Virus record (IMG/VR): IMGVR_UViG_3300021088_000001
Span: 13,272 to 77,271 of that record
Reading direction: 5' to 3' (one strand)
DNA: 64,000 nucleotides
Source of the DNA: a virus
Below, piece after piece: positions 1 through 64,000 of this stretch (positions within the stretch are counted from its first letter, which is position 1; every line of letters begins with the position of its first letter). The position numbers were made by a program, and so were the translations under genes. The notes under the pieces are model-generated. The model was not told the DNA's origin, made no database searches, and saw only the letters and a list, made by a program, of their open reading frames with translations.

Positions 1-10
1 TTATTAGTCG

Positions 11-36
11 AAGCAGCTTTTCGCAGAGGCTGCTTT
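11..36 (+). terminator. Hairpin upstream of neck genes (probable terminator after the capsid gene)
   Basis: AAGCAGC..GCTGCTT inverted repeat, short T tail. Confidence 0.45.
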
Positions 37-64
37 AGCGAATAAATTTACTACCGGAGAAATT

Positions 65-529
65 ATGGCAATAGACTACAGTACTAATGAGGGAAAAGTT
101 AGACTCCGGGTAGGCGACGCAGGAGATCTTCAAATCTTTCCTTCAGCCGTTTACACAGGCGCACTAACAGATTGCTCCAATAATCTGCCACGAACAGCGA
201 AACTTGTGGCCCAATATATCCTTGGTGCACTAACTGCACAGACACATCAAAAACTCGCACAAATCGAGGTCTTTGGTGGTGAGTGGTTTGATAACTATCT
301 AGCATTTGTAAAAGCTACGATTCTCAATCCGAATTACATGGAGTACTGTCCTCTTCCATACACACCAATCACAGTAGATGCATGGGGTAATAAAATTGAA
401 GTTCCTTTCATTCAGTTTCAGAAGGATTGGGAGGCCAATTACGTTGGGGGAACTCAATCCCAAGCTCTCCGCTGGACAGCTTACCCAAGCTACCCCGGAT
501 TCGGAGTACCAAGTGGAACTTACTTCTAA
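65..529 (+). CDS. Head-tail adaptor/connector protein
   Basis: GGAG RBS; N-terminal VRLRVGD motif typical of adaptors; first gene of the neck cluster. Confidence 0.6.
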   Translation: MAIDYSTNEGKVRLRVGDAGDLQIFPSAVYTGALTDCSNNLPRTAKLVAQYILGALTAQTHQKLAQIEVFGGEWFDNYLAFVKATILNPNYMEYCPLPYTPITVDAWGNKIEVPFIQFQKDWEANYVGGTQSQALRWTAYPSYPGFGVPSGTYF

Positions 530-538
530 GGAGCTTAT

Positions 539-919
539 ATGGCAGCATATGACCCTTTCCTAAGAGTAGTTTCCAATATGCTCTCTCGATATGGAGGAGA
601 CGGAGTGCTTATATCGAGAGGTGATACTCCCTACAATTACTCTACTTCCACTCAAGAACAACGTGAAGACTGTTATCCTTTGAGAATGCTGGCATTTGAC
701 TTCCTGCAAAAGAAGGATGGAGATAGGCCAATGCAGAACACTCTTATTCAAAGTGGCGACAAGCAAATTTATATGTCTGCAGGCAGTTGGGTTCCTAGAC
801 CAATAGCAGGAGTTGACGAGATAGTCTATAACAGCAGAGTGTACTCCATTGTCACTGTTAAGGAGTTAAACCCTTCTGGCAGCACTACAGTGTACACTGA
901 AATGTTTATAAGAGAATAG
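539..919 (+). CDS. Head-closure (stopper) protein
   Basis: 126 aa; TLIQSGDKQIY and YSIVTVKELNPSG motifs; synteny. Confidence 0.65.
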   Translation: MAAYDPFLRVVSNMLSRYGGDGVLISRGDTPYNYSTSTQEQREDCYPLRMLAFDFLQKKDGDRPMQNTLIQSGDKQIYMSAGSWVPRPIAGVDEIVYNSRVYSIVTVKELNPSGSTTVYTEMFIRE

Positions 920-920
920 T

Positions 921-1346
921 ATGGGATTTGCCGATTCAATCAAGCTTGCTGCAAGCAAGATGCAATCCCAAGTTAACGCCAAGATAGACGAAGTGGCTAC
1001 AGATCTATTCACCACAATTGTTAACAAATCCCCAATATTAACTGGCAACTTATCTAACAATTGGTATGTAGGTTTAGGCTCTGGAAACTATAACTACTCT
1101 TATTCGATGTCCACTAACAAAGATGGTGTGCAGAGTAGGAATCAAATTTCTCTCTTGCGAAATGTCACAGAGTTCTTAGGTAAAGATGGTGAAGTGAGTT
1201 TCACAAACTCTACGCCATATGGCAGAAATGCTGAGTATCTTGGTTGGCCAACACCACAGTGGTCTGGAAGAGTTGGACCATATGCAATGGTGAGAAATAG
1301 CCTGCTTGAAGTGGCTACCAAATATAAAGGAGTAAATCAAGCATGA
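921..1346 (+). CDS. Neck/tail-completion protein (HK97 gp10-like)
   Basis: SPILTGNLSNNW..NSTPYG..EYLG..GPYAMVR motifs. Confidence 0.7.
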   Translation: MGFADSIKLAASKMQSQVNAKIDEVATDLFTTIVNKSPILTGNLSNNWYVGLGSGNYNYSYSMSTNKDGVQSRNQISLLRNVTEFLGKDGEVSFTNSTPYGRNAEYLGWPTPQWSGRVGPYAMVRNSLLEVATKYKGVNQA

Positions 1347-1738
1347 CAGCACGAAGTGAAATTGAGAATAGGCTGCTTGCTTGGGCCAATAGTAAATCCC
1401 CTCCAATTCCTATTGCATCTGAGAATTCTAAGTTCAAGAAGCCAACAGATGGCTCATGGTTAGAATTTGTGATGCTGAATGGTGTTCCTACAAATAGAAA
1501 TGTTGCAGCAGCAGGTTATAGGCTACGAGGCCAATTCCAGATAAATATATATGGCCCTGCAGGAATAGGGGCTGGAGGAATAGAGGAGTTGGCAAATGAG
1601 ATTGTGAATATCTTCCCTGTCATTCCTAAGATTGGAACAGTGAGTATTGAACAGCCTCTTAGTCCAGCACCTTTGATCACAACAATTGGAACTTCGGTAT
1701 GTATGCCGATTACAGGGAAGTATCGCATTGAATATTAA
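1343..1738 (+). CDS. Tail terminator protein
   Basis: ENSKFKKP..W..GQFQINIYGPAGIG pattern; position before the tail tube. Confidence 0.7.
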   Translation: MTARSEIENRLLAWANSKSPPIPIASENSKFKKPTDGSWLEFVMLNGVPTNRNVAAAGYRLRGQFQINIYGPAGIGAGGIEELANEIVNIFPVIPKIGTVSIEQPLSPAPLITTIGTSVCMPITGKYRIEY

Positions 1739-1792
1739 ATTAGGCATGAAGCCGCTAACAAGCCGTAAGGCTATCACTAAAAGGAAATAGAC

Positions 1793-2155
1793 ATGACAGT
1801 CGCAGTAGCAATTACGGCACGTGGTGCTGGTCCGTTTGCAGTAACAAACACTACCCTTACCACTGGTCCAGATACTCTGGCGTATGTTGCTGGTAACGGG
1901 ATGATCCTAGAGTTGGAGAACACCACAGTTGGTAGCATCACTACTACACTGCTTGGCTCTACATCTAGTGCTACATATTCAGTTCCGGGAGCTGGTGCAA
2001 CTACGATCAATGCTGCAGCAGGTTTGGCAGTTGTTGTAGCTGCTGGTGCAAAGTATTGGGTGGAATTGGATAAGATTCAGGCATACCTCCAAGGAGCAGT
2101 GACACTAACATCTACAGCAAGCGGTATGACGGCAGTTTGCGTCAAAGGCCAATAA
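1793..2155 (+). CDS. Putative small beta-rich virion protein
   Basis: Strong RBS; T/A/G/V-rich; lies between terminator and tube genes. Confidence 0.5.
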   Translation: MTVAVAITARGAGPFAVTNTTLTTGPDTLAYVAGNGMILELENTTVGSITTTLLGSTSSATYSVPGAGATTINAAAGLAVVVAAGAKYWVELDKIQAYLQGAVTLTSTASGMTAVCVKGQ

Positions 2156-2180
2156 TTTAACATATAACAAGGAGTATTAA

Positions 2181-2642
2181 ATGACAGCTTCATTGGTCCG
2201 CACCAGTGCTGGTAGCACCATCTCTATTTGCGCTGCTACACTTCCGGCGACATATGATTTGACAGGTTTTGCAGCTTTAACTTACACACTTATCAATGAG
2301 ATTTCTGATCTGGGTGCATTTGGTAAGAAATATAATCTCGTAACATTTATGCCGCTTGGTAGTCGTCAGGTAATTAAGCGCAGAGGTTCATATAATAATG
2401 GCTCTATGTCTCTTAAAATGGGCCAGAGCGTCACTGATGCAGGCCAACTAGCATTAGCGACAGGTCTTGCTTCGGACACATCCAGTTCGTTTAAAGTTGT
2501 TACTCAGTCTGGTAGTACGTACTACTTCACTGCGCAGATTCTGAGCACAGTGACAACCATTGGTACAGTGGATGTTATTACTGAACAGAGTGTAGATTTG
2601 GAGCTTGACAATTCCGTGGTCTTAGGCGCACAAATCGCTTGA
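2181..2642 (+). CDS. Major tail tube protein
   Basis: EISDLGAFG..LVTFMPLG..KRRGSYNNG..DAGQ motifs of siphoviral tube proteins; followed by a terminator. Confidence 0.8.
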   Translation: MTASLVRTSAGSTISICAATLPATYDLTGFAALTYTLINEISDLGAFGKKYNLVTFMPLGSRQVIKRRGSYNNGSMSLKMGQSVTDAGQLALATGLASDTSSSFKVVTQSGSTYYFTAQILSTVTTIGTVDVITEQSVDLELDNSVVLGAQIA

Positions 2643-2669
2643 TGCTATAAACTTATTAAATTAATCTCT

Positions 2670-2700
2670 AAGCCACCATTAAATTGGTGGCTTTTATTTT
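2670..2700 (+). terminator. Rho-independent terminator
   Basis: AAGCCACCA..TGGTGGCTTTT. Confidence 0.8.
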
Positions 2701-2706
2701 ATCTAC

Positions 2707-2735
2707 TTGACACATAACCTTACTTGTGTTATACT
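2707..2735 (+). promoter_or_regulatory. Sigma70-type promoter
   Basis: TTGACA-17 bp-TATACT. Confidence 0.8.
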
Positions 2736-2796
2736 AACAAAGTTACAATCATAAAATAACATTAGCATAAGCTAAATTACCATAAGGAAATATAAC

Positions 2797-3192
2797 ATGT
2801 TTGATGTAAAAAGTCTAGCCATTCGTGACACATTTGTTCTTCATTTGAAACACCCTGTCACAGAGGATAACCTCTATGCAGATGAAGCTAAGAAACAACC
2901 TATCACTATCACACTGTCTTCTACGGCCTCTAAAGCATATCGCAAATTCGTGAATGCAATGCATGAACGTGCAATCAAGCGCGGCGTTAAGAAGCAGTCT
3001 GCAGAAGAGAAGCGCGCAGAAGGTGTAGAACTCTTGGTAGCCGTCTGTATCAGCTCTGAAAATCTTGTCTACAATAAACAGCCTGTGCAAACAGAGGCTG
3101 ACTTCCGTGCATTGCTTAGCGATGATACAGTAAGCTGGATCAAAGAGCAAGTAGATAATGCTCTTGGAGATAAAGAGCTTTTCATCGGCTAG
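2797..3192 (+). CDS. Tail assembly chaperone (G-like)
   Basis: LHLKHPVT motif; lies between tube and tape measure genes. Confidence 0.75.
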   Translation: MFDVKSLAIRDTFVLHLKHPVTEDNLYADEAKKQPITITLSSTASKAYRKFVNAMHERAIKRGVKKQSAEEKRAEGVELLVAVCISSENLVYNKQPVQTEADFRALLSDDTVSWIKEQVDNALGDKELFIG

Positions 3193-3737
3193 TTGTTGAT
3201 GAGTTAATTCTCTATGTGAGGCAGGAGGCGTATTATAACTCTATTCCTCACAAATGTAAAATAACTCGTGCGGAGCAAATAGAGCGCCTGAATAATGGAT
3301 TAGAAGAAACAATAGAAAAAAAGAGCGACGACGACTTCGAGGAAGAAATCAATGCTCCAAAAGTTACAATACTAGAGAGACAAGAAATTCCTATGCCAGA
3401 GATCACTTCAGGCGCGGAATATCTTGTCTCTCTTTTACATTCTGCTGGACAGGCTAAGCCTACAGGAATGGGACTTGTTGGACTTGATTGGACAGATATT
3501 AAAGCTTGGGCAGATTGCTGTGATCTATGGGATACAGTTACGCCAAGAGATTTACAAACGGTATTCACATTGAGCAGAGCTTATGCAAATGAATGCACAG
3601 CAGCTACTCAAGAGGGAGCAAAACCTCCTTATTCACCACCAATTGAAAAAGAACAGCTTGAAGAAATGCGCGATGTTGTGAGTGACAGCATTGATGATAT
3701 TTTTGCAGGTATGATTGCAGCACAACCTACTAAATAA
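3174..3737 (+). CDS. Tail assembly chaperone T portion (probable -1 frameshift extension)
   Basis: Frame is -1 relative to G and open from 3174, overlapping the G stop; no RBS at GTG 3216; LDWTDIKAW motif. Confidence 0.65.
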   Translation, partial: RAFHRLVVDELILYVRQEAYYNSIPHKCKITRAEQIERLNNGLEETIEKKSDDDFEEEINAPKVTILERQEIPMPEITSGAEYLVSLLHSAGQAKPTGMGLVGLDWTDIKAWADCCDLWDTVTPRDLQTVFTLSRAYANECTAATQEGAKPPYSPPIEKEQLEEMRDVVSDSIDDIFAGMIAAQPTK

Positions 3738-3748
3738 TAGGAAATAAA

Positions 3749-4471
3749 ATGGCTAGGCGTGGAAATTTGCAAGTTTGGATTGAAAAGTCTATCACAGTAC
3801 ACGGAAAGAAATATGATTACAGCAAGTCTGTGTATGCCAGAGCAAAATCTCCTATATTAATAGGTTGTCCATTACATGGAGATTTCTTTCAGACCCCTCA
3901 AGATCATGCAAGTGGTTCTGAATGTAGTATTTGTGCTTACTCTAAAAGAGGCGGAAGAAAAATAAACACAACTGAGTGGTTTATTTCTGAAGCTACAAAG
4001 ATCCATGGGAATAAATACGAATATAACTCATCTGTATACCTAGGAGATAAAATACCAGTAAAGGTTATCTGCAACTTACATGGAGAGTTTCTAATTAGAC
4101 CTTGTAGCCATTTAAGAGGGTTTTCTGGGTGTGGAGGCTGCGAGAAGTGCGGATACAAGAAAGAGAAACCAGCGACATTCTATGTACTTGAGTCTGGTAA
4201 TATTGTAAAAGTTGGAATTACTAACAGATTGCTACCAAAACGTCTCTGGCAAATAAATAGAAGCAGCAAACTTGATTTTGCAGTTATATCATCTATCACA
4301 TGTGAAGATGGTAATAAGATATTTGAGTTAGAAAAGAGGGTACTTAAGAAGTTAAGAGCAACTCATGATAACCCCATAAATAGATTTGACGGCCATACAG
4401 AGTGTTTTGTAGATGTAAATTTAACTGAGCTAGAAATATTAATCACAGAGATATATAAGGAGCTTACATGA
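3749..4471 (+). CDS. Free-standing homing endonuclease (two HGxKYxY/CxxHG zinc repeats plus GIY-YIG-like domain)
   Basis: HGKKYDYSKS..CPLHGDF pattern repeated twice; FYVL..KVGITNR; DGHTECF. Confidence 0.75.
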   Translation: MARRGNLQVWIEKSITVHGKKYDYSKSVYARAKSPILIGCPLHGDFFQTPQDHASGSECSICAYSKRGGRKINTTEWFISEATKIHGNKYEYNSSVYLGDKIPVKVICNLHGEFLIRPCSHLRGFSGCGGCEKCGYKKEKPATFYVLESGNIVKVGITNRLLPKRLWQINRSSKLDFAVISSITCEDGNKIFELEKRVLKKLRATHDNPINRFDGHTECFVDVNLTELEILITEIYKELT

Positions 4472-7400
4472 GCGAGGACATCTCAACGCTGATAATGCGC
4501 GTAATAAGTGATGGCATTAAGGATGGAACTAGCCAACTTAATGATCTCACTAAGGCTGCTGCATTGGCTGAAGGGGCTGCTAATAAGCTGGCCTCTACAA
4601 CTATTTCTGCTGGAGCTGCTACCAAGGGTGCCACTGCTGCTCAAACATCTGCTACAGCGGCTGTACAAGCTTCTACAGAGGTATTACGACAGCAGGCTAT
4701 TCAGCAGGCGAGGGATATAGAACTCCATAATCTCGCCGGGAAAGCCTATGCAGCAGAAGCTGCTGAAGCTTATAAAATGAACGCGGCTATTGACGCTGCC
4801 GCTAAAGGGCATACCTCTCTGGCTGGAGTCACTAGAGAAGTGATGGTATCTGTGCATGAAATTGCTATAGGGTCATTTAAACGGCTAGGTGGCACTTTAA
4901 TGGTGCTTGCTAATCAGTTTGGGCTTTTGGGCGCTGCAGTAGCAACATTCGGAGTAGTCACAATAGGTGCATTCGTGGCAATAGCTGCAGCAATCGGCTT
5001 ATTTGCTTTTGCAGCATACAAAGGTTATTCTGAATTAAAAACATTCAATGACCACTTGGCCCTCACTGGAAATTATGCAGGAGTCACTGCCAGCGGAATT
5101 GCTGAAATGGCTAAAACTATTTCCTTGCGTACTGGAGAGTCCACTGTAGATGTGCGTAAGATGGGCATGGCAATGGCTGAAACTGGTGTGTTCACTGAGT
5201 CCAGTATCAAAGTCGGTATGGGGGCTCTAACTACATATGCAAGACTCTCTGGCAAAACAGAGGAAGAAGTAGTGGCACATTTTGCTGGCATGAAAGATGG
5301 CGTCGCTAAGTGGATGATGGAGGAGGAGAAAACTGTTCCTGCTTTCACTGCTACCACTCTTGCTAAAGTAATGGATCTTGAGAAACTTGGCGAACATGCT
5401 AAGGCTGTAGAGTTAGCTATGACTGAGATGGGCGATTTTGTAGAGAAGAACAAACCTAAACTAAATGCTTTTGGAGAAGCTGTAAAATTTGTCGCCGATA
5501 TGTTTAAAGATTTGTGGCAAGGTATGAAAGACCTCACAAATGATGACTCTTTAGAAAAACAACTTGATAGAGCTAAAAAGCTTGCAGATGGATATTATAC
5601 ATTTGGAATAAAGTTTAGTGATGTGTCGACTAAATTAGCAAGTGCTGCTAAAGATAGTATCTCGAATATGCAGGATCAGATAGATGGACAGGGCGTGCTA
5701 AACGCCTTGATTGCAGATGAAACGGCCCATAAAAAAGAGGCACTAGACATAGCTGGCAAAGTACGAACTGCTGAAGATAAGAGAAACCTAGATCTAGAAA
5801 CCAGAGTTGATTTGATGAAGCGGATAAATACAGAGCTGGATAAAGAGGACACTGGAGCACTAACAGCCTTTCAGAAACAAGAGTACCTTAGAGAGCAACT
5901 CAAGCGATACGATGCTGCTCACAAAGTAGCTAAAGAAAAGGGAATGGACGATTCTAAGGCTCTCCGCGATATAGAACTTGAGCGCAATAAGCAATACTTT
6001 GCAGAAATTGCCCGTCAAGAGGATATGGATATTGCTCACTCCCTTTCTGTCGCAAACAAACAGCATGGCGACCAAGAGTACGAACTCACACAACGTGAAG
6101 CATTGTACGATAAGCGCATTGAAGATTTAAAAACAATGCACGATAAAGAGAAAGCTATCACTGATGCCTATGCTAATGAGAAACACACTCCTGTAGAACT
6201 TGCTCAGAATGCCCTTAAGGCTGAGCGTGAACTTAGCATATTCCAAGCTGCAAATGACGCTGTGGAGGCTCGTAGACAAGCTGATGAAGACTCTGTGGCT
6301 GCTAAAGAAACTCAGAGGCATGACCAAGCCATGAAGCACATTGAGTCTACCACTGGAGCTGAGCAGAAGAAACTTGAAGAAGAACTTAAGAATGACAAGC
6401 TCAAGGAACAAAGTATTGGGCAACTCAAGAGTGTGCAATTAGCTGCTCGTCAAGAGATGGAAATTACTCAGAACAAAGACTTAGCATTTAGAATAGAGAT
6501 TGCAAAATTTGCGCAAGAAGAGGCAATTTTGAATGGTAAGTTATCTCAAAATGAGATATCTGAAACCAATACACAAATTGCAGCTATGCAGAAGCTACTA
6601 GGAGTGCGTGAAGAAATTATCACATCTCTTGGTAAGCAGGTAGGACTTGAACAAGGTGTAGAGGCTTCTGCACGGATGACCAAAGATATTGACGATGCTC
6701 TCGCTAATGCTAAGCGTTTTGAAAAAGGAATGACTGCTGCATTTGGAAGTGTTGGCAAAGCAATTGGTGCAATGTCAGTTGCATTCCAGCAGCTTGCTAA
6801 AGATCAGGATATTGCACATCAGCAGTTCTTGAAAGCTTCTAAGGAAGATATTGCGTCTGGCAAAGCTAAGGCCGATTTACAAGCTGCAACAGCAGATGCA
6901 CAAATCACTGGATATGCTAATATCGCTCAAGCGGCTCAAGGAATGTTCGATAGTAACTCTAAGGGTTACGCTGCAATGGGTGCAATCTCTAAAGTGTTCC
7001 ATATAGCTGAGGCTATTATGAACGCTGAGAGAATGATTCAATTGGGTATTACTGCTGTCTTGAATCAAGGCCAAGGTGATCCATATTCTGCATTTGCACG
7101 TATGGCTGCAATGGCTGCAATTGTTGCAGGGCTAGGAGTTGCAATAGGTGGTGCTGGAGGTGGTGGCAATGCTCCAGACTCACATGCTGCAGCACAAGTT
7201 CAAGCAGCTCAAGGAACTGGTACAGTATTTGGAGACACTACAGCTAAATCTAACTCTATCGCCGACTCTCTGAAATTATTGCAAGCTAATTCAAACCTGA
7301 TGTTGCCATTGACTCAAAGCATGACTGGCTCATTGAAGAATATTGAGACATCAATGACAGGGCTGACTAATTTGATTATCAGAACTGCGGGTATTGCTAG

Positions 7401-9705
7401 TGGTACTAACATGGGTATTGAAACTGGCAAGAAGTCTAATCTCACCGGAGCACTTGGAAAGTTATTGAATCTGACACCACTTCAAGATCCTCTAATGAGA
7501 ATGTTATTTGGGTCTTCAACAACGTCGATTACTGACTCTGGCATTCAATTCGGTGGTTCATTAGCTAACTTGCAGCAAGGTAAGGGTTATCAACAATACG
7601 CTAACGTGAACACACAGTCGTCTTCATTATTTGGCCTTGTCCATAGTAGCTCTGACAGCACTCAAACTGCAGCACTAAGTGCAGAAGTATCAAATCAGTT
7701 TGGATTAATATTCAAGAACTTGCAGACTACATTAGTCTCTGTTGCCGCAGGACTTGGAAAGAACGCGACTGATGTTTCTAATACTCTTAACAACTTGGTC
7801 ATTAGCACACAGACAGCATCACTGAATGGACTGAAAGGCCCAGAGCTGCAGACGGCAATTAACAATGTTATCTCTGCTACGATGGATACGATTGCACAAG
7901 CTGCATTCCCATCTATGGGAGCTTTCCAGCAAGTTGGTGAAGGCTATGCACAAACTGTATTGCGTGTGGCCTCTGATACAGAGATAGCCACTACCGCATT
8001 AAAGACCCTCGGAATCACTGCCATTAACTTCAATGACATTGTGAATAAATCAGGAGATGTGGCACTTCAGATTGAACAGCAGAGTATTGCATTGAAAGAG
8101 GGCACAACTGGAGTAAATGAGATTGTGCAAGCTTTCACTGGAACTGCTGCAGATTTGATTACTCAGTATCAGCAATTAGTGGCTGCAAGACAAGCCATGC
8201 AAAATATGGGGCTTGGTGGAGGACTCAATGCTGCCACAGTTCAGGGTGCTGGAGGATTAGCAAACTTAACCACAGCATTAACTGACTATCAGTCTAAATA
8301 CTTCACAACTGCTGAGCAATTGCAATCTGAGACAAATGATGTGAGTAAGCAGTTTGCCGATCTAGGTAAGCAACTTCCAACAAGTCGTGACCAATTGAGA
8401 AGCTGGATTGAAGCTGCTGAGAAGATTGGCGATCAAAAGATGGTTGGGCAATTACTTGCCCTGACAGGTAACTTTGATAAATTGTTTACAGCGATGGGTA
8501 GTGTCAATGGTCTTACCTCTGAAGTAGCTATAGCATTCCAGAAGCTTAAGGATGTTGTAGCTGCACAGAAGTCCACCATTGAGGCTAACTTTTCGACAGC
8601 TTCTACAGCGCTCAGCACACAACATGCTATAGCAATGGGAAGCATCGCTCAAAGTGCTACTGCTGAAATGACGGCTCTTGATCAAACAAGAGAAGCCAGA
8701 ACAGCAGCTATGATGGAGTACATGGCACAAGAGCAGCAGAAGTTAGCTATTGTCACTGCTAATGTAGCTGCTGAGACTTTAGCTGTGTCTGGACTCCAAT
8801 CCATCTTAGGATCTTTGAACACTGCAATCACTGCTACTACAACTTTGACACAATCTCAACTGAGAGAGAATGCGCAGTCAACTCTGCAAACAGCTACAAC
8901 ATCCGCAGATATTGCCAATGTACCGGGTCTTGCCGATGCTATCAAGGAAATCCAGAAGCCGTCTGAGAATCTGTATAAGACTTTTGCAGAATACCAGCAT
9001 AGTCAAGCCGAGGCGTCTAGCGCATTACAGACCATAAAGGACAAAGGTGCTGTACAATTGACAGCTCTGCAACAGCAACTTGCTGCAGACACAGCCACTA
9101 AAGATGCCATTACTGCAGAATCTGCAGCACTCCAAACATCTTTGTTGAATGTATCTGCATCTGATAAAGCTGCTGTAGCTGCTCAAACAGCTATTCAACA
9201 AGCTGCTGAGAATGATAGATTTAACACTGCCCAGAGCGCATTGCAGACACAACACGATGCACAAATAGCAGTATTAGATCAGCAGCTTAACATTGCACAG
9301 ATGGAAGTTAATGCGATAGGTCAAGTTAACAGCTCAGTAGTATCTTTAGGGGCTGCTATGCTAACATTCAGAAGTGCTGTTGGTAACACCCCAAGTGCTC
9401 CAGATATGATGAATTTGAATATTCCTCATTATGATGTTGGAACACCATTTGTCACTGCTGATACTGTAGCAATGGTGCATAAGGGTGAACGTATTATTCC
9501 AGCTTCAGATAACATTGAGATAACTCGCAGGCTGAAGTCTTCTGGTGAGGCTGCTAATGATCCAGAGTTGATGGCTAAAGTACAAGAGTTAATTGAAGTT
9601 ATGCAAATTGGAGATGCCGCTAATGTAAGAAAATCTAACGATATGTATCGAATTGTTAGGCAATGGGAAAATAATGGCATGCCTCCAACAAGAGCTGTAT
9701 TGTAA
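4468..9705 (+). CDS. Tail tape measure protein
   Basis: 1745 aa, Ala/Gln-rich and helical; LALTGNYAG lambda-H-like motif; C-terminal YDVGT..VHKGERIIP. Confidence 0.92.
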   Translation: MSEDISTLIMRVISDGIKDGTSQLNDLTKAAALAEGAANKLASTTISAGAATKGATAAQTSATAAVQASTEVLRQQAIQQARDIELHNLAGKAYAAEAAEAYKMNAAIDAAAKGHTSLAGVTREVMVSVHEIAIGSFKRLGGTLMVLANQFGLLGAAVATFGVVTIGAFVAIAAAIGLFAFAAYKGYSELKTFNDHLALTGNYAGVTASGIAEMAKTISLRTGESTVDVRKMGMAMAETGVFTESSIKVGMGALTTYARLSGKTEEEVVAHFAGMKDGVAKWMMEEEKTVPAFTATTLAKVMDLEKLGEHAKAVELAMTEMGDFVEKNKPKLNAFGEAVKFVADMFKDLWQGMKDLTNDDSLEKQLDRAKKLADGYYTFGIKFSDVSTKLASAAKDSISNMQDQIDGQGVLNALIADETAHKKEALDIAGKVRTAEDKRNLDLETRVDLMKRINTELDKEDTGALTAFQKQEYLREQLKRYDAAHKVAKEKGMDDSKALRDIELERNKQYFAEIARQEDMDIAHSLSVANKQHGDQEYELTQREALYDKRIEDLKTMHDKEKAITDAYANEKHTPVELAQNALKAERELSIFQAANDAVEARRQADEDSVAAKETQRHDQAMKHIESTTGAEQKKLEEELKNDKLKEQSIGQLKSVQLAARQEMEITQNKDLAFRIEIAKFAQEEAILNGKLSQNEISETNTQIAAMQKLLGVREEIITSLGKQVGLEQGVEASARMTKDIDDALANAKRFEKGMTAAFGSVGKAIGAMSVAFQQLAKDQDIAHQQFLKASKEDIASGKAKADLQAATADAQITGYANIAQAAQGMFDSNSKGYAAMGAISKVFHIAEAIMNAERMIQLGITAVLNQGQGDPYSAFARMAAMAAIVAGLGVAIGGAGGGGNAPDSHAAAQVQAAQGTGTVFGDTTAKSNSIADSLKLLQANSNLMLPLTQSMTGSLKNIETSMTGLTNLIIRTAGIASGTNMGIETGKKSNLTGALGKLLNLTPLQDPLMRMLFGSSTTSITDSGIQFGGSLANLQQGKGYQQYANVNTQSSSLFGLVHSSSDSTQTAALSAEVSNQFGLIFKNLQTTLVSVAAGLGKNATDVSNTLNNLVISTQTASLNGLKGPELQTAINNVISATMDTIAQAAFPSMGAFQQVGEGYAQTVLRVASDTEIATTALKTLGITAINFNDIVNKSGDVALQIEQQSIALKEGTTGVNEIVQAFTGTAADLITQYQQLVAARQAMQNMGLGGGLNAATVQGAGGLANLTTALTDYQSKYFTTAEQLQSETNDVSKQFADLGKQLPTSRDQLRSWIEAAEKIGDQKMVGQLLALTGNFDKLFTAMGSVNGLTSEVAIAFQKLKDVVAAQKSTIEANFSTASTALSTQHAIAMGSIAQSATAEMTALDQTREARTAAMMEYMAQEQQKLAIVTANVAAETLAVSGLQSILGSLNTAITATTTLTQSQLRENAQSTLQTATTSADIANVPGLADAIKEIQKPSENLYKTFAEYQHSQAEASSALQTIKDKGAVQLTALQQQLAADTATKDAITAESAALQTSLLNVSASDKAAVAAQTAIQQAAENDRFNTAQSALQTQHDAQIAVLDQQLNIAQMEVNAIGQVNSSVVSLGAAMLTFRSAVGNTPSAPDMMNLNIPHYDVGTPFVTADTVAMVHKGERIIPASDNIEITRRLKSSGEAANDPELMAKVQELIEVMQIGDAANVRKSNDMYRIVRQWENNGMPPTRAVL

Positions 9706-9711
9706 TAAAGC

Positions 9712-9740
9712 AAGCCCCACTCTCAGAGTGGGGCTTTTCT
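9712..9740 (+). terminator. Rho-independent terminator
   Basis: AAGCCCCACTCT/AGAGTGGGGCTTTT. Confidence 0.85.
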
Positions 9741-9741
9741 A

Positions 9742-9770
9742 TTGACAGGATATGATATGTATGATATAAT
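9742..9770 (+). promoter_or_regulatory. Consensus sigma70 promoter
   Basis: TTGACA-17 bp-TATAAT. Confidence 0.85.
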
Positions 9771-9807
9771 TACCATTAGACGACATCATTTATAAAAAGG
9801 AAATAAA

Positions 9808-11451
9808 ATGCGAATAATTCGTCCTATTGATGTCATTGATACGGGTTCATTTACACGAGCATCAGCAGCAAGGTATTTCGACAGTCTTGGTGTTATACAA
9901 TCAGCAACAACAGATACACCTAGGTTTGGGTACAATCCTGCGAATCTTGCCGCTGGCCCGACACTACTACAAGAAGCTGCAGCTACGAATCTTCTGCTAC
10001 GCAGTCAAACATTTGATAATGCTGCTTGGGCTAAGACTCATGCAACAGCTACAGCAGCATCTACATCAGCTCCAGATGGTACAACCACTGGAGAATTATT
10101 AGCTGAAGACAACACAACTAATGTGCACACAGTTGATCAAGCTGCAGGAAGTCAAGCGGCTGGAACATACACTTTCAGCTTTTATGCTAAGGCAAGCACA
10201 AGAAGTCAGATTTTAGCGCAACAAACAGCCACCACTACATACGGTGGAGTGTTTGATCTGGTGGCATTAACTTTCACACCAACTGCTGGCGGCGCTACTG
10301 GAACTCTAACAGCTATTGCTGTCACAGGGTGGTATTTATGTGCAATGACATTTACTACTGTCGCTACCATCACTCTAGATATGTCCCTCGGGCTGTACAA
10401 TGGTGCAGCTTCTTACGCAGGCGACGGAGTTAGTGGCCTATATATTTGGGGCAGTCAACTAGAAACAGGAAGTGTTGCCACAAGTTATATTGTAACCACC
10501 TCTGCCACAGTGGCTAGAGCTGCAGATGTGAACACAGAGATGTTTGTCTCTAATGTACCAGAGACTGATTATGCTTTGTATAATGCAGGAACAACTTATG
10601 CGTTAGGGGATTTCGTTCTTTCTCTGACAGCGCCAACAGCACATAACATTTACCAATCTGCTGCAGCGAGTAACACTGGTAATGCCCTTACAAACACAGC
10701 TAAGTGGACGTTAGTAAGTTCTGATAATAGATGGAAGTTATTTGACAATGTTGTATCGAATCAAAGCACACAAGCTACCAGTATCTGTGCTGCTATAACT
10801 CCAGTGAACTCTGTCCTAGAGAGATTTGATTCTGTTGCAGGATTCAATTGCTCTGCTACCTCAGTCACTGTGAACATGGTTGACCCTACATACGGTAATG
10901 TTTATAGCAATACAGTGTCAATGGTGTCTACTTCAGGTATCACGGATTGGTTTGCATATTATTTCGAACCTATTGTATTCTTAGTGGACTTTGTTGTAGA
11001 AGATATGCCAATCACTTATCCACATTCAACAGTCACTGTGTGCTTCTCTGCACCATCTGGAACAGCAGAGTGTGGAGAGTTAGTACTCGGACTGTCTAAA
11101 GAGTTAGGATTCACAGAATACGGATCTACTTTCAGTATAACAGACTATAGTGTAAAAACACAAGATGTGTTTGGAAATTACAATATTGTTCCAAGAAGCT
11201 TTAGTAAGCGCGCTGAGTTTTATATTCAAGTGCCTAACACTTCTGTAGACTTCTTCCAGAATCTGCTTGCTACATACAGGAACACTCCAGTTGTGTATGT
11301 TGGATCTAACTCAACTGACAGCATCGCTGGAAGCAGCACTCCCCAACAATTCCAAGTGGCAGCTATTTATGGTTTCTGGAAAGACTTCACGACAACAATT
11401 GCTTACCCATTATATTCTCAGTGTGACCTACAAATTGAAGGACTAAATTAA
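9808..11451 (+). CDS. Tail tip/distal tail protein with inserted carbohydrate-binding-like domain
   Basis: Follows the tape measure; FTRAS..TPRF..ATNLLLRS..IWGSQLE insert; C-terminal DYSVKTQDVFGN..YGFWKDF domain. Confidence 0.65.
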   Translation: MRIIRPIDVIDTGSFTRASAARYFDSLGVIQSATTDTPRFGYNPANLAAGPTLLQEAAATNLLLRSQTFDNAAWAKTHATATAASTSAPDGTTTGELLAEDNTTNVHTVDQAAGSQAAGTYTFSFYAKASTRSQILAQQTATTTYGGVFDLVALTFTPTAGGATGTLTAIAVTGWYLCAMTFTTVATITLDMSLGLYNGAASYAGDGVSGLYIWGSQLETGSVATSYIVTTSATVARAADVNTEMFVSNVPETDYALYNAGTTYALGDFVLSLTAPTAHNIYQSAAASNTGNALTNTAKWTLVSSDNRWKLFDNVVSNQSTQATSICAAITPVNSVLERFDSVAGFNCSATSVTVNMVDPTYGNVYSNTVSMVSTSGITDWFAYYFEPIVFLVDFVVEDMPITYPHSTVTVCFSAPSGTAECGELVLGLSKELGFTEYGSTFSITDYSVKTQDVFGNYNIVPRSFSKRAEFYIQVPNTSVDFFQNLLATYRNTPVVYVGSNSTDSIAGSSTPQQFQVAAIYGFWKDFTTTIAYPLYSQCDLQIEGLN

Positions 11452-12869
11452 TGACAACTATAACACAGGTTATCGCTGCACTACCAACCGCCCCTAATAG
11501 AAGTATGGTGGCTACAGTGTATGTGCCAACTGCTGATGCATGGGTAGCTGCGTTACCTACATTTGGCACACAGATGAATACAGTGGCTACCCAGATGAAC
11601 ACAGTGGCAGGGGAGGTTAGCACAAATGCTACGAATGCTGCAGCAAGTGCCACTGCTGCTGCTACGAGTGCTAGTGCTGCTGCAGCTTCTGCCACTGCTG
11701 CTTTGTCTACAGCAAATGCTACAATCTGGGCTGGAGCTACAGCATACACAGCAGGACAAAATGTAATTAGTCCAATAACCTATGGGACTTACCGCAGGCT
11801 AATCAGTGGTACAACTGCTACAGATCCTTCGGCAGACACTACAAATTGGCTACTAGTTAGTTTACCATCTCCTGCGAGTCATACGAATCAGTTCTTACAG
11901 AGCACTGGAACAAGCTATCAATGGGCTTCTACTATAGGGCTGCCAACTGCACAAGGAAGACTTACACTCACGACGCTTACACCGATCATGGTAGCAGACG
12001 CCACTGCACAATCCACAGTATACTACACTCCATACATTGGAAATGAATTTCAATTATATAATGGTACTGCTTTTGTTAGCACTGTATTTGCAGAGACATC
12101 TCTTGCGCTTGACAGTAATGCAGGACATACAAACTATCATCAATCTGGTAAGCTGTTTGATTTGTATATGTATAGTGACAGTGGTACAATTAGACTTGGT
12201 ACAGGCCCTGCTTGGACATCTAGCACAGCTCGTGGCACTGGCGCAGGAACAACAGAATTGCAGATGCTGCTAGGAATCTGGACTAATAAGAATTCCATTA
12301 CACTGCGCTTCGGAAGCGTATCAGGTAATACAACTGTTGTTGCGGCCAATCAAGCTACATATGTTGGTACGATGTATGCCACAGCAGACGGACAAACAGG
12401 AATGGCATTTAAGCCTGCTGGAGTTAGCAGTGGTAATAGTTGCTTTCTAGGTTTATACAATTCATATAACAGAGTCAAGACTGTATCAGTCTGCACAGAC
12501 AGTAGTGCTTGGTCTTATACCACAAATACTTGGCGCAGTGCGCACGGAAGCAGCTCAAACAGGATTTCATTTGTAGATGGGCTTGCACAATCTCCTATTG
12601 TATCTAAATACGTTACTACTGCCACAGGTTCAAGTGGCGCAGCTAAAGGGATAGGATTAAATTTTGACAGCACTTCTGCCACTCCTTTATATGTAGGTGG
12701 TACTGTCGATTCCAGCGGTTCAGGTCCATCAGTATCCGCCGAAGAATTTTTTCAAGCTTCATTAGGATTACATTATATCCAAGCAATGGAAGTTGGTGCC
12801 GCTGGAGGCGCATTTGGTACAGTTGCAAATATAGCACTTTCAAATATAAGTATCTCCCTAGACATGTAA
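11451..12869 (+). CDS. Tail fibre/receptor-binding protein
   Basis: N-terminal LPTAPNR anchor, Ala-rich coiled coil, then QGRLTLTT beta domain. Confidence 0.7.
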   Translation: MTTITQVIAALPTAPNRSMVATVYVPTADAWVAALPTFGTQMNTVATQMNTVAGEVSTNATNAAASATAAATSASAAAASATAALSTANATIWAGATAYTAGQNVISPITYGTYRRLISGTTATDPSADTTNWLLVSLPSPASHTNQFLQSTGTSYQWASTIGLPTAQGRLTLTTLTPIMVADATAQSTVYYTPYIGNEFQLYNGTAFVSTVFAETSLALDSNAGHTNYHQSGKLFDLYMYSDSGTIRLGTGPAWTSSTARGTGAGTTELQMLLGIWTNKNSITLRFGSVSGNTTVVAANQATYVGTMYATADGQTGMAFKPAGVSSGNSCFLGLYNSYNRVKTVSVCTDSSAWSYTTNTWRSAHGSSSNRISFVDGLAQSPIVSKYVTTATGSSGAAKGIGLNFDSTSATPLYVGGTVDSSGSGPSVSAEEFFQASLGLHYIQAMEVGAAGGAFGTVANIALSNISISLDM

Positions 12870-12902
12870 TAATTTATCAACCCTTAACATAAGGAAAACA
12901 AA

Positions 12903-13022
12903 ATGAAGTTAACACTAGACACAGGTGGCGGTCATATTCCAACAGGGCATGCTCCAGTACTTCCAGTAGAACCTCCAGTAAAACCTCTCAAACCAGAAGA
13001 TCTGGAAAACACTGAAGACTAA
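12903..13022 (+). CDS. 39-aa Gly/Pro-rich peptide (not in ORF track)
   Basis: AAGGAAAACAAAATG start; MKLTLDTGGGHIPTGHAPVLPVEPPVKPLKPEDLENTED; stop abuts the next ATG. Confidence 0.65.
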   Translation: MKLTLDTGGGHIPTGHAPVLPVEPPVKPLKPEDLENTED

Positions 13023-13448
13023 ATGCTTCTTGCCTACATATTGTTGGCAATAGCACTTGCCCTAACTATATGGGATAGGAATTCTCTGCTGCTCACACTT
13101 GCTGTGGGCTGTAGTTATTTCCTCCCTGTGGAGCTTATCACATCTAGGCCGTTGTGGGTAGCGGCTTGTATTGTATCTGAACTCACTGTGCTTTCTATTG
13201 CTTTGTACTTACAGACACAAGCAACTAAAGCTGTCGGATGCATGTGCGGACTTCTAGTCCTGTGCCATTTACTTGGATGGTATTTTAGTGGATTTGACAC
13301 TAGTACTTATGCGAGTATTGTGTATCAAACGATTGAACCATATCTAGAGTATATGGAGATATTGGCATGTATAGTGTTTTCTAAACCAGTGATTGATAAA
13401 ATATTTAAGGGGACAAAATGTCTACTGAAGTTTGGGTTTGGTGTCTAA
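13023..13448 (+). CDS. Multipass membrane protein of unknown function
   Basis: 4-5 hydrophobic segments in 141 aa. Confidence 0.7.
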   Translation: MLLAYILLAIALALTIWDRNSLLLTLAVGCSYFLPVELITSRPLWVAACIVSELTVLSIALYLQTQATKAVGCMCGLLVLCHLLGWYFSGFDTSTYASIVYQTIEPYLEYMEILACIVFSKPVIDKIFKGTKCLLKFGFGV

Positions 13449-13774
13449 CAGGAGTAATGTCACTTGTGACAGTTTTAAGCGCCACCATTTGGAAGATGTT
13501 ACGAGACGAATCTAAGAAGCAAGCAGAAGCTATTGAAAAGAAAGCCGACCAAGAGAGATTGCACGAAGTAGAGGGCAGATGGAGAGAAGAACTTAACACT
13601 GTGCGAGAGAATCATAAAGAACTCCTCGTGAATCAAGACAGACGACACGAGCGTGATCTAGATCAAATGTCAATTCGCCTCGGGGACCAAATAAGAAATT
13701 CTGAATCAAATATTTTGGCACAAATCAAGCTGATGATAGAAGTCTTGAAGCCATCAAATAAGTTCAATCAATAA
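13418..13774 (+). CDS. Holin/antiholin-like protein (one TM plus coiled coil)
   Basis: N-terminal TM, charged helical tail, directly upstream of the endolysin. Confidence 0.55.
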   Translation: MSTEVWVWCLTGVMSLVTVLSATIWKMLRDESKKQAEAIEKKADQERLHEVEGRWREELNTVRENHKELLVNQDRRHERDLDQMSIRLGDQIRNSESNILAQIKLMIEVLKPSNKFNQ

Positions 13775-13798
13775 CAAGCTTGCCCACGGAGAAACAAT

Positions 13799-14320
13799 AT
13801 GACAGAAGAACAATTGAAACAGATTTATAAATATGCAAGTGATATTACCATTAGTACCTTCTACGATTCATTTTGTGCGGCTATGGCTGAGTTTGAAATT
13901 AACACACCACTTAGACAAGCTGCATTCGTGGCTCAAGTCGGCCATGAGTCAGGTGAATTTAGATACACGATAGAATTGGCATCAGGAAATGACTACGAGG
14001 GAAGAAAAGATTTAGGAAATATATATCCGGGAGATGGGATTAGGTTTAAAGGAAGAGGTCTTATCCAGATTACTGGAAGAGCTAATTATGCAGAAGTTGG
14101 AAAAGCATTAGATATTGACTGTGTAAATAACCCACATCTATTGCAAGCTCCAGTATGCGCATGCAGATCTGCCGGTTATTTCTGGAAGAAGCACGGACTC
14201 AACGAATTAGCCGATGCAGAGGAATTTATCTCTATCACTAAACGAATTAATGGTGGAACTACAGGAGAAGCAGAGAGGGAACAGATTTACATGTTAGCCA
14301 AAGCTGTTTTAAATGCATGA
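13799..14320 (+). CDS. Endolysin, glycoside hydrolase family 19
   Basis: AQVGHESG..YEGRKDLGN..GDG.RFKGRGLIQITGRANY..TKRINGG. Confidence 0.93.
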   Translation: MTEEQLKQIYKYASDITISTFYDSFCAAMAEFEINTPLRQAAFVAQVGHESGEFRYTIELASGNDYEGRKDLGNIYPGDGIRFKGRGLIQITGRANYAEVGKALDIDCVNNPHLLQAPVCACRSAGYFWKKHGLNELADAEEFISITKRINGGTTGEAEREQIYMLAKAVLNA

Positions 14321-14586
14321 AGCTCCTACATAGAGTACTGAAAGATCTTTCAACAGGAGTTGATGGAGAGACATATGATCCGGGCAGAGTAGTTGGGTAT
14401 AGTCTATGCATTCTAGGAGTAGTGGGATTTATTTTCTGTGAAACATGGACAGCAATGCATGGCACAGCATTTAGTGCTGAAGGCTTCGGAATAGGCTTTG
14501 GAGCCTTAATGACAAGCTTCTTGTCGGTAGCAGGCGGATTGAAATTAAAAGAATCTATGGAGCCTGTAGAACAAAAGGAGAAATAA
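14317..14586 (+). CDS. Holin-like two-TM protein
   Basis: Two hydrophobic segments, charged C-terminus; lies between endolysin and spanins. Confidence 0.6.
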   Translation: MKLLHRVLKDLSTGVDGETYDPGRVVGYSLCILGVVGFIFCETWTAMHGTAFSAEGFGIGFGALMTSFLSVAGGLKLKESMEPVEQKEK

Positions 14587-14587
14587 A

Positions 14588-15097
14588 ATGAACCCATTAG
14601 CAATTAAGGGTATAGCAACATTACTGTTTGTATTAGCAATATTCATGGCAGGGCATCATCAGGGAGCTAAGTCAGTTCAAGGTGAATGGGATGCAGCGAA
14701 AGTAGTTCAACTAGCTGAAACAAATAAAATCATAGCAGACAATGCTGCACGAGTTGAACAGTTACAACAGGCTTACACGGAAACTAATAGAAAGGTATCA
14801 AATGATTACCAAACAGAGAAATCTAAGATCGAGGCTGAGCGCGATGCTGCCATTACTAATTCTAGTAAGCCTACTCAGCGCCTGTACATCACAGCAGCTT
14901 GTGGTAAAGCCCCTGCCAGTGGACCCAAAGCCGCAAGTATCAGCGGACCTGATGCAACCGCTTCCAGCACCATCGCACTTCCTCAGCAAACTTCAGACGA
15001 TCTTTTCCGACTCGCAGCCGAAGCAGACGAAGTAGTTGCTCAAGCTAAAGCTCTCCAAGAGTGGATTAAAGATAATGGGTTTTATACTACAAAGTGA
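14588..15097 (+). CDS. Rz: Inner-membrane spanin (Rz-like)
   Basis: N-terminal TM, coiled coil, RLAAEADEVVAQAKALQEW. Confidence 0.85.
   Translation: MNPLAIKGIATLLFVLAIFMAGHHQGAKSVQGEWDAAKVVQLAETNKIIADNAARVEQLQQAYTETNRKVSNDYQTEKSKIEAERDAAITNSSKPTQRLYITAACGKAPASGPKAASISGPDATASSTIALPQQTSDDLFRLAAEADEVVAQAKALQEWIKDNGFYTTK
14844..15035 (+). CDS. Rz1: Outer-membrane lipoprotein spanin (Rz1-like) embedded in Rz
   Basis: MLPLLILVSLLSAC lipobox then Pro-rich tail, in the +1 frame inside Rz. Confidence 0.85.
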   Translation: MLPLLILVSLLSACTSQQLVVKPLPVDPKPQVSADLMQPLPAPSHFLSKLQTIFSDSQPKQTK

Positions 15098-15191
15098 TTG
15101 CATCGAGTATAATGCAAATACACATAAATACCTAAAAGTGCACTATATACACTGCATTTAAGCAGGTTACAGGTTTTCCCGTGGTAAGCTT

Positions 15192-15221
15192 GCCTCTCCG
15201 TTTTAAGGGAGAGGCTTTTTT
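15192..15221 (+). terminator. Rho-independent terminator ending the lysis operon
   Basis: GCCTCTCC..GGAGAGGC TTTTTT. Confidence 0.85.
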
Positions 15222-15253
15222 ACGTCCGTACTCTACGGAGTGCCTATCCTCTC

Positions 15254-15342
15254 ATGTCAGCCACTCATGACATTGCGACAAGTTTAATCAGGTGAGATAA
15301 TCCTTATAGCACAGAGCATATTACAAGTATGACCTCTCGTGC
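15254..15342 (+). promoter_or_regulatory. Palindrome, promoter and 5-prime hairpin for the glycine-zipper gene
   Basis: ATGTCA-N8-TGACAT; TTGCGA-17-GATAAT; hairpin GCACAGAGCATAT..GTATGACCTCTCGTGC. Confidence 0.5.
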
Positions 15343-15365
15343 AGAAATAAATTTCAATAAGGAGA

Positions 15366-16475
15366 ATGCTTATGGATGAACCCATAACATTGCAACAACA
15401 CGAGGATAATTCAATTTCTCGTGCTGCAGATTTATCAAATCAAATTAAACAAATGACAAAGGATGGTAAAATGACTACTGTAGCAGATGGTACACCTGTG
15501 AACATTTTTCACAGCGGATTGGGCGGTGGTGGCGCTGTGGGCGCTGGTATGGGTGCAGGTTTGGGCGCTGGCGTCTTGGGTGGCGTGTTGGGCGGTGCGC
15601 TGATGGGCCGCAGAGGCTTGTTTGGTGGGGATGGTGTAGATGGAGTTGTTGCACCAGTTGTGACTCCTGCATTCCTATCTTCGGAACTTAATCGTATTCA
15701 GGAAAATCAAAATGCCACTATTGCAGCTTCTGAACGCCTTAATATGGCGCGTTTTGACGCAGATGCTCAGCGTTCTATTGAAGCCGCTATTGAGCGCACT
15801 GCCGCAGCAACTCAATTGGCTCAAGCAGTTGGTAATGCCGCAATCGGTGTAGAGGTAGCTAAAAATGCTGGCGAATTAAATACTCAAGCAGCTTTGAATG
15901 CTGCGGCATTGGGTGTTCAAGTTCAGAAAACTGCTGGTGATACACAAACTCAAATTGCAACTCAAACTGCAGCATTGGGTGTGCAAGCTGAGAAGACAGC
16001 AGCAGCAAATGCTTTGGCTACAGCGATGGCTCTGAAGGATTCTGTCATCATCGCTGATGCACATCATGCTTCTACTGCGTCGCATATTGCAGAGAGTAAG
16101 TACGCTCTGTCAAATGCGATTAAAGCTGATGGAGATTTGACTCGTGCACTGATCATCAAGAACAATGATGATGAGCTGAACCGTAGATTAGTGATACAAG
16201 CAAATGAAATTACAGAACTTCGCAACGAGGGCCGTAGACGTGCTGACAATGATGGATTGCGTCTAGAGATTAATAACGTGAATACTGCTGTGGCAAGTCA
16301 AGCTCAAGCACAGGCAATGCAGCAACAGCAACAACAGTTAAATGTTCTGAATCAATTGGCTACAGGTATTAACACACTTGTCAGTCAAAATCAAGTTGTG
16401 CACAATGGAATCGTCAATTTAGGTTCCATGATTGCATCTGGTAATCCTACAAGCGCTAACACTCGTGTAATGTAA
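15366..16475 (+). CDS. Glycine-zipper, Ala/Gln-rich coiled-coil protein of unknown function
   Basis: AAGGAG RBS; GxxxG run; 22-aa internal repeats; own terminator. Confidence 0.8.
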   Translation: MLMDEPITLQQHEDNSISRAADLSNQIKQMTKDGKMTTVADGTPVNIFHSGLGGGGAVGAGMGAGLGAGVLGGVLGGALMGRRGLFGGDGVDGVVAPVVTPAFLSSELNRIQENQNATIAASERLNMARFDADAQRSIEAAIERTAAATQLAQAVGNAAIGVEVAKNAGELNTQAALNAAALGVQVQKTAGDTQTQIATQTAALGVQAEKTAAANALATAMALKDSVIIADAHHASTASHIAESKYALSNAIKADGDLTRALIIKNNDDELNRRLVIQANEITELRNEGRRRADNDGLRLEINNVNTAVASQAQAQAMQQQQQQLNVLNQLATGINTLVSQNQVVHNGIVNLGSMIASGNPTSANTRVM

Positions 16476-16489
16476 AAGTAATAGGCAAT

Positions 16490-16520
16490 AAAAAGCCCAC
16501 CTTCTAGGTGGGCTTTATTT
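16490..16520. terminator. Bidirectional terminator at the convergence of the + and - arms
   Basis: AAAAAGCCCACCT..AGGTGGGCTTT. Confidence 0.85.
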
Positions 16521-17013
16521 AGCCGTAATTTGCAAATTCTCCATGTAATTCTGCACGAAGCTTATTTATAGCTTTTTCAGCATCTGATAAATCTATGAAG
16601 AAACCTGCACTATACAACTTCTTATCTTTGTGGATATATGTATCCCATTTGCCACCTTTGGCATTCCAGCAGACTCCCTTGATTCCACTAGAGTTATTGC
16701 AATTCAATTTTCTATTTCTCTGATTCTGAAACTTAGAGGCTAATCTTAAATTACAGAATCTGTTATCATTTCGTATTCCATTAACATGGTCAATCTCCAT
16801 TTTACTTGCTGGCATTGCTCCTGTCATATAAAGCCATGCTAACCTGTGTGCAGGATAATCTCTATTAAGAACTTTTATTACATGGTATCCTTGGACACTT
16901 ACCCACCCTACAGGTAACCCAATACGTGCAGCAGTTGGTGACCAAATCCTTTTAAATTCACCTGTCTCTGGATCATACTCTAAAACTTTCTTTACTGTTT
17001 CTTGCGTTAACAT
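16519..17013 (-). CDS. HNH endonuclease with AP2-like DNA-binding domain
   Basis: YDPETGEF; AHRLAWLYMTG..IDHVNGIRNDNRFCNLR..NSSGIKGV. Confidence 0.92.
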   Translation of the reverse strand: MLTQETVKKVLEYDPETGEFKRIWSPTAARIGLPVGWVSVQGYHVIKVLNRDYPAHRLAWLYMTGAMPASKMEIDHVNGIRNDNRFCNLRLASKFQNQRNRKLNCNNSSGIKGVCWNAKGGKWDTYIHKDKKLYSAGFFIDLSDAEKAINKLRAELHGEFANYG

Positions 17014-17101
17014 TTCTTTTCCTTGTCTTTAGATGTCATAATAAAATACGTGGAAGCCATTGACAAGATGGTGTTCAGATGCCTCCTATCCACGTATCAT
17101 T

Positions 17102-17130
17102 ATTATACACCAAACAGACAACTAAGTCAA
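17102..17130 (-). promoter_or_regulatory. Sigma70 promoter for the HNH gene
   Basis: TTGACT-17-TATAAT on the minus strand. Confidence 0.8.
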
Positions 17131-17271
17131 TGCACATAAATTATTAGATAACAGAGTTACCATTAAATAGCAAAATGCACTATAACCAGCACTACAGTAT
17201 CCAATAATCTTTTACAATTCCCCACATACAACTATATGTATGGGAGAAAGCCTAGCAAGAGCTAAGCGAGA

Positions 17272-17308
17272 GAAGCCCCAACTTTGGAAGTTGGGGCTTT
17301 TTCTTTTT
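17272..17308. terminator. Terminator hairpin
   Basis: AAGCCCCAACTT..AAGTTGGGGCTTTTT. Confidence 0.75.
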
Positions 17309-17340
17309 ATAGGCTATACATTATAATTACCATTTATAAC

Positions 17341-17556
17341 TTATGCCTTATAAGCACTCTGTAACTTCTTAACGTCCGTTGTATGGTCGTAGAATGCAGT
17401 GAGGAATGTTTGCAATGCTTGCTGTCCTGCTACAGACTTAATAAATATTGGAGCATGTTCTACATTCTCATGTAGCCACTTCTTCTGCGGATCTCCAAGC
17501 ACATTCATGAAAGCTTCTGCTGTCGGAATGTATTTTTGTAATGCTAGTAGATTCAA
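17341..17556 (-). CDS. Hypothetical protein
   Basis: ORF coupled to the upstream gene. Confidence 0.55.
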   Translation of the reverse strand: MNLLALQKYIPTAEAFMNVLGDPQKKWLHENVEHAPIFIKSVAGQQALQTFLTAFYDHTTDVKKLQSAYKA

Positions 17557-17751
17557 TTAAGCCTCCTTGATGACCAGATACCGTGAACTCGTGATATAAC
17601 AATCATCCCCTGTCATACATGTTGGATAGTCTAGATTAGTTGTTTTAACCAAAGTATCTGGACTTCCTGTAGGATAACCTTTTTCCCAAGTTTCTACTAC
17701 AACTTTGTAATTTGCATTGTCCGCATTCTCTACTCGAATTTTCTTTGTCAT
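17557..17751 (-). CDS. Hypothetical protein
   Basis: AAGGA RBS; ORF directly after the tRNA. Confidence 0.65.
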
Positions 17752-17767
17752 AATTTCCTTTTTAAAT

Positions 17768-17853
17768 TGGTGCCTGAGAAGGGACTCGAACCCTTACGCC
17801 CATACGGACAACAGATTTTAAGTCTGTTCTGTCTACCATTCCACCACTCAGGC
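17768..17853 (-). tRNA. tRNA-Leu(UAA)
   Basis: GCCTGAG acceptor; ACAGA-CTTAAAA-TCTGT anticodon arm; long variable arm; TTCGA; encoded CCA. Confidence 0.95.
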
Positions 17854-17861
17854 TTTGTTAG

Positions 17862-18113
17862 TTAATAGTGCATGTTGCTTGCAACTTCAATCAAAGGCTT
17901 CTCAGCCTTCTTTACAGCCTCTTGAAGTCCACAATCAACAGCGATGGTGTTCCCATGCTGGCTAATCTTCTTAATGCTCAGCAGAGTGGTTTCTGAGCCT
18001 TCTGTGTCAGCTATAATCCCCACTTTGACATCTGAGAGGACAATTCCTTCATTACGAATGTCTCGAAGATAGTTTAGTAGATCTTGTGCTGTGGCACCTG
18101 TATGTTTAGTCAT
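17862..18113 (-). CDS. Hypothetical protein
   Basis: Tightly packed ORF in operon. Confidence 0.6.
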   Translation of the reverse strand: MTKHTGATAQDLLNYLRDIRNEGIVLSDVKVGIIADTEGSETTLLSIKKISQHGNTIAVDCGLQEAVKKAEKPLIEVASNMHY

Positions 18114-18403
18114 TATTTCGCCTCATAAACTATTGTTAGAATTTCTTTAGGCACAACTTCGTATACCTCGGGTGGGCAATAATTATAATCTGTGTGATAG
18201 CTACCACTACGTGCTTGAGATACAGCAAAATAGTTTCCATCTGAGTCTTTGTAGATGCTCTGACAGAATTCATATTTGCCATCAGAGGTATAGTTACCTT
18301 CCTCTACGCACAGCAAATCATCAGGAAGTTTATCTGGACTTACATGCCATTCACTATCATCAAATACACGATCTACAACATCTTTAACTTCATCTAGCTT
18401 CAT
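18113..18403 (-). CDS. Hypothetical acidic protein
   Basis: RSGSYHTDY motif common in small phage proteins; overlapping start/stop. Confidence 0.65.
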   Translation of the reverse strand: MKLDEVKDVVDRVFDDSEWHVSPDKLPDDLLCVEEGNYTSDGKYEFCQSIYKDSDGNYFAVSQARSGSYHTDYNYCPPEVYEVVPKEILTIVYEAK

Positions 18404-18813
18404 TTTAGCATCTCCTCAAGTGTGTCAAACTTCTCACCTTTGTCAATCACTTTCTCCACAGCATCTTCTTTGGCACGGGCAGTAAAGTAAGCTTTCAACT
18501 CTGCTGGCTTAAAATCACAAACCTTACTAGCAGCCTTAACCGCGAGTTTCAAATCCTCTTCCAATTCCTTAATCCGACGAATAATCTCTTGGCTACCCTC
18601 ATTAGAGTCCAAGAATAATTTCAAGTCAGCTTGAGAGTTGGACAAATTCTCTGATAACTCGATAGCCTTCTCGTTAGACTCTTTGAAATCTTTCAAGAGT
18701 TCTTTCTGATACAAAAGATCTCGAATCATAGGACCAATCTCTCGCGAGTATGCAAGCAATGCTTTACTGTCATTTGGCTTCTTATCTGGGGAATCAATTA
18801 CTGTTGCTGTCAT
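18400..18813 (-). CDS. Hypothetical helical protein
   Basis: GGAGG RBS; coiled-coil composition. Confidence 0.65.
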   Translation of the reverse strand: MTATVIDSPDKKPNDSKALLAYSREIGPMIRDLLYQKELLKDFKESNEKAIELSENLSNSQADLKLFLDSNEGSQEIIRRIKELEEDLKLAVKAASKVCDFKPAELKAYFTARAKEDAVEKVIDKGEKFDTLEEMLK

Positions 18814-18961
18814 TTAGTCCTCCATAATAACTACTAGATCTTGATCTATATCATTCTCAACACTATCCCAGAACTCGATATCTATATCACAGAGTTCATC
18901 ATTACTATTATACACCTGAACAATCGTTTCACCTGAGTATCCGTGAAGATGTTGTATTAAT

Positions 18962-19237
18962 TCATACACTGTCATTATTTCTCCTTAATTTGTGGCAAGC
19001 GTCTGGTAAGATGATTAAAACCTTTCCATAAAATGTCTGTGTTGCAATCTTATCCCCATCTGCATAGGGAAACCCTTGTTCATTGAGTTTACTCACAACG
19101 ACAATATCTTTGATATCATCCGCTGTATGTACATATTTCATCTCAACCCCGTTGAGAAATACTTTTGTACCGAAATACTCATCTTTCCATGACTGGAAAG
19201 CGATATCGCCTGTTGTAGTGATATTAATTTTACTCAT
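18962..19237 (-). CDS. Hypothetical protein
   Basis: GGAGG RBS; ORF in operon. Confidence 0.6.
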   Translation of the reverse strand: MSKINITTTGDIAFQSWKDEYFGTKVFLNGVEMKYVHTADDIKDIVVVSKLNEQGFPYADGDKIATQTFYGKVLIILPDACHKLRRNNDSV

Positions 19238-19702
19238 TTATTCCTCCTGTAAATACAACGTTGCATCAATCTCATGAAAAGCTGCGGAGAATATAGCAAT
19301 TAATCTCCGCTTATCTCCCCTAGCTAATCCAGCTCCTATTAATGGTAAAGCTACAGGAATGTTATTCTCCTTGGAATACTTAGCCACAGCTTGCATACAT
19401 ATTACCACAGAATCATAATCTACATACACTTTATTTTCTCTGCCATAGAATTCTTGTGTGACACATGATGCAATTACAACAGGCGAAGTTTCTGATGTGC
19501 TGAAGATTGTCTGGCCTAAGTGTAAGCGGTGCTTTTGCATAAGATAGTCTTGATAGGCATAGTTGTAGTATTTCTTCACCAGTGCAGCCACTCCAGCACC
19601 CATCACAGCTTGCGCGTTCACACCATGCGCAAGCACAACTCTCTGCCCCTTCATAGCATTGAATAAATCTCTATATTCAATTGTTAGCATTAGTAATTCC
19701 AT
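19238..19702 (-). CDS. Macrodomain (ADP-ribose binding/hydrolase) protein
   Basis: AHGVNAQAVMGAGVA and ALPLIGAGLARG motifs. Confidence 0.88.
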   Translation of the reverse strand: MELLMLTIEYRDLFNAMKGQRVVLAHGVNAQAVMGAGVAALVKKYYNYAYQDYLMQKHRLHLGQTIFSTSETSPVVIASCVTQEFYGRENKVYVDYDSVVICMQAVAKYSKENNIPVALPLIGAGLARGDKRRLIAIFSAAFHEIDATLYLQEE

Positions 19703-20252
19703 TGAAGTAGTCTAGACATTCTTTCACGAGTGCATCTGAATTCACACTGTAACAATTTCTTAATGATATCATACGGAGCTTAGTTCTGAAATGTCTGCCA
19801 AGCCTGTATGTCTTTCCAGCATACCACCCTTCCCGTGTATTCCGGCTAATAGAAGTCTTAATAGGCTGCATATTCAAAATCCTCCACAGGAAACCAGAAT
19901 CCATCGAGCCATTGTAATACTTCAGTGGGATGTCTAGTAGTATCAAGTAATGTTGCAAGACCTTTTTCTACAGCTTCAAAAGCTCCTGCAGGAATGTCAT
20001 TAGAGCGAATTGTAGCTGACAAGTCATCTTCAAAAATTAGAATGTACATTATTCCTCCTTAATAAGCATCATGCACTATTTGTCCAAAGCCTGCAACAAT
20101 AAGCATCAGGGCCACCGTAATAAATCTACCTTGCACGAGCCAATTTGATATATTGAAGTCTGCACAAATAAACGCTGCCGCTAGATAGACCAAAGCTGCT
20201 GGAACTATGCTATATAGGCCACGAGTAGGAAGTTTCATAAATATTTATCTCC

Positions 20253-20549
20253 TCAAATAAAATGTCTAGAATTATCATCGAACATAATTGCCATTGGCAT
20301 GTCATCAATCCACACATCAATACGCATTCCTTGGTCAAACATAAATTTCTGCTTAGCCTTCCTTCCTGTAAAATACATTGCATCAACTTTTGCATCTAAT
20401 GCAACTTTAACGGGCTCTGCTTCATAGCCATTACATCTCCAAGAGACAATATACACCTTGTGCCCACGGCTTCGGAATAACTTGATGAATACATCCCACG
20501 CTTCTGGATCTCGTGTATATGTGTCATCGTAGTCGAGGGAAATTATCAA
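20253..20549 (-). CDS. Small HAD-fold protein
   Basis: SLDYDDT (DxDxT), IVSWR, WIDD motifs. Confidence 0.75.
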   Translation of the reverse strand: MIISLDYDDTYTRDPEAWDVFIKLFRSRGHKVYIVSWRCNGYEAEPVKVALDAKVDAMYFTGRKAKQKFMFDQGMRIDVWIDDMPMAIMFDDNSRHFI

Positions 20550-20578
20550 TTGTACCTCCTGTTCTTTATTTAGAGTGA

Positions 20579-20607
20579 ATCATAGCTCACATTAGTATCT
20601 ATGTCAA
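20579..20607 (-). promoter_or_regulatory. Sigma70 promoter
   Basis: TTGACA-17-TATGAT. Confidence 0.75.
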
Positions 20608-20622
20608 GCATTATTTCAAAAT

Positions 20623-20650
20623 AAAAGCTCCCTATCTTTGATAGGGAGCC
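20623..20650 (-). terminator. Terminator after the RNR operon
   Basis: GCTCCCTATC..GATAGGGAGC with A-run on + strand. Confidence 0.8.
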
Positions 20651-20656
20651 GCTATT

Positions 20657-20905
20657 TTAATATTTCTTCTTCGGAGGAATAAATCCTTCCAGCTTAACGC
20701 CTCTTTCTTCAATCATAGCAATGTTACTACGTTTATTTATTGCAAAATCGCCATAGCTTCGCTTAATTGTTTCAACCAACACAGAAGGTGCTCCTGATGT
20801 ATCAATAATTCTATATACACATTGGTTAGCGCTGCGGCCTGAGACTAATGCATAAGCAATGTAGTCACCGTCTTTTACTTCTGTTCCGAACATATCTGTT
20901 ACCAT
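20657..20905 (-). CDS. Hypothetical protein (SH3-like beta fold suspected)
   Basis: DMFGTEVKDGDYIAY start motif; AAGGA RBS. Confidence 0.6.
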   Translation of the reverse strand: MVTDMFGTEVKDGDYIAYALVSGRSANQCVYRIIDTSGAPSVLVETIKRSYGDFAINKRSNIAMIEERGVKLEGFIPPKKKY

Positions 20906-20921
20906 TGAGTTCCTTGTTAAA

Positions 20922-23067
20922 TTACTTGATTGGACACATGCCACCAGCACACTCTTCTCCTCCAATAAATTCAGCACTACTAATAGAGGTTATTAGTTTA
21001 ACAGATGCCAGCAGTTGCTCATATACCTCTTTTGTAACAGCCTCAAATGGGGCCTGTTTAAATCCGTGGTCACTGTGCAGAAGGAACGACAGAGATTTAT
21101 GATTTGCCTTGTAATTCTTTGTAAGGTATTTCTTAATCTCAGGAAGTTCTTCTTTTTTATAATAAACAGTGCAAGATACAGAATTGTCACTCCAGACTTC
21201 TTGCATGTGTTTCACAGCAGCTAATTGATCTAATGCACTCATATCATTTGCCATTACTGTTCCCTCTGGATAGCTGAAGGGAAATGCTACTACTACTGTA
21301 CTCCTATCTTCTGAGCCATCGAAGTTCTGCTGATACTCGACAGGGTATCCATGGTCTCTACAAACCTGCACAAGAGGATGATCTGACATGATACGAATAC
21401 GCCTAATCATGTACTGTGAGTACGCTGGATGGATGCCGGGAGTTACGCCGGGAAGGAGAGATAGCGTTCCACTCGGCTTCACAGTAGTTAACTTTACACT
21501 AACATTCAATCCATGTTTTTCTGAGTACTCTTTGTCAAACTTACGCAACTCTACATATGCATCTTTAAGCCATCCTCGCTGCTCTTCTGAAGCTTGTAGA
21601 ATACCTGTCATACCAATACCCATGCGCATATTTTTATGCACAATAGCTTCTGTCTCCTTAGCATGGCATGAGAGGAGTAAGCTATGTTTACACACACGAT
21701 AGAGCAGTTGTATCACATCATTTAGTTCTTCCTTGGATTCTATATTAGGAAGAAATACTTCAGCTAGACAGCATGTTTCATGATTTGCCAAACCTTGTTC
21801 TGCACCTTATTTGTTACTCTGATTTATCAGGGACTAGTCATTTCTGCTAATCTCTATATGTCCCCATATAGAACGGACTGTATCATAGCAGGATCTTCTG
21901 CTTCCTTGTCAGTCTCTCGCGCCTCTATAGCTATTTACAGCCAGTGTTGCGACGGGATTATCTGTTCTAGATTTCCCCCGTAATTCGGATTATTCAAAAA
22001 GAGTTCCCTCTTTAGGCCGCTAACATTAACGGATTGTAGCCTTGCACATCTGGGTCAGGATACTCTGTCTCTCCGAGTCTTCCCATCTTCCGTGACAACT
22101 TCAAATTGATCAACCCGTAGGGTTCACCTTTACCCTCATAACCATCCCAAAAATAGTCATGAAGATCTTTGACGTCATTACATACTACAGAATTATTACT
22201 CATTGCACGCCATGAAGGAATGCTACCCATGTCCCAACGCTTAGCTAGAAGGTACTCAACATCATCAGCATCTCCAATTGCGATTTGGGCCGATCTTCGG
22301 ACGTTTCCTGCCACTACTACTGCGCCAATGATATTCATGATATCTAGGGCATCAATTGGCCTAATTTTCTTTCCTGCACGCTTCATCAGCACATCACTAA
22401 TTCTATTAATACCCCAACATAAATCTTCTGGGCCTGATGCCGTACCTCCAAAGCCTTTGATTGGAGCACCCTTACCACGGATCAATTGAGTTGAATATGA
22501 AAATGCAGGCTCTTCTTTAGTGCTGAGGAATGCAGCCTTCAATGTCTTAGCCAACAATGCAATCCATCCTTGGCGCGTGTCTGGAACAATATAATCAGCC
22601 CCTGCTTCATCAGTTCTCACTGGAGCTTTAAATTCTTGATTCACCATTGGAAGCTTGTCAACATTGACTTTTTGTAAATTGTAGCCAACGCCAGAACCTA
22701 ACATTAACATATCCATTGCCCAAGTGAAAGGCCTTACAGGCTCATCAATTACTACAAAACTACAATTTTGCAAACTTGCAAGTCCTAGACTATCCACTGT
22801 TGATGTTCCGAGTTGCCATAAGAATCTCCCAGCCACTGTTCCTTTCAGCCCTAACATATATTTGCGCAATCGGTCTTCTTCATCTTCTGTGAAGCCTACA
22901 CCTAATTGTGTATTAGATGCCTTAATAACCCGCTCTACAGTGTCTTTAAACTCTTCTGTGGGGCTGTTAATATCTTGCTCATCTAGTCGTCTTGCGTAAG
23001 TCCTCTTGTATGTCAAATAACCTACTGTAGAGAATGGCGTTACTACATCTTGTTTTTCTGTTGTCAT
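20922..23067 (-). CDS. nrdJ: Class II (B12-dependent) ribonucleotide reductase; exons 23067-22029 and 21805-20922, 640 aa when spliced
   Basis: AGNVRRSA, spliced NP-C-AE, CCLAE, TTVKPSGT, C-terminal CAGGMCPIK; no small subunit nearby. Confidence 0.92.
21806..22028 (-). mobile_element. Group I intron, 223 nt, no ORF
   Basis: 5-prime exon ends in U that pairs G in P1 (CCGU/GCGG); intron ends in G; GACT/AGTC P7-like pair; removal restores the TGT Cys codon and the frame. Confidence 0.9.
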
Positions 23068-23084
23068 AATTCCCTTTAGAAAAC

Positions 23085-23107
23085 AAAGGCCGACTGTAAG
23101 TCGGCCT
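23085..23107 (-). terminator. Terminator-like hairpin
   Basis: AGGCCGACT..AGTCGGCCT. Confidence 0.6.
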
Positions 23108-23132
23108 CATTAATCGAACTATAATTATACCA

Positions 23133-23687
23133 CTAAACCACAATATTTGCAACACTTTTCTTACGGCGCTTACCATCTGGCTCCAGAGTATTCGCCTCAT
23201 GAAATAATTTCAAACTGCCGTCATTCTTATTAGGATTCCCTCGTGCAAGAAATAACAAATCCTTAAGAATTTGAATCTGAGCAAGTATTTCTTTCTCGTC
23301 AGGATTGCACAATTCAGGAGGAAAGCCTTCTTGCAAAGAATCTCCATAGTCCCGGCTTGATGTTTGGGACAGGCCAAGTTCTTGTGCAAGGCTTAGATCT
23401 CGATAGGCTGCAGCAATAATACGGTCTTCTACAGAGGCAAAGCTGCTGCTTAGGAAAGAGTCATTGCATTCTACGCTTCCTACAAGTTGATATGAAACAA
23501 CAACCTTGCCTTGCAGAGTCCTGTGTTGACAAGCAATAAACTCAATTGGAAATTCCATATCCATTCCAATGATCTTCAGAAATGGTGCTATCAAGTCTGC
23601 ATTCTTTGGGTCAATAAAGTCTAAGGTTCTGAGATGTGACAACTCTGGAATCAACTTGAGATCTTCTACAGAGATAATCTTAGACAT
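23133..23687 (-). CDS. Hypothetical protein
   Basis: GGAGG RBS before MSKIIS. Confidence 0.7.
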   Translation of the reverse strand: MSKIISVEDLKLIPELSHLRTLDFIDPKNADLIAPFLKIIGMDMEFPIEFIACQHRTLQGKVVVSYQLVGSVECNDSFLSSSFASVEDRIIAAAYRDLSLAQELGLSQTSSRDYGDSLQEGFPPELCNPDEKEILAQIQILKDLLFLARGNPNKNDGSLKLFHEANTLEPDGKRRKKSVANIVV

Positions 23688-23688
23688 A

Positions 23689-23964
23689 TCAAGCCTCCTT
23701 CGGAAGCAAGTCACTCAAATCAAGTCCATCAAATGTTGGTGGTGTATTAGTATTAGCTCGTGCAATAGCTTCTGTTGTATTGTAGCCAAGCTCGTTAAGC
23801 ATCATTAGAAGCGCTGTGGCCGTTCCATAGAGATTCCCTGCCCCACGTAGCAACTCTTCCTTATCGTTGTCCTCAAAGGCTGTAATCGCGTCTGAGAGCA
23901 TCTCAAATGCAAGGCCAAGCTGATTGTCCACATTTTCTTCTGTTACGTGTGTTTCTTCTGTCAT
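23689..23964 (-). CDS. Small helical protein, distantly MazG/NTP-pyrophosphohydrolase-like
   Basis: AFEDNDKEELL..LGYNTTEAI pattern; catalytic acids appear eroded. Confidence 0.4.
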   Translation of the reverse strand: MTEETHVTEENVDNQLGLAFEMLSDAITAFEDNDKEELLRGAGNLYGTATALLMMLNELGYNTTEAIARANTNTPPTFDGLDLSDLLPKEA

Positions 23965-23979
23965 ATTTGTTCCTTTATA

Positions 23980-24273
23980 CTATGCGAACGTTGGAAATAT
24001 TAGTTGCTGCTGGATAAGCCAGTTCTTGAAAATTGGCATCTCATTAGCAAGATAGGGCACTCCATATTGGTAATCTTGTTTATCTTCAATATTCTTTTCA
24101 AATAGACTAAAGCCTTCATTGTCAAACATGCTACTAATACCGCCAATGTAATATTCGATTAATGTTGTCATTCCTGTATGGCTTTTTATTTCCACTCTTC
24201 CGTCAGAACGGAAGAAGGCTGTAGCCGGAAATGAATGGCCTATTTGAATTGCAGCTTGAAGAATTGTCTCCAT
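23980..24273 (-). CDS. Hypothetical protein
   Basis: ORF in operon. Confidence 0.55.
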   Translation of the reverse strand: METILQAAIQIGHSFPATAFFRSDGRVEIKSHTGMTTLIEYYIGGISSMFDNEGFSLFEKNIEDKQDYQYGVPYLANEMPIFKNWLIQQQLIFPTFA

Positions 24274-24275
24274 GA

Positions 24276-24533
24276 TTACTTCTTTGCAATAGGCTTTTTG
24301 GGTGCAGGTTTCTTTACAACAGGTTTCTTAGCCGCTGGTGTCTTTGGTTGAAACCAAATCTCCTTAGCCTTTTGCAATGCTAGGATAAAGCCATCTAATT
24401 CTTCAGCTGAGATACAAGAATCTGGAAAGCCCACTCCACCTTCATATTTCTCAATTGCATCTCCACCTTTTTCATAGATAATTTCTGTGATATCTTTATT
24501 GTCTAGTGGTCCCACTACACTAATACTTGCCAT
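24276..24533 (-). CDS. Hypothetical protein with Lys/Pro/Ala tail
   Basis: AAGGAG RBS; PAAKKPVVKKPAPKKPIAKK. Confidence 0.65.
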   Translation of the reverse strand: MASISVVGPLDNKDITEIIYEKGGDAIEKYEGGVGFPDSCISAEELDGFILALQKAKEIWFQPKTPAAKKPVVKKPAPKKPIAKK

Positions 24534-24720
24534 TTTGTTCTCCTTTAGTTATTCATCAAACAAACGATGCTTCCAACCCTCTGTTCCAAAGTAATCATCC
24601 ATATCTGTTTCATTCAGCATCTCTTCCATTTTCTCGACAATCGCAATGAATTGCTGTGCTGTGTGATCAGATAGACATTTGGTTGCACCAAGAAGTGCTA
24701 GAGCTTTGTTGTATTCTTTT

Positions 24721-25704
24721 TCAGTCATTTGTTCCTCCATATTCTCGTTCAAGCCAATCCAAACTAATAAACAATGGATCATAGCTTCCATTTCGCACAT
24801 TGTGCTTCAAGATGATTCCACGCCAGTGCTTATTTCCCTGCACTCCCTTATAATGCTCATCGTGTGGATACCCTGCTCCTGCAATCAAACCCCACTGCTG
24901 ACTTCCATCCGTAGGCAAGAACCTAGTTGTGACATCTAATGTCTGTCTATGTCCCATTGTAAATGATTTACCAATAGTTTTCAACATATTTTGTGCAGTA
25001 CCTGTCATAGCCTTTCCAGTCATGACATTAGGAAAATAATGGCAGTAATTCACACCATCGATTTCAATAGGGGTTAAGAATGGTACTGTCTCCCATCCAG
25101 CCTCTTCATACCCTAATGACTCTAAATTCAGAAAACCGTACATCTCTGGGTTCGCATCTACATGCCTGCTAATCCTGTCCTCATGATTACCATACAAAAT
25201 TATCTTCCGAGGATTGTACACACTCTCTCCTGCTGCTTTTTGTTTAGCTTGAAGTGCCTTTAGTGGAGCTAGAAGAATTTTGATAGCTTCTTTTGTACAC
25301 TCAATATCAGCTTGTATGCGCTTACCTTCAGCAGAACGTTTACCTTTATCATAGCTACTCAAACTTTCCATATCCCCAAAGTCACCAAGGTGAACAATAA
25401 CATCAGGTCGTTTACGCACAATGTACATGCCAATCCAATGAAGGAAGTCTAGTTTTATTCCCGGCCTAACTTGGCTGTCTGGAATTACTAGGTGAGTAAC
25501 ACCTTTCTCTTGCTTAGGAGTAGTGATAGACTGCACAACCTCCTCATTAGCAGCTTCTTCCTTCATCTTAAAATACTCACGCAAAAAATCCGACACAGTA
25601 CTTCGGGGCATCTTAAGAAGCTTAGCAATCTGCCTCCAGCTAGGAACACCTGTCTTCGCTAAAGTTATTGCATCATTTTGCCATTCTTTGTATTCATTTT
25701 GCAA
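24721..25704 (-). CDS. Calcineurin-like metallophosphoesterase with N-terminal HTH
   Basis: IPDSQ, HLGDFGD, GNHE, MGH motifs; SWRQIAKLLKMPRSTVSDFL. Confidence 0.88.
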   Translation of the reverse strand: MQNEYKEWQNDAITLAKTGVPSWRQIAKLLKMPRSTVSDFLREYFKMKEEAANEEVVQSITTPKQEKGVTHLVIPDSQVRPGIKLDFLHWIGMYIVRKRPDVIVHLGDFGDMESLSSYDKGKRSAEGKRIQADIECTKEAIKILLAPLKALQAKQKAAGESVYNPRKIILYGNHEDRISRHVDANPEMYGFLNLESLGYEEAGWETVPFLTPIEIDGVNYCHYFPNVMTGKAMTGTAQNMLKTIGKSFTMGHRQTLDVTTRFLPTDGSQQWGLIAGAGYPHDEHYKGVQGNKHWRGIILKHNVRNGSYDPLFISLDWLEREYGGTND

Positions 25705-25716
25705 TGTTGGCTCCTT

Positions 25717-26373
25717 TTAGTTAGAATCCTTCAGCTTACAATATTCTTGATAGACTTTCTCTTTAGCTTGTGAAATCTCAACAATCTGGTTTTCAAGTCT
25801 GTCATATTCAGTTGACAGTGCGTTGAGTTTATGCTTCTTTTCCTGCGCGGCTTCAACCTCAAAGTCTACATATTTCCAGATAAGCTCGTCATAGCCAACA
25901 ATTTCACTATTCAGTAGGCGAGAATTGTACCTGACTTTGTAAACTTCAACAATATTACTTTGAGACGTATTGGTCACATCAAATGTAATACTATTCCAGT
26001 CCACATAGCTAGTATAGAACAATTGCAAACCACTCCAAGGCGAATCTTCTTGTACACTATGTAATATAACTCCAACATCACCTTTTGCAGTCTTCACTCT
26101 CATACCATATTTCAAATCATCAGTCCCGAAATGAATTTTATTTCCATTGGTGTCTACTCCATTAGGAGGAGGGCACATTTCATATTCTTCGCTATTGAGC
26201 CATTTACATACTTTTGCAACAGGATAATCCATATGGCGCAGGAAATTCTCGCTGCCAGCTTGCCATGTACAAAATACACGCCCATTATCTGTGTTAGCCC
26301 TAGTTACTGTATTTGTATTTAGATTCTTAAACTTGAATTCCTTCGGCAAATTCTCTTCCGTGTAAACCATCAA
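25717..26373 (-). CDS. Hypothetical protein
   Basis: 218-aa ORF with GGAG RBS. Confidence 0.65.
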   Translation of the reverse strand: MMVYTEENLPKEFKFKNLNTNTVTRANTDNGRVFCTWQAGSENFLRHMDYPVAKVCKWLNSEEYEMCPPPNGVDTNGNKIHFGTDDLKYGMRVKTAKGDVGVILHSVQEDSPWSGLQLFYTSYVDWNSITFDVTNTSQSNIVEVYKVRYNSRLLNSEIVGYDELIWKYVDFEVEAAQEKKHKLNALSTEYDRLENQIVEISQAKEKVYQEYCKLKDSN

Positions 26374-26918
26374 TTCTCTCCTTTTAATATTTTAGTCACT
26401 AAGGCTTTCCTTTTAGCTATGTTGCTTACTGATGTTTCACTATAGCCATGTTTAGCTAGAAAGTCAAGCAAATCTTTTGATTTCATTAAAGAAATTATCT
26501 CTTTCTCGATCCTAGCTTCTTCAAAGCTACTTCCTATTTTTTGACTGTGGCTTACAATTTTGTGACAAGGTTTACACACTAGCCTAAGAGACTCAAAATC
26601 CACTAAGAATAAGTGCGCTATATATTTCTCTACGTCAGAGAGTCCTCTAAAAGTTCCTGCATCCCCTTTATGGTCAACTTCTAATTCGCTCTGTGCAAAA
26701 TCTTTGTGGCATATTTCACACTCTCCTCCCCATACCTCTGGGAATCTTTTTCTGGAATCCGCTTTAGGGTTAGTAATGCGCTTTCTGTGATTCTTAATAT
26801 ATTCTAGCTTGACAGGGTGTTTGGACCAACCTTTGCGCAACACTCCGCGCACCCAACTCCAGAAAGCAGCTTCAGTTTTCCAAGGAACTCCTTCTACTTT
26901 CCATGGCTCTTTATTCAT
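26370..26918 (-). CDS. HNH-family endonuclease of the replication cluster
   Basis: CEIC..EVDH..LVCKPCH. Confidence 0.8.
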   Translation of the reverse strand: MNKEPWKVEGVPWKTEAAFWSWVRGVLRKGWSKHPVKLEYIKNHRKRITNPKADSRKRFPEVWGGECEICHKDFAQSELEVDHKGDAGTFRGLSDVEKYIAHLFLVDFESLRLVCKPCHKIVSHSQKIGSSFEEARIEKEIISLMKSKDLLDFLAKHGYSETSVSNIAKRKALVTKILKGEN

Positions 26919-27981
26919 GAGAGATTCCCATCTTAGTTAACACATCTTTTAAATCAACAGAATCATCTTTCCATCTAAGCATTCTCGCTAATTGGAACAT
27001 CTCATTCATTACAAAATACCAATTTATTTTAACTTCTCCTTTGCAGCCAGTGATGACTTTTGGTTCTGGGTACATTCGTTTGAATACTCTGACCATCGCC
27101 TCAAACGCCTGCTTGTCGTTGGTGCAATCCTTGAGGTCTTTATAAGCTGCTTTTTCGCCATATGTAACATCACTAAAACAATTAGCTTTATAATTATCTG
27201 CTTGGTCGCCAGATAACATTTGCCAATATAGAAATACACGTCCGCCACCGTCTACATCTCCTTTTTCATCAAGCCACAAACTACCAAATCCTTCAATAAG
27301 ATATGGACCGTCATCTTTACTTATATTATACAGCCAGCCTTCAACTTGTTTCATATCTTTATCAACTCCACAAGCAATTACCATATCCTTATCATCTCTA
27401 GACTTCTTCCACTTCTTATAGCCTTCAACAGTGGCAATGCTTACTACATCATCGGCCTCCAAATAAGTAACCATCTCACAGTGATGCCTATCAATCACAT
27501 ACTGCTTCAACTCGCTAAGCAACAAAGGGCGCATAGTAGATCTCTGCCCCTTGTATGGAAGTAAAGTAGCCAACTCAGTTCTAAATGTGTCACCTGTACC
27601 TGTGTATCCGAAATAATCATAACAATTAAGTTTCTCACAAATATCACTAATCTTCTTGTCGATAATATTCTTAGCACAACTTAGCGCAGAGAATGGCTTG
27701 ACATTAGATCCACCATAGCCCTTGGTAACTGTGAACTCTTTCAAACGTTGACCATCCACTATCTCAAAGTCATCAGCTTTGTACACAACACTACCAAGTA
27801 GCTCATTCTGTGCTGCAATAAATCCTCCATCCTTCTTTCGCCACGAGCCATACAGCTCAGTACGATTAGCAAGTTCCATCACTTTTCCAGTTGGCACATG
27901 CATAGCTGTTATGAATCTGTCCTCTACTGCAGAGGCTGCATCATACAAAATTGAGTCGATATCGAATACCAAGCGTGTCAT
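26911..27981 (-). CDS. 5-prime to 3-prime exonuclease (T7 gp6-like)
   Basis: DIDS, YKGQR, EADD, DKDMKQ, GDQADN motifs. Confidence 0.9.
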   Translation of the reverse strand: MTRLVFDIDSILYDAASAVEDRFITAMHVPTGKVMELANRTELYGSWRKKDGGFIAAQNELLGSVVYKADDFEIVDGQRLKEFTVTKGYGGSNVKPFSALSCAKNIIDKKISDICEKLNCYDYFGYTGTGDTFRTELATLLPYKGQRSTMRPLLLSELKQYVIDRHHCEMVTYLEADDVVSIATVEGYKKWKKSRDDKDMVIACGVDKDMKQVEGWLYNISKDDGPYLIEGFGSLWLDEKGDVDGGGRVFLYWQMLSGDQADNYKANCFSDVTYGEKAAYKDLKDCTNDKQAFEAMVRVFKRMYPEPKVITGCKGEVKINWYFVMNEMFQLARMLRWKDDSVDLKDVLTKMGISHE

Positions 27982-28184
27982 TTAACTTCCTTCAAGACAC
28001 CGACAGCATATCCCTTATTATCCCAAAAATAATCAAAACTTCCGTGGTCAATATCGCATGGAGTGTCAATGAAGTAGGATTGAAGGTACTGGCTAGGCTC
28101 CGATGTATATCTATAGCACTCTAATCGCTTAGGGCACTCAACACTCTGGCATTTACTGATGTCAGGCATATGTATTCCTTTCAA
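27978..28184 (-). CDS. Small Cys-rich hypothetical protein
   Basis: DISKC..CP..CYRY..QSYF. Confidence 0.65.
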   Translation of the reverse strand: MKGIHMPDISKCQSVECPKRLECYRYTSEPSQYLQSYFIDTPCDIDHGSFDYFWDNKGYAVGVLKEVK

Positions 28185-28190
28185 AAGAAA

Positions 28191-28217
28191 TGCCCGTTAC
28201 CCTTACGAGTAACGGGC
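28191..28217 (-). terminator. Terminator hairpin after the SSB-like gene
   Basis: GCCCGTTAC..GTAACGGGC. Confidence 0.7.
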
Positions 28218-28240
28218 TGTAAATTATTTACTATTCAATA

Positions 28241-29275
28241 TCAAAACGGCGCTTCGCTAAGATCCTCTTCTTCGACAACAGCAGGCTTCTTACTCTCCAC
28301 TTTCTTCTCTACACTCTTAGCAGGCTTAACACTACCGCCAAATGCTTCAGGATGCTTATCCTTAATCTCATTGAGGTCTTTATCATTCTCAATATTCTTC
28401 TGATGAATTTCCTTAGCTTTTTCAATAAGTTCTTTCTCGTCCATTCGTTCTTGAATGGCTTCTTGCATCTTAGTGCCAGCATAGTCGTCAGCCAACACAA
28501 TCTTCCGCAAATCAGCCAAACGAATCAAATCAAACTTAGCAACATTCCCGAGTTCTTCCTTGACTTCCAGCAGGTCTTCATCATCGAACCCAATTGAAAT
28601 AGCAGGAATAAGAGCTTCTGGAGCATTCATACCCTTCATCAAAGGTACTGGTGATTTAAGCTTGACATTGACATATTTATTATCTTCTTTTGTAGTCTCA
28701 GTAACTTCTACATTGTACATGAATGGCTTGCCAAGCAACAAATCAATGTTGTTGTGATTAGGATTCTTGTAATCAGCTTTAAAAATTTTATCTGAAAGCT
28801 TATTTCCTGATTCGTCTTTAGCGCTATCTGCAATCTTCTTCCAGATAGAAGTAGAAGCAAGACTCCAAGGTTTTCCCTTGATATACTCACCATCTGGTGT
28901 ACGAGGAGCCACTGTGACAAAGTTAACACCTTCACTCACTCCGCGCATCACTTGATGCAATGGCAAGCGAATATTCTTGACACCAATGTCACCTTCATAG
29001 TCGTGCGTCTGTGTAAGCAAGTCTACATACACTCCAACACGTTGCTCAAGGTCTTTTCCTTCTTTGGGAAAGAGAATCTTGTCATTTCCATCTTCATCTT
29101 GTTCCCGTTTTCCATTAGAATCTTTTGCAAACTTTGGCAGCTTCTTGTGCATTCCTAGATTGACAAGCAAGCCTACGTGCACTGGCTGCAGGCCATCTTC
29201 TGGAGTGATTGTTACGAATGGTTTACGATCTGCTGGATCTGTTTCTGGTCTATTTGACTTCGGTGTAAATGCCAT
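28241..29275 (-). CDS. Probable single-stranded DNA-binding protein
   Basis: Replication context; LLGKPFM beta motif; acidic tail ending EEEDLSEAPF. Confidence 0.6.
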   Translation of the reverse strand: MAFTPKSNRPETDPADRKPFVTITPEDGLQPVHVGLLVNLGMHKKLPKFAKDSNGKREQDEDGNDKILFPKEGKDLEQRVGVYVDLLTQTHDYEGDIGVKNIRLPLHQVMRGVSEGVNFVTVAPRTPDGEYIKGKPWSLASTSIWKKIADSAKDESGNKLSDKIFKADYKNPNHNNIDLLLGKPFMYNVEVTETTKEDNKYVNVKLKSPVPLMKGMNAPEALIPAISIGFDDEDLLEVKEELGNVAKFDLIRLADLRKIVLADDYAGTKMQEAIQERMDEKELIEKAKEIHQKNIENDKDLNEIKDKHPEAFGGSVKPAKSVEKKVESKKPAVVEEEDLSEAPF

Positions 29276-29346
29276 AGTGTTTTCCTTTATGTTAGTGTGC
29301 ATAATCAGCACGGATGTTATTGTCGTTGGACAATGTTGAATTTAAA

Positions 29347-29561
29347 TCAGATGGCAGGTACTGTAATTCCTGCATCCTGTGTTAATTGAAGGAGATGCGT
29401 ATTCTCTCTACATCAGGTCCAGTTCCCAATGCCAATTTCGAATTACTTAGAGTATATATAGATAAGAAAACAAGGGTTACACTGGCTCTACTTGTTTATC
29501 CCTCCTTATACTGCTCTCACAGGTCAATCTTACTCGTGTATCAGTCTACACATTCATCTGA
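29347..29561 (-). ncRNA. C4/CI/IsrK-like structured RNA with large insert
   Basis: TCAGATG/CATCTGA closing stem; GTGTA-GACTGA-TACAC and GCAGG-AATTACAGTA-CCTGC hairpins with complementary loops. Confidence 0.7.
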
Positions 29562-29565
29562 AGCT

Positions 29566-29642
29566 TGGTGGGCCTTGCTGGACTTGAACCAGCACTCTCC
29601 GAATTATGAGTTCGATACATTCACCAATTATGTTAAAGGCCC
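29566..29642 (-). tRNA. tRNA with CAU anticodon, Ile2 (lysidine) type more likely than Met
   Basis: GGGCC acceptor; CTCATAA loop; GCTGGTTCAAGTCCAGC T-arm resembling ileX; CCA. Confidence 0.85.
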
Positions 29643-29648
29643 AAATAT

Positions 29649-29723
29649 TGGCAGGACTGACAGGACTCAAACCTGCATGCTATCGAGTAGAAATCGATTG
29701 CTGTTTCATTCAGCTACAGTCCT
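29649..29723 (-). tRNA. tRNA-Arg(UCU) with atypical D and T loops
   Basis: AGGACTG/CAGTCCT acceptor; ATCGA-TTTCTAC-TCGAT; GCCA end. Confidence 0.8.
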
Positions 29724-29744
29724 ATATTAGTTCCTTGTCTTGCT

Positions 29745-29773
29745 ATTATACTTCAATTTATTTCCCGTGTCAA
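29745..29773 (-). promoter_or_regulatory. Consensus promoter for the tRNA/ncRNA/SSB transcript
   Basis: TTGACA-17-TATAAT. Confidence 0.85.
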
Positions 29774-29783
29774 GCTAAATATT

Positions 29784-30068
29784 TTATTTCTTTCGAGGAA
29801 TATAAAAGACATTCTCGGAATTCTGTATTTTGTCTCCATCATACAATTCTGCATGTTTCAGTGCTTTAATCGGAATGTATCTTCCGTTGTAAACTGTACT
29901 TCCCTCTGAATAAGGGCCATGCGATAGCCGTTTATCAAGGTTTATATTGTCAACAATAAATGTTTCTCCAATGAGCTTATTGTCATCAATAGTTTTCTTG
30001 CTGATACCTGCTGCTATTAGGACTTCGTAGTTTGCAATAGCAACTATGTCGTCTAGGTTAATCCTCAC
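29784..30068 (-). CDS. Hypothetical protein
   Basis: ORF overlapping the upstream stop. Confidence 0.55.
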   Translation of the reverse strand: MRINLDDIVAIANYEVLIAAGISKKTIDDNKLIGETFIVDNINLDKRLSHGPYSEGSTVYNGRYIPIKALKHAELYDGDKIQNSENVFYIPRKK

Positions 30069-30292
30069 TCTAGGTAGTCTCCGATGTCTGTGTTTTCATA
30101 ATCGTGGTAATACCCACTCCACGTAGTCTGCCAATGAGTGTCATACTCTGGTTTCTCATAAGAAGCACCTTCTGCATCAAGCCATCCATCAGTCCAGTCA
30201 TCATACTCTTCAGTGCCTTTCTCATACCCGTTATCTTCATACGCAACACCATCCTCGAAGTCTTGAACTCCTTCATTATAAGCATCTGACAT
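30065..30292 (-). CDS. Acidic small protein with RMF-like motif
   Basis: AYNEG..DG..NGY..WTDGW. Confidence 0.6.
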   Translation of the reverse strand: MSDAYNEGVQDFEDGVAYEDNGYEKGTEEYDDWTDGWLDAEGASYEKPEYDTHWQTTWSGYYHDYENTDIGDYLE

Positions 30293-30366
30293 ATTATCTC
30301 CTAATTTATGCGTCTAACATCATATTCTAATGAACTTGTGGTAATTTATGTGCCAATACGCATAAA

Positions 30367-30699
30367 TTAATCTTCAAACATTCGCTCAAGTTTCCTAAAC
30401 TCTCGCTCAAATTTTGTTGTGTATCTAATCAACATAGCTGTATCATACTCTGAATATTTATGTTTGTAAAGCCAATCTAGTAATTTTGTTGCAGGAAGTT
30501 TCCACACTGCTGTGGTTTCTGTTCGCTCAACTCTCTTCTTAGCAGGAAAATCCTTTGCAAATTCCACTCCGTTATTGAATTCAAACAGCACATACTCTGG
30601 TTTTCCTGATTTACCTTGCCTAGCTCTACACTCTAACACAACTTCTGTTGCTGCAGCAAGCATTTTTGCGGCTGTTGCTTTTCTAAGACGTTTTTTCAT
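30367..30699 (-). CDS. Basic hypothetical protein
   Basis: Lys/Arg-rich 110-aa ORF. Confidence 0.6.
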   Translation of the reverse strand: MKKRLRKATAAKMLAAATEVVLECRARQGKSGKPEYVLFEFNNGVEFAKDFPAKKRVERTETTAVWKLPATKLLDWLYKHKYSEYDTAMLIRYTTKFEREFRKLERMFED

Positions 30700-30917
30700 A
30701 GGTGCATAATATAACAAATAATTAGTAGAACAGTTCCGGCTAGAATCGTATTAACAGAGCACTTATAAAACTTGCACGATTGCTCACTGTATGGCATCAC
30801 GTTTGCTATGTTGATGCCAAAGATGCCTACTATAACAAGTATCACTGCGAAGTTGTCTAAGTGTTCCATTACTACTCCTGTTCTAAACTTAAGATTATAG
30901 AGGTGCCGACCCAAATA

Positions 30918-31286
30918 TTATACTCCAAAATACGTTCTAGCATATTTGTAACCACTTTCAAATTCATGATACAGGAATGGCTCTATATTTCTATTATATG
31001 GGTTAGATTCAAATCTGTACACATAAGAATTGTAACCTCTTCCATAAGCCACTTTTTTCATCTTATCGGATAACTCCAGAGATCCATCCACAGATGGTAA
31101 CACATTAGCATCAGTATTGTCAAGGTCATTTTGTTTACCTTTGCCCCAAAGTAAGTCCCATCCTGATGCGTAATTGCTTTGACCATCTGTTCGTGTCTTG
31201 ATCAAAGCTCCTGTGATGTCATTTGTAGCTGTGAAATGCTTAGGGTATTCAAATTTGTTTAGTGTTGGTACGTCAATTTTGCTCAT
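30918..31286 (-). CDS. Hypothetical protein with C-terminal RMF-like motif
   Basis: AYGRGY..NPY..FESGY. Confidence 0.6.
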   Translation of the reverse strand: MSKIDVPTLNKFEYPKHFTATNDITGALIKTRTDGQSNYASGWDLLWGKGKQNDLDNTDANVLPSVDGSLELSDKMKKVAYGRGYNSYVYRFESNPYNRNIEPFLYHEFESGYKYARTYFGV

Positions 31287-31294
31287 GGAAGTCC

Positions 31295-31450
31295 TTATTG
31301 ATAGTCAAATTTATAGTCGGATTGTGCTTGGCGGAAGCCTGCAACAAATTCCTCCCGTTCGTACTCTGATAATGTAGAGGGGAAGTCGTACATTGATTTT
31401 CCTGCTTCATAGCTTCTATATCCAAGGGTGTAAAAATCTACATATGCCAT
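31295..31450 (-). CDS. 51-aa protein with RMF-like motif (not in ORF track)
   Basis: GGAG RBS; MAYVDFYTLGYRSYEAGKSMYDFPSTLSEYEREEFVAGFRQAQSDYKFDYQ. Confidence 0.6.
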   Translation of the reverse strand: MAYVDFYTLGYRSYEAGKSMYDFPSTLSEYEREEFVAGFRQAQSDYKFDYQ

Positions 31451-31460
31451 TTAGTTCTCC

Positions 31461-32048
31461 TCAATGAATATCTGAATATTTTTTTCCAAAATTTATTTCA
31501 CAAGCTAACTCACGATTCAATTTTAACTGATCATTTACTTTTTGAAGCGAGTCTGCAACAAGTTGCCTATACACCTCTTGCTTATCTTCATCAATAGAAA
31601 GGACTAGCTCATCGTGTGCTTGAAATGCTAAATTATACTCCAGACCCCTCTGCTTTGCAAGCCTTTCGCAATAGTATAGCCACAAATCTAGAATATACGC
31701 ACCAGTTCCCTGAATCAGCGTTGAAAACCTATCCTTATCTGCGCGTAATGAATAGTACATCTTAGAAATAGGATTATATTGCCACATGCCCGAAGATGTA
31801 TTCACAACATGAGTCATCTTCGATATTTGTCCAATACTCCAATTCAACTTATGATACCCTGCATGAAGCTGTTTTGCAAGAGACGTTTCAATCTTAGCTG
31901 TTCTGGCAAGAGTTTTTACTCCACTGCCATATTGGCACGCATAATTTGTGGATTTTCCTGTAGCCCTCACTGCATCAAGCCTCTTGAATAATTCTTCTTG
32001 CTCTTTCTCAGGAAGATTGGTCATATCTGATAATGTAAGTGCTGTCAT
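31461..32048 (-). CDS. Family A DNA polymerase, C-terminal part (motifs B and C)
   Basis: RATGKSTNYACQYG, STLIQGTGA, QAHDE. Confidence 0.92.
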   Translation of the reverse strand: MTALTLSDMTNLPEKEQEELFKRLDAVRATGKSTNYACQYGSGVKTLARTAKIETSLAKQLHAGYHKLNWSIGQISKMTHVVNTSSGMWQYNPISKMYYSLRADKDRFSTLIQGTGAYILDLWLYYCERLAKQRGLEYNLAFQAHDELVLSIDEDKQEVYRQLVADSLQKVNDQLKLNRELACEINFGKKYSDIH

Positions 32049-33427
32049 TTATGTTTCCTCTTATACCATTTATAGAATTCCATCTCGGCTGGAGACATCA
32101 AACCTGCAGCCACAGCAATCGTCATATGTGGGTCAAATCCATCCTCCATCTGAGTTTTCACATACTTGGGATCAATCGGCATCTGAAAATGGTGCTTGAG
32201 CCTGTCTTCTAAGGATGATAGATCTGAACCAAGTAACACTTTACCGGAACGTGCAATTAGTAGCCCTCGAATCTCTTCTCCATATTTCACACGAACACTT
32301 GGCAGATTCACGATTTGGCGATGCTGAATTCTTAAAGTATTTGTCAGACCACCAATATCTGCAAAAAGTTCACCGTCAATTTGATCTCGCAAGAATCCTT
32401 TTACAAGGCTATTCCTATGGTTAAGAATTCCCAATCCTGCAATATACTCTATTCCTGCACATTTAGGAAGCAGATCTTTGACAGACTGGCAAATCTCCCC
32501 ACCTTTGAGATTGATCTGTGGGATATTCCTCACTTCGCCATCGTCATCTTTAACATATTTGAATGTTTCTGGAATCCACCCTAGCGAATCTAGCCAAGCT
32601 TTCATTTGTGTATGGCTAGAGGGATTACCAATCTTATAAGAAAGAACGACTTCTATATCATCTTTATGCTCAAATGGAAGCCCTAAGCCCTCTGTCAGAG
32701 CCTTCCAATTCTCTCCTGATGCTGAGAGATCACCATTCTTTTTAAATGGTTTGGCAGGCCGTTTACGCTTAGCTGTGACAGGAACTTTAGGCATCACTTC
32801 TTTCAGAGCTTCCACCTTAATCTCAATCTCTTTCTCAAGCTGCAATTGCAATTCTTCCGCAGCCGTAACGTCTAGTGTAAACTTGTTCACTTGCTGCTGA
32901 CGATATTCTTCCATCTTTTGCATGAGATAATTGATAATACGATCAAAGTCTCTCTGATCGTCGCCAATAATTTGCTTCAATCGTTTGACTTGTCTAATCC
33001 AGAGCATTTTCTGAATCTTGCAGTCTTCTTTGACACGATGATTATATTCTTCCTGAGTTTGATTCTCCCAATCTTCAATTACAAGCTTAGGAATTCCAAA
33101 TTCTTCACCATACTCACCAAGGCCATGTTTTATGCGAGTTGGTTCTAGATACCAGCTAAGTGCCAGTGTGTCAATTATTTTGATCTTACTAATATCATAT
33201 CCAAGAAGGGTTAAAGCTTCGCCATCAAACATCTTACCATTATGTATGATAAACGTGTGCCCTTGGTCAAGCCAATTCTGCACAGCATTCTTGTCAGAGC
33301 CTTCAATTAAAATGCATTCATTAGAGTCAATTGCTAAGCTGCAGATGTTATGCAGCTTAGGGTTTTCCTGCTTCTTCATATCCTCCAACAAACCACTTGT
33401 TTCTATATCCGAGGCATAAAAAGCCAT
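32045..33427 (-). CDS. Family A DNA polymerase, N-terminal part (3-prime exonuclease plus motif A)
   Basis: DIET, HNGKMFD, DTL, NLPS, GSDLSSLEDR, DPH. Confidence 0.92.
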   Translation of the reverse strand: MAFYASDIETSGLLEDMKKQENPKLHNICSLAIDSNECILIEGSDKNAVQNWLDQGHTFIIHNGKMFDGEALTLLGYDISKIKIIDTLALSWYLEPTRIKHGLGEYGEEFGIPKLVIEDWENQTQEEYNHRVKEDCKIQKMLWIRQVKRLKQIIGDDQRDFDRIINYLMQKMEEYRQQQVNKFTLDVTAAEELQLQLEKEIEIKVEALKEVMPKVPVTAKRKRPAKPFKKNGDLSASGENWKALTEGLGLPFEHKDDIEVVLSYKIGNPSSHTQMKAWLDSLGWIPETFKYVKDDDGEVRNIPQINLKGGEICQSVKDLLPKCAGIEYIAGLGILNHRNSLVKGFLRDQIDGELFADIGGLTNTLRIQHRQIVNLPSVRVKYGEEIRGLLIARSGKVLLGSDLSSLEDRLKHHFQMPIDPKYVKTQMEDGFDPHMTIAVAAGLMSPAEMEFYKWYKRKHK

Positions 33428-33591
33428 CTACTCCTCCTCTTCTCCATCCTCCACAACCTCATAATATGGCCGATTATTCCACCAATCAGCTCCCAATGCA
33501 ATGACTAATCCTGCAGTGAATGTGATAACTGGAGGACTAACCAGAAGACACGCTAACAGCCAAACAACGCTAATTATAATCATGTTTGCTC

Positions 33592-34134
33592 CTAATGTAA
33601 TGTAGTCATGTAGCGCTGGTTAGTAAGTTCATAGTACCTTTTAAGGAATTCCTCTCGTGCTTTTTTAGGACTCCAAGGTTTGAGCTTTACATCCCAAATA
33701 AATGTACCGTCCAAAAAATCCCAATGTTCGCTTGGAGGTTTAAAATTAAGCACTTCAACCAAAAGTGCCTCTCTATCTGCAATGTGTACTTCAGGTCGCA
33801 TTGGGTACTCAAGATTGTAACGCCTGAAAATTTCCTTCTCGTGAATCTTTTCTAATTCACGATAGTCTTTCAATAGTGCTTTGAGCGGCGAGGGCAGATC
33901 CGTTAGAAACGCTTCACTTGCGTCATGTAAAAGTCCATCCAACGCATAAGCAGGATCAATTATCTCACTAACAAACACGCAATGCTGAGCAATCGAAAAA
34001 AACTTATCTACATGGCCTGCATATCTTGACTGATTGGAGAGTGCAAGAGCTACATCCTCAATTTCCCAACAATTTTTCTCTGGCTCCAGATAATCATAAA
34101 ATTGCCCAGACTGTAAAAGTATCCCGCTTCGCAT
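33592..34134 (-). CDS. HD-domain deoxynucleotide phosphohydrolase (YfbR/DatZ-like)
   Basis: RYAGH..SIAQH..LLHDASEAFLTDLPSPLK. Confidence 0.88.
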   Translation of the reverse strand: MRSGILLQSGQFYDYLEPEKNCWEIEDVALALSNQSRYAGHVDKFFSIAQHCVFVSEIIDPAYALDGLLHDASEAFLTDLPSPLKALLKDYRELEKIHEKEIFRRYNLEYPMRPEVHIADREALLVEVLNFKPPSEHWDFLDGTFIWDVKLKPWSPKKAREEFLKRYYELTNQRYMTTLH

Positions 34135-34136
34135 AG

Positions 34137-34736
34137 TTATTCCTTTCCGTGGCGTTCTGTGTAACCTGCTCCAAGGCGATTCATTTCATCTATAGCGGAT
34201 TGCCTTGCATTTACCGCCATCTTTATTGCTGCGTCTTTTCCATACTTCTTAAATGAAAATGATTTGCTTCTTTTATTTCCATCGAGGTCATACCATTCTG
34301 TTCTTGCGCTTTTATATACATTATTACCTCGGACATCTGAGCGTAAGTATGTTCCTGTAATGCCTGATGAGTTGTTGATAGACCTGTGTTTATTTCTTCC
34401 ATTTACTGCTTGTGTCACAATTCTCAGATTAGTTATTGTGTTATCAGCAGCATTTTTATTAATGTGGTCCACAACAAATCCATTCGCAATTTTTCCATTG
34501 TGCATTTCATATATAACTCTATGAACCTGTCTAGTCTTTGAAAATAATTTTACTCTCCAATATTTTTGATTTGGCAAATCTTTGAGATTTCTTTGGCATC
34601 CTGCTATACTGTCTTTCAATGTAGCTATCTGCCTATAGGATCTTCCCTTGTGGCGAGTTATCTTCCACCTCAAACAAGAAGGACTTGTCTCGTCGTAATA
34701 AAACCAATCGTGCCAATTAATATCTTCGCTCATCAA
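34137..34736 (-). CDS. HNH endonuclease with AP2-like domain
   Basis: YDETSPSCLRW; VHRVIY..VDHINK..DNTITNLR; YTERHG. Confidence 0.9.
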   Translation of the reverse strand: MMSEDINWHDWFYYDETSPSCLRWKITRHKGRSYRQIATLKDSIAGCQRNLKDLPNQKYWRVKLFSKTRQVHRVIYEMHNGKIANGFVVDHINKNAADNTITNLRIVTQAVNGRNKHRSINNSSGITGTYLRSDVRGNNVYKSARTEWYDLDGNKRSKSFSFKKYGKDAAIKMAVNARQSAIDEMNRLGAGYTERHGKE

Positions 34737-35116
34737 TACTTCTTCCCACCCTCAGCTTCACGAGATTCTTTCTTGTGGTCTAGTCGCTTCTTATTGTATT
34801 CCATCTTCTCAGCCATAGCTCCTCCAATATCAAATCCATATGCTCCAGCAAGATCAAAGATACGAATAAGCGCATCAGCAAGTTCTACCTCTGAACAAAG
34901 CCTATGTGGCAAATGTTTATCCCTCTCCCCTGTTCTATCTCCTTCGAGAGCCTCTGATAACTCTGAATGACAAAGTGCAATTTTATTACTAAACATAAGA
35001 GGCTCATATGCTAGAAATTTCCCATCTTTGTCGTGCCACCATCCTGCAGCATGAGAAGCTTCATAACACAGGAATTGTAAATGATTTGCAAAATTCTTAA
35101 TTGTAAGTTTATCCAT
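34733..35116 (-). CDS. MazG-like NTP pyrophosphohydrolase
   Basis: HSELSEALE..EVELADALIRIFD..KMEYN. Confidence 0.88.
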   Translation of the reverse strand: MDKLTIKNFANHLQFLCYEASHAAGWWHDKDGKFLAYEPLMFSNKIALCHSELSEALEGDRTGERDKHLPHRLCSEVELADALIRIFDLAGAYGFDIGGAMAEKMEYNKKRLDHKKESREAEGGKKY

Positions 35117-36527
35117 TATATTCCTTATTATCCTTGATCGTATAATGACGTGGCGTTTTATCTGCATGCAACTTCTGTACACTTTGTGCAATCTTAGACA
35201 ATGCTTCAGATTCTTGGTTATACCCACCACTAATTTGTCGATCATCAATAAGACTGCCCACAGAACGTGCCTCCAACAAAATCGCTACATTTGCCAATAC
35301 AGCCCCAAGATGAGGGACTCCATCAGCAGGATCATATTCTTGCCCCTCCATCCAAGCACTAAAATGTCGCTGGATTGCTGCAATATAAATAGAAGCTGGA
35401 ACAGGGGTTGCTTTGAAATTGCCGTATCCATATTTGCCGCCGTTCAACATTCCCAGAGATCCATAAGCTGTCGCAAGAGGCGACCACAGATGAAGTGGAA
35501 GCTTCGCTTGTCCAAAAGCTGTCTTAGGATTAACTGGCATTACATTTAATGCTTCTTCATAAGCATTAGATTCCTCTGGTGTCCCTAAGTATTCCTCAGC
35601 CACAAACGGAGTGAAATTCTCCTTATGCACAGCATCTCCATCCTCAATCATCTTATCCACCATCTCGTCAATTGTCAAGGAGTTATTCTGCATAGGTTGT
35701 TCTTCTACGATACGATAGGATGTGATTTCCTGTTCTCTATTTTCAAAATCAAAACTACACCAATGGAAATCTTCAGCACGATATGAAGTATCAGTGTAAA
35801 GATTTCCATTCAGATATACTTGCACCAAAGTGTCAGGTGGTACAGGACACTCACTACCCTCAGTAGCATTCCATTCAATCCAACCGTCCTTGTCAGCTTT
35901 AGATTTCTTAACCTTCTTTGGAAGCATTCCTGCTGCCTCGAATAATGCTATTTGGAAGGCTTGCTTATATTCTGTGTTCCACACAGGCTTGATAGCATTA
36001 TTCGAGAAACTCAAACTGCCATCTCGGTTAACGCTAATCGCAATAGGATAATTCTCGTTATAAAAAGTTTTTTCCTGTTTGCCAAAACCCCACTCTAATC
36101 CTAATGTAAATAAAGCCCTCTGCACCATATCACTCTCTTCTTTATTCTCAACAACAAAATAGCATCCTGCAAATCGCGCCAAGCGTTTCGCAGCTTTGTG
36201 GGCTTTGTAATCAGTTTTCTTTTTCTCTTTGAAGGCTTTGGCACACGTAAGTAAGAATCCAAGACTATATGATGTTAAATTTTTGTAACTATTACAAGTG
36301 TCTGAATCATGGAATTTCTCACTTGAATACGTCATCTTGCAATTCTCATCAGAGTAAATATAACCCTGCTTATAAATAATATTATTTTTATCTTCAGAAA
36401 GAAATTGGCGTTGTTCGCCCGGAGTGTGATCTGCCCAATAATGCCCAAGTGTAAAAAGAGCTTGTTGTGCTTGTTCACACTCTAATGGTGTGGTAAAGTA
36501 GATCTTCGTATTCTTAAACTCTGACAT
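35109..36527 (-). CDS. Multidomain protein ending in a dATP/dGTP diphosphohydrolase (DUF5664-like) domain
   Basis: NPK..G..KLPLHL..KYG..N..AIQRH..W..G..D..DGVPHL; two N-terminal QxALFTLG repeats; GWIEW..ECPV domain. Confidence 0.8.
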   Translation of the reverse strand: MSEFKNTKIYFTTPLECEQAQQALFTLGHYWADHTPGEQRQFLSEDKNNIIYKQGYIYSDENCKMTYSSEKFHDSDTCNSYKNLTSYSLGFLLTCAKAFKEKKKTDYKAHKAAKRLARFAGCYFVVENKEESDMVQRALFTLGLEWGFGKQEKTFYNENYPIAISVNRDGSLSFSNNAIKPVWNTEYKQAFQIALFEAAGMLPKKVKKSKADKDGWIEWNATEGSECPVPPDTLVQVYLNGNLYTDTSYRAEDFHWCSFDFENREQEITSYRIVEEQPMQNNSLTIDEMVDKMIEDGDAVHKENFTPFVAEEYLGTPEESNAYEEALNVMPVNPKTAFGQAKLPLHLWSPLATAYGSLGMLNGGKYGYGNFKATPVPASIYIAAIQRHFSAWMEGQEYDPADGVPHLGAVLANVAILLEARSVGSLIDDRQISGGYNQESEALSKIAQSVQKLHADKTPRHYTIKDNKEYNG

Positions 36528-36558
36528 TCATTTCTCCTGTGTGTAATCTGATGTTTGT

Positions 36559-36587
36559 ATTCTATATTTAATTGTTGAGGATGTCAA
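36559..36587 (-). promoter_or_regulatory. Sigma70 promoter overlapping the primase stop codon
   Basis: TTGACA-17-TAGAAT. Confidence 0.75.
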
Positions 36588-38365
36588 GCTTTGTTTGGTT
36601 TGAATGTCTCGCTTCCAAATGACATACCTTTCAATCCAAGCCAGTCATCTTTATCATACAAGGTATGAGTAGCATTATCATAGTAGTATTGGCCAACCAT
36701 TCCTGTATTTCCAGACCAGCGACATTTAGTCATCTTCATGTAAGTTGTGTTCTTTTCTAGATCTTCATCGGCCTCTTTATTTCGAGTGAACAGGAGATTA
36801 CATGCTGCACTTTTGAATATGCTAGAACTTCCAAGAAAGTCTTCTTCATGTAAGTCTGCACCAGTGCTTCCTTGCTTACCACCTTGTGGTGTTTTTCTCG
36901 TGTGATTAATATTGATAAATGTCACCCCATGAGATTTCAAGATACCCTTCATCCATCTCTGGAACACTGCCTGCTCTTCATTACTCAATCCGTCCATCAA
37001 ATCTTGAAGAGGGTCAATGATAATCACCTTACATTCGCAAGACACAATCAATTCCATGATAAGAGATTTAATTGATTCTAATCCGCCATCCCTATCTTCA
37101 ATAAGATGCCAACGATCTGTGCCATCGGGCTGCTTCCACAACTCTTCCTCCCTCCTCAACACTTCAGGAGAGTTAAGGAACGAAAGCTTATCTTCAACAG
37201 ACTCAATAAGGTCTATCTTCCTACCGACATGGCGAGACAGTATCTTTGTGCCATATTGCCCACTATCAGATTCTAGTGAGAGTACACCAATTTTATGTGG
37301 ACTATTAAACACCCAGAAATATGCGCATTCATCTGCAATTGTACTCTTTCCTGTCCCCGAAGCACTTCCGAGATTGACAATAACTCCTAGTGGTATTCCT
37401 GCTGCCATAGCTTTCTGTACTTTGTGCATAAATGGTGGCAATGGTATTTTAGGAATTGCGGCTGCTTCACGAATCTTCTGTCCTAAACTACTACTACCCA
37501 CAATACCATCTGGACTGTAGGGTACGGCATCAAAGAAAGCTCGAAGGAATTGCTTCTCTTTACCTTTAGTAAGATACTCATTAGCATCTTTAAGGGTAAG
37601 TTTCATAACAAACATCTTATTCTTCGGCAACACATCTACAAGCTTTTTAACAGCCTCTCTGCCAGCATCGTCATTATCGTAGCACACCACAATACGCTGT
37701 GCCTGATTAAGCCATGCATATTGTAATTGTACTTGTTTAAAACTTCCAGATTCACCGATAGCGCTAGAAACTACTGGAGTGGCATCAAAATCACTTCCCT
37801 TGCCAACACGGTAATTCTCAAGCATCTGGAATGCACTCATTGCATCAATCTCACCAGCACACAACAACACATATTTAGCCTGATGGTCTTTCCATTTCCA
37901 TTGGCCAAATAATTCTGAATTCTTACCAATCTTTCCTACTGAATAGAAATCCTTAACGGGCGTAGACCGTACTTTGAAGCCTGCAGCCTTGTAATCTTGT
38001 GTGTAAGGATAATAGTGCTCAACAACTTCTGCAGTCTCTTCGTTGTATTTAAATCGGCAAGCATAAGCCTTGTATGTCTCGTCAGTAATCCCTCGTTGTC
38101 CTTTTCCTGATGTGCCAGTATACTCCTTGATTGCTTCTATTTCTTCTGGAGTGATAATTTCTTTAGTACTCACTTCGGAGTCCTGATATTCATATTTGTC
38201 AATCCCTTTCTGTTCTTTTTGTTCGTCAGATAACTCTGTATAAAAGCAGGCATGACAATAGCCTCCTAATCCTTCGCCATAATAGTGAAAGTTATTTCCA
38301 GAGGTATCACGTCCATTTTTACGACAACGTTTGCAAGGATTTTTTCCGACTATGTACTTTGTCAT
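36584..38365 (-). CDS. T7 gp4-like DNA primase-helicase
   Basis: Zn finger CxxC..CHAC; GEIDA and YDND Toprim; SGTGKST Walker A; IIDP; HTRK; KCRWSG. Confidence 0.95.
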   Translation of the reverse strand: MTKYIVGKNPCKRCRKNGRDTSGNNFHYYGEGLGGYCHACFYTELSDEQKEQKGIDKYEYQDSEVSTKEIITPEEIEAIKEYTGTSGKGQRGITDETYKAYACRFKYNEETAEVVEHYYPYTQDYKAAGFKVRSTPVKDFYSVGKIGKNSELFGQWKWKDHQAKYVLLCAGEIDAMSAFQMLENYRVGKGSDFDATPVVSSAIGESGSFKQVQLQYAWLNQAQRIVVCYDNDDAGREAVKKLVDVLPKNKMFVMKLTLKDANEYLTKGKEKQFLRAFFDAVPYSPDGIVGSSSLGQKIREAAAIPKIPLPPFMHKVQKAMAAGIPLGVIVNLGSASGTGKSTIADECAYFWVFNSPHKIGVLSLESDSGQYGTKILSRHVGRKIDLIESVEDKLSFLNSPEVLRREEELWKQPDGTDRWHLIEDRDGGLESIKSLIMELIVSCECKVIIIDPLQDLMDGLSNEEQAVFQRWMKGILKSHGVTFININHTRKTPQGGKQGSTGADLHEEDFLGSSSIFKSAACNLLFTRNKEADEDLEKNTTYMKMTKCRWSGNTGMVGQYYYDNATHTLYDKDDWLGLKGMSFGSETFKPNKA

Positions 38366-38379
38366 ACAATATATACCAT

Positions 38380-38589
38380 TCAGTCTCCCCAATTATACTC
38401 AAAACCATAATCCCACTCTTGGCATAAGTAGTCGATAGCCTCATCATCTTCAACGGAAATACCCTCTTCTTTAGTTTCTTCAGTGGGGTAAATTATTCCG
38501 CCCTTACTGACGAGAAAATTTCCAGCTAATTGCGCCCACGCTGAGCATTCGTCCCATCTACTACTTAGATACTCATTTGCTTGTGGCAT
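38380..38589 (-). CDS. Hypothetical protein
   Basis: GGAGG RBS; AIDYLCQEWDY. Confidence 0.6.
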   Translation of the reverse strand: MPQANEYLSSRWDECSAWAQLAGNFLVSKGGIIYPTEETKEEGISVEDDEAIDYLCQEWDYGFEYNWGD

Positions 38590-38606
38590 ATTTCCTCCAA
38601 AATTCG

Positions 38607-38635
38607 ATTATAACTTACCTCGTGGCACTTGTCAA
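38607..38635 (-). promoter_or_regulatory. Consensus promoter for the primase operon
   Basis: TTGACA-17-TATAAT. Confidence 0.8.
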
Positions 38636-38661
38636 TGTCAGAGTGTTAATCCTCAGTATAA

Positions 38662-39639
38662 TCACTCCATTCTGTCGTGGTTCTCTCCATCAATAAGCTT
38701 TCTATATTGAATCCAGCCTTTAAGTGGTCCACTCCACAGTTGCTCATTCCTGTCCATATGGCTAATTCCTTTTTCCCATGTGCTAGGATATGATGGAATA
38801 TTGACACAGCCTGACAACAATTTATGCAATACTCTCTTCTGACATGGATTAGCCTGATGCTCAAATGCACTAGCATGCTTCCTATCAGAGCCAACAAGCT
38901 TATCATACACTTCAATACACTTTGCCAGACTATAATCTTCGTTCCTGTAACTCACTGCAGCACAGCGTGCACAGGATACTTTAATTGCGTCATCTAGACT
39001 GATTGGCACACCATCTCCGAGATGGAATGTCTGTCCTTTATAACCTAATGACGGATTAAAGCTATCTACATATGGCAGATGCCATTCTCCAGCTTTTAGA
39101 AATTGTGGAGTAGAAGTAGCCATAGCTGCTTTCATACATCGTGCTAATTCTTCCAAACTAGGATCTGCAGCATTGTGATTACGCAGCCAAAAGAAGTTAG
39201 CCCACTCTGTGCCGCTAATCACTGTCTTCATCATCTGCCAAGGCTCTGTGAGGCGGTTAAAAATTTGCTTACTGTAGCCAGCTTCATAGAATGACCTAGA
39301 CACCTTTATAGCCTCCAGTTTAGCCTCATGCCATGCAACTACTGGCGTGCTTCCATATGTGTCGTTATACACATATGCATCATGATCTCCACCATCCCGC
39401 ATTCCCGGATTAGCTGCTCCAAATCGTACAGGCATTCCTGTAAGCTGCTTCTGCATCTTCTCGAATGGAATAGCTCTACTGGATGCAGAGTTCTTTGGTA
39501 ACATCCGATGCGTATTTAGCTCAGATAGTATTATCCGAGGATACTCAATTTCCATTGTAGTAAAACGAATTCTTGCCTCTGAAATGCTATCACAGAGTAT
39601 TGTGGCTTTGATGCCAACTCTACCTTCGATTGTGATCAA
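38662..39639 (-). CDS. thyX: Flavin-dependent thymidylate synthase-like protein
   Basis: ELNTHR..NSASSRAIP, NRLTEP, RCAAVSY, HASAFEHQA. Confidence 0.85.
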   Translation of the reverse strand: MITIEGRVGIKATILCDSISEARIRFTTMEIEYPRIILSELNTHRMLPKNSASSRAIPFEKMQKQLTGMPVRFGAANPGMRDGGDHDAYVYNDTYGSTPVVAWHEAKLEAIKVSRSFYEAGYSKQIFNRLTEPWQMMKTVISGTEWANFFWLRNHNAADPSLEELARCMKAAMATSTPQFLKAGEWHLPYVDSFNPSLGYKGQTFHLGDGVPISLDDAIKVSCARCAAVSYRNEDYSLAKCIEVYDKLVGSDRKHASAFEHQANPCQKRVLHKLLSGCVNIPSYPSTWEKGISHMDRNEQLWSGPLKGWIQYRKLIDGENHDRME

Positions 39640-39858
39640 TTACTTATCCTTTCCGGTAATCTTCTTAAGCTCATTAAGAGCCTTAATCATATAATCGATA
39701 TCTTCAATAAGAATTGATATCTCCTCATTGCCATCAATAACACTAAACCAATCAGATGACGCCCGGTCATAATGTAGAATCTCCTCTGAAGTTCCAAACT
39801 GAATTTCAGTAATATCCTCATCAGTTGGAAGCATAGCTCTTATATTAATATATGCCAT
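39640..39858 (-). CDS. Hypothetical protein
   Basis: GGAG RBS; ORF in operon. Confidence 0.55.
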   Translation of the reverse strand: MAYINIRAMLPTDEDITEIQFGTSEEILHYDRASSDWFSVIDGNEEISILIEDIDYMIKALNELKKITGKDK

Positions 39859-40020
39859 TATTTCTCCAATTTCTCATAAAGTTTATACAACGAAACACTC
39901 TCAGAATAATATCCATTACTCTTTCCAAGCCACCAGATATCTACATAACCTTTAATCGTAGCAAGCTTATAGAATGTCCATGTTGTTTTAATGCTACTCC
40001 TGATGATCTTCTGAATATCT
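39858..40020 (-). pseudogene. Probable C-terminal remnant of a common phage protein
   Basis: [21 protein letters not shown] motif without a credible start or RBS. Confidence 0.45.
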
Positions 40021-40950
40021 CTAGTAAAATACTTCTTTACCTCTCTGATAAGGCTTAATCCTCCCATCCAAAAGAGCATTAGAAAACCTCTGAAAATAAT
40101 CATCTAAATACAATTGCCTAACAGCATCATAATTTTCATAAGCAAATTCTCTCCACCAACCTGATGAGATGCTCGTACAGCATTTGAAAAGTGCATAGTC
40201 AAATGCTTCTCTGGGCGTCATACTTCCTGTATAGGGTACTAAACTACGCTCAATTGCCAATACCATCGACTCTTCCACTACACTGAGCAATTTAATATTT
40301 TCATCGGAGGCTTCAAATTTATTTTTGCTACATTGCACTTCAGCTTCATCTACTTTAAAATACATGTATGCTGGCTTATCTAAATGTTTTATTGCCACGT
40401 GGATAGAGTCATGGTCATAGATGTATGGCACATTATCTGTGAAGAATTCATCCTTAGATTTATTCAATTTAGGATGTGAGTAGTTATAAGTATCTTTCAT
40501 ACGTTGATTGTAGAACTCATAAGCACTCTCTGGTATGAATGCTCCATGTTGTCTCATCAACTTAATATCTTGTCGTGTCTTCTCGAAGTGGGGAGAATTC
40601 TTAAGATAGCGGTGAGACATCTTGAGCATATAAAGACAGTTCAGACTTGGAATTAATGCATCAGTACCATTTAGCACAACTTGCTCAAAACCTTCCTCCA
40701 TATGCACAAACTCTTTAAGTCTCTCAGCCATACTGTCAGGCCAAGCCACTTCAGCTTCAATAATACGTCTATCTGTTTTTACATAGACTGTCTTACCACT
40801 ATTTATAGGATATTGTGCTAACACTTTCTCACCAAGATTATTGATGAATTCTTGGATTTCATCATACGAGCCAACGAGGTCTAGATCAGCAGGTTTTCGT
40901 GGCAAATCAATATGATAAGCTAATGCACAGCTTCCGATTAGTACTAGCAC
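40021..40950 (-). CDS. Nucleotidyltransferase-like protein
   Basis: LIGS..DLD motif at N-terminus; AAGGAG RBS; KMSH and HDSIH motifs. Confidence 0.65.
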
Positions 40951-40963
40951 AATTTCTCCTTAA

Positions 40964-41200
40964 TTAACAACTTTGATTACTTGGATGCCAACCTTTATCG
41001 CCCCACGGAGAATCATCGGTTGGACAATAGAAGCCACCAACACTGTAACCCTCTTCATATGAGTTTCCTTCTCCACCCCATGGAAGCTCAAACACTATAT
41101 TAAATTCGTTAGAGAGTTTGATACACTCGTCAAATAATTCACGAAGTTGTGCACATTTTGACGACAGCAAAGCTGCTGCAGCTTCTTGTGTATGGTCCAT
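40964..41200 (-). CDS. Small protein ending WHPSNQSC
   Basis: ATG 1 nt after the upstream stop; 78 aa. Confidence 0.7.
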   Translation of the reverse strand: MDHTQEAAAALLSSKCAQLRELFDECIKLSNEFNIVFELPWGGEGNSYEEGYSVGGFYCPTDDSPWGDKGWHPSNQSC

Positions 41201-41201
41201 A

Positions 41202-41474
41202 TTAACAATCATACGAAGAGCTATTCCACTCAGGATGCAGCTCTTCAACAGCCTCAAAATCATACTTCAACTCTCGCAAGTCTATAGTAATTCCAGACAG
41301 TGTAACAAGTTCTTTGATCTCTGTCAATAGAAGTTTGATAGACTGAATCTTTGCAGCGCAGTCAATTGAAGCTTGCTTCTGGATGATGAGTTTCTGACGC
41401 GCAAACTCTTTCAGATCAATTGTTGGCAGCTCTACCAATTCTGCAGGGTTGGCTTTCTTTTTGATTTCATTCAT
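41202..41474 (-). CDS. Small protein ending WNSSSYDC
   Basis: AAGGAG RBS; ATGA overlap with the hydrolase stop. Confidence 0.75.
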   Translation of the reverse strand: MNEIKKKANPAELVELPTIDLKEFARQKLIIQKQASIDCAAKIQSIKLLLTEIKELVTLSGITIDLRELKYDFEAVEELHPEWNSSSYDC

Positions 41475-41959
41475 TTTACTATCTCCTTAGCTAAATTTAA
41501 CAAACGTTTATCTGCTCTAGTAAGAACTTCAAGCAGCTTTATTTTTTCTTCCAAATATATTACTGCAAATTTCGGGTCGTGTCTACAAATACTTGATGTA
41601 TTACTTATCAAATCTGCACATTTAATTGTTTGGATATGTGCTGGAGCTTCTGATAATCTCGCACAAGCTGCAGCCTTCCTTTGTGCCCGATTACCTACTT
41701 CCATATCCGATAGCCACCAAACACCTTTAGCAACAGTGAAACCGAAATGTGCCAATAGGACATCATATTGCACACCTTGATCCTCCATGCAGTCATGTAG
41801 CCACGCTGTCGCTATACATTGTTCACACTCAGACACACTGGCTGTGATAGCAGCCACTTCTGCTAGATGTGTAATGTAAGGCTCTCCTGTGTATTTTCTA
41901 ACTTGGTTTTTATGTTTATCTCGTGCAAACATCATTGCATTATATACTATATCACTCAT
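41471..41959 (-). CDS. RelA/SpoT-type HD small alarmone hydrolase (Mesh1/SAH-like)
   Basis: HKNQVRKYTGEPYITH..LHDCMED..IKCADLISN. Confidence 0.88.
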   Translation of the reverse strand: MSDIVYNAMMFARDKHKNQVRKYTGEPYITHLAEVAAITASVSECEQCIATAWLHDCMEDQGVQYDVLLAHFGFTVAKGVWWLSDMEVGNRAQRKAAACARLSEAPAHIQTIKCADLISNTSSICRHDPKFAVIYLEEKIKLLEVLTRADKRLLNLAKEIVK

Positions 41960-42248
41960 TTGTCTACCCGCCAACCAATATACCATCCACCACCCTTATC
42001 ATGATTTAAACACATACTAAATGTGTTATTAGCTTCAGCTTCCTGAGCATTCACACAAGCATCCATCCAATATCCATTTACGAATTTTGCATAATATACA
42101 ATAGTGTTAAATCCTTGTATCTGGTACACGCTATTGTACAGTGGCTTGATTGCAAATGAAGTCCAATTGAAGCCTGCGGGACCGTTTAGGGCACGTTCTG
42201 CTTCAGAGGGGTTGGTCCAATCTGTGATCTTCAACATTTCGCTTCCTC

Positions 42249-42701
42249 CTAGTAATAGAAAAGATGACGCCCAACTCTCTTGCAAAATTTCAAATGCCAC
42301 TTAGGATGAACATATACAGCATGAAAGCTGCTACATCCCTCCACAACAGGCTCCATATTAATCAACATTTCTAACTCTGTCAACTGTTCAATTGTAACAC
42401 GAAGCTTTGTGTGTTTAGTGAACCCGCTAAATTGAAAGGGTTCCTTTAGCACTTGGCATGCTGTCATATTTCTTTGTCTCATGCGTGTTAGAATTACGTC
42501 GATTATTGCTCTTTTGCCCTTCACAGGTTCTCCTCCTGCTTCAGATTTCACAGTCCAAGCAATGCATATTGCATCTTCGGACATCGGTAGCCCACCCTCC
42601 ACAATTCCTTGTGGAAATGTAATAATTTCTGGCAGGCTTTCTGAAGCTAGGCAAATTGATGCTAGTGACAATAGGAAGCCTATCAGAAGGTTTTTAATCA
42701 T
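42249..42701 (-). CDS. SleB-like cell wall hydrolase with signal peptide
   Basis: SEAGGE..QFS..FHA..PKW..VGRHLFY. Confidence 0.8.
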   Translation of the reverse strand: MIKNLLIGFLLSLASICLASESLPEIITFPQGIVEGGLPMSEDAICIAWTVKSEAGGEPVKGKRAIIDVILTRMRQRNMTACQVLKEPFQFSGFTKHTKLRVTIEQLTELEMLINMEPVVEGCSSFHAVYVHPKWHLKFCKRVGRHLFYY

Positions 42702-43975
42702 GCAGCATCTTCTCGGTCTAGACTTTCGCAAATTCCTTCCATCACTTTGAAGAAATAACTCTTACTCTTCAGAAAATATGGAGTGTGCTTGCCAGTATCA
42801 ATCCGCAGGATAACTCCCTCACTAGGATGACTACCATCAATCACATCATCTCCAAGCGTCTCAGAACGCTCTGTGAGGCCATCAACAAGCTTCTGCAAGC
42901 TCTCTGTATCACCGTCATAAACAATAGCAGGATGCACCTCTACAGGCCCTAGAATCTGCCTATCAGCGCACCATTGATCAAGCTGCTTCTGTGTGAAGTC
43001 TATATTAACACCATTCACATCTGCCTGAGTGATACGGTATACATGGAAGCGGTATTCATGCTCTTTGCAGCCATATTTGTAGATAATACTCTCTCCATAT
43101 TTCTTCTGGAAAGCTTTATCTTTTGTAGCCTTAGCAGAGTGAACAGCCATAATTGGCTTACCATTAGCATAGCCTGCAATCTCACCATAGACTGTCATAC
43201 CATTTACCATATGTGGTTTCAGCATCTCGGCTACATCAAAGCGAAATTGCTCACTTCCGTGAAATCCATCTTTCTTCTCTGTTAGCACTGTGTTGCGTGT
43301 ACCAACAACATGTGTGTACTCTGTGTTAGGAAATACATTTGCAAACTTATTCACAACCTGCTTCCACTTAGGTAGTTCTATATTTGTCAGTGTCAATCCT
43401 GAGCGATGACTTGTACCATGAACTTTAGCATGGAAGTGAATCAAAGCACCTTTAGGAATCAATCCTACATTGTGCTTGAATTGATCACTATCTACATGCT
43501 TAGCAAACAATGGTGTCACAGACACTTTAGCTTGCTTAGGACGATTTTGTCGCGCAATACTATCTCGTGTTGCTTGGCTAATGTATTTGCAGCAGATTGG
43601 AAACTCATTCACTGTGTCAAATGTCTCTCCAAGAGTTCGATAACCATCACGTCCTGTATAGAACAAGCTAGACAATGGTGCAAAATACCCTTGGCTCTTC
43701 ACCTTCAAGAATGGCTGCACTCGTACACGCCGATTCTCGTCAAAGAATCCAGATTTTGTTGTATCAGAATTCAATTCACTCCGACGAAAAAGATTATTCT
43801 GTTTGCAATACTCTTCAGAGAGTTGTGTATCTGCGGGGAAGAACACACCAATGTATCCTACTCCTGTGTCTTTGCTAACGATAACATTCTCACCAAGCAC
43901 AACAGCTACGTGAATCTTGTCTGCTCCCGGAATAGGAGTGACAGAAGTGATTGCTGCAATAATTGCTTTACTCAT
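42698..43975 (-). CDS. RNA ligase (Rnl2/DRB0094-like) with N-terminal OB-like domain
   Basis: IPGADKI; KVHGT motif I; YGEI; EGVILR; LKSKS. Confidence 0.85.
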   Translation of the reverse strand: MSKAIIAAITSVTPIPGADKIHVAVVLGENVIVSKDTGVGYIGVFFPADTQLSEEYCKQNNLFRRSELNSDTTKSGFFDENRRVRVQPFLKVKSQGYFAPLSSLFYTGRDGYRTLGETFDTVNEFPICCKYISQATRDSIARQNRPKQAKVSVTPLFAKHVDSDQFKHNVGLIPKGALIHFHAKVHGTSHRSGLTLTNIELPKWKQVVNKFANVFPNTEYTHVVGTRNTVLTEKKDGFHGSEQFRFDVAEMLKPHMVNGMTVYGEIAGYANGKPIMAVHSAKATKDKAFQKKYGESIIYKYGCKEHEYRFHVYRITQADVNGVNIDFTQKQLDQWCADRQILGPVEVHPAIVYDGDTESLQKLVDGLTERSETLGDDVIDGSHPSEGVILRIDTGKHTPYFLKSKSYFFKVMEGICESLDREDAA

Positions 43976-43977
43976 AG

Positions 43978-44467
43978 TTAATCCCTATACCCGGCCTCAA
44001 GCCGACGAATTTTATGTTTCAGATTATAAATTGTGGCGATATCATACTCGTTGCTATTACGTGATACACGAAAAGAAATACCATTGAATGCGCAATCTAG
44101 AAATTCAACGCGCAGTATGCCACAGTGATTCTTAGCACGCTCAACTATATCATGGATAGTTCCACCAGCAGTCTCAGTTATCTCCATAACTTACCTTTCC
44201 GGTTTCAAAGAGAATTTGGCATACTCTTATATGTCTTGAAATGCGCTCACTAGAGTCTTCATCTTGATGGTAAATATTAGTAGCTCGCGTCTGTGTGTTC
44301 CAATTATACTCCCATACCATTGTTTCTGAAAATCTACCACCATCTATGCAAGACGATTCTCTATCAATCGTACTAACAAAGAAACAACGGTCATTGTGCC
44401 ATACATAACTTTTAATTAAGTCCTTGTCTGGCATGTAGTATTCACTCATCAAATTGTCCCTCAACAA
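43978..44467 (-). CDS. Two small hypothetical ORFs (43978-44187, 44174-about 44449)
   Basis: Overlapping ORFs in operon. Confidence 0.5.
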
Positions 44468-44993
44468 GTGTTACTTCCATCTTCATACAAGATACACGAT
44501 TCTCATCTTTCCAAATATCTGCAGCTTCACGAGTGGGATGTAATTCTCCTGCAACAAGTTTTCCAGCATGTTTACACACGTTTACATATCGTGCCACGGT
44601 AGTTGCTTTCTCTGGCACATTCTGGAGATCAAGTGGATGTAGCACATTATGCCCTACATAATAACCATCTGTAGTGTAACTAGTTAAGTTTTCATGATCG
44701 CTAACATACCCTACAACTGGATAATTTCCACGCGCACAAGAACTAAACAATTCAAATGGATTTCCAGACTTAGTTTGGAGAGGTTTTGACCAATCAATAG
44801 CCTGTGGCTCTTCTACAAGCTGGAATCGTGATGCAAGAATTTCTACAGTATCATACACAACAATATAATCTTCTTCCTTGCCATCACATTTGAATACTCT
44901 TTCAAGTACCGTGTAAATCTCATTTTCTGTCAGTGCGCTCCAACTCGGAGCATCTACGCATTTCACTCTGTCCCCAATTTTAAATTTAGACAT
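44442..44993 (-). CDS. Hypothetical protein (FKIGDRV and IDWSKPLQT modules)
   Basis: GAGG RBS; common phage modules. Confidence 0.65.
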   Translation of the reverse strand: MSKFKIGDRVKCVDAPSWSALTENEIYTVLERVFKCDGKEEDYIVVYDTVEILASRFQLVEEPQAIDWSKPLQTKSGNPFELFSSCARGNYPVVGYVSDHENLTSYTTDGYYVGHNVLHPLDLQNVPEKATTVARYVNVCKHAGKLVAGELHPTREAADIWKDENRVSCMKMEVTLVEGQFDE

Positions 44994-45015
44994 ATTCCTC
45001 TCCTTAGAGTTATCC

Positions 45016-45387
45016 TTAAAGTTGTTTCTCAATAGCAGTAGCAATCTTCTTGAATGATACGCCGCTGTCATTATGGTTATACAGTGTGTCAAATGTACCT
45101 TCGAGCTTTACGCTAGCATCTCCTGACAATCCGGCCCATTTATACACTTCTTCAGGAGGAAGCTGCTCTTCTCCACCATACTCAAAGTTATAATCTCCAG
45201 ACAGACATTCATCTTGCACGACATTATTCTGCTTACTGGCAAACTCTGGATGATGCTTAGCATGAATATTACAAAGCACTCCGAGGCAACAGAATTTGTT
45301 ATCACTACTCCGCAAGACACATCGCCCTTGTTTATACTTTCCACTGCGCAATTCAGCAACCCACTCAGCTTTGATTTTTGCATACAT
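45016..45387 (-). CDS. Conserved hypothetical phage protein
   Basis: WVAELRSGKYKQG..CCLGVLC..ND..SF..IA. Confidence 0.7.
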   Translation of the reverse strand: MYAKIKAEWVAELRSGKYKQGRCVLRSSDNKFCCLGVLCNIHAKHHPEFASKQNNVVQDECLSGDYNFEYGGEEQLPPEEVYKWAGLSGDASVKLEGTFDTLYNHNDSGVSFKKIATAIEKQL

Positions 45388-45418
45388 TTTAGTTCTCCTA
45401 ATTCGTTAATATGAAGCG

Positions 45419-45447
45419 ATTATAGATTAGATTTTATGTAGTGTCAA
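45419..45447 (-). promoter_or_regulatory. Consensus promoter
   Basis: TTGACA-17-TATAAT overlapping a stop codon. Confidence 0.8.
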
Positions 45448-46280
45448 GAGATTTCAATCTCCACCTTGTCAAAAGCCTTCTGTGGAGTGGCCACAAATGG
45501 TCCTGTCACTGTGCCCTCGAAACCTCTAATATTTAAATTACACCCAACTCCTAATGGCATATCTGCTGAAAATGTTCCTACAACATCTTGCCCATTTTTA
45601 AATACAATTTCGATATCTCCCTTACAAACGTGAAGAATACTGATGCTGTCCCATTCTCTCGTATTCATTCCACATACTCCAGTGCTTCCTCAAGGGCTTC
45701 CATAAATTTCTCTGGGTCTAGATATTCAATACATTTTTCAGCAGTTTCTGCCGATCCAAATCTTACATCTGTTACAACTAGCGTGGTCATAAAAGAGCGT
45801 CTAATTGCATATAGCATTGCTGCTAGAAATTCTTGTTTTGTCATTTCAGTTTTCCTTCCTTTTTAAGATTTTCTATATCAGCAGCTATAAATGCAAATGG
45901 TAGGCATGTTACTCCAAAAAAGATAATAGCAAATAACCACGGAGAATAATTTATAATAGCAATAATTCCATAAAAAGCACCAATTACTCCAAAGAATATA
46001 ATCAGAAACCATTTAATAATAATCATCACAGCACCCCAAATATACGTTTAAAACTTTCCCACAAGCTAGGCTTGAAATAGCCATAAGGAATCTCACTCAT
46101 TCGTTTGCTACTGTTAATTGGAGTGCAAGCAAAGCGGATACCTTTACTTTGAAGTTTATCCATTCGATTATTGAAAGCGTGGTCAGTCATATTTATCTTC
46201 CTTTTGTGAGTTTTTAATATTCTAGGTTCAATTCCTTGACTTCTAGGGCTTATAATGAACATTTTGTATTTCCTTTTCAT
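45444..46280 (-). CDS. Run of small hypothetical ORFs (45444-45668, membrane 45841-46029, basic 46026-46280)
   Basis: Overlapping starts/stops. Confidence 0.5.
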
Positions 46281-46341
46281 TTAGAAAGCATGCTTATTTA
46301 TTTAGAAAGAGAGCCTAGTTTAGATTATTTTAGATTTCTTG

Positions 46342-47050
46342 TCAATACTCTAGAGCTTCGTAATGCAAAATAAGTTTATCAACAAGTTTTAGACGTTCTT
46401 TCTGTATTCTAACAGGCGTAGCACTTAGTGGCACTTTACCACTACTGCGTAGATATACAGCGTAGTCATCATATTTTCCAAGATGTCCCTTGACTAGATC
46501 TACCAGTTCATCTTTCACATCTATATATCCTATCATACAACTATCTGAATATTTGGAGTGGTATTTGCATATAGCAGATCTAATGGCGAAACAAATATAT
46601 TCTTCGTAAGTCTCGTCCCAGTCATCACTGTCAACGCCATCCCACAACATTATTCTTACACAGTGCAGCACATCTAGATGCTTTTTATAATCACTCATTT
46701 TCCATATCCTCATAATAGTCAATCAGGGCTTCAATAAGCATCCAGCGTTGGCATTGGACTTCATAAAAGTTATAGTCAGGTCCGAGGTTTAAAATTCGTT
46801 TACTAATAAGAAGGTCATCATAATATGCATATGCTTTCAACACACTTTTAATCTTATTCTCTATCTTGAATGAAGCTTCATAGACCTCAAGAGAATTAAT
46901 ATGTGTTAAAGAACGTGTAATCATATCTGTTGCTTTAGTCACTGCAAAGCAAACATACTCTTCTTTAGATTTATCTTCAAGACTGCCATCTGCTAATAGC
47001 TCTTTTGCTGTCTCAAGTATCTCTCTGTATACTGAATAACTCTTCTTCAT
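46342..47050 (-). CDS. Two tandem paralogous hypothetical proteins (46691-47050, 46342-about 46698)
   Basis: Shared EEY[IV]CFA motif and Q..R..L...LI..YE ending. Confidence 0.65.
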
Positions 47051-47529
47051 ATCGCCCTCCTTAAATTAGTAGCCCTAATTATTTCATATATTTTTGTAAT
47101 TGTAAAGTGTTTTATTAGGATATATGTAATTTGTAAAATATACTTTACATTATGTAGCTTGAAATTTTAACCCCTTTCAAATTTGAACAAGAAAAGTACC
47201 CAAAAATATAATTTCATAATTCTCTTAGCCAACCCGGTACGCAAAGTCATTTTCATTTCTGGTCTACCCTATCTAGGTAGAGTGACAACATTCTTTAAAG
47301 AAAGATTACCAGAATAAAACATTTCTGGATTACAAGATTGCTTCCAGATAACACTATCGGTTTCTGGTTTCAATAGGAAATTCCTATCGTAGCTGGCGAG
47401 CATTGGCATAAGGTAACTCCCTTCGGTAGTTCTTTCATTTTGGCAATAGTGGGTTATACCTACAATTTTGTAGGTATATTATAAAGTAAGCGCGCAGGGG
47501 GTACGCTCGGTCGCTTTGCTCCGTGAAAG

Positions 47530-47666
47530 AATAATAGCTTAGCTAGTGAACTAAGTCAACATGTATTTTGTGGAAGTTTTACAACAGAAAGTCATTTAGC
47601 CATAGCTCGGCGCTCGCGAGACGAAGCCCGTATTGCAAGAGTAGGAGATAGTGCGAAGGCTGTCAA
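47530..47666 (-). promoter_or_regulatory. Two leftward sigma70 promoters
   Basis: TTGACT-17-TATTAT (about 47530-47558); TTGACA-17-TACTCT (about 47638-47666). Confidence 0.6.
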
Positions 47667-47789
47667 GCGTTATTTACTGCACAGCGAATAACATACTTTT
47701 GCATAGTAACTACATGCATGTTATCGTGCACTATATAGACTAACCTCCGGCATAAAATTAACATTTGTGAATTTGTACCGAAATACAGC

Positions 47790-47818
47790 TTGCATTCTGT
47801 CTGAAAGTGTTCTATCAT
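47790..47818 (+). promoter_or_regulatory. Rightward early promoter
   Basis: TTGCAT-17-TATCAT. Confidence 0.65.
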
Positions 47819-47824
47819 TCCCTT

Positions 47825-48080
47825 ACTCGCTCCACGGAGTGAATAGAAACAAGCAGACAAGTAAGCTAGTAAGACATGGAAGCCGTCTTTTAATTCACGT
47901 TACGGGCCTAGCTGAAAGAATGAATGTTTCGAGAGCAGTTTGTTAGCATATGCACTATCATTGAAGCTTGCATAGAGTCGTCAACAAATAGGTACTATTA
48001 TGTGAATCTTGAGAGGTGGCAACCTAAAGTTGCGAACATGATGCTGTTGCCCGATCAGCGCAGAAAACGGGTATCTTTTT
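47825..48080 (+). ncRNA. Candidate structured RNA/leader ending in an H-type pseudoknot
   Basis: Several hairpins plus TGCTG/CAGCG and TGCCCG/CGGGTA crossing stems. Confidence 0.5.
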
Positions 48081-48084
48081 CTAA

Positions 48085-50170
48085 TTGGAGTTAATTATGC
48101 AAACACACGGCTTGACTCACTATCTTGTAAAATGGGAGATTGATGTATGGGCATATGACCCAACTAGCGCGGCAATTGAGGCTCTTCAGATTCAACGTGA
48201 TGCAGACTCAAGCGCTACAGTATTTGAAGTAGTGACAGGTAACACAAGTGTCGCTGTTGATTTGGAGGGCTATGTATAAACTTCGATTCCTAAATGGCCT
48301 ATGGCGCGTGCTATCTGTCACAAGTGACAGGATTCAATTTTCTAGTGCTAGTCGAAAGACGGCAAGAGAATGGCTAGATGCTAATGAGCCATTACCAATG
48401 ACTGCGCATGATATTCTTAACAAAGAAATTGGTTATAATATTTGGAGTAAGCCTGTATGAAAATCATTTGTTCGGCGTTTAGAGAAAAATGTAATTCTAG
48501 TGCAAATGCCTTGTGCACAGCTGATTTGATTCAGTTATTCGCCGATGAATACCAAGCGAGTGTTGAACTGTGTATTGGGCATTATTGTGGGAAGAAAGAA
48601 ATTTCACTGATTATCACAAATCTAACTGAAGTTAGATTATCTTGCGCAGCCAAGGAAATTTGCAAGAAATTTCATCAAGAATATTGCTATTGCGAAGTCA
48701 ATGGAGATAGCTATATTTATTGGGCAGATAAAGAGATTGTGCAAGGGCTCGGCAAAGAATATATAGGCCCCGATAACGGTTATCAAGGCAACAGAACAGA
48801 GCTACTAGACGGCAGAATTATTTATTGCGCATAGGCTTGACAAGGAATAGTCAATAGCCTATATTGAAGCATCACAACACACTTTGAAAGAATCGAATGT
48901 TCTCACTCTTTAATAACCTAGCACCCTATGTTGTCAGGAATGACCAATTCTCTAAACAGCATCATTGCTGGACATACCAGAGTGCCCTAGAATGGCTTAA
49001 ATGCTACGATAGCACTGTTTTCGGGCAAACGTGCATACACACATCTAATGGCGAACTAATCGCCTCTAAGGAGCATTAAATGAGCTTGAGTGATGAAATC
49101 AGGTATGATGCAGAGCGTGTTAAGATTTCTACAATTGGTGTTGAAAATATGTCTGATGATGTTTTCAAAGTGCTATGTAGCTATAAGGCTCTAGGTTTAA
49201 ATGTCAAAGAATATCTGTGTGAGATGACACTAAGTCAATTGCAACTACTCATGCTCTTTGTTGCAGAAGCTGAAGAGTCATGCTAATCCACGCAATGCCA
49301 AATTTCATTGACTTCGCCTCTGCAATGCGCTATTATGCAGCTATGGGATTTACAAAGGATGATGTGCAGAATAAAATCATCCTGCGAGAAATCTACATTG
49401 GCAAGCCTTCAATGCCGAAAGACGGATTCATTACGTTAAACAAAGCTGGACAATATGAGGTGTGTTATAATGAAGCATGACAAAGATAATGACATTTCCA
49501 TTAGCATCAAGGGAAATTCTGTGCAAAGTAACTCTGGTGCAATTCAGTCAGAGCGCCGGATTGTGAAACTTAGGAAAGAGCGGGAATATACAGAAAGCCA
49601 AGGGAAGAGATGGAAACGTACAGATAAGCGTCAACAATTTAATGAGGATGAATAACATGACAATTGCAGATGTGAGAGATGCTTTTAGCGAGTGGTATTT
49701 TAAGCGATATCATGTTGCGCCAGATTTGACAGACACAAAGGATAAAAGCTTGTATGCAGCATATTTAGCTGGATGCTCATTGATTATCAATAACATTGAC
49801 AAGATTGGAGCATAGTATGATAGAATGCATTTGGCTAGTGTTTGTTATTTGCACAGCGCAATTGTTGTATGCGTTAAATATCTTGCGGACAAGTAAGGTA
49901 GGGCCATTTGAATGGGAAGCTGTGCGAGATGCATTAGCAATTTCACAAATTGCATTTCCATTGTTTATTGTTTCACTTCTTTCATTAGTGATTTATTACA
50001 TTTGGGGTTAAAATGTTGCATAAGAATTTCAAAGTGTTTGTTCCGGCTGATGTACGTGAGAAATTACATGCATTAGCTGAATTAGGAATTGATTTTATTA
50101 ATGATGCAGCCCGTGAGAAGTTGGCTAGCGCAGAGGATGTGCATGTTATCGTGAGAAATACGCCAAGGAT
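48085..50170 (+). CDS. Cluster of about 10 tiny early genes (48085-48279, 48248-48460, 48457-48834, 48897-49079, 49080-49286, 49280-49480, 49455-49655, 49796-50011 and others)
   Basis: Densely packed short ORFs with RBSs; promoter TTGACA-17-TATATT at 48837-48865. Confidence 0.55.
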
Positions 50171-50179
50171 TTATATTGC

Positions 50180-50208
50180 TTGACAATTAGTGTAGATGAT
50201 TTTATGCT
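50180..50208 (+). promoter_or_regulatory. Early promoter
   Basis: TTGACA-17-TATGCT. Confidence 0.7.
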
Positions 50209-50252
50209 TATGTCTAATCAAGAAATTATTGACAATGTTACATTGAAAAGGA

Positions 50253-50684
50253 ATGTGTGAAATGTCTAACCAAATTAGCAATACAGATGATGTGATTGAT
50301 AGCCGCGATGTTATTCGGCGGATAGAGGAGCTTGAAGAGGAGTTGACAGCTTTGCAAGGTGTATATGACGATACAGATTCCAGAGAAGCCCAAACTGATG
50401 TCGAAACATGGTTAAATGATAACAATGAAGAGTTGCAAACATTAAAGGCTCTTGCTGAAGAGTGCAAAGGCTATGGCGATTGGGAACACGGAGAAACATT
50501 GATACATCGTGATTATTTTGTCAAGTATATCGAGGAACTTATTGATGATTGTTATAGACTACCTAAGCAAGATGGATGGCCTTATTACCATTTGATAATG
50601 GATTATGAAGCTGCTGCTAGGGAAGCTGAGCAGGGTTATAATTGTGTGGAGTTTGATGGACAGGAATACTTGATTAGGGCTTAG
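50253..50684 (+). CDS. Acidic antirestriction (ArdA-like DNA mimic) protein
   Basis: Very Asp/Glu-rich; DVIDSRD..DYEAAARE..EFDGQEY. Confidence 0.6.
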   Translation: MCEMSNQISNTDDVIDSRDVIRRIEELEEELTALQGVYDDTDSREAQTDVETWLNDNNEELQTLKALAEECKGYGDWEHGETLIHRDYFVKYIEELIDDCYRLPKQDGWPYYHLIMDYEAAAREAEQGYNCVEFDGQEYLIRA

Positions 50685-50912
50685 GACTCGAATACAAGCT
50701 CTAGGCTGCGTTAATTCAGGTGAGTTGATAGCAGCCTAGCCAGAATTGTTTAAATTGATTGTAGGGGCGTTATAAGGCTTCTAATTGGATGTGACGAATA
50801 ATTGCAAAATATAGGCCTTTTATGAAATTTCTAGTCATTTATGGGCCTATTTCTTTCATAAAACAAAATTAGATGGGTTAAGTGCTTGATTACAATAAGG
50901 AATTCAGGAATG

Positions 50913-50941
50913 TTGACAAATGGGTTTCTTTGTGTTACTAT
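50913..50941 (+). promoter_or_regulatory. Promoter upstream of a long non-coding hairpin
   Basis: TTGACA-17-TACTAT with extended TG. Confidence 0.75.
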
Positions 50942-51020
50942 TTGTTTGAGCTTAAAAGTGCTTGGGCAGAGTCGAACAAAGTAACTCACCAGTCAAGACT
51001 AACATACATGTGGACGCATG

Positions 51021-51151
51021 TTGATAGGGCTAATATGACAGGATTAGTTATTGACCTGATCTCCTTTTCTTTCCCTGTCAGACCTAGTGCAAGAGCGGCT
51101 GGGCATGGGGAAGAGGATGGGGCGAGTCAATAAGTAATCTAGCCATATCAG
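51021..51151 (+). ncRNA. Candidate rod-like RNA
   Basis: Nested stems TGATA/TATCA, GGCTA/TAGCC, GATTA/TAATC, TTATTGAC/GTCAATAA and pyrimidine/purine tracts. Confidence 0.5.
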
Positions 51152-51338
51152 CCTAATATAATAACAACGTTGCTTTAAAACTACCAAATACCTTAGTCAA
51201 GACATTAGAAGAAAATAGAAGCTTTAGATGTATGTATTGCTTAATGTAATCTAGGTATAAGATAACCTAAAAGGTGTTGTCTTTGATTTATTGTACAATG
51301 CTTTGTTTGTAGCTTCGTGCCATCAGTGAAGGGATTGT

Positions 51339-51542
51339 ATGCGACAGGTATATTTAGTTTCAGGAAAAGCAAATAAAGGCGTCTCCCATTTATGGAATGG
51401 TGTTGATGATGCTTATTGCAAGATTTACACTAAAGGCGGTATGATTAAGAGTGATGCCAAATTGCAAGAAGTACCAAGAGAGAATATCTGTGCTAATTGT
51501 ATACGAGGATTAGATATATTGAAATATCAAGGATTAGAATAA
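51339..51542 (+). CDS. Small His/Cys protein (possible Zn binding)
   Basis: HLW..C..CANC. Confidence 0.6.
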   Translation: MRQVYLVSGKANKGVSHLWNGVDDAYCKIYTKGGMIKSDAKLQEVPRENICANCIRGLDILKYQGLE

Positions 51543-51545
51543 CAT

Positions 51546-51569
51546 GCCAGCCTTCGTGCTGGCTTTTTT
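51546..51569 (+). terminator. Terminator
   Basis: GCCAGC..GCTGGC TTTTTT. Confidence 0.8.
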
Positions 51570-51790
51570 ACGTCCATTGCTTTTGTGTTGTATAATTGCA
51601 ACATATGTGATTGTAACATATTAGGGTAGCGTCATATTGAAATATATTTCTTAAAATAGCTTGCACTCGGCAGGCTTTGTGTGTAAGATGAAGCTATCTA
51701 AACGGAGGACATCATGATTAAACATTCAACATACATTCAGCATGGTGACAGCGCTAAACGTGAATTTAAAATTTGTACAGGGGAAAGCAA

Positions 51791-52288
51791 ATGACTGCTA
51801 ATTTTACGCCCGAGCATTTCCAACGGGCAAGACACAATCTGTCAATGTTTGTTATTAGGCAAACTGAAAAGATGTCTAAGCAAGTAGGATTTGGATATGT
51901 AGATTGTGATGTTGCATATGATGATTATCCTTCGTTGTGCGCAGCCTTCGCAGAGTCAAAGCGTACAGGATTGCCATTGAAAGTTTGGAGCAGTGGTAGT
52001 GAGAATACGATATACACTTCGTGTGGCGCTAATTATGCATTTAGGTTTTGGCATAACTGTTTGCATGCGCAGTTTGGCATAAGCTTCGATTTAGTAGGGG
52101 AATGTGTTATAGCTGGCATGCATGTGACAGCGGTTGCAGAAGAGTTTGGTATGCACAGCCTTGAGCGGCTTATGATGGAAGCTGACACTAGACAGCAGAG
52201 TATCTTTGCATTCAAGCATAGTGACCACTTTCCTGATAACCAATTACAATTTGTGACAGATTATGTGCAAGCAAATTATTTGAAATAA
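51791..52288 (+). CDS. Conserved hypothetical early protein
   Basis: NYAFRFWH..H..F...GE motif; promoter TTGCAC-17-TAAGAT at 51661-51689. Confidence 0.65.
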   Translation: MTANFTPEHFQRARHNLSMFVIRQTEKMSKQVGFGYVDCDVAYDDYPSLCAAFAESKRTGLPLKVWSSGSENTIYTSCGANYAFRFWHNCLHAQFGISFDLVGECVIAGMHVTAVAEEFGMHSLERLMMEADTRQQSIFAFKHSDHFPDNQLQFVTDYVQANYLK

Positions 52289-52571
52289 TGGTTTGCATGT
52301 TTGGCTGAATGTGCTATAGTGAATTCATGGCAGACGCATTGTGTGAATGCTGAATAAACGGAGCTGAAAATGAATTATACGCAATTTGATACAGAGGAAG
52401 ATGCAGAATTTGCAGTAATTGAACTTGGCAACGAAGGGTTTTATGCTTATTGGAAGTTGCTTTCAGATGGTTTCTACAGAGTATATTGGAGCTGAGAATG
52501 TTCTCAATCATTCTTGTAACAACAGCAATTGAGTTTTTTCTGTATGTTAAATTGAACATGGGGAGCTAATC

Positions 52572-52715
52572 ATGCAAGCTGTAACTAGTTCAAGCCAGCC
52601 TACGAAAGAACAGGCTAGGCAATGGCTTCAAGAACGTGCTAAGGCACATAATACACCTTTGCCGAGTATTGCAGAGATTCGTAGGCAATTGGGCTGGAAA
52701 CTTATTAATCAATAG
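52572..52715 (+). CDS. 47-aa protein (not in ORF track)
   Basis: GGGAG RBS; PTKEQARQWLQER..PLPSIAEIRRQLGW. Confidence 0.65.
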   Translation: MQAVTSSSQPTKEQARQWLQERAKAHNTPLPSIAEIRRQLGWKLINQ

Positions 52716-52722
52716 GCTAAAT

Positions 52723-52959
52723 ATGTCTAAAATCAAATACATTTATTCTCATGACATCTCAATGGGCAGATTTGAGATTAAAATCGACCCAACTGCTGGC
52801 TATGGGTACTTTCAACATAAAGAGTATGCAGATTATTCTGGTGCATTGTGGTTTTCAGGTAAGATTCTTGATGATTACGACGGTATTTCGTTTATTCCTA
52901 AAACTGTGGTACTCTCTTTGCGGAATAGCGGATACACTGTTGCCTCAGAGTTTGATTAA
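52723..52959 (+). CDS. Hypothetical protein
   Basis: YGYFQH..GALWF..DYDG. Confidence 0.6.
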   Translation: MSKIKYIYSHDISMGRFEIKIDPTAGYGYFQHKEYADYSGALWFSGKILDDYDGISFIPKTVVLSLRNSGYTVASEFD

Positions 52960-53012
52960 AACTTAAATGAAAGACTGTTTTTAAAATGTAACATTCTATA
53001 AAGGAAACTTTC

Positions 53013-53375
53013 ATGAAAACACCTCTCCGTATTGCCCTTGTGTTCACTATTGCTGTCGCCAGCTTTGGGCACGCTTACCTAGCCAAAGCAGAAGAGACTA
53101 GTAAAGCAGAAGTTCAAGAGTTTGAAAGCTACGTAATGGAGGGCGAGTCAGAAGAGTTGTGTTTTCATGAGGATGGTCATTGTGTGCTAGTGTCATCAGA
53201 TTTATTTGCTAATTTGCAAAATACATACAGGAAAGCAAAGAATTACGAAGAAATGTTGAGATGGTTTATTGCTAATCAAAAGGCAATGCAGAATGAGTTA
53301 GAAAAAGCACAAAAGATTGCACAGCAATGGAAAGATGAAACAGAGAAACTTAAGCGGTCGAGAAATTGTCTATAG
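53013..53375 (+). CDS. Exported protein with signal peptide and coiled coil
   Basis: MKTPLRIALVFTIAVASFGHAYLAKA signal; AAGGA RBS. Confidence 0.65.
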   Translation: MKTPLRIALVFTIAVASFGHAYLAKAEETSKAEVQEFESYVMEGESEELCFHEDGHCVLVSSDLFANLQNTYRKAKNYEEMLRWFIANQKAMQNELEKAQKIAQQWKDETEKLKRSRNCL

Positions 53376-53668
53376 TAGAAGTAGTGAATCTGTGCTACAC
53401 TAGAATTGTCAACTAGGAGAATTTCATGTCGTCACTCATCATCAAACAAGCTCTTGTGGTGTATGTCAGATTACCGAGGATTGTTCGTCGGCAGATTACA
53501 GGGTTTTATTTGAAGCATCATCGAACTGCAATAGCACATTGCTATGCTCGCTAGAATTCTTTTTGATGTGTTGCTACTGATTAGCGCCGTGGCTTACATT
53601 GGCGGAATGGTAGCTATCATTCTTGGTGCTGTCACTTTATTGCATAACTTTTTGGAGATGTATCCGAT

Positions 53669-54897
53669 ATGACACTTACATTCCAAGCTTCGACAGGCAA
53701 AGTGACAATTAAGCAATCGTCATTATATCCTAATGGAATTGTATTGACTGGCGAAGGCCTCAATGTAAAATTGTTTGTCGTCGTCTCAAGAAATAAAATC
53801 TTGAATAAAGAGAGTGCAAAACAAATGTTTTTCACGTTAGCTGATCAAGCATTGTGCTACGCCATGATTCGCTGTTATTGGGTTAAAATAGGGAAATTAC
53901 AATGAAAACAGGTGACATAGTGGTGTGTCTTAATGGTGGATTCAGTTTGTTCATTTGGGAGGGGAGGAAATATACAATTCTTGAGAGTTGGCATAAAGAT
54001 AGTATTATAGATGGCGCACGACAGGAATTTGTTTCTTTAGTCGAATTGCAGCATGTGCGAGGTGGTAATTCGTTTTATGCCGAAAGATTTCAGAAAGCTA
54101 TGCCATGAAAGCTACAGAAAGCCGATATACAGCTTATGCGACAGATAACACCATCCTCTACCAAGCTAATACAGCCCAGAGGATAGGTGATGCAGTGTTT
54201 GGGCATATCACGTGCAAACGACTGCCAGAAATAGCTTACACGTTCGATAACAGTCTTGAGAATGGATTTCCGTACACTACTTGGGACTATGACGAATGGT
54301 GGCACATTGTCGGTACAAGTCATAAGACATTTGAGGAAGCGATTTCTTGTTTTCAGGGAGAGATGAAATGACTAAACATTTGAACGTTGACGAATGCTTC
54401 GAGCGATGGGCTAAGATAGCATTTCCAATATGCTATAGGTATGAAGGATTTCCGAAGTATGATGATGGAAGTTATAAAGATGTGTCGATTAACTGTGCAT
54501 ATAGGGCATGGCATGCTTCGCTCGAATGTCATGATGGATTACATGAGGATTTGTAAATAAGTTTACATTTTGTAATACACAAGACAGCTACAATTTATTT
54601 GTGGCTTTTTGTGTTTATTTACGAAAAAGGGCTTGTAAGTCAGGAAATGTGTACTATAATGAAGTCATAGCAGCACACAACCTAACTTAAGGAAATATCA
54701 TGTCTACAATCTCTTATGACAACGGATCAATGTTTATCGATGATCATACTACAGGTGAGTTTTGGCACGTTACAGATAACTTTGCTGGCATACGTTGGCT
54801 AGAAGCTTTCTACGCTGGCACATGCAAGTTAGTTGTGTGTGATGACTTTGGTGACATTGTGCCAGCTAAGTCTAACAGATTTACAAGAATGAACTAG
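53669..54897 (+). CDS. Small early ORFs (53669-53905, 53902-54108, 54105-54371, about 54368-54556, 54700-54897)
   Basis: ATGA-coupled short ORFs; promoter with TATAAT at 54655. Confidence 0.55.
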
Positions 54898-54919
54898 AAC
54901 AAACTAGTCCACAGCAAAC

Positions 54920-54950
54920 AAAGCCACCTTAGCAGGTGGCTTTTTCTTTT
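54920..54950 (+). terminator. Terminator ending the early block
   Basis: AAAGCCACCT..AGGTGGCTTTTT. Confidence 0.85.
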
Positions 54951-54954
54951 GTGG

Positions 54955-55710
54955 CATCCACATTAAGCTGTCGGCAGATGTAGGCTTGTGGTGTGGTCTA
55001 GTGGCTTGTGTATGGCTGCTAGGTGGTATCTGGTGGACATGGCATTGTAGAGACTAACAGCCTGTCGAGCATTGACAACTGCTTAGCGAGCAACTGTGCT
55101 GGCCTTGTGTCATCAGCATGGTCATAGATAGCGCCTTATGCAGCGTAAAGCATCATCTATGGTGGTGTGCTTGGCAGTCTAGGCCATGCTATGGCGGATC
55201 ATTTGGCGAATGTGGAATGGCTGGCAAGAGAGCAATCACGTGACCTAGCGTTGACTCGTGGCGGGTGTTATGGTGGCGAGAAAGCATTCGGATTAGAAGG
55301 ATTGGAAAAGTACACTGTATAGTGTAGTTTTGTTAGATTCGAATTTCTATAATTTTCTCGCCACCATGTGTACGTCTGCCGACGATGTACGTCAAAAAGC
55401 TATCCACGCCAGATGCGACGCTTTGACAGCCAACCAAGCACTTGCTTGGTGCTACAGCCACCAATTGTCCACAAACGGCAGCCAGACGCCATTCTGAGCC
55501 AGTCTACTTAGGTGAGTGTATAAGTCTCAAAGGTTCATATGAGAACTATAACCCCATCTAGATGCCACTAGAACGGCTTCTACGGCGTCGCAGAGTTTGG
55601 AGCTATCTCACCATGCACCTAGCGCTAAAAACGCCTCTCGTGATATTTTGCCGCAGGATTGGACGGCTTGCGGCTGCCGTTTTCGGCGTTTAATCCCACG
55701 CTCGCTCTTG
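54955..55710. other. GC-richer non-coding region with nested inverted repeats
   Basis: No ORF of 60 aa or more; perfect 14-bp inverted repeat at 55270-55283/55354-55367 plus others. Confidence 0.7.
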
Positions 55711-55806
55711 CAACTTATTATGAAGGTAACTTTTAAATTTTATTTTTAAAATAAATCTTGACAAAAAGCACTATTCGTGTTAAGCTATAATTTTATATGG
55801 AAATAT

Positions 55807-56727
55807 ATGAATATAGGAGATATTTACCCAAGTAATTTATGGGGTGATATGATTGTTAGGAAGTATAAGAATAGCAGGCAAGTTACGATAGAATTTTTAG
55901 AGTCCGGCTATAAATATACCGCTCAAAAAAATAATATTATGCAAGGCCAGATAAGAGATGCACGAAGACAAGCGGATGAAGTTAAAGTTAAGGAACTTGC
56001 TAAAAAATTAACTAAAAGGGTATTCTTATATACTGTTAAAGCTTTAAGTAGTTTTGATAAGATGCACAAAAAACAACTAAGTTTTTTGAAATCTGAAACT
56101 ATTAGAGAAGAGAAATTGGAGCATCTATGGAATGTACTCTCAAAAATATACACTCATAAAGAGTACGGTGAGTACAGGGTTATTGATAAGATATCAAGTA
56201 ACAGGTATAAAATAAGATTCTTAGAGAGTGGAAATGAATACACACACACACTACCTCATTTACAAAGCAAACGGGTAACAGATATCTCAAGATACTCACA
56301 AGAAGAACTTAAAAGGAGACAGAGTCAATATGCCGCTACAAATTACTTGCAGAATAGGGAGCATAGACTAGAGCACGCCAAAGCTTATCAGAAAGCCAAC
56401 CCTGAGAAAGCTAGACTAAATAACCATCGAAGACGTGCTAAGCGATGTAACGCTGATGGCTCATACACAAAAGCTGAAGTTGACCTAATCTTTGAAAATC
56501 AAAATGGCCTGTGTACTAGCTGCAAAAAACAACTCACCCCTGAAAATAAACACCTTGACCACATTATGCCAATAGCCCTTGGTGGATCTAATTACGCCAA
56601 TAATCTCCAATGGCTCTGCCAATACTGCAACAATAGCAAGAGCGCAAAACACCCAGACGAATGGGCTGCATATATACAAACTCCTATGTTCAAGAAGCGG
56701 CTAGAGATAATGAGAAATCCCCTTTGA
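55807..56727 (+). CDS. HNH endonuclease with N-terminal DNA-binding repeats
   Basis: CTSC..HLDHIMP..GGSN..NLQWLC..CN; two IxFLESG repeats; promoter TTGACA-17-TAAGCT at 55758. Confidence 0.88.
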   Translation: MNIGDIYPSNLWGDMIVRKYKNSRQVTIEFLESGYKYTAQKNNIMQGQIRDARRQADEVKVKELAKKLTKRVFLYTVKALSSFDKMHKKQLSFLKSETIREEKLEHLWNVLSKIYTHKEYGEYRVIDKISSNRYKIRFLESGNEYTHTLPHLQSKRVTDISRYSQEELKRRQSQYAATNYLQNREHRLEHAKAYQKANPEKARLNNHRRRAKRCNADGSYTKAEVDLIFENQNGLCTSCKKQLTPENKHLDHIMPIALGGSNYANNLQWLCQYCNNSKSAKHPDEWAAYIQTPMFKKRLEIMRNPL

Positions 56728-56804
56728 TATAATTCCCAATAATAGTACCCTCATTCCCAAAAAAGAAGCATTCCAAAATTATTTTATAATAAAATTTAGA
56801 CAAC

Positions 56805-56832
56805 AAAAAGCCCCGTACTTTGTACGGGGCCT
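56805..56832 (-). terminator. Terminator at convergence
   Basis: AAAAAGCCCCGTAC..GTACGGGGC. Confidence 0.8.
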
Positions 56833-57035
56833 CTCTTGTATCGTATAATGCTACTATAATAGAATTTTATATCAAAATATGCTACTTTTGCACCTTAAAT
56901 TCTACTATTCTAGAATCCATCATAATCATTGTCAGAGTCTGGCATCCTCTGAAATTCCATATCAAAATTATAATACTCTGTGAACTCACTCCACTCACGC
57001 TCAATATCATTTTTTGTCACAGTATAGTGGCCCAT

Positions 57036-59195
57036 CTAATAACATTCATACAATGTTTGCAATATATCAAGGCCTCTACACCAGCCATCGTGGATGATGT
57101 CATACTCTAAAATATTTGTAATAAAAGGAAGCTTGTCTGCAGAGAGGTTTTGCATATAGACAACTATTCTAGCAGCCTGCTCATTACTGAGAGCTAGGCC
57201 ATCGCACACTCCCTCTACAGCATGCTGAAGGCGTGAAATTTGCTCAAAAGTATTAACTATTGCAAACATTTCAAATCCTCCTCAGTTATTACATATTTCT
57301 TAACATTCTTAACTCCGTAGAACTTAGGGGGACAATGCCTCTTGATCCACCTCTTCAGATAATTCTCCAATTGCTTCACAGCCTCTTTAGAAGCATCTGG
57401 CCAATCTCCAACATGCTCTCCTACTTCGTCATAACCCTGCTCTCCGAGATGCTCTAGAAGATGCTCGATAGACCAATGTAATTTAGGAGTGAAATCTTTC
57501 TGCTCCCCTGAGTACACTATATGTCCAACTTCTGGCTTATACAAGTCATTAATAGCTTCTTCGAGAGATTCGTAATTGAAATTCTCTTCGTCAGTACTCC
57601 AGTAGATTTTAGTCACGCTTCCTCCTTAATAATCTCCAGCGCCTTATCAGTAATCTTCCCCACAGCCTCTTTCCACGCTAGGCTATCTCCAGCGTATTCC
57701 ATATTCTTAATTGCATATACGAGTTGGAATATTGTATCTTTCACTTCCTGTGGAAGAGGTTTATCTAAGTAAGTGTTGTAGTCTACAAATTCACCTGTAG
57801 AAGATTTCTCCATATAGCCTTCGCAATTACAATTATATCTAAATAACTCACTCATTTCTTCTCCCAAGCATCATAAACAAGAACTGACAATAACATAACA
57901 CATATTGTTTTCATTGGATCTATAAGAATATCTAGGCCAAATTCGTGAAGAGTTATTCCTACTAGAATGTAATAGAACAGGTGCTTGAATGTAGTCATTA
58001 TCCGAATACTCCAGAGCTAGAGAAAGCCACAAATAGCGCCAAGAATACAAACCCAAATACGAATAGCAGCATTTTAAGTATTTTCATTAGTGTCCTCCAG
58101 TCGTCCATCTCTAAGTCCATCATAATACCCGTTATCGTAGGCTGTATCTGCTACATCTTCTAGTGCGTAATGATGGCTTCTTACAAGTTCTGCATATGTG
58201 TGATTCTGTGTCTTAATACCCCTATTTAGATACTCAATCCTCTGCACCAAAGCCAGTACAAGCCCATCTCCTACTAGATCACGCCAAGGCTCTCCATAGT
58301 GCAAAGCTCGTAAGTTAGCTCCATCTTCATGCAGCACAGTATATTTATCATCTTCTAGAATAATCTCACTCATTTCTTCCCTCCAATCTCATTAACAGCT
58401 TCCACTATAACAGCAAACACATCACTAAGCAAGAAAAGAATCCAGCACACTGCACTAAATATAACAAGGAAGCAGAGAATTGGAATAATAACTACGAGGA
58501 ATACTAGGCACTCTATAAGATGTATATACAACTTCTTGTGAGCCCTCATAACTTTCTCCCTTCAAGTTTAGCATCAAGGTACTTACTAAAATTATTTTCA
58601 GTAGAGTTTTCCTGATATTTATTCCAAGTTCGTACAACATTCTCCACAGCACGCCTAATCTCTTTGTCTATTGCCTGTCTGGCTAAGTTATCTCCGTATC
58701 CATATGCGTCATCATAATGCCCCATTATATTTTCTCCCTCAATTCAAAACTAATTCTAGGTTCTCTCTTAAAGATGTAATAATAACAATCTTCTGGAGGA
58801 ATTCCTAAGTTTTTACAGTAGCGTGCAAACATCCAGTCGCCCATTTGCTTGCGAAGATGGTTAGCTAGTTGCAATGAAGCATTTAGCATGTCTACTTTGT
58901 TCATTGTGGTTTCCTATAGTAAAATTGATTGTAATCTCTGTGGTATTCTGCTTTTCTCTTTACTACCTCTAGCCAAGCAGTGTAGTCAGCCCCTTCGATA
59001 TTAAATACCCTAACAGGGTGCCATGCAGACCATGTGTGCCAAGTGTCTAGAGGCGGCTTATCTTTTATGTTAAATCTCACAGTCCCTCCATTCGTAAATA
59101 ATATTCTGTATCTGCTTACCTGCTACAAAGATTAGAATAAGCATTCCAAAATAATGCCATCCATCTTCGAATATGAATTTTAGTATGTTAAGCAT
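57036..59195 (-). CDS. Leftward cluster of small hypothetical genes (57036-57269, 57257-57616, 57613-about 57855, 58074-58373 and others)
   Basis: GGAG RBSs and overlapping stops; promoter TTGACA-17-GATACT at about 59239-59267. Confidence 0.55.
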
Positions 59196-59290
59196 TATTC
59201 CTCCTTTAGATTTAGTGCTCGAAGTTTTAATGTCTTGAGTATCGCATACTGCGCCCATATTGTCAAGAATTATCCTCAAAAGCACAAATA

Positions 59291-59360
59291 TTGACAAACT
59301 GTTGTTTCTATGTTACAATATACGATATTTATTGACAATATTAGTCTGTCATGTTAGAAT
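59291..59360 (+). promoter_or_regulatory. Tandem sigma70 promoters
   Basis: TTGACA-17-TACAAT (59291-59319) and TTGACA-17-TAGAAT (59332-59360). Confidence 0.8.
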
Positions 59361-59414
59361 TGTGTAGAGGCATTCAATGTCCAAAATTATATTAACGGGA
59401 AAACAGGAGAAATT

Positions 59415-59648
59415 ATGAGTGAAGAACAAGTTGTAAAGACGATTACATGTGATATTGACGGTGTACTGACTGAAGTTCCAGAGGATGAACTTTATTCTTT
59501 TGTGGAGACATATGAAGATGAGAACGAGTGTATGAATGCCACTGGCTGGAAACTACGCTCTACAAAGCAAGTTGTGCAAAGAAGTGCGCATATGCAGCTC
59601 AAGAAGTGGCCTGTTGGTATGGAAGGTATGACTGCTATTTTTCAATAA
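59415..59648 (+). CDS. Hypothetical protein
   Basis: AGGAG RBS; VQRSAH motif. Confidence 0.7.
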   Translation: MSEEQVVKTITCDIDGVLTEVPEDELYSFVETYEDENECMNATGWKLRSTKQVVQRSAHMQLKKWPVGMEGMTAIFQ

Positions 59649-59759
59649 GAGGCTGAATAGGCAAGCTTGCAATTAACATTGCTAAATGTCTTGATTTGCC
59701 AAGGGCTGCTATTGCAGATTTATGGCTTAATTTAATAAATATTAACAAGGAGAAATAAG

Positions 59760-60227
59760 TTGGCAAATACACAAGCTTTATTTACATCAGCAAAAAAAGA
59801 ATTCCTCTGCGGATCTCACGCATTAGGAACCCAAGCAGCAAACAGTGTTCGTACAGTGACTACCACTGACGTTCTGAAAGCTGCCCTCTACCTTACCACT
59901 GGTTCCATTGGAGCTTCCACCACTGCATATTCGTCTTCAAACGAAGTGTCTGGCACAAACTATACAGCCGGAGGCGTGACTGTCACTAACGCCACTGCAC
60001 CAACTACCTCTGGCACTACTGCATTCTGGACTCCAAGTGCATCGATTGTGTTTCCTACTGTCACTCTGACTACTGCATTTGATTGTGTGATGATTTACAA
60101 CTCGTCTTCGACAGGCAGCTTAGGTATCAGTTCGCACACATTCGGCGCACAAACTGTCACTGCTGGTACTTTCACCCTGACAATGCCTACTAACGATGCA
60201 ACACACGCCCTGATTCAGCTTGCATAA
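59760..60227 (+). CDS. Putative virion structural protein
   Basis: LKAALY..TTAYS..NEVSGTNYTAGG motif; Thr-rich beta composition; followed by a terminator. Confidence 0.7.
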   Translation: MANTQALFTSAKKEFLCGSHALGTQAANSVRTVTTTDVLKAALYLTTGSIGASTTAYSSSNEVSGTNYTAGGVTVTNATAPTTSGTTAFWTPSASIVFPTVTLTTAFDCVMIYNSSSTGSLGISSHTFGAQTVTAGTFTLTMPTNDATHALIQLA

Positions 60228-60245
60228 TTAGTGTAACACAAGAAT

Positions 60246-60267
60246 GGGAGCTTTGGCTCCCTTTTTT
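60246..60267 (+). terminator. Internal terminator/attenuator
   Basis: GGGAGC..GCTCCC TTTTTT. Confidence 0.7.
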
Positions 60268-60285
60268 CATTTCTTAGGAAATAAA

Positions 60286-60933
60286 ATGTCTACTACGACA
60301 ACAGCAAATAAAACAGCATCACAAGCGCTCTTAGCATTAACACAACAAGCATCTGGAGTCATCACAATTGGCTCCCCTATCACTGTCAATACTGGATTTG
60401 GTGGACGTATCTTTGTCAAGATGGGCCGCACTGTAGCCACTGCATTGACAAATCAAGTAGGATTTAGATTTGAGGTATCTGCAGAGACATCTGCCAATAA
60501 CGACGAATGGTATCCTCTGTACACTTGGAGTTCTACTCTCGGAACTACCACTGCACAAAGTACTACTCTTAATGGTGCAACCACTGCGGGTAACACCACT
60601 GCTGTATTAACCTCTGGCACATCTTGGGCTGGTGGTCAATATGCCTATTTCCGTGAGACAGGAACTCCTGCGAACAGCGAATGGAGCCGTGTAGCAAGCC
60701 TCTCCACTAACACCATCACGCTCGAAGAAGCTCAAACAAGAAACCATACTAACAGTATTGCTGTCACAAATCAAGCAGAATCTTTCACATATGACTTTGA
60801 TGGTGCTGGTATTGTGCGTGTACGCCTAGTGGTAGACAGCCAGACTAATAACTCTGGAGCTGTTGCAGCTTCTGGACAAACAGTTGATGTCTTAGCTTGG
60901 TTAACAACTTTCGACAGCACAACTACCGCATAA
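60286..60933 (+). CDS. Putative virion structural protein
   Basis: AGGA RBS; Thr/Ser-rich; STTLNGATTAG motif. Confidence 0.6.
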   Translation: MSTTTTANKTASQALLALTQQASGVITIGSPITVNTGFGGRIFVKMGRTVATALTNQVGFRFEVSAETSANNDEWYPLYTWSSTLGTTTAQSTTLNGATTAGNTTAVLTSGTSWAGGQYAYFRETGTPANSEWSRVASLSTNTITLEEAQTRNHTNSIAVTNQAESFTYDFDGAGIVRVRLVVDSQTNNSGAVAASGQTVDVLAWLTTFDSTTTA

Positions 60934-60942
60934 GGGGTTCTC

Positions 60943-63900
60943 ATGCCCTACATTCAACGCAAAAGAATAAGAACCAGTCAGCCTCGTACTATAGCAACAA
61001 TTGATTGGTCAAATCCTTTAACCAAAACACCAACAGGGCAACTTGTAGCAGCATTTATAGCTTTACCTAATGGGCAATTCTATGACTGTGTTGGTGGGCA
61101 GTACTCCACTCTTCCCGGAAATGCTCAACATTCAAGGGACAGAGCGCCTATTGATGGATATGCCACTGTAGCTAAATCGTGGATTACTGGAAGTGCAGGC
61201 GTAGCTCATAAGTTTCCTAACCAAACTGGTATGGATACGATTAATGGAGCCTACTCATTCTTCGTGGAAGGCTCGTTTGAAAATGCCACCTCAAATCCAG
61301 TAATTGCTGTTTCTGCTGATGCCACACCTCATGGATTTGCATTCACATTTGATGATACTAATACTATCACGAATGGTATGCGTAATCAGGTCAATGGAAC
61401 TGGTACAAATAACACTGGAGCCACAAGTAATCCACTAGGAACTGGAGCTTCAACAAAGACACATCGTTGTGGTCTTACTTACGATTTATCAACGATTAGG
61501 TATTATGCAAAGCGTAAGCAATCTGCAGGTACTGTATCTCAGTCACTTACTCCGGGTGCTAGTACCACACGAAGAACTTATCTTCTAGGAAATAGTTCTA
61601 ATTCTAACGTATCTTCTGCATCACTGATTTTAGTGTGGAGCGGTATCTACAACACCACACAGTTTCAGCAGTTATATGACAATCCTTGGCAGATATTCCA
61701 AACTAAACCTACTAAGACATTTATTGGAGCACCACTACCTGCAGGAGCGGCTTTAACAGGTAATGTAGGCACCACTGCAGTTGGTACACCTATATATGAT
61801 TTGCAAGTAGCACTCACTGGAAATTCCAGCACTACAACTACTGGAGCTGTTCAGCCTGTTGGTGGAGGTAATCCCGGCGCAACACTTACTGGAGTATCAG
61901 GAAGTACTGCTGCTGGCACAGTTATTCCTAGCACCACAGTAGCGACTACAGGCAATACTTCTACAAGCACATTAGGTGCTGCGGTAGGTTCTCCGGGAGC
62001 TGTGCTTCTAGGTAATACAGCCACAACAGATGGACAAGTGATTGTATCATTTGGCCCAAGTACAGGATACTTTCCTCCTGCAGATGGCGTAGCTAGTGCA
62101 AGCACTTCGGCTCCAGCAGCAAATATTGTTGGTAGTATTTCTGGCACAACATTAACAGTATCTTCTGTTACTAATGGTACTGTTGCCACTGGACTGTATG
62201 TCTCTAGTAGTGGGTCTTTGTCAGTATTAGATCAGACCCTTATTACTGCTGGGTCTGGAACAAGTTGGACAGTTAATAAATCTCAAACTGTTGCAAGTGG
62301 TCCGCTTGCTATTAGCCAACTTGCATTTGGTGGAACCAATGAACCATTTACCACTTATGCAGTAACAGTTCCTGCTACAACTGTCTCTCTGAGACAGCAA
62401 GGTTTTGATATAACCACTGGAAATCTTGGTGCAGGCGCTAATGGATATGCGCAGCCTAGCTATGTAATTACGCCGTGCAGTGTTACAGCTTCAATTACAT
62501 CTAATGTAATGACAGTGACATCGGTGCATAATGGAGGTACAGTATATGTTGGTGCAAATTTAATTTGTGCAAGCCAATACAATGTACCAATAACTGTTAC
62601 AATTACTTCTCTTGGTACGGGCACTGGCGGAACTGGTACATATAATATAAGCACTTGCCCAGATGTTCCTAGTAGTTTAATCAACGTAGGAAATGGGCAG
62701 GGTCAATACTGGTTAAGTACTGGTAAAGGTAAAGTAGGAGATGCTGGTGTATTTAGTGATGCTACGTCAAGTAGTGGATCTAGCAGCGTAGTGACAATTA
62801 CAAGACCTGATGGTGGCCTGTTCAACATGCTGTCAGCTAGTCTTGGTCCAATTCCTAAAGACAGATCTATTGGTCATTGCTATGTGAAATTTACTGGTTA
62901 CTTAGGAGGAACTGGCGGAAGCGTTGTGCAAACAACGACTGTCGATGCTACTCACTCTACTGTAAATAATAGTGGTGTGATAACACCTGATCCAGCTACA
63001 ACGCTTCAGGATTTTGTGCTAACAGGCTTCACAGCTTGTGACACAGTGGTAATGGAAGCGGCAGGTTATGCAAACAATACGATTGTCAATGGTAGTCAGA
63101 GTAATTCTCCATACTACATGTTTGATTATCTTGTATTACAACCTGTTCCGAGTGTACTAACTCCGTCAGATACAATTGGCGGAACAGGAAATAGTGCAAC
63201 AAGCACAGTTGGTACTGTCACACCCTCCGGTGGTGATGCTGCTAACACAGTAGCTCTGACAGGAAATTCTGCCACATTCACACCGGGCACAGTTGTATAT
63301 AGCTTGTCATTAACAACTACTGGAAATTCAAGTAGCACTACTGTAGGAACTGTTGTGCAATCAGAGTCACTGCCTATTACTGGAAATGTGATAAATTCCA
63401 CACTAGGCTCTGAAGTGTATAGTTTATCTGTTCCCATCACTGGAAATAGCGCAACATTTACACCCGGAACTGTTACACCATCTGGAGGAAATCCTCCTAA
63501 CACTGTCGCCTTAACAGGAAACGTTAGCAACACTACTCTTGGCGCGTTAGTCTACAGTCTTTCCAAGGCTGTAACAGGTAATGCTAGTAATACCACTGCA
63601 GGTACAGTTGTTCAGCAAGATACAGAAGTGCTAATTGGAAATTCAAGTAGTACTACGGCAGGTACTGTGGCGTATTCTGTCACAATACCAATCACTGGTA
63701 ATGCTACAACTTCAGCAGTAGGTAGTATTATCCTTACATTCGCTGCAACAGGTAATACTGGAACAACTGCATTAGGCACAACAAGCTACTCAGTATCTGT
63801 TCCCATTACTGGTAATTTGATCTCATCAACAGCAGGCACTGTAACTTATTCCAGTCAAGTCCCGCTGCTAGGAAATCTTTCTACAAGTTCTATTGGAAAT

Positions 63901-64000
63901 GTGAGTAGTAATAACCCTGTGACATTACCTATCACTGGAAATTCTAGTATGACAAACACTGGAATATTAGTAGCCTCTGGTGGAGATGTGTTTGTTCTCA
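60943..64000 (+). CDS. Large fibre-like protein, at least 1019 aa, 3-prime truncated (not in ORF track)
   Basis: Frame read by hand with no stop; IDWSNPL..NPWQIF LamG-like head; GSISGTTLTV module; many LTGNxxTxxxGTV repeats. Confidence 0.85.
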   Translation, partial: MPYIQRKRIRTSQPRTIATIDWSNPLTKTPTGQLVAAFIALPNGQFYDCVGGQYSTLPGNAQHSRDRAPIDGYATVAKSWITGSAGVAHKFPNQTGMDTINGAYSFFVEGSFENATSNPVIAVSADATPHGFAFTFDDTNTITNGMRNQVNGTGTNNTGATSNPLGTGASTKTHRCGLTYDLSTIRYYAKRKQSAGTVSQSLTPGASTTRRTYLLGNSSNSNVSSASLILVWSGIYNTTQFQQLYDNPWQIFQTKPTKTFIGAPLPAGAALTGNVGTTAVGTPIYDLQVALTGNSSTTTTGAVQPVGGGNPGATLTGVSGSTAAGTVIPSTTVATTGNTSTSTLGAAVGSPGAVLLGNTATTDGQVIVSFGPSTGYFPPADGVASASTSAPAANIVGSISGTTLTVSSVTNGTVATGLYVSSSGSLSVLDQTLITAGSGTSWTVNKSQTVASGPLAISQLAFGGTNEPFTTYAVTVPATTVSLRQQGFDITTGNLGAGANGYAQPSYVITPCSVTASITSNVMTVTSVHNGGTVYVGANLICASQYNVPITVTITSLGTGTGGTGTYNISTCPDVPSSLINVGNGQGQYWLSTGKGKVGDAGVFSDATSSSGSSSVVTITRPDGGLFNMLSASLGPIPKDRSIGHCYVKFTGYLGGTGGSVVQTTTVDATHSTVNNSGVITPDPATTLQDFVLTGFTACDTVVMEAAGYANNTIVNGSQSNSPYYMFDYLVLQPVPSVLTPSDTIGGTGNSATSTVGTVTPSGGDAANTVALTGNSATFTPGTVVYSLSLTTTGNSSSTTVGTVVQSESLPITGNVINSTLGSEVYSLSVPITGNSATFTPGTVTPSGGNPPNTVALTGNVSNTTLGALVYSLSKAVTGNASNTTAGTVVQQDTEVLIGNSSSTTAGTVAYSVTIPITGNATTSAVGSIILTFAATGNTGTTALGTTSYSVSVPITGNLISSTAGTVTYSSQVPLLGNLSTSSIGNVSSNNPVTLPITGNSSMTNTGILVASGGDVFVL

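Follow-up and report, generated by a model that had tools for sequence, protein, structure and literature searches.

A conserved micropeptide and membrane protein pair at the front of lysis cassettes in uncultivated phages

Comparison of homologous loci identifies pep39 and mp141, which encode a 39-aa peptide and a 141-aa membrane protein, as a conserved accessory two-gene module that opens the lysis cassette in the phage described here and in about 44 other uncultivated phages. Judged by sequence and profile searches, the pair, a micropeptide with a G-x-G-x-P-P motif and a five-transmembrane (five-TM) protein, is a previously undescribed family; the module is undescribed in databases, yet it is kept with its peptide at the head of the lysis cassette in dozens of uncultivated phages. 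Gene position suggests that the pair probably helps control lysis, which is the most economical reading of where it stands. Burst size and phage fitness hinge on when lysis occurs, and to our knowledge the described regulators (antiholins, dual-start holins, T4 RI/RIII) have all been found in a few model phages. With the module come a micropeptide family not described before, whose motif is nearly invariant and which gene callers mostly miss, and a membrane protein that is modelled with confidence and has a putative active or sensing pocket.

Layout of the lysis cassette

The window, a stretch of 64,000 nucleotides, is taken from a complete virus record of 77 kb. Its late operon runs in the order tail fibres, pep39, mp141, tm118, GH19 endolysin, tm89, Rz/Rz1 and terminator (Table 1); the lysis cassette opens with the cistrons of pep39 and mp141. 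The pep39 TAA abuts the mp141 ATG with zero gap, while the mp141 and tm118 ORFs overlap by 31 nt. No terminator-like site was found between the tail-fibre gene and pep39, and the pair has neither a promoter nor a terminator of its own in the window. The 39-aa ORF, its Shine-Dalgarno (SD) sequence, the two junctions and the two-TM gene behind the endolysin are all present in the sequence as the initial annotation had described them; its statement that the peptide is unannotated needs correction, as the ORF is already called in the protein collection as P0070. At the distal end of the operon, the longest ORF in the Rz1 frame begins at 14742.

Table 1. Coordinates of the lysis-cassette features in the window
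Feature	Position	Strand	Basis
Shine-Dalgarno AAGGA of pep39	12891..12895	+	Sequence; 7 nt 5' of ATG
pep39, 39-aa micropeptide gene, G-x-G-x-P-P family	12903..13022	+	Codon usage; homologous ORFs in all family loci
Core codons GGGHIP within pep39	12924..12941	+	Anchored peptide alignment
mp141, 141-aa predicted five-TM membrane protein	13023..13448	+	Family profile; AlphaFold model
tm118, 118 aa, N-terminal TM and charged coiled coil	13418..13774	+	Alignment A3
GH19-type endolysin	13799..14320	+	PF00182 4e-09; phrog_181 1e-57
tm89, 89 aa, two TM	14317..14586	+	Sequence; ATGA overlap with endolysin stop
Rz-type i-spanin	14588..15097	+	PF03245 2e-09; phrog_1327
Rz1-type o-spanin inside Rz, +1 frame	14844..15035	+	phrog_3198, phrog_456; lipobox with terminal Cys
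Intrinsic terminator-like hairpin and T run, end of late/lysis operon	15192..15225	+	Sequence

The peptide family and its coupling to the membrane gene

A hand-made degenerate DNA pattern placed inside the membrane-protein gene retrieved 58 loci, about 44 of them non-redundant. The pairing counts refer to these DNA-pattern loci rather than to the 67 protein clusters described below, which include the nearest relatives of mp141 (41–47% identity). An upstream peptide ORF is present at 31/31 IMG/VR loci, at both GTDB loci and at all 23 informative metagenome loci, and in every locus with upstream DNA it has a good SD of its own and ends between −6 and +7 nt from the membrane-gene start. Short Gly-Gly/Pro-rich ORFs, sought upstream of homologues of the 141-aa protein, thus occur at every homologue that could be retrieved, and the peptide and multipass gene that the initial annotation had placed at the front of the cassette are a genuine co-inherited pair chained to it.

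The head of the peptide follows the consensus M-x(5-12)-[A/V/T]-G-[N/G/H]-G-x-P-P, in which the motif G-[N/G/H]-G-x-P-P is located about 6–13 residues after the start. Among the IMG/VR relatives of pep39, P-P occurs in 31/31 and P-P-P in 25/31. Beyond the prolines the peptide continues for 3–33 aa that vary in both length and sequence, and the spacing between the prolines and the downstream start differs among loci. At three loci (L088, L094 and L206) the motif forms the C-terminal end of a longer ORF, an arrangement that fits a cis role better than a free peptide. None of the relatives carries a signal peptide, a TM or hydrophobic segment, or a conserved Cys. The peptide sequence remains conserved ahead of membrane proteins only about 25–35% identical to mp141, and near-identical peptides (L076/L096 and L069/L070) precede membrane proteins that differ at ~40% of non-synonymous sites, which argues against tight pairwise co-adaptation. 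A literature search on the motif and related terms found nothing relevant.

pep39 itself consists of a 7-residue head, the core GGGHIP and a Pro-rich acidic tail, with no signal peptide, TM, hydrophobic or amphipathic segment and no Cys. Its core keeps the Gly triplet and the second Pro of the consensus, while the first Pro is replaced by Ile; the nearest variants are GGGNPP (L073, L078, L085) and GGGKRPP (L139). The core therefore reads H-I-P-T without P-P-P, and the sole Pro-Pro lies at residues 24–25. In-frame codon usage is typical of the phage's own genes (score 0.38; the other two frames score −0.92 and −0.47), and no off-frame 39-codon window matches this score. Moreover, the motif is unique in its own 77-kb genome, and 623 kb of other loci contain it a single time. 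Protein searches for pep39 homologues returned the peptide itself or no candidates.

Selection on the peptide is visible in pairwise comparisons, where pN/pS ranges from 0.05 to 0.45 per pair; the value is 0.15 in the head and 0.30 in the tail (0.05–0.13 for tails in the closest pairs). Motif codons vary at their third positions, and synonymous change is free. These ratios indicate that the amino-acid sequence is under purifying selection, in the head and more weakly in the Pro/charged tail.

Initiation signals are unevenly distributed along the cassette. Duplex energies with the anti-SD are −6.2 kcal/mol for pep39 and −3.3 kcal/mol for mp141, and the medians over loci are −6.2 for the peptide, −1.8 for the membrane gene and −4.4 for the gene that follows; a membrane-gene SD at or below −6 kcal/mol occurs in 1 of 30 loci. 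At every locus the membrane-gene start abuts or overlaps the peptide stop. By these energies, ribosomes can load at the good SD of the peptide, with the mp141 gene devoid of an SD of its own, which would make ribosome delivery part of the job of the peptide ORF. Fusion of the two ORFs by read-through or frameshifting was rejected as a general mechanism, as their frame relation differs among loci; in an AlphaFold model of the fused read-through product, the peptide head is not confidently docked (pLDDT 64–68).

Fold and conservation of mp141

A full HMMER scan with mp141 (P0001) recovers 67 clusters of metagenome relatives, with a best E value of 6e-21. In alignments A1 and A4, H82 and Y101 are invariant, and N15, P35, C49, E53, E109 and S120 are near-invariant. 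AlphaFold predicts five TM helices followed by a C-terminal amphipathic helix (AF2 pLDDT 95.1, pTM 0.86), and mp141 is, in this model, a confidently folded five-helix bundle. The earlier assignment of a multipass protein is upheld, and its count of four to five TM becomes, in the model, five plus the amphipathic helix. The conserved Cys/Glu/His/Tyr/Glu set is buried in the model, with His and Cys on separate helices. Positive-inside counts suggest an N-out, C-in topology, under which these five residues would lie in the half of the membrane that faces the periplasm.

Sequence searches return no named relative of this protein. Pfam (searched with the window protein and 73 family members), PHROGs, NCBIfam, PADLOC and a PDB sequence profile gave zero matches to the family. 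Three family members compared with cultured phages by tblastn produced no match, megablast and tblastn of mp141 against phages yielded nothing, and the two-gene module is absent from the 50,697 deposited phage records searched. In the crAss-like phage crAssE-Sib (OR575929), the family profile had no match even at E ≤ 10, and the motif pattern does not occur. A word-indexed protein search with mp141 returned the query only, while single-protein locus scans of IMG/VR, GTDB genomes and JGI metagenomes, as well as alignment-derived peptide patterns for the family, retrieved nothing. At the structural level, Foldseek of the model against the PDB gave no match below E 0.35; VIA-align found only generic four-helix bundles with Z up to 11.6, which is below the meaningful level for helical bundles; and the entries listed by the ESM Atlas were all unnamed viral clusters or generic membrane bundles.

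Possible functions of the pair

In every locus whose downstream DNA is present, a lysis-cassette gene comes straight after the membrane gene, usually overlapping it, and in the loci retrieved the pair is never found apart from the lysis cassette or elsewhere in the genome. The accompanying lysis genes are diverse: the endolysins include GH19, GH24-like, GH108-like, M15-like and other types, and the holin candidates include LydA-like proteins (PF16083, type B), phrog_1356 (L070) and two- or three-TM proteins encoded after the endolysin. The carriers also differ in backbone, with sizes of 37–58 kb against 77 kb and unshared tail-fibre and endolysin types. The closest relatives of this phage do not carry the pair: its family is absent from 29 related records found as primase relatives, including G019 and G020 (74–78% primase), and from 18 records related by endolysin or tail fibre.

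The reading preferred here, which is given about an even chance, is that the micropeptide and the five-TM protein, coupled in translation, form an accessory module which regulates lysis. mp141 would be made only by termination and reinitiation after the peptide ORF, in which case the ORF would set the mp141 dose, and in most relatives an early poly-proline pause would be involved in this dosing. With IPT in place of P-P-P in pep39, such a pause cannot be the whole story in the window phage. Because it has no export signal, the peptide would stay in the cytoplasm; its target there would be the synthesis of the membrane protein or the cytoplasmic face of that protein. The pair would then modulate the time at which the holin fires, in the style of an antiholin or holin modulator, and would be dispensable for lysis itself. 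This reading has to contend with the lack of a characterised homologue, with the positional nature of the evidence for lysis, and with the fact that lysis-unrelated membrane proteins also adjoin lysis or tail-fibre genes in phages.

Among known systems, the accessory lysis-timing proteins P2 LysA, P1 LydB and the T4 antiholins RI/RIII likewise represent an extra, dispensable membrane gene within or at the edge of a holin–endolysin–spanin cassette, which some phages have while their close relatives do not, and T4 RIII illustrates that a small cytoplasmic protein can join holin control. In contrast to these proteins, the mp141 family matches no PHROG, Pfam or NCBIfam entry, has five predicted TM helices in which a Cys/Glu/His/Tyr/Glu set is conserved and buried, and is preceded by a micropeptide with a near-invariant motif in every retrieved locus. 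The translational arrangement resembles that of mok/hok of plasmid R1 and of MS2 lysis-gene reinitiation, in which a membrane gene without its own ribosome-binding site starts at the stop of a short upstream ORF and depends on that ORF for its translation. In the present family, however, the amino-acid sequence of the leader is conserved with synonymous change free, and neither antisense RNA nor mRNA fold-back was detected in the window.

A more elaborate proposal, which we regard as unlikely, treats the pair as a lysis clock. The micropeptide would be produced first, from the sole ribosome entry site of the module; its G-x-G-x-P-P head would gate the synthesis of the five-TM protein (through EF-P/poly-proline sensing of the translational state of the host) or its activity, and the buried Cys/Glu/His/Tyr/Glu pocket would sense the envelope or the proton-motive force and control holin triggering. 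If it were true, lysis timing would respond to host physiology in many virulent phages. Were the peptide or its translation to gate lysis, this would be a new principle by which lysis is linked to the state of the host, and it might also offer a compact tool for timing lysis.

Alternatively, the peptide ORF could be a cis leader only, whose nascent G-N-G-N-P-P-P pauses the ribosome in an EF-P-dependent manner, throttles or conditions reinitiation at mp141 and ties the lysis module to the translational state of the host, the released peptide being functionless. Poly-proline stalls require EF-P, and the proline-codon leader ORFs mgtL and mgtP are sensors. Conservation that runs exactly up to and including the prolines and then gives way to variable sequence is consistent with a leader, as are the constancy of P-P and frequency of P-P-P, the strong SD of the peptide beside a downstream gene with none, the tolerance of the motif as a C-terminal end, and the occurrence of near-identical peptides before divergent membrane proteins. 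The likeness to Salmonella mgtL and mgtP and to SecM-type arrest peptides lies in a short ORF that has Pro codons in succession and directly precedes a gene for a membrane protein, and in conservation concentrated on residues that would occupy the exit tunnel at the pause. The family departs from those leaders in its variable spacing from the prolines to the next start, its additional Gly-x-Gly, for which we know of no requirement in proline stalling, and its tail, which is also under selection among close relatives. Additionally, no alternative RNA hairpins were detected in the window, the folded segment 12870–13070 (window sequence only) gave no RNA structure signal (z −0.98), and the window copy has IPT rather than PPP, yet it is intact with good codon usage. 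A pure leader function is rather improbable; even so, it would leave a well-supported conserved coding leader in phages.

The five-TM protein could itself be the hole-former, a new class of holin, with the peptide as a cytoplasmic inhibitor or timer comparable to a labile antidote. As a small membrane protein whose gene stands two places before that of the endolysin, within a chain of overlapping genes, mp141 has a holin-like trait, and the order of a small gene followed by an overlapping membrane gene recalls antidote–toxin operons. Furthermore, L071 and L074 have a cassette of peptide, five-TM protein, one-TM coiled coil, endolysin and small lipoprotein, in which no other holin is recognisable. 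Most cassettes, however, contain separate holin-like genes, including tm89 in the window, and close relatives lyse without mp141. No Pfam or PHROG holin model matches any family member, and the tight bundle (pLDDT 95) with buried conserved polar residues is unlike known holins. A holin function of mp141 is quite unlikely.

Equally doubtful is the proposal that the pair is a membrane 'moron' with no part in lysis, serving for example in superinfection exclusion or envelope modification and carried along in the late operon. The region between tail-fibre and lysis genes is known to house cargo, relatives have the module only patchily and as an accessory, and its carriers vary in genome size and in tail-fibre and endolysin types. 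Against such cargo stand the invariable position of the membrane gene directly before a lysis-cassette gene and the want of a promoter or terminator belonging to the pair in the window.

Finally, the initial annotation had suggested a peptide precursor with a membrane processor or sensor, signalling between infections; an AgrD/AgrB- or arbitrium-like scheme, in which the membrane protein processes or exports the peptide as a diffusible signal between infected cells, is highly improbable. It draws on the small conserved peptide next to a membrane protein with an invariant His and a near-invariant Cys, and on an acidic or basic tail that could be removable, and it shares with AgrD/AgrB the layout alone, a small peptide gene beside a small multipass gene with conserved His and Cys. 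The peptides lack a signal peptide, any amphipathic or TM segment, and a conserved Cys; mp141 has no homology to AgrB (PF04647), peptidases or transporters; and its His and Cys lie on different helices in what positive-inside counts suggest is the periplasmic half of the membrane, whereas the peptide is made in the cytoplasm. The gene order is opposite to agrB-agrD, AgrC/AgrA are missing, pep39 has neither a ring-forming Cys or Ser nor a membrane-binding helix, and the context is Gram-negative phage lysis. The cassette contains no receptor, kinase or transporter gene, its neighbours being tail-fibre and lysis genes only. In contrast to arbitrium AimP/AimR, pep39 and its relatives lack an N-terminal secretion signal, and a search limited to tyrosine integrases, positive in 14/14 control genomes, found none in the 25 pair-carrying records, 18 of which are at least 90% complete. 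This points to virulent phages, with no lysis–lysogeny decision to signal.

The genes that flank the endolysin follow patterns of their own. tm118 has no Pfam match and only weak PHROG matches, and its family occurs directly upstream of several endolysin types with or without the peptide/five-TM pair; a homologue 50% identical to it is kept in G020 next to a different endolysin. tm89, which matches neither Pfam nor PHROG, comes closest to a conventional holin among the candidates in the cassette, and a look-alike occupies the same slot in L083.

Conservation and probable translational coupling of the peptide ORF

The micropeptide ORF pep39 and the gene directly behind it, which encodes the 141-aa five-TM protein mp141, stand with the lysis genes at the end of the late operon in the window (Table), and the features that the initial annotation had described there are all correct. 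With a codon log-odds model (training set, 42 long ORFs of the window phage genome), pep39 scores 0.38 in its own frame and -0.92 and -0.47 in the other two frames; in-frame 39-codon windows of real genes average 0.29, and no off-frame window scores as high as 0.38. The peptide is also a called protein (P0070) in a large protein collection, where a word index returned no relatives.

Homologous loci were retrieved with a single degenerate DNA pattern for family residues 45-82, which falls entirely within the membrane-protein gene and picks up 30 of 69 known members (~43%). IMG/VR returned 33 stretches with 31 family members (hmmsearch E 1e-25 to 1e-45), and metagenomes returned 91, of which 80 were read, yielding 24 members, 14 of them new. 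GTDB genomes returned 31 stretches with two members, both on MAG contigs of ~40 kb labelled Ramlibacter and Novosphingobium; these are the only two matches among 185,579 species genomes for a pattern seeing ~43% of known members. With the window, the set comprises 58 loci (~44 non-redundant at 95% identity), and the retrieved members share only 25-40% identity with window mp141.

The short GG/Pro-rich ORFs that the initial annotation proposed to look for upstream of membrane-protein homologues are present at every informative locus: 31/31 in IMG/VR, 2/2 in GTDB and 23/23 metagenome loci with upstream DNA, one locus cut at its 5' end being left out. At all loci with upstream DNA the stop of this ORF lies -6 to +7 nt from the membrane-gene start codon; the two overlap as ATGA or GTGA at 14 loci, 5 have TAATG, and a few bases separate them at the rest. 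The ORFs are mostly 25-47 aa long with a good SD and carry the motif [A/V/T]-G-[N/G/H]-G-[N/D/E/K/H]-P-P-[P/K], usually 6-13 residues from Met (mode 7), and then a tail of 3-33 residues that is rich in Pro and charged residues. Judged by its sequence, pep39, with a 7-residue head and then GGGHIP, is a divergent member of this peptide family; the nearest motif variants are GGGNPP (L073, L078, L085) and GGGKRPP (L139, an AT-rich contig). Six-frame translation of 33 family loci yields the motif 34 times, always ahead of the membrane gene; it turns up once in 623 kb of unrelated DNA (97 loci), and once in the 77-kb window phage genome, as pep39. Literature searches with the motif and related terms found nothing, and the crAss-like phage GenBank record OR575929 (PMC11054128) contains neither a family profile match at E <= 10 nor the motif pattern.

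Motif codon third positions vary freely (GGA/GGC/GGT, AAC/AAT, all four CCN), and eleven pairs of relatives give pS 0.53 and pN 0.14 for the peptide ORF. Split at the prolines, pN/pS is 0.15 in the head and 0.30 in the tail, falling to 0.05-0.13 in the tails of the closest pairs. Free third positions together with low pN/pS indicate that the peptide amino-acid sequence is under selection, not an RNA or DNA element. Folding of window positions 12870-13070 gave no sign of RNA structure (z -0.98). Median SD/anti-SD duplex energies are -6.2 kcal/mol for peptide ORFs, -1.8 for membrane genes (only 1/30 at or below -6) and -4.4 for the next gene; the corresponding window values are -6.2, -3.3 and -8.3. 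These energies and the stop/start geometry argue that translation of the membrane gene almost certainly proceeds by termination-reinitiation at the end of the peptide ORF.

Two variant architectures were observed. L074 and its duplicate L157 carry G-N-G-E-P-P-P twice in the peptide, near the start and at the very end. At L088, L094 (= L134) and L206, the motif stands at the C-terminus of an upstream ORF that is longer (64 to ~145 aa), apparently through loss of the stop that would part a small gene from the peptide gene behind it; L094 keeps an internal Met two residues ahead of the motif.

The five-TM protein and the genes around it

Searches with mp141 found no match in Pfam or PHROGs and none by tblastn in 50,697 phage records with the threshold relaxed to E <= 1, and a word-indexed protein search returned mp141 only. 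Scanning all 1.84 billion representatives with HMMER recovered 67 clusters at E <= 1e-3 (25 at E <= 1e-10), all of ~110-155 aa and aligned end to end; the closest relatives, at 41-47% identity, come mostly from Logan assemblies. None of 73 family members rises above noise in Pfam, PHROGs, PADLOC or NCBIfam, and the family profile has no match among PDB sequences. As judged from these searches, mp141 is the founder of a family without match in the libraries searched.

The AlphaFold2 model from the 73-sequence alignment is very confident (mean pLDDT 95.1, pTM 0.86), with predicted helices at 2-14, 19-32, 42-63, 68-88, 96-118 and 121-138, and structure searches with it return generic helical bundles only. 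Across the family, Lys+Arg counts are 1.97 in loop 1, 1.38 in loop 3 and 3.32 in the C-terminal part, against 0.38 in loop 2, 0.29 in loop 4 and 0 at the N-terminus, so by the positive-inside rule mp141 would have five TM helices in an N-out, C-in topology. His82 and Tyr101 are invariant, and conservation reaches 90% or more at Asn15, Pro35, Cys49, Glu53, Glu109 and Ser120. Given this topology, Cys49, Glu53, His82, Tyr101 and Glu109 would all sit, to judge by helix positions, in the half of the bundle that faces the periplasm.

Two layouts follow the pair. In type A, the majority and that of the window, a one-TM coiled-coil protein (94-131 aa), with which tm118 aligns, precedes an endolysin of any of several kinds, two-/three-TM proteins and spanins. 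Type B has a two-TM protein (~151-166 aa), a LydA-family match (PF16083 at cut-off; phrog_6384 1e-10) as holin candidate, an endolysin and spanins. From these varied layouts, the pair always heads the lysis cassette, independent of endolysin and holin families. In L070 a 72-aa gene distinct from the pair is holin-like (phrog_1356), and no other holin candidate was found in the L071 and L074 cassettes. That mp141 is itself a new holin, with the peptide as its inhibitor, appears unlikely. Similarly improbable is an exclusion-type moron; no terminator-like site was found in the window between the tail-fibre gene and pep39.

The family is missing from 29 primase/helicase-related records, including G019 and G020 (74-78% identity), and the G020 slot holds two unrelated ORFs, then a tm118 homologue of 50% identity and an endolysin of another kind. 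By this distribution the pair is accessory.

Proposed role of the pair

Position, conservation and models, on which all functional statements about the pair are based, suggest with about even odds an accessory lysis regulator in which the peptide ORF serves to dose, and perhaps to control, the membrane component. The peptide ORF would be translated first and set the dose of the five-TM protein, which, perhaps under control of that ORF, would regulate lysis.

The peptide may act in cis while still a nascent chain. In the EF-P literature, poly-proline runs that come early in an ORF with a strong SD are the layout most prone to pausing; conservation is highest on the stretch ending with the prolines, the motif also occurs as the C-terminal end of longer ORFs, and nearly identical peptides precede membrane proteins differing at ~40% of non-synonymous sites. 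Alternatively, the peptide may act in trans, as a released product, consistent with purifying selection on the whole ORF, tail included, and with pep39 itself, which lacks P-P-P yet is intact and well adapted. An AlphaFold model of a read-through pep39-mp141 fusion (TAA read as Gly) gives the peptide head pLDDT 64-68 and thus lends no support to docking. A secreted signal, such as the processed peptide signalling between infections put forward in the initial annotation, is the weakest rival and very improbable, because neither peptide nor cassette has a feature for export, processing or reception.

As an accessory lysis regulator, the module resembles antiholin-type accessories (P2 LysA, P1 LydB, T4 RI/RIII) in proposed function and the leader-coupled small membrane proteins of mok/hok in expression, and is a sequence member of neither.

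Neighbouring genes and carrier phages

The tm118-type proteins form a family of their own, encoded immediately before endolysins of various classes in phages with and without the pair. They match no Pfam model and only weakly PHROGs, some to Rz-like spanins; their charge distribution suggests a cytoplasmic coiled coil, unlike an i-spanin. In the type A cassettes of L071 and L074, which show no Rz/Rz1 pair, two genes come after the endolysin: a small one of lipoprotein type (lipobox, 70-94 aa, no family match) and one for a DUF1353 protein. Spanin function there may be shared by the lipoprotein and the one-TM coiled-coil protein. In type B, the conserved two-TM protein (151-166 aa, phrog_20672) always lies between the five-TM gene and the LydA-like gene and, by its LydB-like position, could be an antiholin partner.

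Coordinates of the pair, its neighbours and related genes
Feature	Location	Strand	Remarks
Tail-fibre genes	window 9808-11451, 11451-12869		
pep39	window 12903-13022	+	39 aa; AAGGA 7 nt upstream
mp141	window 13023-13448	+	141 aa; ATG directly after TAA of pep39
tm118	window 13418-13774	+	118 aa; N-terminal TM, charged coiled coil; 31-nt overlap with mp141
GH19 endolysin	window 13799-14320	+	
tm89	window 14317-14586	+	89 aa, two TM; ATGA overlap
Rz with embedded Rz1	window 14588-15097	+	
Terminator-like hairpin	window 15192-15215	+	
Glycine-zipper/coiled-coil and HNH-like neighbour region	window 15366-16475 and 16519-17013 (-); L086:7661-8617 and L086:8982-9467		
Primase/helicase	window 36584-38392	-	
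Other tm118-type proteins	L067:5717-6058; L012:5711-5992; L008:5711-5992		
Lipoprotein-like genes	L071:2095-2376; L074:1239-1448 (-)		
phrog_20672 two-TM protein	L072:7986-8438 and relatives		
L074 peptide ORF region	L074:2642-2760	-	

The glycine-zipper/coiled-coil protein after the window lysis cassette has a homologue at the corresponding position in L086, a phage of 40 kb likewise carrying the pair (BLASTP, two colinear segments, E 2e-06 and 1e-05), and the adjacent HNH-like gene has homologues in L086, L078 and L149, so the shared block may reach past the spanins.

No tyrosine integrase was found in 25 carrier records (18/25 at least 90% complete) by a search covering tyrosine integrases, and the carriers look like virulent phages. 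The ~40-kb MAG contigs L103 (Ramlibacter, DATNCB010000563.1), nearly identical to IMG/VR contigs L089 and L093, and L113 (Novosphingobium, JAPLPG010000203.1) look like whole phage genomes binned into MAGs; judging by these labels, the GC-rich branch may have beta- and alphaproteobacterial hosts. The window phage has 41% GC, and its record, of which the window covers positions 13272-77271, is complete at 77,271 bp with direct terminal repeats. Its primase/helicase is 53-54% identical to those of phiPsa374/KIL-type Pseudomonas and Pectobacterium phages (~90-100 kb), and the nearest IMG/VR relatives (74-78% identity) are records of ~82 kb, which together identify a smaller, undescribed relative of that group.

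Follow-up and report, generated by a model that had tools for sequence, protein, structure and literature searches.

A putative tRNA-shaped small-RNA gene with kissing loops behind the tRNA genes of a phage, and the uncatalogued family to which it belongs

Immediately behind two tRNA genes of a phage genome, on the same strand, lies a stretch of 215 nt that can be folded into a closing stem around hairpins. Is this an RNA gene, and if so, to which of the known phage RNAs does it correspond? The initial annotation, made from the sequence alone, had likened it to the C4/P4-CI/IsrK RNAs, which are known mainly for immunity in temperate phages. By comparative sequence analysis, the flagged stretch is a conserved small-RNA gene, predicted to be tRNA-shaped and to be held together by a loop-loop kiss. 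It is best described as a divergent, long-insert member of an RNA family other than C4, with the GACUGA/CAGUA loop subtype.

The element and its surroundings

The window, by which we mean the whole 64,000-nt stretch of DNA that was analyzed, comes from a source record of 77,271 bp that represents a complete virus with direct terminal repeats. On the minus strand, a promoter, tRNA-Arg(TCT), tRNA(CAT), the element, a 72-nt leader, and a 344-aa gene follow each other in this order. The features are listed below; R1 is a covariance model built from eight members of the family on other contigs, with the window excluded.

29745 to 29773, minus strand: sigma-70-type promoter TTGACA-17-TATAAT, 12 of 12 consensus positions, a consensus match only
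29649 to 29723, minus strand: tRNA-Arg (anticodon TCT), found by ARAGORN; 59.8 bits with Rfam tRNA
29566 to 29642, minus strand: tRNA with anticodon CAT (Met or Ile2), found by ARAGORN; 69.8 bits with Rfam tRNA
29347 to 29561, minus strand: whole element, 215 nt, full-length R1 match, single copy in the genome
29555 to 29561, minus strand: closing stem 5' strand UCAGAUG, acceptor-like, pairing with 29347 to 29353
29552 to 29554, minus strand: AAU linker, invariant in the seed alignment and AAU in 132 of 171 distinct candidates
29536 to 29551, minus strand: hairpin 1, GUGUA-GACUGA-UACAC, in the D-arm position, read from the sequence
29542 to 29545, minus strand: loop-1 half of the kiss, ACUG, with its partner CAGU at 29360 to 29363
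29374 to 29535, minus strand: hypervariable insert, 162 nt, in the anticodon-arm position, with stems predicted by folding
29354 to 29373, minus strand: hairpin 3, GCAGG-AAUUACAGUA-CCUGC, in the T-arm position, adjoining the closing stem directly
29347 to 29353, minus strand: closing stem 3' strand CAUCUGA, read from the sequence and from the R1 alignment
28241 to 29275, minus strand: downstream 344-aa gene, phrog_2544, function unassigned, starting 72 nt past the element

The closing stem, the two hairpins, and the ACUG/CAGU complementarity that the initial annotation had pointed out are all found on the minus strand where it had placed them. At the DNA level, hairpin 3 reads GCAGG-AATTACAGTA-CCTGC (29373 to 29354), and its loop has 10 nt versus 9 in the family, a difference of a single additional A. 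The kiss would comprise 4 bp (ACUG/CAGU) versus 5 bp in most members, and its code is A:U, as expected for the GACUGA subtype. The base before the closing stem is U (29562), the 3' flank UUUAAAUU is free of ACC, and the insert contains UAAGGAGG at 29508 to 29501. Two stems that had been noticed within the insert, CCTGTG/CACAGG and AAACAAG/CTTGTTT, both recur as predictions in the MFE fold. The fold energy of the whole 215 nt is unexceptional and no stronger than that of shuffled sequence (z = -1.27), and the case for an RNA gene therefore rests on comparison across sequences. R1 matched 29347 to 29561 on the minus strand with 36.4 bits (E = 3.2e-7, model positions 1 to 119), and this was the only credible match both in the 64-kb window and in the whole 77-kb genome.

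The spacer between the CCA end of tRNA(CAT) and the element is 4 nt (AGCT), just as the initial annotation had it. This tRNA, which the initial annotation had named Ile, is Met or Ile2 by its CAT anticodon; counterparts in similar Vibrio phage records are labelled Ile in some and Met in others. No terminator-like site was found on the minus strand from the promoter to the downstream gene. Together with the perfect promoter, this agrees with the view that a structured RNA gene lies on the tRNA strand as if it were the next gene in the array. The only public sequencing run that matched is one of soil-metagenome DNA; no RNA sequencing run with the window sequence was found.

The host of the element was described from the start as a lytic phage, a description that is borne out by the lack of any integrase in the phage genome, tyrosine integrases included, and by a phage polymerase whose nearest relatives are polymerases of virulent phages. 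The element is likewise without antirepressor context. The phrog_2544 gene downstream sits within the replication module, and homologous loci are present in seven phage contigs at 63 to 71% amino acid identity. Inspected by eye, none of these seven contigs has the element at the same place beside the phrog_2544 homologue. Among the eight related phages with this gene, the window included, an intact element occurs only in the window and in L006, where the copy has a different position, directly behind its own consensus promoter (R1 match). With intact copies in only two of eight related phages, the element is therefore dispensable in this lineage.

Covariation and spread of the family

Relatives were found by motif searches. 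A 16-mer from hairpin 1 led to an unrelated 92-kb phage, L128, with the same layout around a 56-nt insert and with closing-stem and hairpin-3 sequences that differ from those of the window. A degenerate pattern of the 5' module returned 12 viral loci, and an exact 19-mer returned 11 metagenome contigs. At all loci but L136 and L155, the 7 nt before AAU complement the 7 nt past a 5-bp hairpin with the loop AGWUCAGUA; these 3' features (closing strand and hairpin 3) were outside the search patterns. A pattern of the 3' module returned at least 120 viral loci, most of which carry AAU-GCGCA-GGCUGA-UGCGC, and a search with this 19-mer returned at least 120 species genomes. Among the genomes listed are those of Kosakonia, Citrobacter, Klebsiella, Enterobacter, Pseudomonas, Xanthomonas, Burkholderia, and other genera. 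R1 gave 71 matches in 70 of the first 100 listed genome loci; at lengths of 70 to 197 nt, these bacterial-genome members place the long window insert in the upper range without making it unique. Over all loci gathered, we count at least 161 distinct members with a CAG loop.

Only chance matches were obtained in blastn searches of cultured phages with the window element or L128, and the same was true of a search with the 14-mer GGAATTACAGTACC. Rfam 15 has no matching family, whether for the window at the gathering threshold, for the region at E <= 10, for L128, or for 11 mainstream loci at E <= 0.1, and a full-text literature search on sequence strings of the family found no paper. We conclude that these candidates form a large, uncatalogued RNA family in phages and prophages of Proteobacteria, P1 included, as judged by sequence and predicted fold. 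One member has been published so far (sRNA-17, discussed below); the family itself is uncatalogued.

The family layout consists of a 7-bp closing stem, AAU, a 5-bp hairpin with the loop G(G/A)CUGA, the insert, and a 5-bp hairpin with the loop AGWUCAGYA. With nothing between it and the closing stem, the latter, T-arm-like hairpin adds to that stem to make a stack of 12 bp, the same length as in tRNA. Of the cells in the seed alignment, 98.9% pair, and both sides vary at 13 of the 22 base pairs; none of 500 shuffles was as good, and slid controls were only 25 to 40% paired. The bacterial-genome set, selected by the 5' 19-mer alone, contains 69 distinct members, again 98.9% paired, with changes on both sides at 16 of 17 pairs. 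Its closing stem and hairpin 3 are paired at 98 to 99%, compared to 30 to 46% for slid controls; fitting this alignment to the model favors the structure, but the margin is large. The covariation among homologues that had been proposed as a check on the initial annotation is thus present, alongside the covariance-model match to the window itself.

Across the family, both sides change at all 7 pairs of the closing stem, and 85 different closing-stem sequences occur among the 171 distinct candidates. The stem of hairpin 1 covaries through the variants GCGCA, GCGUA, GUGUA, GCAUA, and GCACA around a loop that is GGCUGA in 136 candidates and GACUGA in 30. Loop 3 is AGAUCAGUA, AGAUCAGCA, or AGUUCAGUA, and the stem of hairpin 3 covaries as well. 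The two loops also vary together, in that an A or G at loop-1 position 2 goes with a U or C, respectively, behind the CAG of loop 3. Among members retrieved by a GACUGA loop 1, loop 3 reads CAGU 14 times and CAGC once; among those retrieved by GGCUGA, the counts are 61 for CAGC and 8 for CAGU. This is a switch between an A:U and a G:C kiss from subtype to subtype (Fisher's test, p = 1.4e-9). In a tandem paralogue (L156, positions 1559 to 1709), GACGA:UCGUC replaces ACUGA:UCAGU, which amounts to three double changes. Subtype covariation and these double changes uphold the earlier suggestion that the loops can kiss, and the conserved hairpin loops are accordingly predicted to pair with each other in a kiss of 4 to 5 bp. 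A family that is common, and in which every helix and the tertiary kiss covary, is yet absent from Rfam 15; its fold ranks among the better supported of RNA structures outside the catalogue.

The part of the element that does vary freely is the insert. A hypervariable insert takes the anticodon-arm position in the family, and the suggestion of a scaffold that presents a variable insert fits this anatomy. Insert lengths lie between 19 and 250 nt (median, 77; window, 162), and the smallest members, of about 70 to 77 nt, are four-arm cloverleaves. We found no homologue of the window's 162-nt insert in about 400 loci. The initial annotation had proposed that antisense targets be sought, and in the phage genome and the flanks none emerged beyond chance. 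The longest antisense match of the element in its own genome is 12 nt, compared to 12 to 13 nt for shuffled sequence, and pairing of inserts with their 150-nt flanks in 81 to 83 members is at chance level (mean z of -0.2 and -0.5). The hypervariable insert could simply be unconstrained. A coding or tag reading of the element was rejected; frames from the invariant AUG stop after 7, 10, or 33 and more codons depending on the member, and there is no tag-like frame.

Members occur in varied surroundings. Virulent-type contigs with a member are diverse, 43 to 140 kb in size, and carry one copy each. Erwinia phage 59 has its member flanked by the repressor block and the N operon. An E. coli prophage has one ahead of Rad52/ssb, and others are found in late leaders, between NinG and endolysin. 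The P1 member (69819 to 69916) belongs to the ban operon, with tRNA-Asn/Thr on one side and tciABC-tRNA-Ile2 on the other, and a P1-type copy, unannotated there, is found in 547 of 5,426 complete E. coli genomes. No conserved protein neighbor was identified: virulent-type loci have only a mobile HNH endonuclease in common, and prophage members have the usual repressor/RecT/RecE or NinG/endolysin modules next to them.

The GACUGA subtype often lies within tRNA arrays of large phage contigs, and 7 of 26 members of this type have a tRNA within 100 nt. Where a tRNA is present within 2 kb of a member of the family, it is on the same strand in all 24 cases. The exact 19-mer of the GACUGA type had no match in 185,579 species genomes, and this subtype is therefore unseen in prophages of those genomes. 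The family as a whole is not limited to temperate phages, one loop-code subtype being found in the tRNA arrays of virulent phages; this speaks for a role in lytic growth and not in immunity. At the boundaries of the fold, U occupies position -1 in 90 of the 161 distinct members (56%), and the 3' tail is A/C-rich and G-poor; 51 of 161 (32%) have an ACC no more than 5 nt away.

Comparison with C4, tRNAs, and other small RNAs

The family shares some general features with C4/CI (RF01695, clan CL00128): both are phage small RNAs that derive from operon leaders and have a terminal stem around hairpins. C4 and CI are reportedly substrates of RNase P, a result credited to Hartmann and coworkers in 1995. 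The kinship with C4/P4-CI/IsrK that had been proposed for the element did not survive comparison with the Rfam models. Neither C4 (RF01695; gathering threshold, 45 bits) nor isrK (RF01394; 50 bits) matched positions 29200 to 29800 at E <= 10, and RF01695 did not match anywhere in the whole phage genome. In positive controls, the C4 model gave 68.8 bits for P1 and 74.9 bits for P4, and the isrK model gave 60.8 bits for P4. Rfam scans of the window, L128, and the 11 mainstream loci gave no match to C4, isrK, c4-a1b1, or STnc100, and conversely R1 had no match at the C4/CI loci of P1 and P4.

The architecture also differs. C4 has a closing stem of about 17 bp, a hairpin with a UUCG-type tetraloop followed directly by the second hairpin, and a single-stranded 3' linker, whereas the window element has a 7-bp closing stem plus AAU, hairpins 162 nt apart, and a last hairpin that abuts the stem. 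The loops of C4 pair with a1/b1 (upstream) and a2/b2 (the ribosome-binding site of the next gene) in the transcript, but the conserved loops of the window element pair mutually, and no target was found for them in the flanks or the genome. C4 is located in the immunity region of temperate phages before icd/antirepressor, while the window element precedes phrog_2544 in a phage without an integrase. P1 holds both a C4 (48343 to 48419) and a member of the family (69819 to 69916), and since they occupy different loci, they are distinct genes. Membership in C4/P4-CI/IsrK was thus rejected, given the lack of a covariance-model match in either direction and the other architecture. The motifs GCGCA-GGCUGA-UGCGC and GCCGG..UCAGCA-CCGGC, which the initial annotation had given as those of C4, instead correspond to the majority consensus of the uncatalogued family described here. 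Filing the element as non-C4 prevents a wrong annotation as an "immunity RNA."

The predicted shape resembles that of tRNA, tmRNA, YrlA, and viral tRNA-like structures in its 7-bp acceptor-like stem and stacked 5-bp T-like arm. As in tRNA, a D-like loop would contact a T-like loop, and as in tmRNA, a large insert replaces the anticodon arm. On the other hand, the family has no GG or TPsiC loop consensus, and its elbow is a Watson-Crick kiss; an anticodon arm, a G3:U70 pair, and a conserved CCA are all lacking. ARAGORN, Rfam tRNA (RF00005), and tmRNA searches left the element uncalled, and no tag-like frame was seen. By context, the closest analogues are T4 rnaC and rnaD (species 1 and 2), small non-tRNA RNAs that end the tRNA cluster of T4, which is a virulent phage like that of the window. 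To our knowledge, their function is still unknown. Kinship with them was rejected, as R1 with filters off reached at best 7.7 bits on the T4 tRNA region.

The one published RNA that we can connect with the family is sRNA-17 of E. coli K1 RS218, which is 193 nt long by RACE and was seen on a Northern blot (PMC7719688). Its deletion changed about 48 transcripts, and its authors presented it as an ArcA-regulated sRNA of the ordinary kind, with no mechanism or direct target given (PMC7719688). The primer CGTTGTGGTGAATGCGCAGGCTGATGCGCGAAA (PMC7719688) holds the 5' module of the family, UGUGGUG-AAU-GCGCA-GGCUGA-UGCGC, and judged from this published primer, sRNA-17 is a member of the same family by sequence. 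It is prophage-borne, absent from Rfam, and of the mainstream GGCUGA code in a temperate context, whereas the window element is of the GACUGA code. The tRNA-shaped fold, the kiss, and the wider family were not recognized in that work (PMC7719688). The primer begins 3 nt upstream of the stem, and the RNA extends roughly 70 to 90 nt beyond it. With such ends, it could be a primary transcript at least as readily as a product of tRNA-like excision.

A proposed role and its rivals

On balance, we favor a reading in which the family provides a tRNA-like scaffold that is cut from the tRNA transcript, is stable, and carries a specific activity in its variable insert. The element would be transcribed from the promoter at 29773 along with tRNA-Arg and tRNA(CAT), and the tRNA-processing nucleases of the host would excise it as if it were a further tRNA. 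RNase P would cut at the boundary between U(-1) and the stem, and the AU-rich 3' side would be trimmed. For cleavage by RNase P, we infer this from the shape and the U(-1) bias; transcription, processing, and stability of the window RNA are likewise inferred from its sequence. The excised RNA would accumulate in a compact and stable form. Its conserved scaffold would keep it stable and let a conserved host factor recognize it, and the variable insert, which differs between phages, would most likely bind or titrate a host RNA or protein. The A/C-rich 3' tail and the nearby ACC of some members are further hints of such processing. Several observations weigh against this reading: the window element is without the ACC, its loop 3 contains the additional A, its kiss would have only 4 bp, the ends of sRNA-17 suit a primary transcript at least equally well, and most close relatives do without the element.

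A bolder version of this proposal, to which we assign only a low probability, is that a single kiss-locked, tRNA-mimicking scaffold across phages of Proteobacteria displays a fast-evolving RNA cargo that acts as a decoy or guide. If so, each phage would direct its own cargo against some RNA or protein of the host or against a defense system, and the 162-nt insert of the window would be an effector delivered early, together with the phage tRNAs, by a virulent soil phage. Such a scaffold would be a natural counterpart of the laboratory "tRNA scaffold."

The main rival, which we regard as unlikely but still worth weighing, is that the element works as processing punctuation. In that case the fold would recruit RNase P or other tRNA nucleases to separate the tRNAs from the downstream mRNA in a polycistronic transcript, setting the ends and stability of neighboring RNAs, while the excised RNA would be functionless and the insert filler. 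The 12-bp acceptor/T-like stack, the U(-1) bias, and the A/C-rich 3' tail are what such a signal would need, and members always lie on the operon strand, at operon heads or inside tRNA arrays. An essentially free length and sequence of the insert, the failure to find a target, and the dispensability of the element among close relatives also speak for filler. However, mere cleavage does not need near-constant loops or a compensated kiss, the ordinary tRNAs of an array already supply cleavage sites, and sRNA-17 accumulates as a discrete RNA whose deletion alters host expression (PMC7719688). The reading as an immunity antisense RNA of the C4/P4-CI type, whose loops would block the ribosome-binding site of the next gene, is far less probable and has been largely refuted as to membership. 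It draws on the multihairpin form with a terminal stem in an operon leader, and on temperate-phage members next to the repressor, where the early-left operon begins. Yet C4 and isrK are silent here at E <= 10, as is R1 at the P1 and P4 C4/CI loci, P1 carries both RNAs separately, and the conserved loops pair mutually. The complementarity of inserts to flanks and phage genome is at chance level, and the phage has neither an integrase nor an antirepressor context.

The kiss itself allows another geometry. In phi29 pRNA, two loops whose complementarity is maintained by covariation pair hand in hand between molecules, and this RNA serves DNA packaging in small protein-primed phages. Covariation is blind to whether pairing is intra- or intermolecular, so the loops of the family could in principle join separate molecules into dimers or rings that act as an assembly. 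The orthogonal loop code of the tandem paralogue L156 is also what two separate assemblies would need. We nevertheless think such assembly improbable, as both hairpins leave the same junction at the D- and T-arm positions, where their loops would meet within one molecule. Genomes carry a single copy, no association with packaging genes was seen, and the context of pRNA is absent here. Lower still is the chance that the locus is the remnant of a tRNA gene, or acts at the level of DNA (for example as a recombination site or an origin), with no role as RNA. Its tRNA-like dimensions and tRNA-array location, together with the silence of ARAGORN and Rfam tRNA, would suit a relic. But the loops are conserved and yet not tRNA-like, the helices are compensated in at least 161 distinct members, and the G-U pairs work only on the minus (transcribed) strand, the element being always on the transcribed strand. 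Since compensatory changes keep every helix, a pseudogene is unlikely.

The scaffold with a variable insert, which we prefer to these alternatives, can be approached in well-known organisms. P1 and E. coli carry members, which makes the function of the family directly testable at the bench. The conserved loop sequences are near constant from soil phages to P1, and the P1 member is overlapped by doubtful antisense ORFs.

Units adjoining members of the RNA family

Several family members carry a second structured unit, itself repeated (ACGCATGGGGAYTG ... CAGTCYCCAGCCGTGT), immediately 5' of the kissing-loop, tRNA-shaped element, and at one locus (L134) it occurs on both sides. Across the family, the upstream bias toward YCCGU at positions -5 to -1 may represent the 3' end of this unit.

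Occurrences of the second structured unit
L134:6100-6192 and 6320-6410, on either side of the element
L135, L137, L151, and L344, upstream of the element

tRNA-like units, in which an acceptor-type stem is accompanied by a hairpin resembling a T arm, adjoin promoters or the element at three loci, where ARAGORN made no call for them.

tRNA-like units
L002:2510-2620
L006:2030-2110, T-arm-like hairpin GGGAG-TTTGATT-CTCCC
L128:6517-6600 (-)

Two family members stand in tandem in L156, at 1559-1709 (-) beside 1418-1549 (-); their kissing codes differ and are mutually orthogonal (GACGA:UCGUC and ACUGA:UCAGU). In the viral contig L185, an abiF RNA motif lies a few bases 3' of a family member, and together they may form an RNA-only accessory island.

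L185:1269-1305 (+), abiF RNA motif (Rfam RF03085), 55.2 bits

The family member of P1 (69819-69916) is overlapped by the annotated genes plp and upl, and these open reading frame (ORF) calls may be spurious.

NC_005856 69472-70041 (L401:873-1442), plp and upl, on the strand opposite the ban operon

The phrog_2544 gene region in the window and in relatives

Seven of seven relatives have a short hairpin closely preceding the phrog_2544 ribosome-binding site; its loop is conserved and its stem covaries. It is usually flanked by AGCC on the 5' side and an A/T-rich stretch on the 3' side, and it may be a phage-specific promoter, terminator, or leader element. Relatives' versions include TGCAC-GGCTTT-GTGCA, GTGCT-GGCTCT-AGCAC, CACAT-GGCTT-ATGTG, and GCGC-GGCTTT-GCGC.

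Window 29297-29311 (-), hairpin GTGC-TGATTAT-GCAC
L002-L008, about 2940-2990, hairpin about 30 to 60 nt before the gene start

One relative that lacks the element, L004, carries at 2885-2905 (+) an 11-mer, GAATTACAGTA, identical to loop 3 of the window copy (the loop of the T-arm-position hairpin). This 11-mer lies 3 nt past the CCA end of tRNA(CAT), at the matching position, and may be the remnant of a deleted element copy.

Other features of the window

Two ORFs, one directly after the other and overlapping, encode the DNA polymerase; their matches fall on successive stretches of a single PHROG, phrog_17 (profile positions 671-1063 and 1043-1230). Inside the element's insert, a perfect extended Shine-Dalgarno sequence, UAAGGAGG, lacks a start codon at the customary spacing and is partly paired in the predicted fold.

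31461-32048 and 32045-33427 (-), DNA polymerase ORFs
29501-29508 (-), Shine-Dalgarno sequence

Follow-up and report, generated by a model that had tools for sequence, protein, structure and literature searches.

A predicted phage nucleotidyltransferase encoded beside small acidic proteins that share a conserved C-terminal tail

The window analyzed here is a stretch of 64,000 nt from a virus (positions 13,272 to 77,271 of IMG/VR record IMGVR_UViG_3300021088_000001), and four closely packed genes are read from its minus strand. The first encodes an HD hydrolase of 162 aa (41471-41959) of the RelA/SpoT, or small alarmone hydrolase, type. It is followed by small protein A (41202-41474; 90 aa, pI 4.97), which ends in EWNSSSYDC, and by small protein B (40964-41200; 78 aa, pI 4.25), which ends in GWHPSNQSC. 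The last gene (40021-40950) encodes an enzyme of 309 aa and begins with a GTG at 40950. The stop codon of the hydrolase gene and the start codon of small A overlap as ATGA at 41471-41474, a single nucleotide separates the small A stop (41202-41204) from the small B ATG at 41200, and the 13-nt spacer between small B and the enzyme (40951-40963) carries an AAGGAG ribosome-binding site by direct reading of the sequence.

These junctions bear out the tight coupling of the four genes that had been reported in a preliminary description of the locus. The two octapeptide tails are likewise present as given there: W-N-S-S-S-Y-D-C of small A is encoded at 41205-41228 and W-H-P-S-N-Q-S-C of small B at 40967-40990, both on the minus strand. 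Because the ATG of the hydrolase gene (41959) overlaps the stop codon of an upstream ORF of 114 aa, the co-directional block extends further upstream, and a promoter and terminator scan of positions 38300 to 44300 returned matches at chance level, which set no operon boundaries. Among the sequencing runs listed for this DNA there is one soil-metagenome DNA run, probably the source, and no RNA run. Also on the minus strand, at 42698-43975, is a gene for an RNA-ligase-like protein of 425 aa with a PHA02142 OB-fold domain (PF21189, 27.9 bits), which is a weak recurring neighbor and is mentioned at this point for context only.

The 309-aa protein is composed of an N-terminal pol-beta domain (DUF7277, E 3.9e-12) and a helical domain (DUF7275, E 1.8e-65), and it also matches phrog_2141 (E 5.7e-98). 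Its catalytic motif, G-S followed by D-x-D, occupies codons 6-24 (40879-40935, minus strand), and residues G6, S7, D22, D24, and E65 are invariant in 35 homologs. More broadly, the pattern G[ST]...D.[DE] is found in 152 of 155 enzyme ORFs, which include both clades of the family. The protein thus carries the hG[GS] element, the DxD element, and the third acidic residue of pol-beta enzymes, together with a predicted alpha/beta nucleotidyltransferase fold. When its AF2 model (pLDDT 90.9) was compared with known structures, the best PDB matches were MenT1, MenT3/TglT, and MenT4 (Z 6.8-7.3), ANT(2''), and LnuA. JHP933 and CCA-adding enzymes were also matched, and all top PDB matches are nucleotidyltransferases.

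A Z score near 7 is a modest fold match, at a level that the search tool notes as common. For MenT1, the alignment covers 151 residues with an rmsd of 4.2 and TM scores of 0.33/0.48, and its Z of 7.3 is of a size that is common even for unrelated models. Searching PDB sequences with a profile of the enzyme returned nothing, and a Pfam scan at E values up to 1 yielded only DUF7275 and DUF7277, with no match to the DUF1814/AbiEii model or to PF10127 (RlaP). Taken together, the motif and the predicted fold support the assignment of the enzyme as a pol-beta-type nucleotidyltransferase, which is what the preliminary description had proposed. MenT1, MenT3, MenT4, ANT(2''), and LnuA all transfer a nucleoside monophosphate (NMP) onto a hydroxyl group.

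Among 80 viral loci that encode the enzyme, 72 carry tail-motif ORFs on the same strand, with one to six per locus, and three of the remaining loci hold partners with variant tails that were detected by a family HMM. Homologs of the enzyme therefore usually have motif-bearing neighbors, as the original proposal required. The association is far beyond chance: 182 tail-motif ORFs in these loci are on the enzyme strand versus only 6 on the opposite strand. The partners detected by HMM are located upstream of the enzyme in 164 cases versus downstream in eight, and the median gap between partner and enzyme is 31 nt. Across loci, the partner family is the only conserved neighbor of the enzyme. One other seemingly conserved "neighbor," a minus-strand ORF in 53 loci, is no more than an ORF that runs antisense within the enzyme gene itself.

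The association also holds when the search is run in reverse. A search that started from a DNA pattern of the tail gave 19 family loci with enough downstream sequence, 17 of which encode the enzyme, versus none of 76 loci whose ORFs do not belong to the family. A narrower form of the tail pattern retrieved eight loci only. All members of the partner family in five complete phage genomes lie within ~2.5 kb of the enzyme, and T4 has neither enzyme nor partners. This linkage is among the tightest seen for phage accessory genes. The conserved unit is the enzyme plus the tailed proteins, a two-part phage module, and the pairing, which recurs across hundreds of highly dissimilar phages, looks like a phage system that has not previously been described.

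The HD protein has a different distribution. Its identity as an alarmone hydrolase, first proposed from the sequence, agrees with a match to Pfam HD_4 (PF13328; E 4.3e-12, 46.5 bits versus a cut-off of 27.2), a partial match to TIGR00691, membership in phrog_990, and an H-D dyad in ...AWLHDCMED.... It had further been suggested that the hydrolase, both small proteins, and the enzyme constitute one functional four-gene system, and the translational coupling of all four genes in the window is in keeping with that idea. Small alarmone hydrolases have been reported to detoxify tRNA CCA ends that were pyrophosphorylated by toxic alarmone synthetases, which would fit an RNA-end theme. (The toxSAS side of this story is treated in a preprint, bioRxiv 10.1101/2024.07.05.602228.) However, an HD homolog occurs within 5 kb of the enzyme in just seven of the 80 loci, at varying positions, and in none of the 39 loci that represent a second clade of the enzyme, and the coupling in the window runs on upstream into unrelated genes. 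The claim of a conserved functional operon of four genes does not survive these counts, and a four-gene system is very improbable. The hydrolase is a lineage-specific neighbor, translationally coupled here, and not a conserved member of the module.

The two small proteins were initially presented as paralogs. Direct BLASTP does not align them with each other, and so their kinship is visible only through profiles. At that level the proposal stands: jackhmmer searches begun with either small A or small B converge on the same ~166-169 ORFs in 65-67 loci, and the two proteins are the only matches to the family HMM in the 77-kb genome (E 2.7e-8 for small A and 2.1e-21 for small B). Both fit the partner family by this match, by their tails, and by their acidic pI. 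Close relatives of small A that end in ...W-N-S-S-S-Y-x-C hold the same position in five loci (L006, L020, L021, L026, and L038). The partner family overlaps phrog_899, whose match to small B (E 4e-4) involves the C-terminal part, and it yields at least 1,246 clusters when grouped at 50% identity. A tblastn search of phage genomes with small B gave no match.

Members of the partner family are folded proteins of 65-220 aa with a median pI of 4.27. Their hallmarks are an N-terminal amphipathic helix, short strands, an acidic linker, and a tail with a Trp, a Ser at W+3, and a terminal Cys. The AF2 model of small B (pLDDT 81.6) accordingly has a helix at residues 5-33 and three short strands. Fold searches with the small-protein model produced a best Foldseek E value of 3.6 and a best Z of 3.6, with no PDB relative and with MenA1 absent from the rows returned. 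Pfam detected no HEPN or carrier-protein family among the partners, and T4 Cef, which was checked as a possible relative, is unrelated.

The tail itself is highly conserved. In a 37-member alignment with small B, W71, S74, and C78 are invariant. Among 229 nonredundant tails that bear the Trp, Ser is present at W+3 in 223 (97%) and Cys is present in 210 (92%), leaving ~8% without it. With respect to spacing, 158 tails have the Cys at W+7 and 46 have it at W+5, and in ~10% of family members it is nonterminal or missing. The best conserved positions are the Trp and the Ser at W+3 (97%), and the data point to the Ser, rather than the Cys, as the candidate acceptor.

A second set of loci carries a different partner family. 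In 38 of 39 viral loci, enzymes of a shorter clade are accompanied by small proteins of this other family, present as one to four copies in tandem, and this pairing also occurs in all three actinobacterial genome loci that were examined. Only one residue, a Ser, is invariant among 100 nonredundant members of this second family; it is flanked by aromatic residues and preceded by Gly at position -4 in 93 members. These partners keep the Ser and have no Cys. Comparison of the two partner families with hhalign gave a probability below 1%, with only the G-W-x-x-S stretch aligned. Because the two families are not demonstrably homologous, the shared context of Gly, aromatic residue, and Ser could be a coincidence.

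The explanation that we consider best is that the enzyme nucleotidylates the Ser of its partners, and we assign this reading a probability of roughly 45%. The module would consist of a pol-beta-type nucleotidyltransferase (DUF7277 plus DUF7275) and the one to six small acidic partners encoded alongside it. Most likely, the enzyme would recognize a short exposed Gly-Trp-x-x-Ser motif in each partner, which in the window lies within the C-terminal octapeptide with its terminal Cys. The enzyme may then transfer an NMP, or a short run of NMPs, from an NTP to the hydroxyl of the near-invariant Ser, the presumed acceptor. As a result, several different small effector proteins could be matured via one common handle, and the biological role of the module may lie in conflicts with the host over RNA or tRNA ends.

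Precedents for such chemistry exist among pol-beta enzymes that nucleotidylate proteins and among prosthetic-group transferases, including the HepT-MntA (HEPN-MNT) type VII system, GlnE, and CitX/MdcG. In these systems, as proposed here, a minimal nucleotidyltransferase places a nucleotide-containing group on a side-chain hydroxyl of a small partner that is encoded adjacently. The acceptors in those systems differ, however, being either a Tyr in a HEPN RNase or a Ser on an acyl carrier. Against our reading, the nearest structural relatives of the enzyme, the MenT toxins, use tRNA 3' ends rather than proteins as substrates, and they have small inhibitory partners.

The resemblance to MenT suggests another arrangement, in which the substrate of the enzyme is an RNA, such as a tRNA 3' end, and the acidic small proteins are inhibitors or regulators whose tails plug the active site, with the Ser mimicking a 3' hydroxyl. 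MenT1, MenT3, and MenT4 are the best fold matches, and MenAT1 and the wider MenT/AbiEii DUF1814 systems have a bi-lobed pol-beta nucleotidyltransferase with a helical C-terminal lobe, an architecture that the predicted structure of the phage enzyme may resemble. As in MenA1-MenT1, a small helical partner is encoded immediately upstream and is translationally coupled, and its acidity would suit a mimic of nucleic acid. MenA1 has 68 aa, is helical, and occludes the active site; its helix inhibits and its C-terminal 17 residues are disordered (PMC10435456). In the phage module, however, the conserved part is the C-terminal Trp/Ser/Cys tail and not the helix, and the model of the small protein matches nothing in the PDB. 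Furthermore, the module is phage-borne whereas MenT/AbiEii systems are chromosomal, and the enzyme lacks a DUF1814/AbiEii match. A type II or type VII toxin-antitoxin pair has one cognate partner, whereas two or more partner copies are present here in 53 of 67 loci. Having up to six diverged partners per enzyme, or up to four in the second clade, would be unusual for antitoxins. Arrays of protein bodies that have diverged around a constant short motif are more readily explained as multiple substrates of one enzyme than as a single inhibitor, and we regard the inhibitor model as unlikely.

Nucleotidylation of the Ser leaves one feature unexplained, which is the Cys found in 92% of tails. In a process similar to the biosynthesis of RiPPs, nucleotidylation could activate the Ser for elimination, after which the thiol of the Cys would add back to form a C-terminal lanthionine-type ring. 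The Ser is N-terminal to the Cys at fixed spacings (i+4 or i+2), which are known from rings in lanthipeptides, and several precursor-like genes often accompany one enzyme. Yet the partners of the second clade dispense with the Cys entirely, as do ~8% of the tails in the first family. Moreover, the conserved neighbors do not include a lyase, cyclase, protease, or exporter, and the partners are folded proteins instead of leader-core peptides. Ring formation is thus a highly doubtful explanation.

A third alternative is that the enzyme works with an RNA ligase to restore or modify the ends of RNAs or tRNAs, while the small proteins serve as adaptors or specificity factors that dock via their tails. 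The RNA-ligase-like gene in the window is 1.7 kb upstream of the enzyme gene, and the same ligase type is found within 5 kb in four of 80 clade 1 loci and directly upstream in five of 39 clade 2 loci. In the protein P0241, the enzyme is fused to two further domains, a PHA02142 OB domain and one of an RNA ligase, but only this one protein, from one contig, shows the fusion, which could be an artifact of gene calling. By raw count, 18 of 60 and 16 of 36 loci have tRNA genes within 4-5 kb, in every case on the same strand, and CCA-adding enzymes are among the fold matches. Against this, the ligase is absent from ~90% of loci, and acidic proteins are poor RNA binders. RlaP is a phage nucleotidyltransferase found near RNA ligases (PMC7824862). 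For the module described here there are the one fusion and nine of 119 loci with an adjacent ligase, but the enzyme does not match PF10127, the known ligase-associated family, and here the ligase linkage is the exception whereas the small-protein linkage is the rule. The links of the RNA ligase and tRNA clusters to the module are weak, and a dedicated role in end repair seems distinctly unlikely.

A wider interpretation, which we consider less likely than not, can also be offered. This would be a widespread and so far undescribed post-translational system of phages in which one nucleotidyltransferase attaches nucleotides to an invariant Ser within a Gly-aromatic-x-x-Ser handle on arrays of small acidic proteins, with two unrelated partner families serving the two enzyme clades. 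The protein-linked nucleotides might act in conflicts with the host over RNA or tRNA ends, perhaps as primers, as decoys, or as ends to be joined by the RNA ligase that is occasionally fused to the enzyme. The enzyme is present in 733 of 50,697 deposited phage genomes, including those of tractable E. coli phages (RB69-like, JS98-like, and rV5-like), phages of Acinetobacter, Aeromonas, and Pseudomonas, and jumbo phages, and relatives exist in giant viruses.

The database families for the enzyme and its partners (DUF7275/DUF7277, phrog_2141, phrog_6944, phrog_899, phrog_18295, phrog_8206, and phrog_13591) are all labeled "unknown function." Literature searches with DUF7275, DUF7277, PF23940, PF23942, the PHROG identifiers, RB69 ORF134c, and motif terms gave zero matches; in that literature, enzyme and partner alike are without a name, a structure, or a dedicated paper. 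Should the tails be substrates that the enzyme modifies, the module would represent a new type of protein modification in phages, built on a portable tag of eight residues. If instead the partners inhibit the enzyme, it would be a phage-borne relative of tRNA-modifying toxins. Either outcome would add to knowledge of the conflict between phages and their hosts.

The four genes considered here all lie on the minus strand, in an extended run of same-direction genes for replication and nucleotide metabolism; among these are a primase-helicase, ThyX, and a gene resembling RNA ligases. An HD protein (41471-41959) is followed by small protein A (41202-41474; 90 aa, C-terminus WNSSSYDC), small protein B (40964-41200; 78 aa counted from the ATG at 41200, C-terminus WHPSNQSC), and a 309-aa enzyme with a GTG start (40021-40950). 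The preliminary description had portrayed these genes as a tightly coupled operon for an alarmone hydrolase, two paralogous tailed proteins, and a nucleotidyltransferase-like enzyme. Reading of the sequence bears out the coupling: the HD and small A genes overlap at ATGA, 1 nt separates small A from small B, and a 13-nt spacer containing AAGGAG precedes the enzyme's GTG start. The HD protein indeed carries a hydrolase domain of the RelA/SpoT type, scoring above the HD_4 gathering threshold. Because its gene start overlaps the stop of a 114-aa ORF, the coupled block begins upstream of the HD gene. A consensus scan of the module region for promoters and terminators gave chance-level output. The window comes from a 77-kb phage genome, and the one sequencing run listed as containing it is DNA from a soil metagenome.

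The 114-aa ORF itself (41956-42300, minus strand) belongs to no family, and its translation is coupled to that of the HD gene. It shares ~50 nt with the end of the gene for a 160-aa cell-wall hydrolase (Hydrolase_2; 42249-42731, minus strand), so the true start of the ORF may sit further downstream. This Hydrolase_2 gene neighbors the module solely in close relatives of the window phage (14 of 80 loci).

The four genes do not hold together as one unit elsewhere. Among 80 IMG/VR loci fetched via the enzyme, an HD homolog lies within 5 kb of it in just 7, and its position there varies. The 39 loci that carry a second, shorter clade of the enzyme have no HD homolog in that range. This scarcity marks the four-gene operon as a trait of the window's phage lineage and not of the system.

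The enzyme matches Pfam DUF7277 (residues 3-79), Pfam DUF7275 (residues 106-282), and PHROG phrog_2141, all of which are labeled as having unknown function. Residues G6, S7, D22, D24, and E65 are invariant among 35 homologs of 47-57% identity, as are numerous polar positions in the C-terminal domain, and the G[ST]...D.[DE] signature is kept in 152 of 155 enzyme ORFs from both clades. At the level of sequence, selection for catalysis on this protein can be considered established. Its AlphaFold model is confident (pLDDT 90.9), and the top solved structural match is MenT1, with a modest score (Z 7.3, 151 residues, rmsd 4.2). Other best matches are MenT3/TglT, MenT4, ANT(2''), JHP933, and LnuA, with CCA-adding enzymes lower. 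The MenT proteins, ANT(2''), JHP933, LnuA, and CCA-adding enzymes are all pol-beta enzymes that place a nucleotide on a hydroxyl group. Judged from the predicted structure, the enzyme is a pol-beta nucleotidyltransferase of MenT/AbiEii-like shape. Because these fold similarities are modest and no sequence-level match was obtained to DUF1814 (Pfam scan) or to any PDB chain (profile search), we do not place it in the MenT family. Nor is it RlaP, the nucleotidyltransferase already known to accompany ligases, since the Pfam scan gave no PF10127 match. DUF7275 proteins of 508-571 aa that structurally resemble the enzyme occur in Sylvanvirus and Satyrvirus, which are giant viruses of eukaryotes (BFVD A0A3G5AJ90, A0A3G5AE53).

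Homologs of the enzyme were found in 733 of 50,697 phage records, including RB69-, JS98-, and RB49-like relatives of the T-even phages, rV5-like phages, actinophages, and phages of Acinetobacter, Aeromonas, Vibrio, and Pseudomonas syringae as well as Ralstonia jumbo phages. RsoM2USA, ESCO13, KARL-1, HX01, IME08, phiR1-RT, and Ac42 have, upstream of it, between two and four small ORFs with the same tail. The expectation that enzyme homologs would have motif-bearing neighbors held: at least one same-strand ORF ending in W-x(1-4)-S-x(0-4)-C is present in 72 of the 80 IMG/VR loci. Across these loci, 182 such ORFs are on the enzyme's strand versus 6 on the opposite strand, and members detected with the family HMM are upstream 164 times and downstream 8 times. 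Three of the eight motif-less loci leave no space upstream; among the remaining five, three have family members with 1-4 residues after the Cys, one has a tail-less member, and one has none detected. When all ORFs of the 80 loci were clustered against one another, no conserved neighbor besides the partners emerged.

The association also holds in reverse. A search for the tail DNA pattern, regardless of the enzyme, yielded 123 loci, 47 of them with a family member. The enzyme is present in 17 of the 19 family loci that have at least 3 kb downstream, and in 0 of 76 loci without a family member; the two exceptions carry it elsewhere on their contigs. In five complete phage genomes (150-344 kb), all family members lie within ~2.5 kb upstream of the enzyme. 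The enzyme occurs only 12 times across the genomes of 185,579 prokaryote species, mostly on phage-looking MAG contigs and again with tailed neighbors. Linkage of enzyme and partners is real in both directions.

By HMM, loci with partners carry one to six copies, the last a median of 31 nt from the enzyme start. This arrangement bears on the possibility that the module resembles MenAT, with the enzyme acting on tRNA and the acidic partners blocking it. MenAT systems normally pair each toxin with a single partner, which fits poorly with such copy numbers. MenA1 moreover inhibits by means of a helix, and its C-terminal 17 residues are disordered (PMC10435456), again a poor fit. We consider this explanation, the leading rival to the reading proposed below, unlikely.

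The small proteins match no Pfam family, although small B weakly resembles the C-terminal part of phrog_899. Both are acidic (pI 4.97 for A, 4.25 for B). Their description as paralogs is upheld by profiles but not by pairwise BLASTP, which produced no alignment. Among the ORFs of related loci, jackhmmer seeded with either protein recovers the same ~166-169 ORFs in 65-67 loci, and the family HMM matches exactly two ORFs in the 77-kb phage genome (small B, E 2.1e-21; small A, E 2.7e-8). Both contain a ~30-residue helix and one short strand, plus an acidic, aromatic linker and the tail. The small B model predicts a helix at residues 5-33 and three short strands, with the Gly-Trp of the tail within the last. 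At 50% identity, the family (E up to 0.001) comprises at least 1,246 clusters, and nearly all of the matches listed extend to the final residue. In the phage HX01 RefSeq record, a Cys-tailed small protein is called "tail completion protein" and its 83-aa neighbor "major capsid protein" (L084:2691-2963, 3221-3472), names that look like annotation errors given protein size and family.

Alignment of 229 non-redundant tails, anchored on the Trp, places Ser at W+3 (the third residue after Trp) in 223 (97%), Ser at W+4 in 159, and Gly at W-1 in 111. Cys occupies W+7 in 158 tails, W+5 in 46, and W+8 in 6 (92% altogether), and is non-terminal or absent in ~10% of HMM-detected members. Small B has Asn at W+4 and retains Trp-x-x-Ser. 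Because Ser is the more constant residue and Cys can be off the end or missing, Trp-x-x-Ser is, by alignment, the invariant core of the tail.

The second clade consists of short enzymes (250-275 aa; phrog_6944) with the same GS...DxD signature and a DUF7275 domain. They occur in Streptomyces phage Limpid, Gordonia phage Yvonnetastic, and Vibrio phage nt-1, in a Nocardia jiangxiensis mobile element, and in Plantactinospora and Mycetocola contigs. No Cys-tailed gene is present in any of the 39 short-clade IMG/VR loci. Instead, the enzymes have as neighbors, mainly on the downstream side, tandem genes of a different small family, phrog_18295/8206/13591, with one to four copies per locus (L222:3330-4771; L224:3986-5588; L225:3705-4762; L219:4791-7105; L226-L264). 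Such genes are present in 38 of the 39 loci, and the sequence of the exception ends 350 nt past the enzyme. In several of these loci a tRNA cluster is followed, in order, by an RNA ligase, the enzyme, the partner array, and further tRNAs (L260:1820-7265; L228:1468-3611; L254:1687-3615; L236:473-8144), and the L228 phage contig also has a tmRNA gene (2035-2361, tag ANDFALAA).

Among 100 non-redundant members of this second partner family, Ser is the sole invariant residue, as expected of a modified or reactive residue in a divergent family. Relative to this Ser, position -4 holds Gly in 93 members, and aromatic residues occupy -2 in 75 and +1 in 91. The Gly and nearby aromatic recall the Gly-Trp-x-x-Ser motif seen in the Cys-tailed proteins, and the tie between the families rests on this short motif: homology was not demonstrable, and hhalign aligns just the Gly/aromatic/Ser stretch (E 0.075), so the resemblance may reflect convergence or coincidence. 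The second-family motif is internal, with no following Cys. A lanthionine-type ring at the tail Cys is conceivable but unlikely, because these partners are Cys-free.

RNA-end repair offers another possible role for the module. One enzyme homolog, P0241 (630 aa), combines DUF7277 and DUF7275 with the PHA02142 OB-fold plus an RNA ligase domain, in a single 10.5-kb Logan contig where the fusion may be a gene-calling artifact. Ligases of this kind occur close to the enzyme in 4 of the 80 loci and in 5 of the 39 short-clade loci; same-strand tRNA genes, no more than 4-5 kb away, accompany it in 18 of 60 and 16 of 36; these are raw counts without a baseline, and we treat them as leads. In the window, 1.7 kb upstream, a 425-aa protein (42698-43975, minus strand) carries the PHA02142 OB-fold at its N-terminus (27.9 bits). 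It gave no Pfam match to a ligase domain and is probably an RNA ligase of the P0241-fused type. Overall, we regard a repair function as unlikely, slightly more so than the MenAT-like arrangement.

A full-text literature search with the Pfam and PHROG identifiers, RB69 ORF134c, and motif words found nothing on these proteins. Neither the enzyme nor Cys-tailed partners were found in the whole T4 record, a joint absence that adds to the support for their linkage and may account for the module never having been studied. In RB69-like, JS98-like, and phiR1-RT relatives of T4, it sits between e/nudE and e.6. On one viral contig, ARAGORN called a tRNA with anticodon CTA (amber-reading, labeled Pyl) ~2 kb upstream of the module (L027:2819-2892).

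Several pol-beta enzymes nucleotidylate proteins: MntA acts on HepT, GlnE is another example, and CitX/MdcG modify a carrier-protein Ser. We propose the same chemistry for the phage enzyme, with the partner Ser hydroxyl accepting the nucleotide. Such a reaction leaves the conserved tail Cys unexplained; this residue may coordinate a metal, engage in a disulfide, or contribute to a second step. Partner bodies vary in sequence and length (65-220 aa), and the short motif is constant. Catalytic selection, partner arrays, and a fixed motif on diverged bodies fit a system in which one enzyme would act on many substrates through a common handle, with the Ser as nucleotide acceptor, a reading to which we assign a probability of roughly 0.45.

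Follow-up and report, generated by a model that had tools for sequence, protein, structure and literature searches.

An untranslated, terminator-bounded stretch beside the early genes of an environmental phage: a candidate DNA-level boundary rather than a large structured RNA

Introduction

What is the role, if any, of some 750 nt of phage DNA that lie between two converging sets of genes and carry no recognizable gene of their own? The stretch that raises this question spans positions 54955-55710 of the window, a term that we use for the whole 64,000 nt of DNA analyzed here (bases 13272-77271 of a 77,271-bp viral contig from IMG/VR). A reading made from the bare sequence had described it as a non-coding region folded into nested long-range helices around a central stem. 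It had proposed either a large phage non-coding RNA (ncRNA) or an element acting at the level of DNA, for instance a packaging end or an injection-stop signal like that of phage T5. Here, we weigh these proposals, and a few others, by a computational analysis of the stretch and of the corresponding regions in related phages.

The phage and the setting of the stretch

The two ends of the contig overlap by 127 bp, which gives a circular assembly of 77,144 bp. This overlap is uninformative on the real ends of the genome because its length is that of the assembler k-mer, an assembly artefact that is also found in the related IMG/VR contig G007. The genome is that of a tailed phage and encodes a tape-measure protein, a T7-type primase-helicase, an RNA ligase, and three tRNAs. 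Its cultured kin are distant: TerL is ~39% identical to its best matches, which are in Pseudomonas phages of the Pakpunavirus, Nankokuvirus, and Otagovirus types, and the major capsid protein shares 49% identity with its counterpart in Limnohabitans phage DC31.

The stretch occupies the junction between a + strand block of small early (host-takeover) genes and a small operon that converges on it from the - strand. The early block includes anti-restriction-type genes and has the stretch at its distal end, where the stretch shares with an HNH endonuclease gene the interval between two terminators (54920-54943 and 56810-56830). Its G+C content is ~0.49, versus 0.41 for the genome. One of the early genes (51773-52288 of the window) encodes a 171-aa protein; several T7-like podoviruses have a homologue of it within the first 0.7-6 kb of their genomes (at 682-1116 in Bordetella phage BB8, for instance), where it is an end-proximal early gene. 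The features of the region are as follows.

54920-54943, + strand: intrinsic terminator closing the + early operon, a 10-pair stem with 5 G-C followed by TTTTTCTTTTG
54944-55239: left arm, G+T-rich on the + strand, GC skew ~+0.23
55191-55322, + strand: candidate 43-codon ORF, proposed from its codon usage, ending inside the apical hairpin
55240-55410, both strands: central hairpin, or cruciform-capable inverted repeat, of ~165 bases, from its z-score and pair probabilities of ~1
55270-55283: 5' arm, ATGGTGGCGAGAAA, of a perfect 14-bp inverted repeat
55306-55331: apical A4-stem-T4 mini-hairpin, with the GC skew peak (55336) within a few bases
55354-55367: 3' arm of the 14-bp inverted repeat, separated from the 5' arm by an AT-rich spacer of 70 nt
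55433-55450: 8-bp inverted repeat with a 2-nt spacer, ACCAAGCA / TGCTTGGT, a hairpin in the folds of both strands
55516-55719, + strand: block homologous to the gaps of related phages, with a DnaA-box-like word GTGTATAA, the palindrome CATCTAGATG (55555-55564), GCTATCT, and a ..CGCCTC..GATATTTT motif, then a GCCG/CGGC mini-stem followed by GTTTAAT
55714-55768: AT-rich palindromic tract, kept in G007 and G006
55777-56727, + strand: free-standing HNH endonuclease gene, G+C 0.31 (HNH_5, HNH; PHROG HNH/endonuclease VII)
56810-56830, - strand: terminator of the converging small-gene operon, a 9-pair stem rich in G+C, with ACAACAAAAA before it on the + strand

Folding of the stretch

The complementary segments quoted in the sequence-only reading were all found in place. 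Five pairs of them (54997/55564, 55013/55477, 55033/55466, 55062/55422, and 55127/55399) had been taken as nested long-range helices, but arm alignment and pair probabilities put them at the level of chance. For the former, the central hairpin was removed and the left arm was aligned to the reverse complement of the right arm, with arm-preserving shuffles for comparison. The local alignment scored 19 (19.1 +/- 2.4 in the shuffles) and the semi-global one 14.5 (15.3 +/- 3.6), and when wobble pairs were allowed the z-scores were 0.4 (+) and 1.3 (-). In the + strand ensemble, the pair probabilities of the proposed helices H1 to H5 were, respectively, 0.05, 0.42, 0.003, ~0.2, and 0, so that three of the five stood at 0.05 or less, and the structure with all the proposed helices enforced lies 21.4 kcal/mol above the minimum free energy. 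A 13-nt pair said to cross this nest (54970/55371) has a probability of 0 because its 3' partner is taken by the stem of the hairpin; a comparable 12/13 pair turned up in 7.5% of the shuffles.

The stretch as a whole does fold better than its dinucleotide shuffles (z -2.8 for the + strand and -3.2 for the - strand, 100 shuffles), but the signal comes almost wholly from the central hairpin: without 55253-55400, the z-scores are -0.96 (+) and -2.55 (-). When the stretch was scanned with 160-nt sliding windows, the sole outlier was 55240-55399 and the others scattered around zero. Short inverted repeats are in mild excess, repeated words or iterons are as numerous as in shuffles, and the left arm is free of repeats and of significant structure, whether local or long-range. 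The nested fold is at chance level, and the central hairpin alone is significant.

This hairpin reaches -63.3 kcal/mol on the + strand (z -5.4) and -47.8 kcal/mol on the - strand (z -4.3, 200 shuffles in both cases). A few G-U pairs, only three or four in number, make the + strand form more stable by 15 kcal/mol. On its 5' side ~34 consecutive bases are paired on the + strand, several of them in G-U pairs, and the bulges are in the 3' side. At its heart is the perfect 14-bp stem that had been described from the sequence, which is confirmed together with the structure that it encloses, a small apical hairpin. A 14-mer inverted repeat of this kind arose in 1 of 300 shuffles (~0.3%), and it is one of 11 perfect inverted repeats of at least 11 bp in the genome (loops up to 150). 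The longest of the genome lies elsewhere (35937-36006 of the window), a perfect 15-bp repeat whose arms enclose a 40-nt loop, within a long - strand ORF, and perfect inverted repeats of at least 12 bp with long loops are ~8 times commoner genome-wide than expected.

No T-run follows the long stem on either strand, and the terminator scan omits the hairpin, which is not an intrinsic terminator. The exact 14-bp repeat pattern has zero matches in IMG/VR and in 185,579 prokaryote genomes; since this search came back empty, we excluded a multicopy MITE-like element as well as a host-derived one. For an analysis of covariation in the hairpin there are no close relatives: the flanking proteins are at best 51% identical to those of other phages, and the best major capsid identity, 72%, is on short contigs. 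One of the relatives, G006, has in the same syntenic gap a perfect 20-bp inverted repeat with a spacer of 85 nt, starting with ATATGGTGGC. It shares TATGGTGGC / GCCACCAT with the 14-bp repeat studied here, and TATGGTGGC is how it begins.

Coding content and transcription

The description of the stretch as non-coding holds in that no ORF exceeds 66 codons from stop to stop and nothing in it matches Pfam, PHROGs, or Rfam, but it has to be qualified for the candidate 43-codon ORF, whose codon usage is gene-like. This ORF scores 0.35 bits per codon, a level reached by ~1% of shadow ORFs, and with ~11 ORFs put to this test the score could be due to chance. No ribosome-binding site is visible, and no homologue of its product was found in the protein collection, where the sole match is the same protein on another assembly of this phage. 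The flanking 65-aa ORF is an orphan too. In each half of the stretch, the composition mimics that of the coding strand of genes in the corresponding orientation, and the commonest stop is TAG. Amber recoding was considered and rejected, as reading through TAG opens no frame and the coding signal is confined to the 43-aa ORF. A pseudogene origin found no support in the stop-to-stop pieces, which have no match in PHROGs and Pfam. A DNA similarity search against sequenced phages found nothing, and the stretch has no match in phage, plasmid-free, and genome collections. At the gathering threshold, Rfam recovers only the three tRNAs, elsewhere in the window, and with E-values up to 10 its covariance models give only chance-level matches, which fall on the flanking terminator or on short segments of the stretch.

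Just upstream, the strong terminator noticed in the sequence-only reading is confirmed at 54920-54943 (local fold z -3.9); its stem is also possible on the - strand, with a poor T-tail. At the other side, ACAACAAAAA forms a T-tract on the - strand, and the terminator at 56810-56830 is the right limit of the untranslated zone. The promoter scan found no promoter facing into the stretch above the background of chance matches; at the level of 9-10 of 12 positions it returned 69 matches versus 52 +/- 6 in shuffles, a modest excess. Given these near-shuffle numbers, a - strand candidate at 55764-55737 was not counted as evidence. The cumulative GC skew of the gap peaks at 55336, i.e., the skew changes sign at the apex of the hairpin, in a genome where GC skew tracks gene orientation.

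The HNH gene is single-copy in the genome, and no ORF of its size occurs at the syntenic place in DC31 and G002; we read it as a probable mobile insertion. Six nt upstream of an ATG (55798) that is in frame with the HNH ORF there is a consensus TATAAT (window 55786-55800), with no good -35 hexamer at standard spacing, and the HNH mRNA might be leaderless.

A conserved block in related phages

The gene order of this phage is collinear with that of DC31 and of the IMG/VR contigs G002 (TerL 61%), G006, and G007, and in each of them this junction is occupied by an ORF-poor gap of roughly 0.6-1.6 kb. Against G007, blastn recovers a 25-nt piece of the AT-rich palindromic tract (92% identity, E 2.5e-5), and the tract could be aligned in G006, G007, and G010. 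The gaps of G002, G006, G007, and G010 have in common a core of ~300 nt, from which we built a sequence profile, leaving the phage under study out. The best match of this profile in the window, over both strands, is 55516-55719 on the + strand, with 15.3 bits and an E-value of 2.7e-4 (the next one has 0.15), where the E-values are rough and the match is missed with default filters. The match is collinear and at the syntenic place, and its score is modest. The profile also matches G001 (44 bits) and G003 (32 bits) at the syntenic place.

The seven-way alignment of this block conserves words rather than a fold: inverted DnaA-box-like words (TGTATAA/TTATACACA), small palindromes, GATATTT, a short G+C stem, and the AT-rich palindrome. 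Covariation in related phages would have spoken for a structured RNA; RNAalifold on the seven homologous sequences, which cover the conserved right-hand block only, gave -0.5 (+) and -3.8 (-) kcal/mol and no favorable covariation, and no relatives of the hairpin could be aligned. The right-hand 200 nt are kept in phages that do not share the small genes next to them. Upstream of the core, the gaps of the relatives contain arrays of palindromes and inverted repeats. Iteron-like repeats, typical of these gaps, are absent here, as is the relatives' palindrome TTTAAACGCGTTT.

The recurrence of CTAG in the stretch, pointed out in the earlier reading, is real (7 occurrences versus ~2.8 expected, P ~0.02). 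The same word is 3-6 times enriched in large non-coding gaps of the lineage, including the gap just upstream of terL, with CTAG-rich gaps at 18074-19001 in G002 (L049), 47532-48399 in G007 (L061:7532-8399), and 38201-38780 in G006 (L055). No longer consensus was found around CTAG in the gaps of the lineage.

DnaA boxes and genome ends in related phages

The region has no perfect DnaA box and a single 8-of-9 match (55465), the window-wide number of such matches being that expected by chance. In related phages, clusters of 4-7 perfect DnaA boxes (TTATCCACA), in both orientations, occur in an ORF-poor gap (L002:7157-7946, L005:6678-7456, L056:4827-5619, L061:6623-7925, L030:20233-20350, and L024:12100-12514). 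DC31 has five boxes inside 118 nt, and our window has no such cluster. In G006 and G007, the clusters of perfect boxes are in the gap that heads the early block, and a module of DnaA boxes plus palindromes stands on either side of the block, ~6.5 kb apart. The L024 cluster is also placed at the head of the early block. Three linear contigs (those of L024 and L004, and G008) end ~12-725 nt from DnaA boxes.

Among cultured relatives, phiPsa374 has a terminal repeat of 526 bp in an ORF-poor gap where blocks of small genes converge. PaP1 has a terminal redundancy of 1190 bp (PMC3652863), and its repeat is likewise placed in an ORF-poor gap between converging small-gene blocks. For PAK_P3, the terminus is predicted to lie in a gap of ~920 bp after a promoter-rich early block, with same-strand genes beyond, and gp113, located at this terminus, is the only predicted gene that is not transcribed (PMC4933390). 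The stretch corresponds to the terminal repeat or predicted terminus of these three phages in position only: their terminal regions gave no sequence or profile match to this region, and the small early proteins have no homology to those at the ends of phiPsa374, PaP1, PAK_P3, and DC31. The early regions of these phages turn over rapidly.

A possible DNA-level boundary as the best explanation

The features point to a DNA element that would be read by proteins rather than to a large RNA. The explanation that we favor, tentatively, is that the stretch is an untranslated boundary or terminus region acting at the level of DNA, with an anatomy similar to that of the T5 injection-stop signal (iss), and that it marks a genome end or the boundary of a terminal repeat. 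Such a region would have three parts. The first would be a unit that varies between lineages, made of inverted repeat, 70-nt spacer, and inverted repeat, and able to extrude as a long hairpin. The second would be the block of ~200 bp conserved in related phages, with its DnaA-box-like words and small palindromes, and the third the AT-rich palindrome. Proteins would read the sites of the stretch on double-stranded DNA, and terminase would cut in the region when packaging concatemers. The physical genome end held there may carry a short terminal repeat, as in phiPsa374 and PaP1; alternatively, as in T5, it may mark the inner limit of a long terminal repeat that includes the early block. What the analysis shows is the anatomy, a zone insulated by a terminator on either side, a block homologous to the gaps that relatives have at the syntenic place, and no conserved RNA fold; that proteins bind here and that a genome end is present we infer.

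Several results argue for this boundary. The hairpin is prominent on both strands, as expected of a DNA inverted repeat, while long-range pairing is at chance and the conserved blocks consist of words and palindromes without covariation. Terminators stand on both sides, with no above-chance promoter facing in. The synteny with DC31, G002, G006, and G007 is joined by the profile homology (E 2.7e-4), and the gaps of the relatives contain arrays of palindromes and inverted repeats, one of which shares TATGGTGGC / GCCACCAT with the repeat found here. TerL has its best matches among phages of the Pakpunavirus, Nankokuvirus, and Otagovirus types, and phiPsa374, PaP1, and PAK_P3 have their terminal repeats or predicted terminus at such gaps. 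Finally, the GC skew of the gap switches sign exactly at the hairpin apex.

Other results weigh against it. The argument from the three cultured phages is positional, the right-hand block scores modestly for homology (15.3 bits), and there are no iteron-like repeats and no perfect DnaA boxes here, unlike in the gaps of the relatives. The break of three linear contigs near DnaA clusters hints that genome ends could lie at the head of the early block instead. Moreover, a pure DNA element needs no stabilization of the + strand by G-U pairs (15 kcal/mol). Of the two proposals made in the earlier reading, that of a DNA-level element, which may be a packaging end or an injection stop, fits the evidence better than the ncRNA.

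Alternative explanations

One alternative is that the stretch is a boundary for injection in two steps, as in T5: the early block would enter the cell first, and a host protein would keep hold of the region until the products of early genes set it free. We consider this unlikely. Its attraction is that the region lies at the distal end of an early block with anti-restriction-type genes and that its anatomy parallels the untranslated repeat regions of T5, where an HNH gene also lies between repeat regions. In the relatives, a module of DnaA boxes plus palindromes flanks the early block at a distance of ~6.5 kb, with clusters of perfect boxes heading the block in G006 and G007. However, these clusters are at the opposite end of the block, and the region itself has no perfect DnaA box and one 8-of-9 match, the chance rate. 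No A1/A2-like genes were identified. To our knowledge, two-step injection is known only in T5-like phages. The host protein proposed for T5 is DnaA (bioRxiv 10.1101/866236), and this model is just a proposal for T5 itself. A broader version extends the idea to the freshwater Pakpunavirus-related lineage as a whole (this contig, G001-G003, G006, G007, G010, and DC31). These phages would bracket their early block with T5-iss-like untranslated regions made of DnaA boxes and palindromes, and the block would enter first, possibly as a terminal repeat, its transfer or processing being gated there. The studied region would then be the distal gate, with the DnaA boxes replaced by an inverted repeat of its own. 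We regard this scenario as quite unlikely.

The stretch could also harbor a local RNA element, in which a 165-nt hairpin in a + strand transcript serves, for example, as an RNase III site or as a 3' stabilizer of the mRNA of the 43-aa ORF, the rest being spacer. The greater stability of the hairpin on the + strand, by 15 kcal/mol through G-U pairs, would be accounted for, as would the gene-like codon usage of the ORF at 55191-55322, which has its stop in the hairpin apex and was predicted by a gene caller on another assembly too. Yet the asymmetry rests on three or four G-U pairs, the stem has no U-tract behind it, and the ORF has neither a ribosome-binding site nor homologues. Furthermore, the strong terminator 250 nt upstream is not followed by any predicted + strand promoter ahead of the ORF. 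We find such an element improbable.

It is similarly doubtful that the stretch has no function at all, being the remains of decayed + and - strand genes at a convergent junction that tolerates junk, with a hairpin that arose by chance or from a past insertion. Decay would be in line with the coding-like composition of the two halves, with the residual coding signal in one frame, and with a sequence unmatched in collections, in early regions that turn over fast. Against it, the right-hand 200 nt are conserved although the flanking small genes are not, the pieces of reading frame match no protein family, the G+C content is above that of the phage's genes, and a perfect 14-bp repeat is expected in only ~0.3% of shuffles.

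A replication origin or terminus, where the palindromes and the AT-rich tract would form a zone of initiator binding and unwinding or where forks would converge, is very unlikely. The AT-rich palindrome does adjoin DnaA-box-like words, and the GC skew changes sign within the gap, but skew follows gene orientation in this genome and its cumulative global minimum, at 47358, is in another gap. The DnaA clusters of G006 and G007 are in the gap heading the early block, the counterpart of 47051-47662 here, and the region itself has no iterons or DnaA-box cluster. The gap at 47051-47662, which is ORF-free and divergent, between the replication genes and the early block, contains position 47358 and is a candidate origin or end in its own right.

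Finally, a single structured ncRNA of ~750 nt, with nested long-range helices and a pseudoknot, would agree with the whole-stretch z-scores (-2.8 and -3.2), the z-score of -2.55 of the hairpin-less - strand, and the mild surplus of short inverted repeats, but it is highly improbable and largely refuted by computation, with pairs at chance in arm-preserving shuffles, low helix probabilities at a cost of 21 kcal/mol, no Rfam match at E 10, no conserved fold or covariation in the conserved part, and no convincing promoter.

Implications

The analysis removes a false lead, as the stretch is not a giant ornate phage RNA. What takes its place is a conserved untranslated region in poorly known environmental phages, positioned like the genome ends of their cultured relatives. 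If the DNA-level boundary that we favor does hold a genome end or a long repeat, it would fix the true genome map of these phages, and it would show whether a staged entry of DNA like that of T5 exists outside the T5 group. The profile built from the relatives marks the same boundary in related metagenomic contigs.

Comparison with known systems

The large RNAs GOLLD and ROOL resemble the stretch in size (0.6-0.8 kb), in being enriched in G+C relative to the phage genome, and in their lack of ORFs. Unlike them, the stretch has no covariance-model match at E 10, no multi-helix architecture beyond chance, and no conserved structure. The termini of phiPsa374, PaP1, and PAK_P3 resemble it in that they, too, involve a large ORF-poor gap downstream of promoter-rich small early genes. 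Phages of this group are also the best cultured matches of both TerL and the major capsid protein of our phage. In PAK_P3 the terminus is silent in transcription, and here terminators enclose the gap. The gaps of these three phages contain short direct or inverted repeats of words, whereas the one studied here has a single long hairpin and no repeated word.

In the left terminal repeat of T5, the untranslated repeat regions contain units of inverted repeat, spacer, and inverted repeat, palindromes, DnaA boxes, and an HNH insertion (bioRxiv 10.1101/866236). The spacer is 70 nt here versus a fixed 52 bp in T5, and the two phages differ in that their gene content is unrelated and that consensus DnaA boxes are absent here. 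The T5 iss trait of paired DnaA boxes in the repeat-spacer-repeat unit is absent as well, and membership of the T5-type class fails on this feature because our phage lacks such boxes. The two nevertheless have in common a large untranslated zone distal to the first-expressed block of genes, a unit of inverted repeat, spacer, and inverted repeat, palindromes, and an adjacent HNH insertion, and in the relatives of our phage DnaA boxes flank the early block on both sides, which extends the comparison with the T5 iss.
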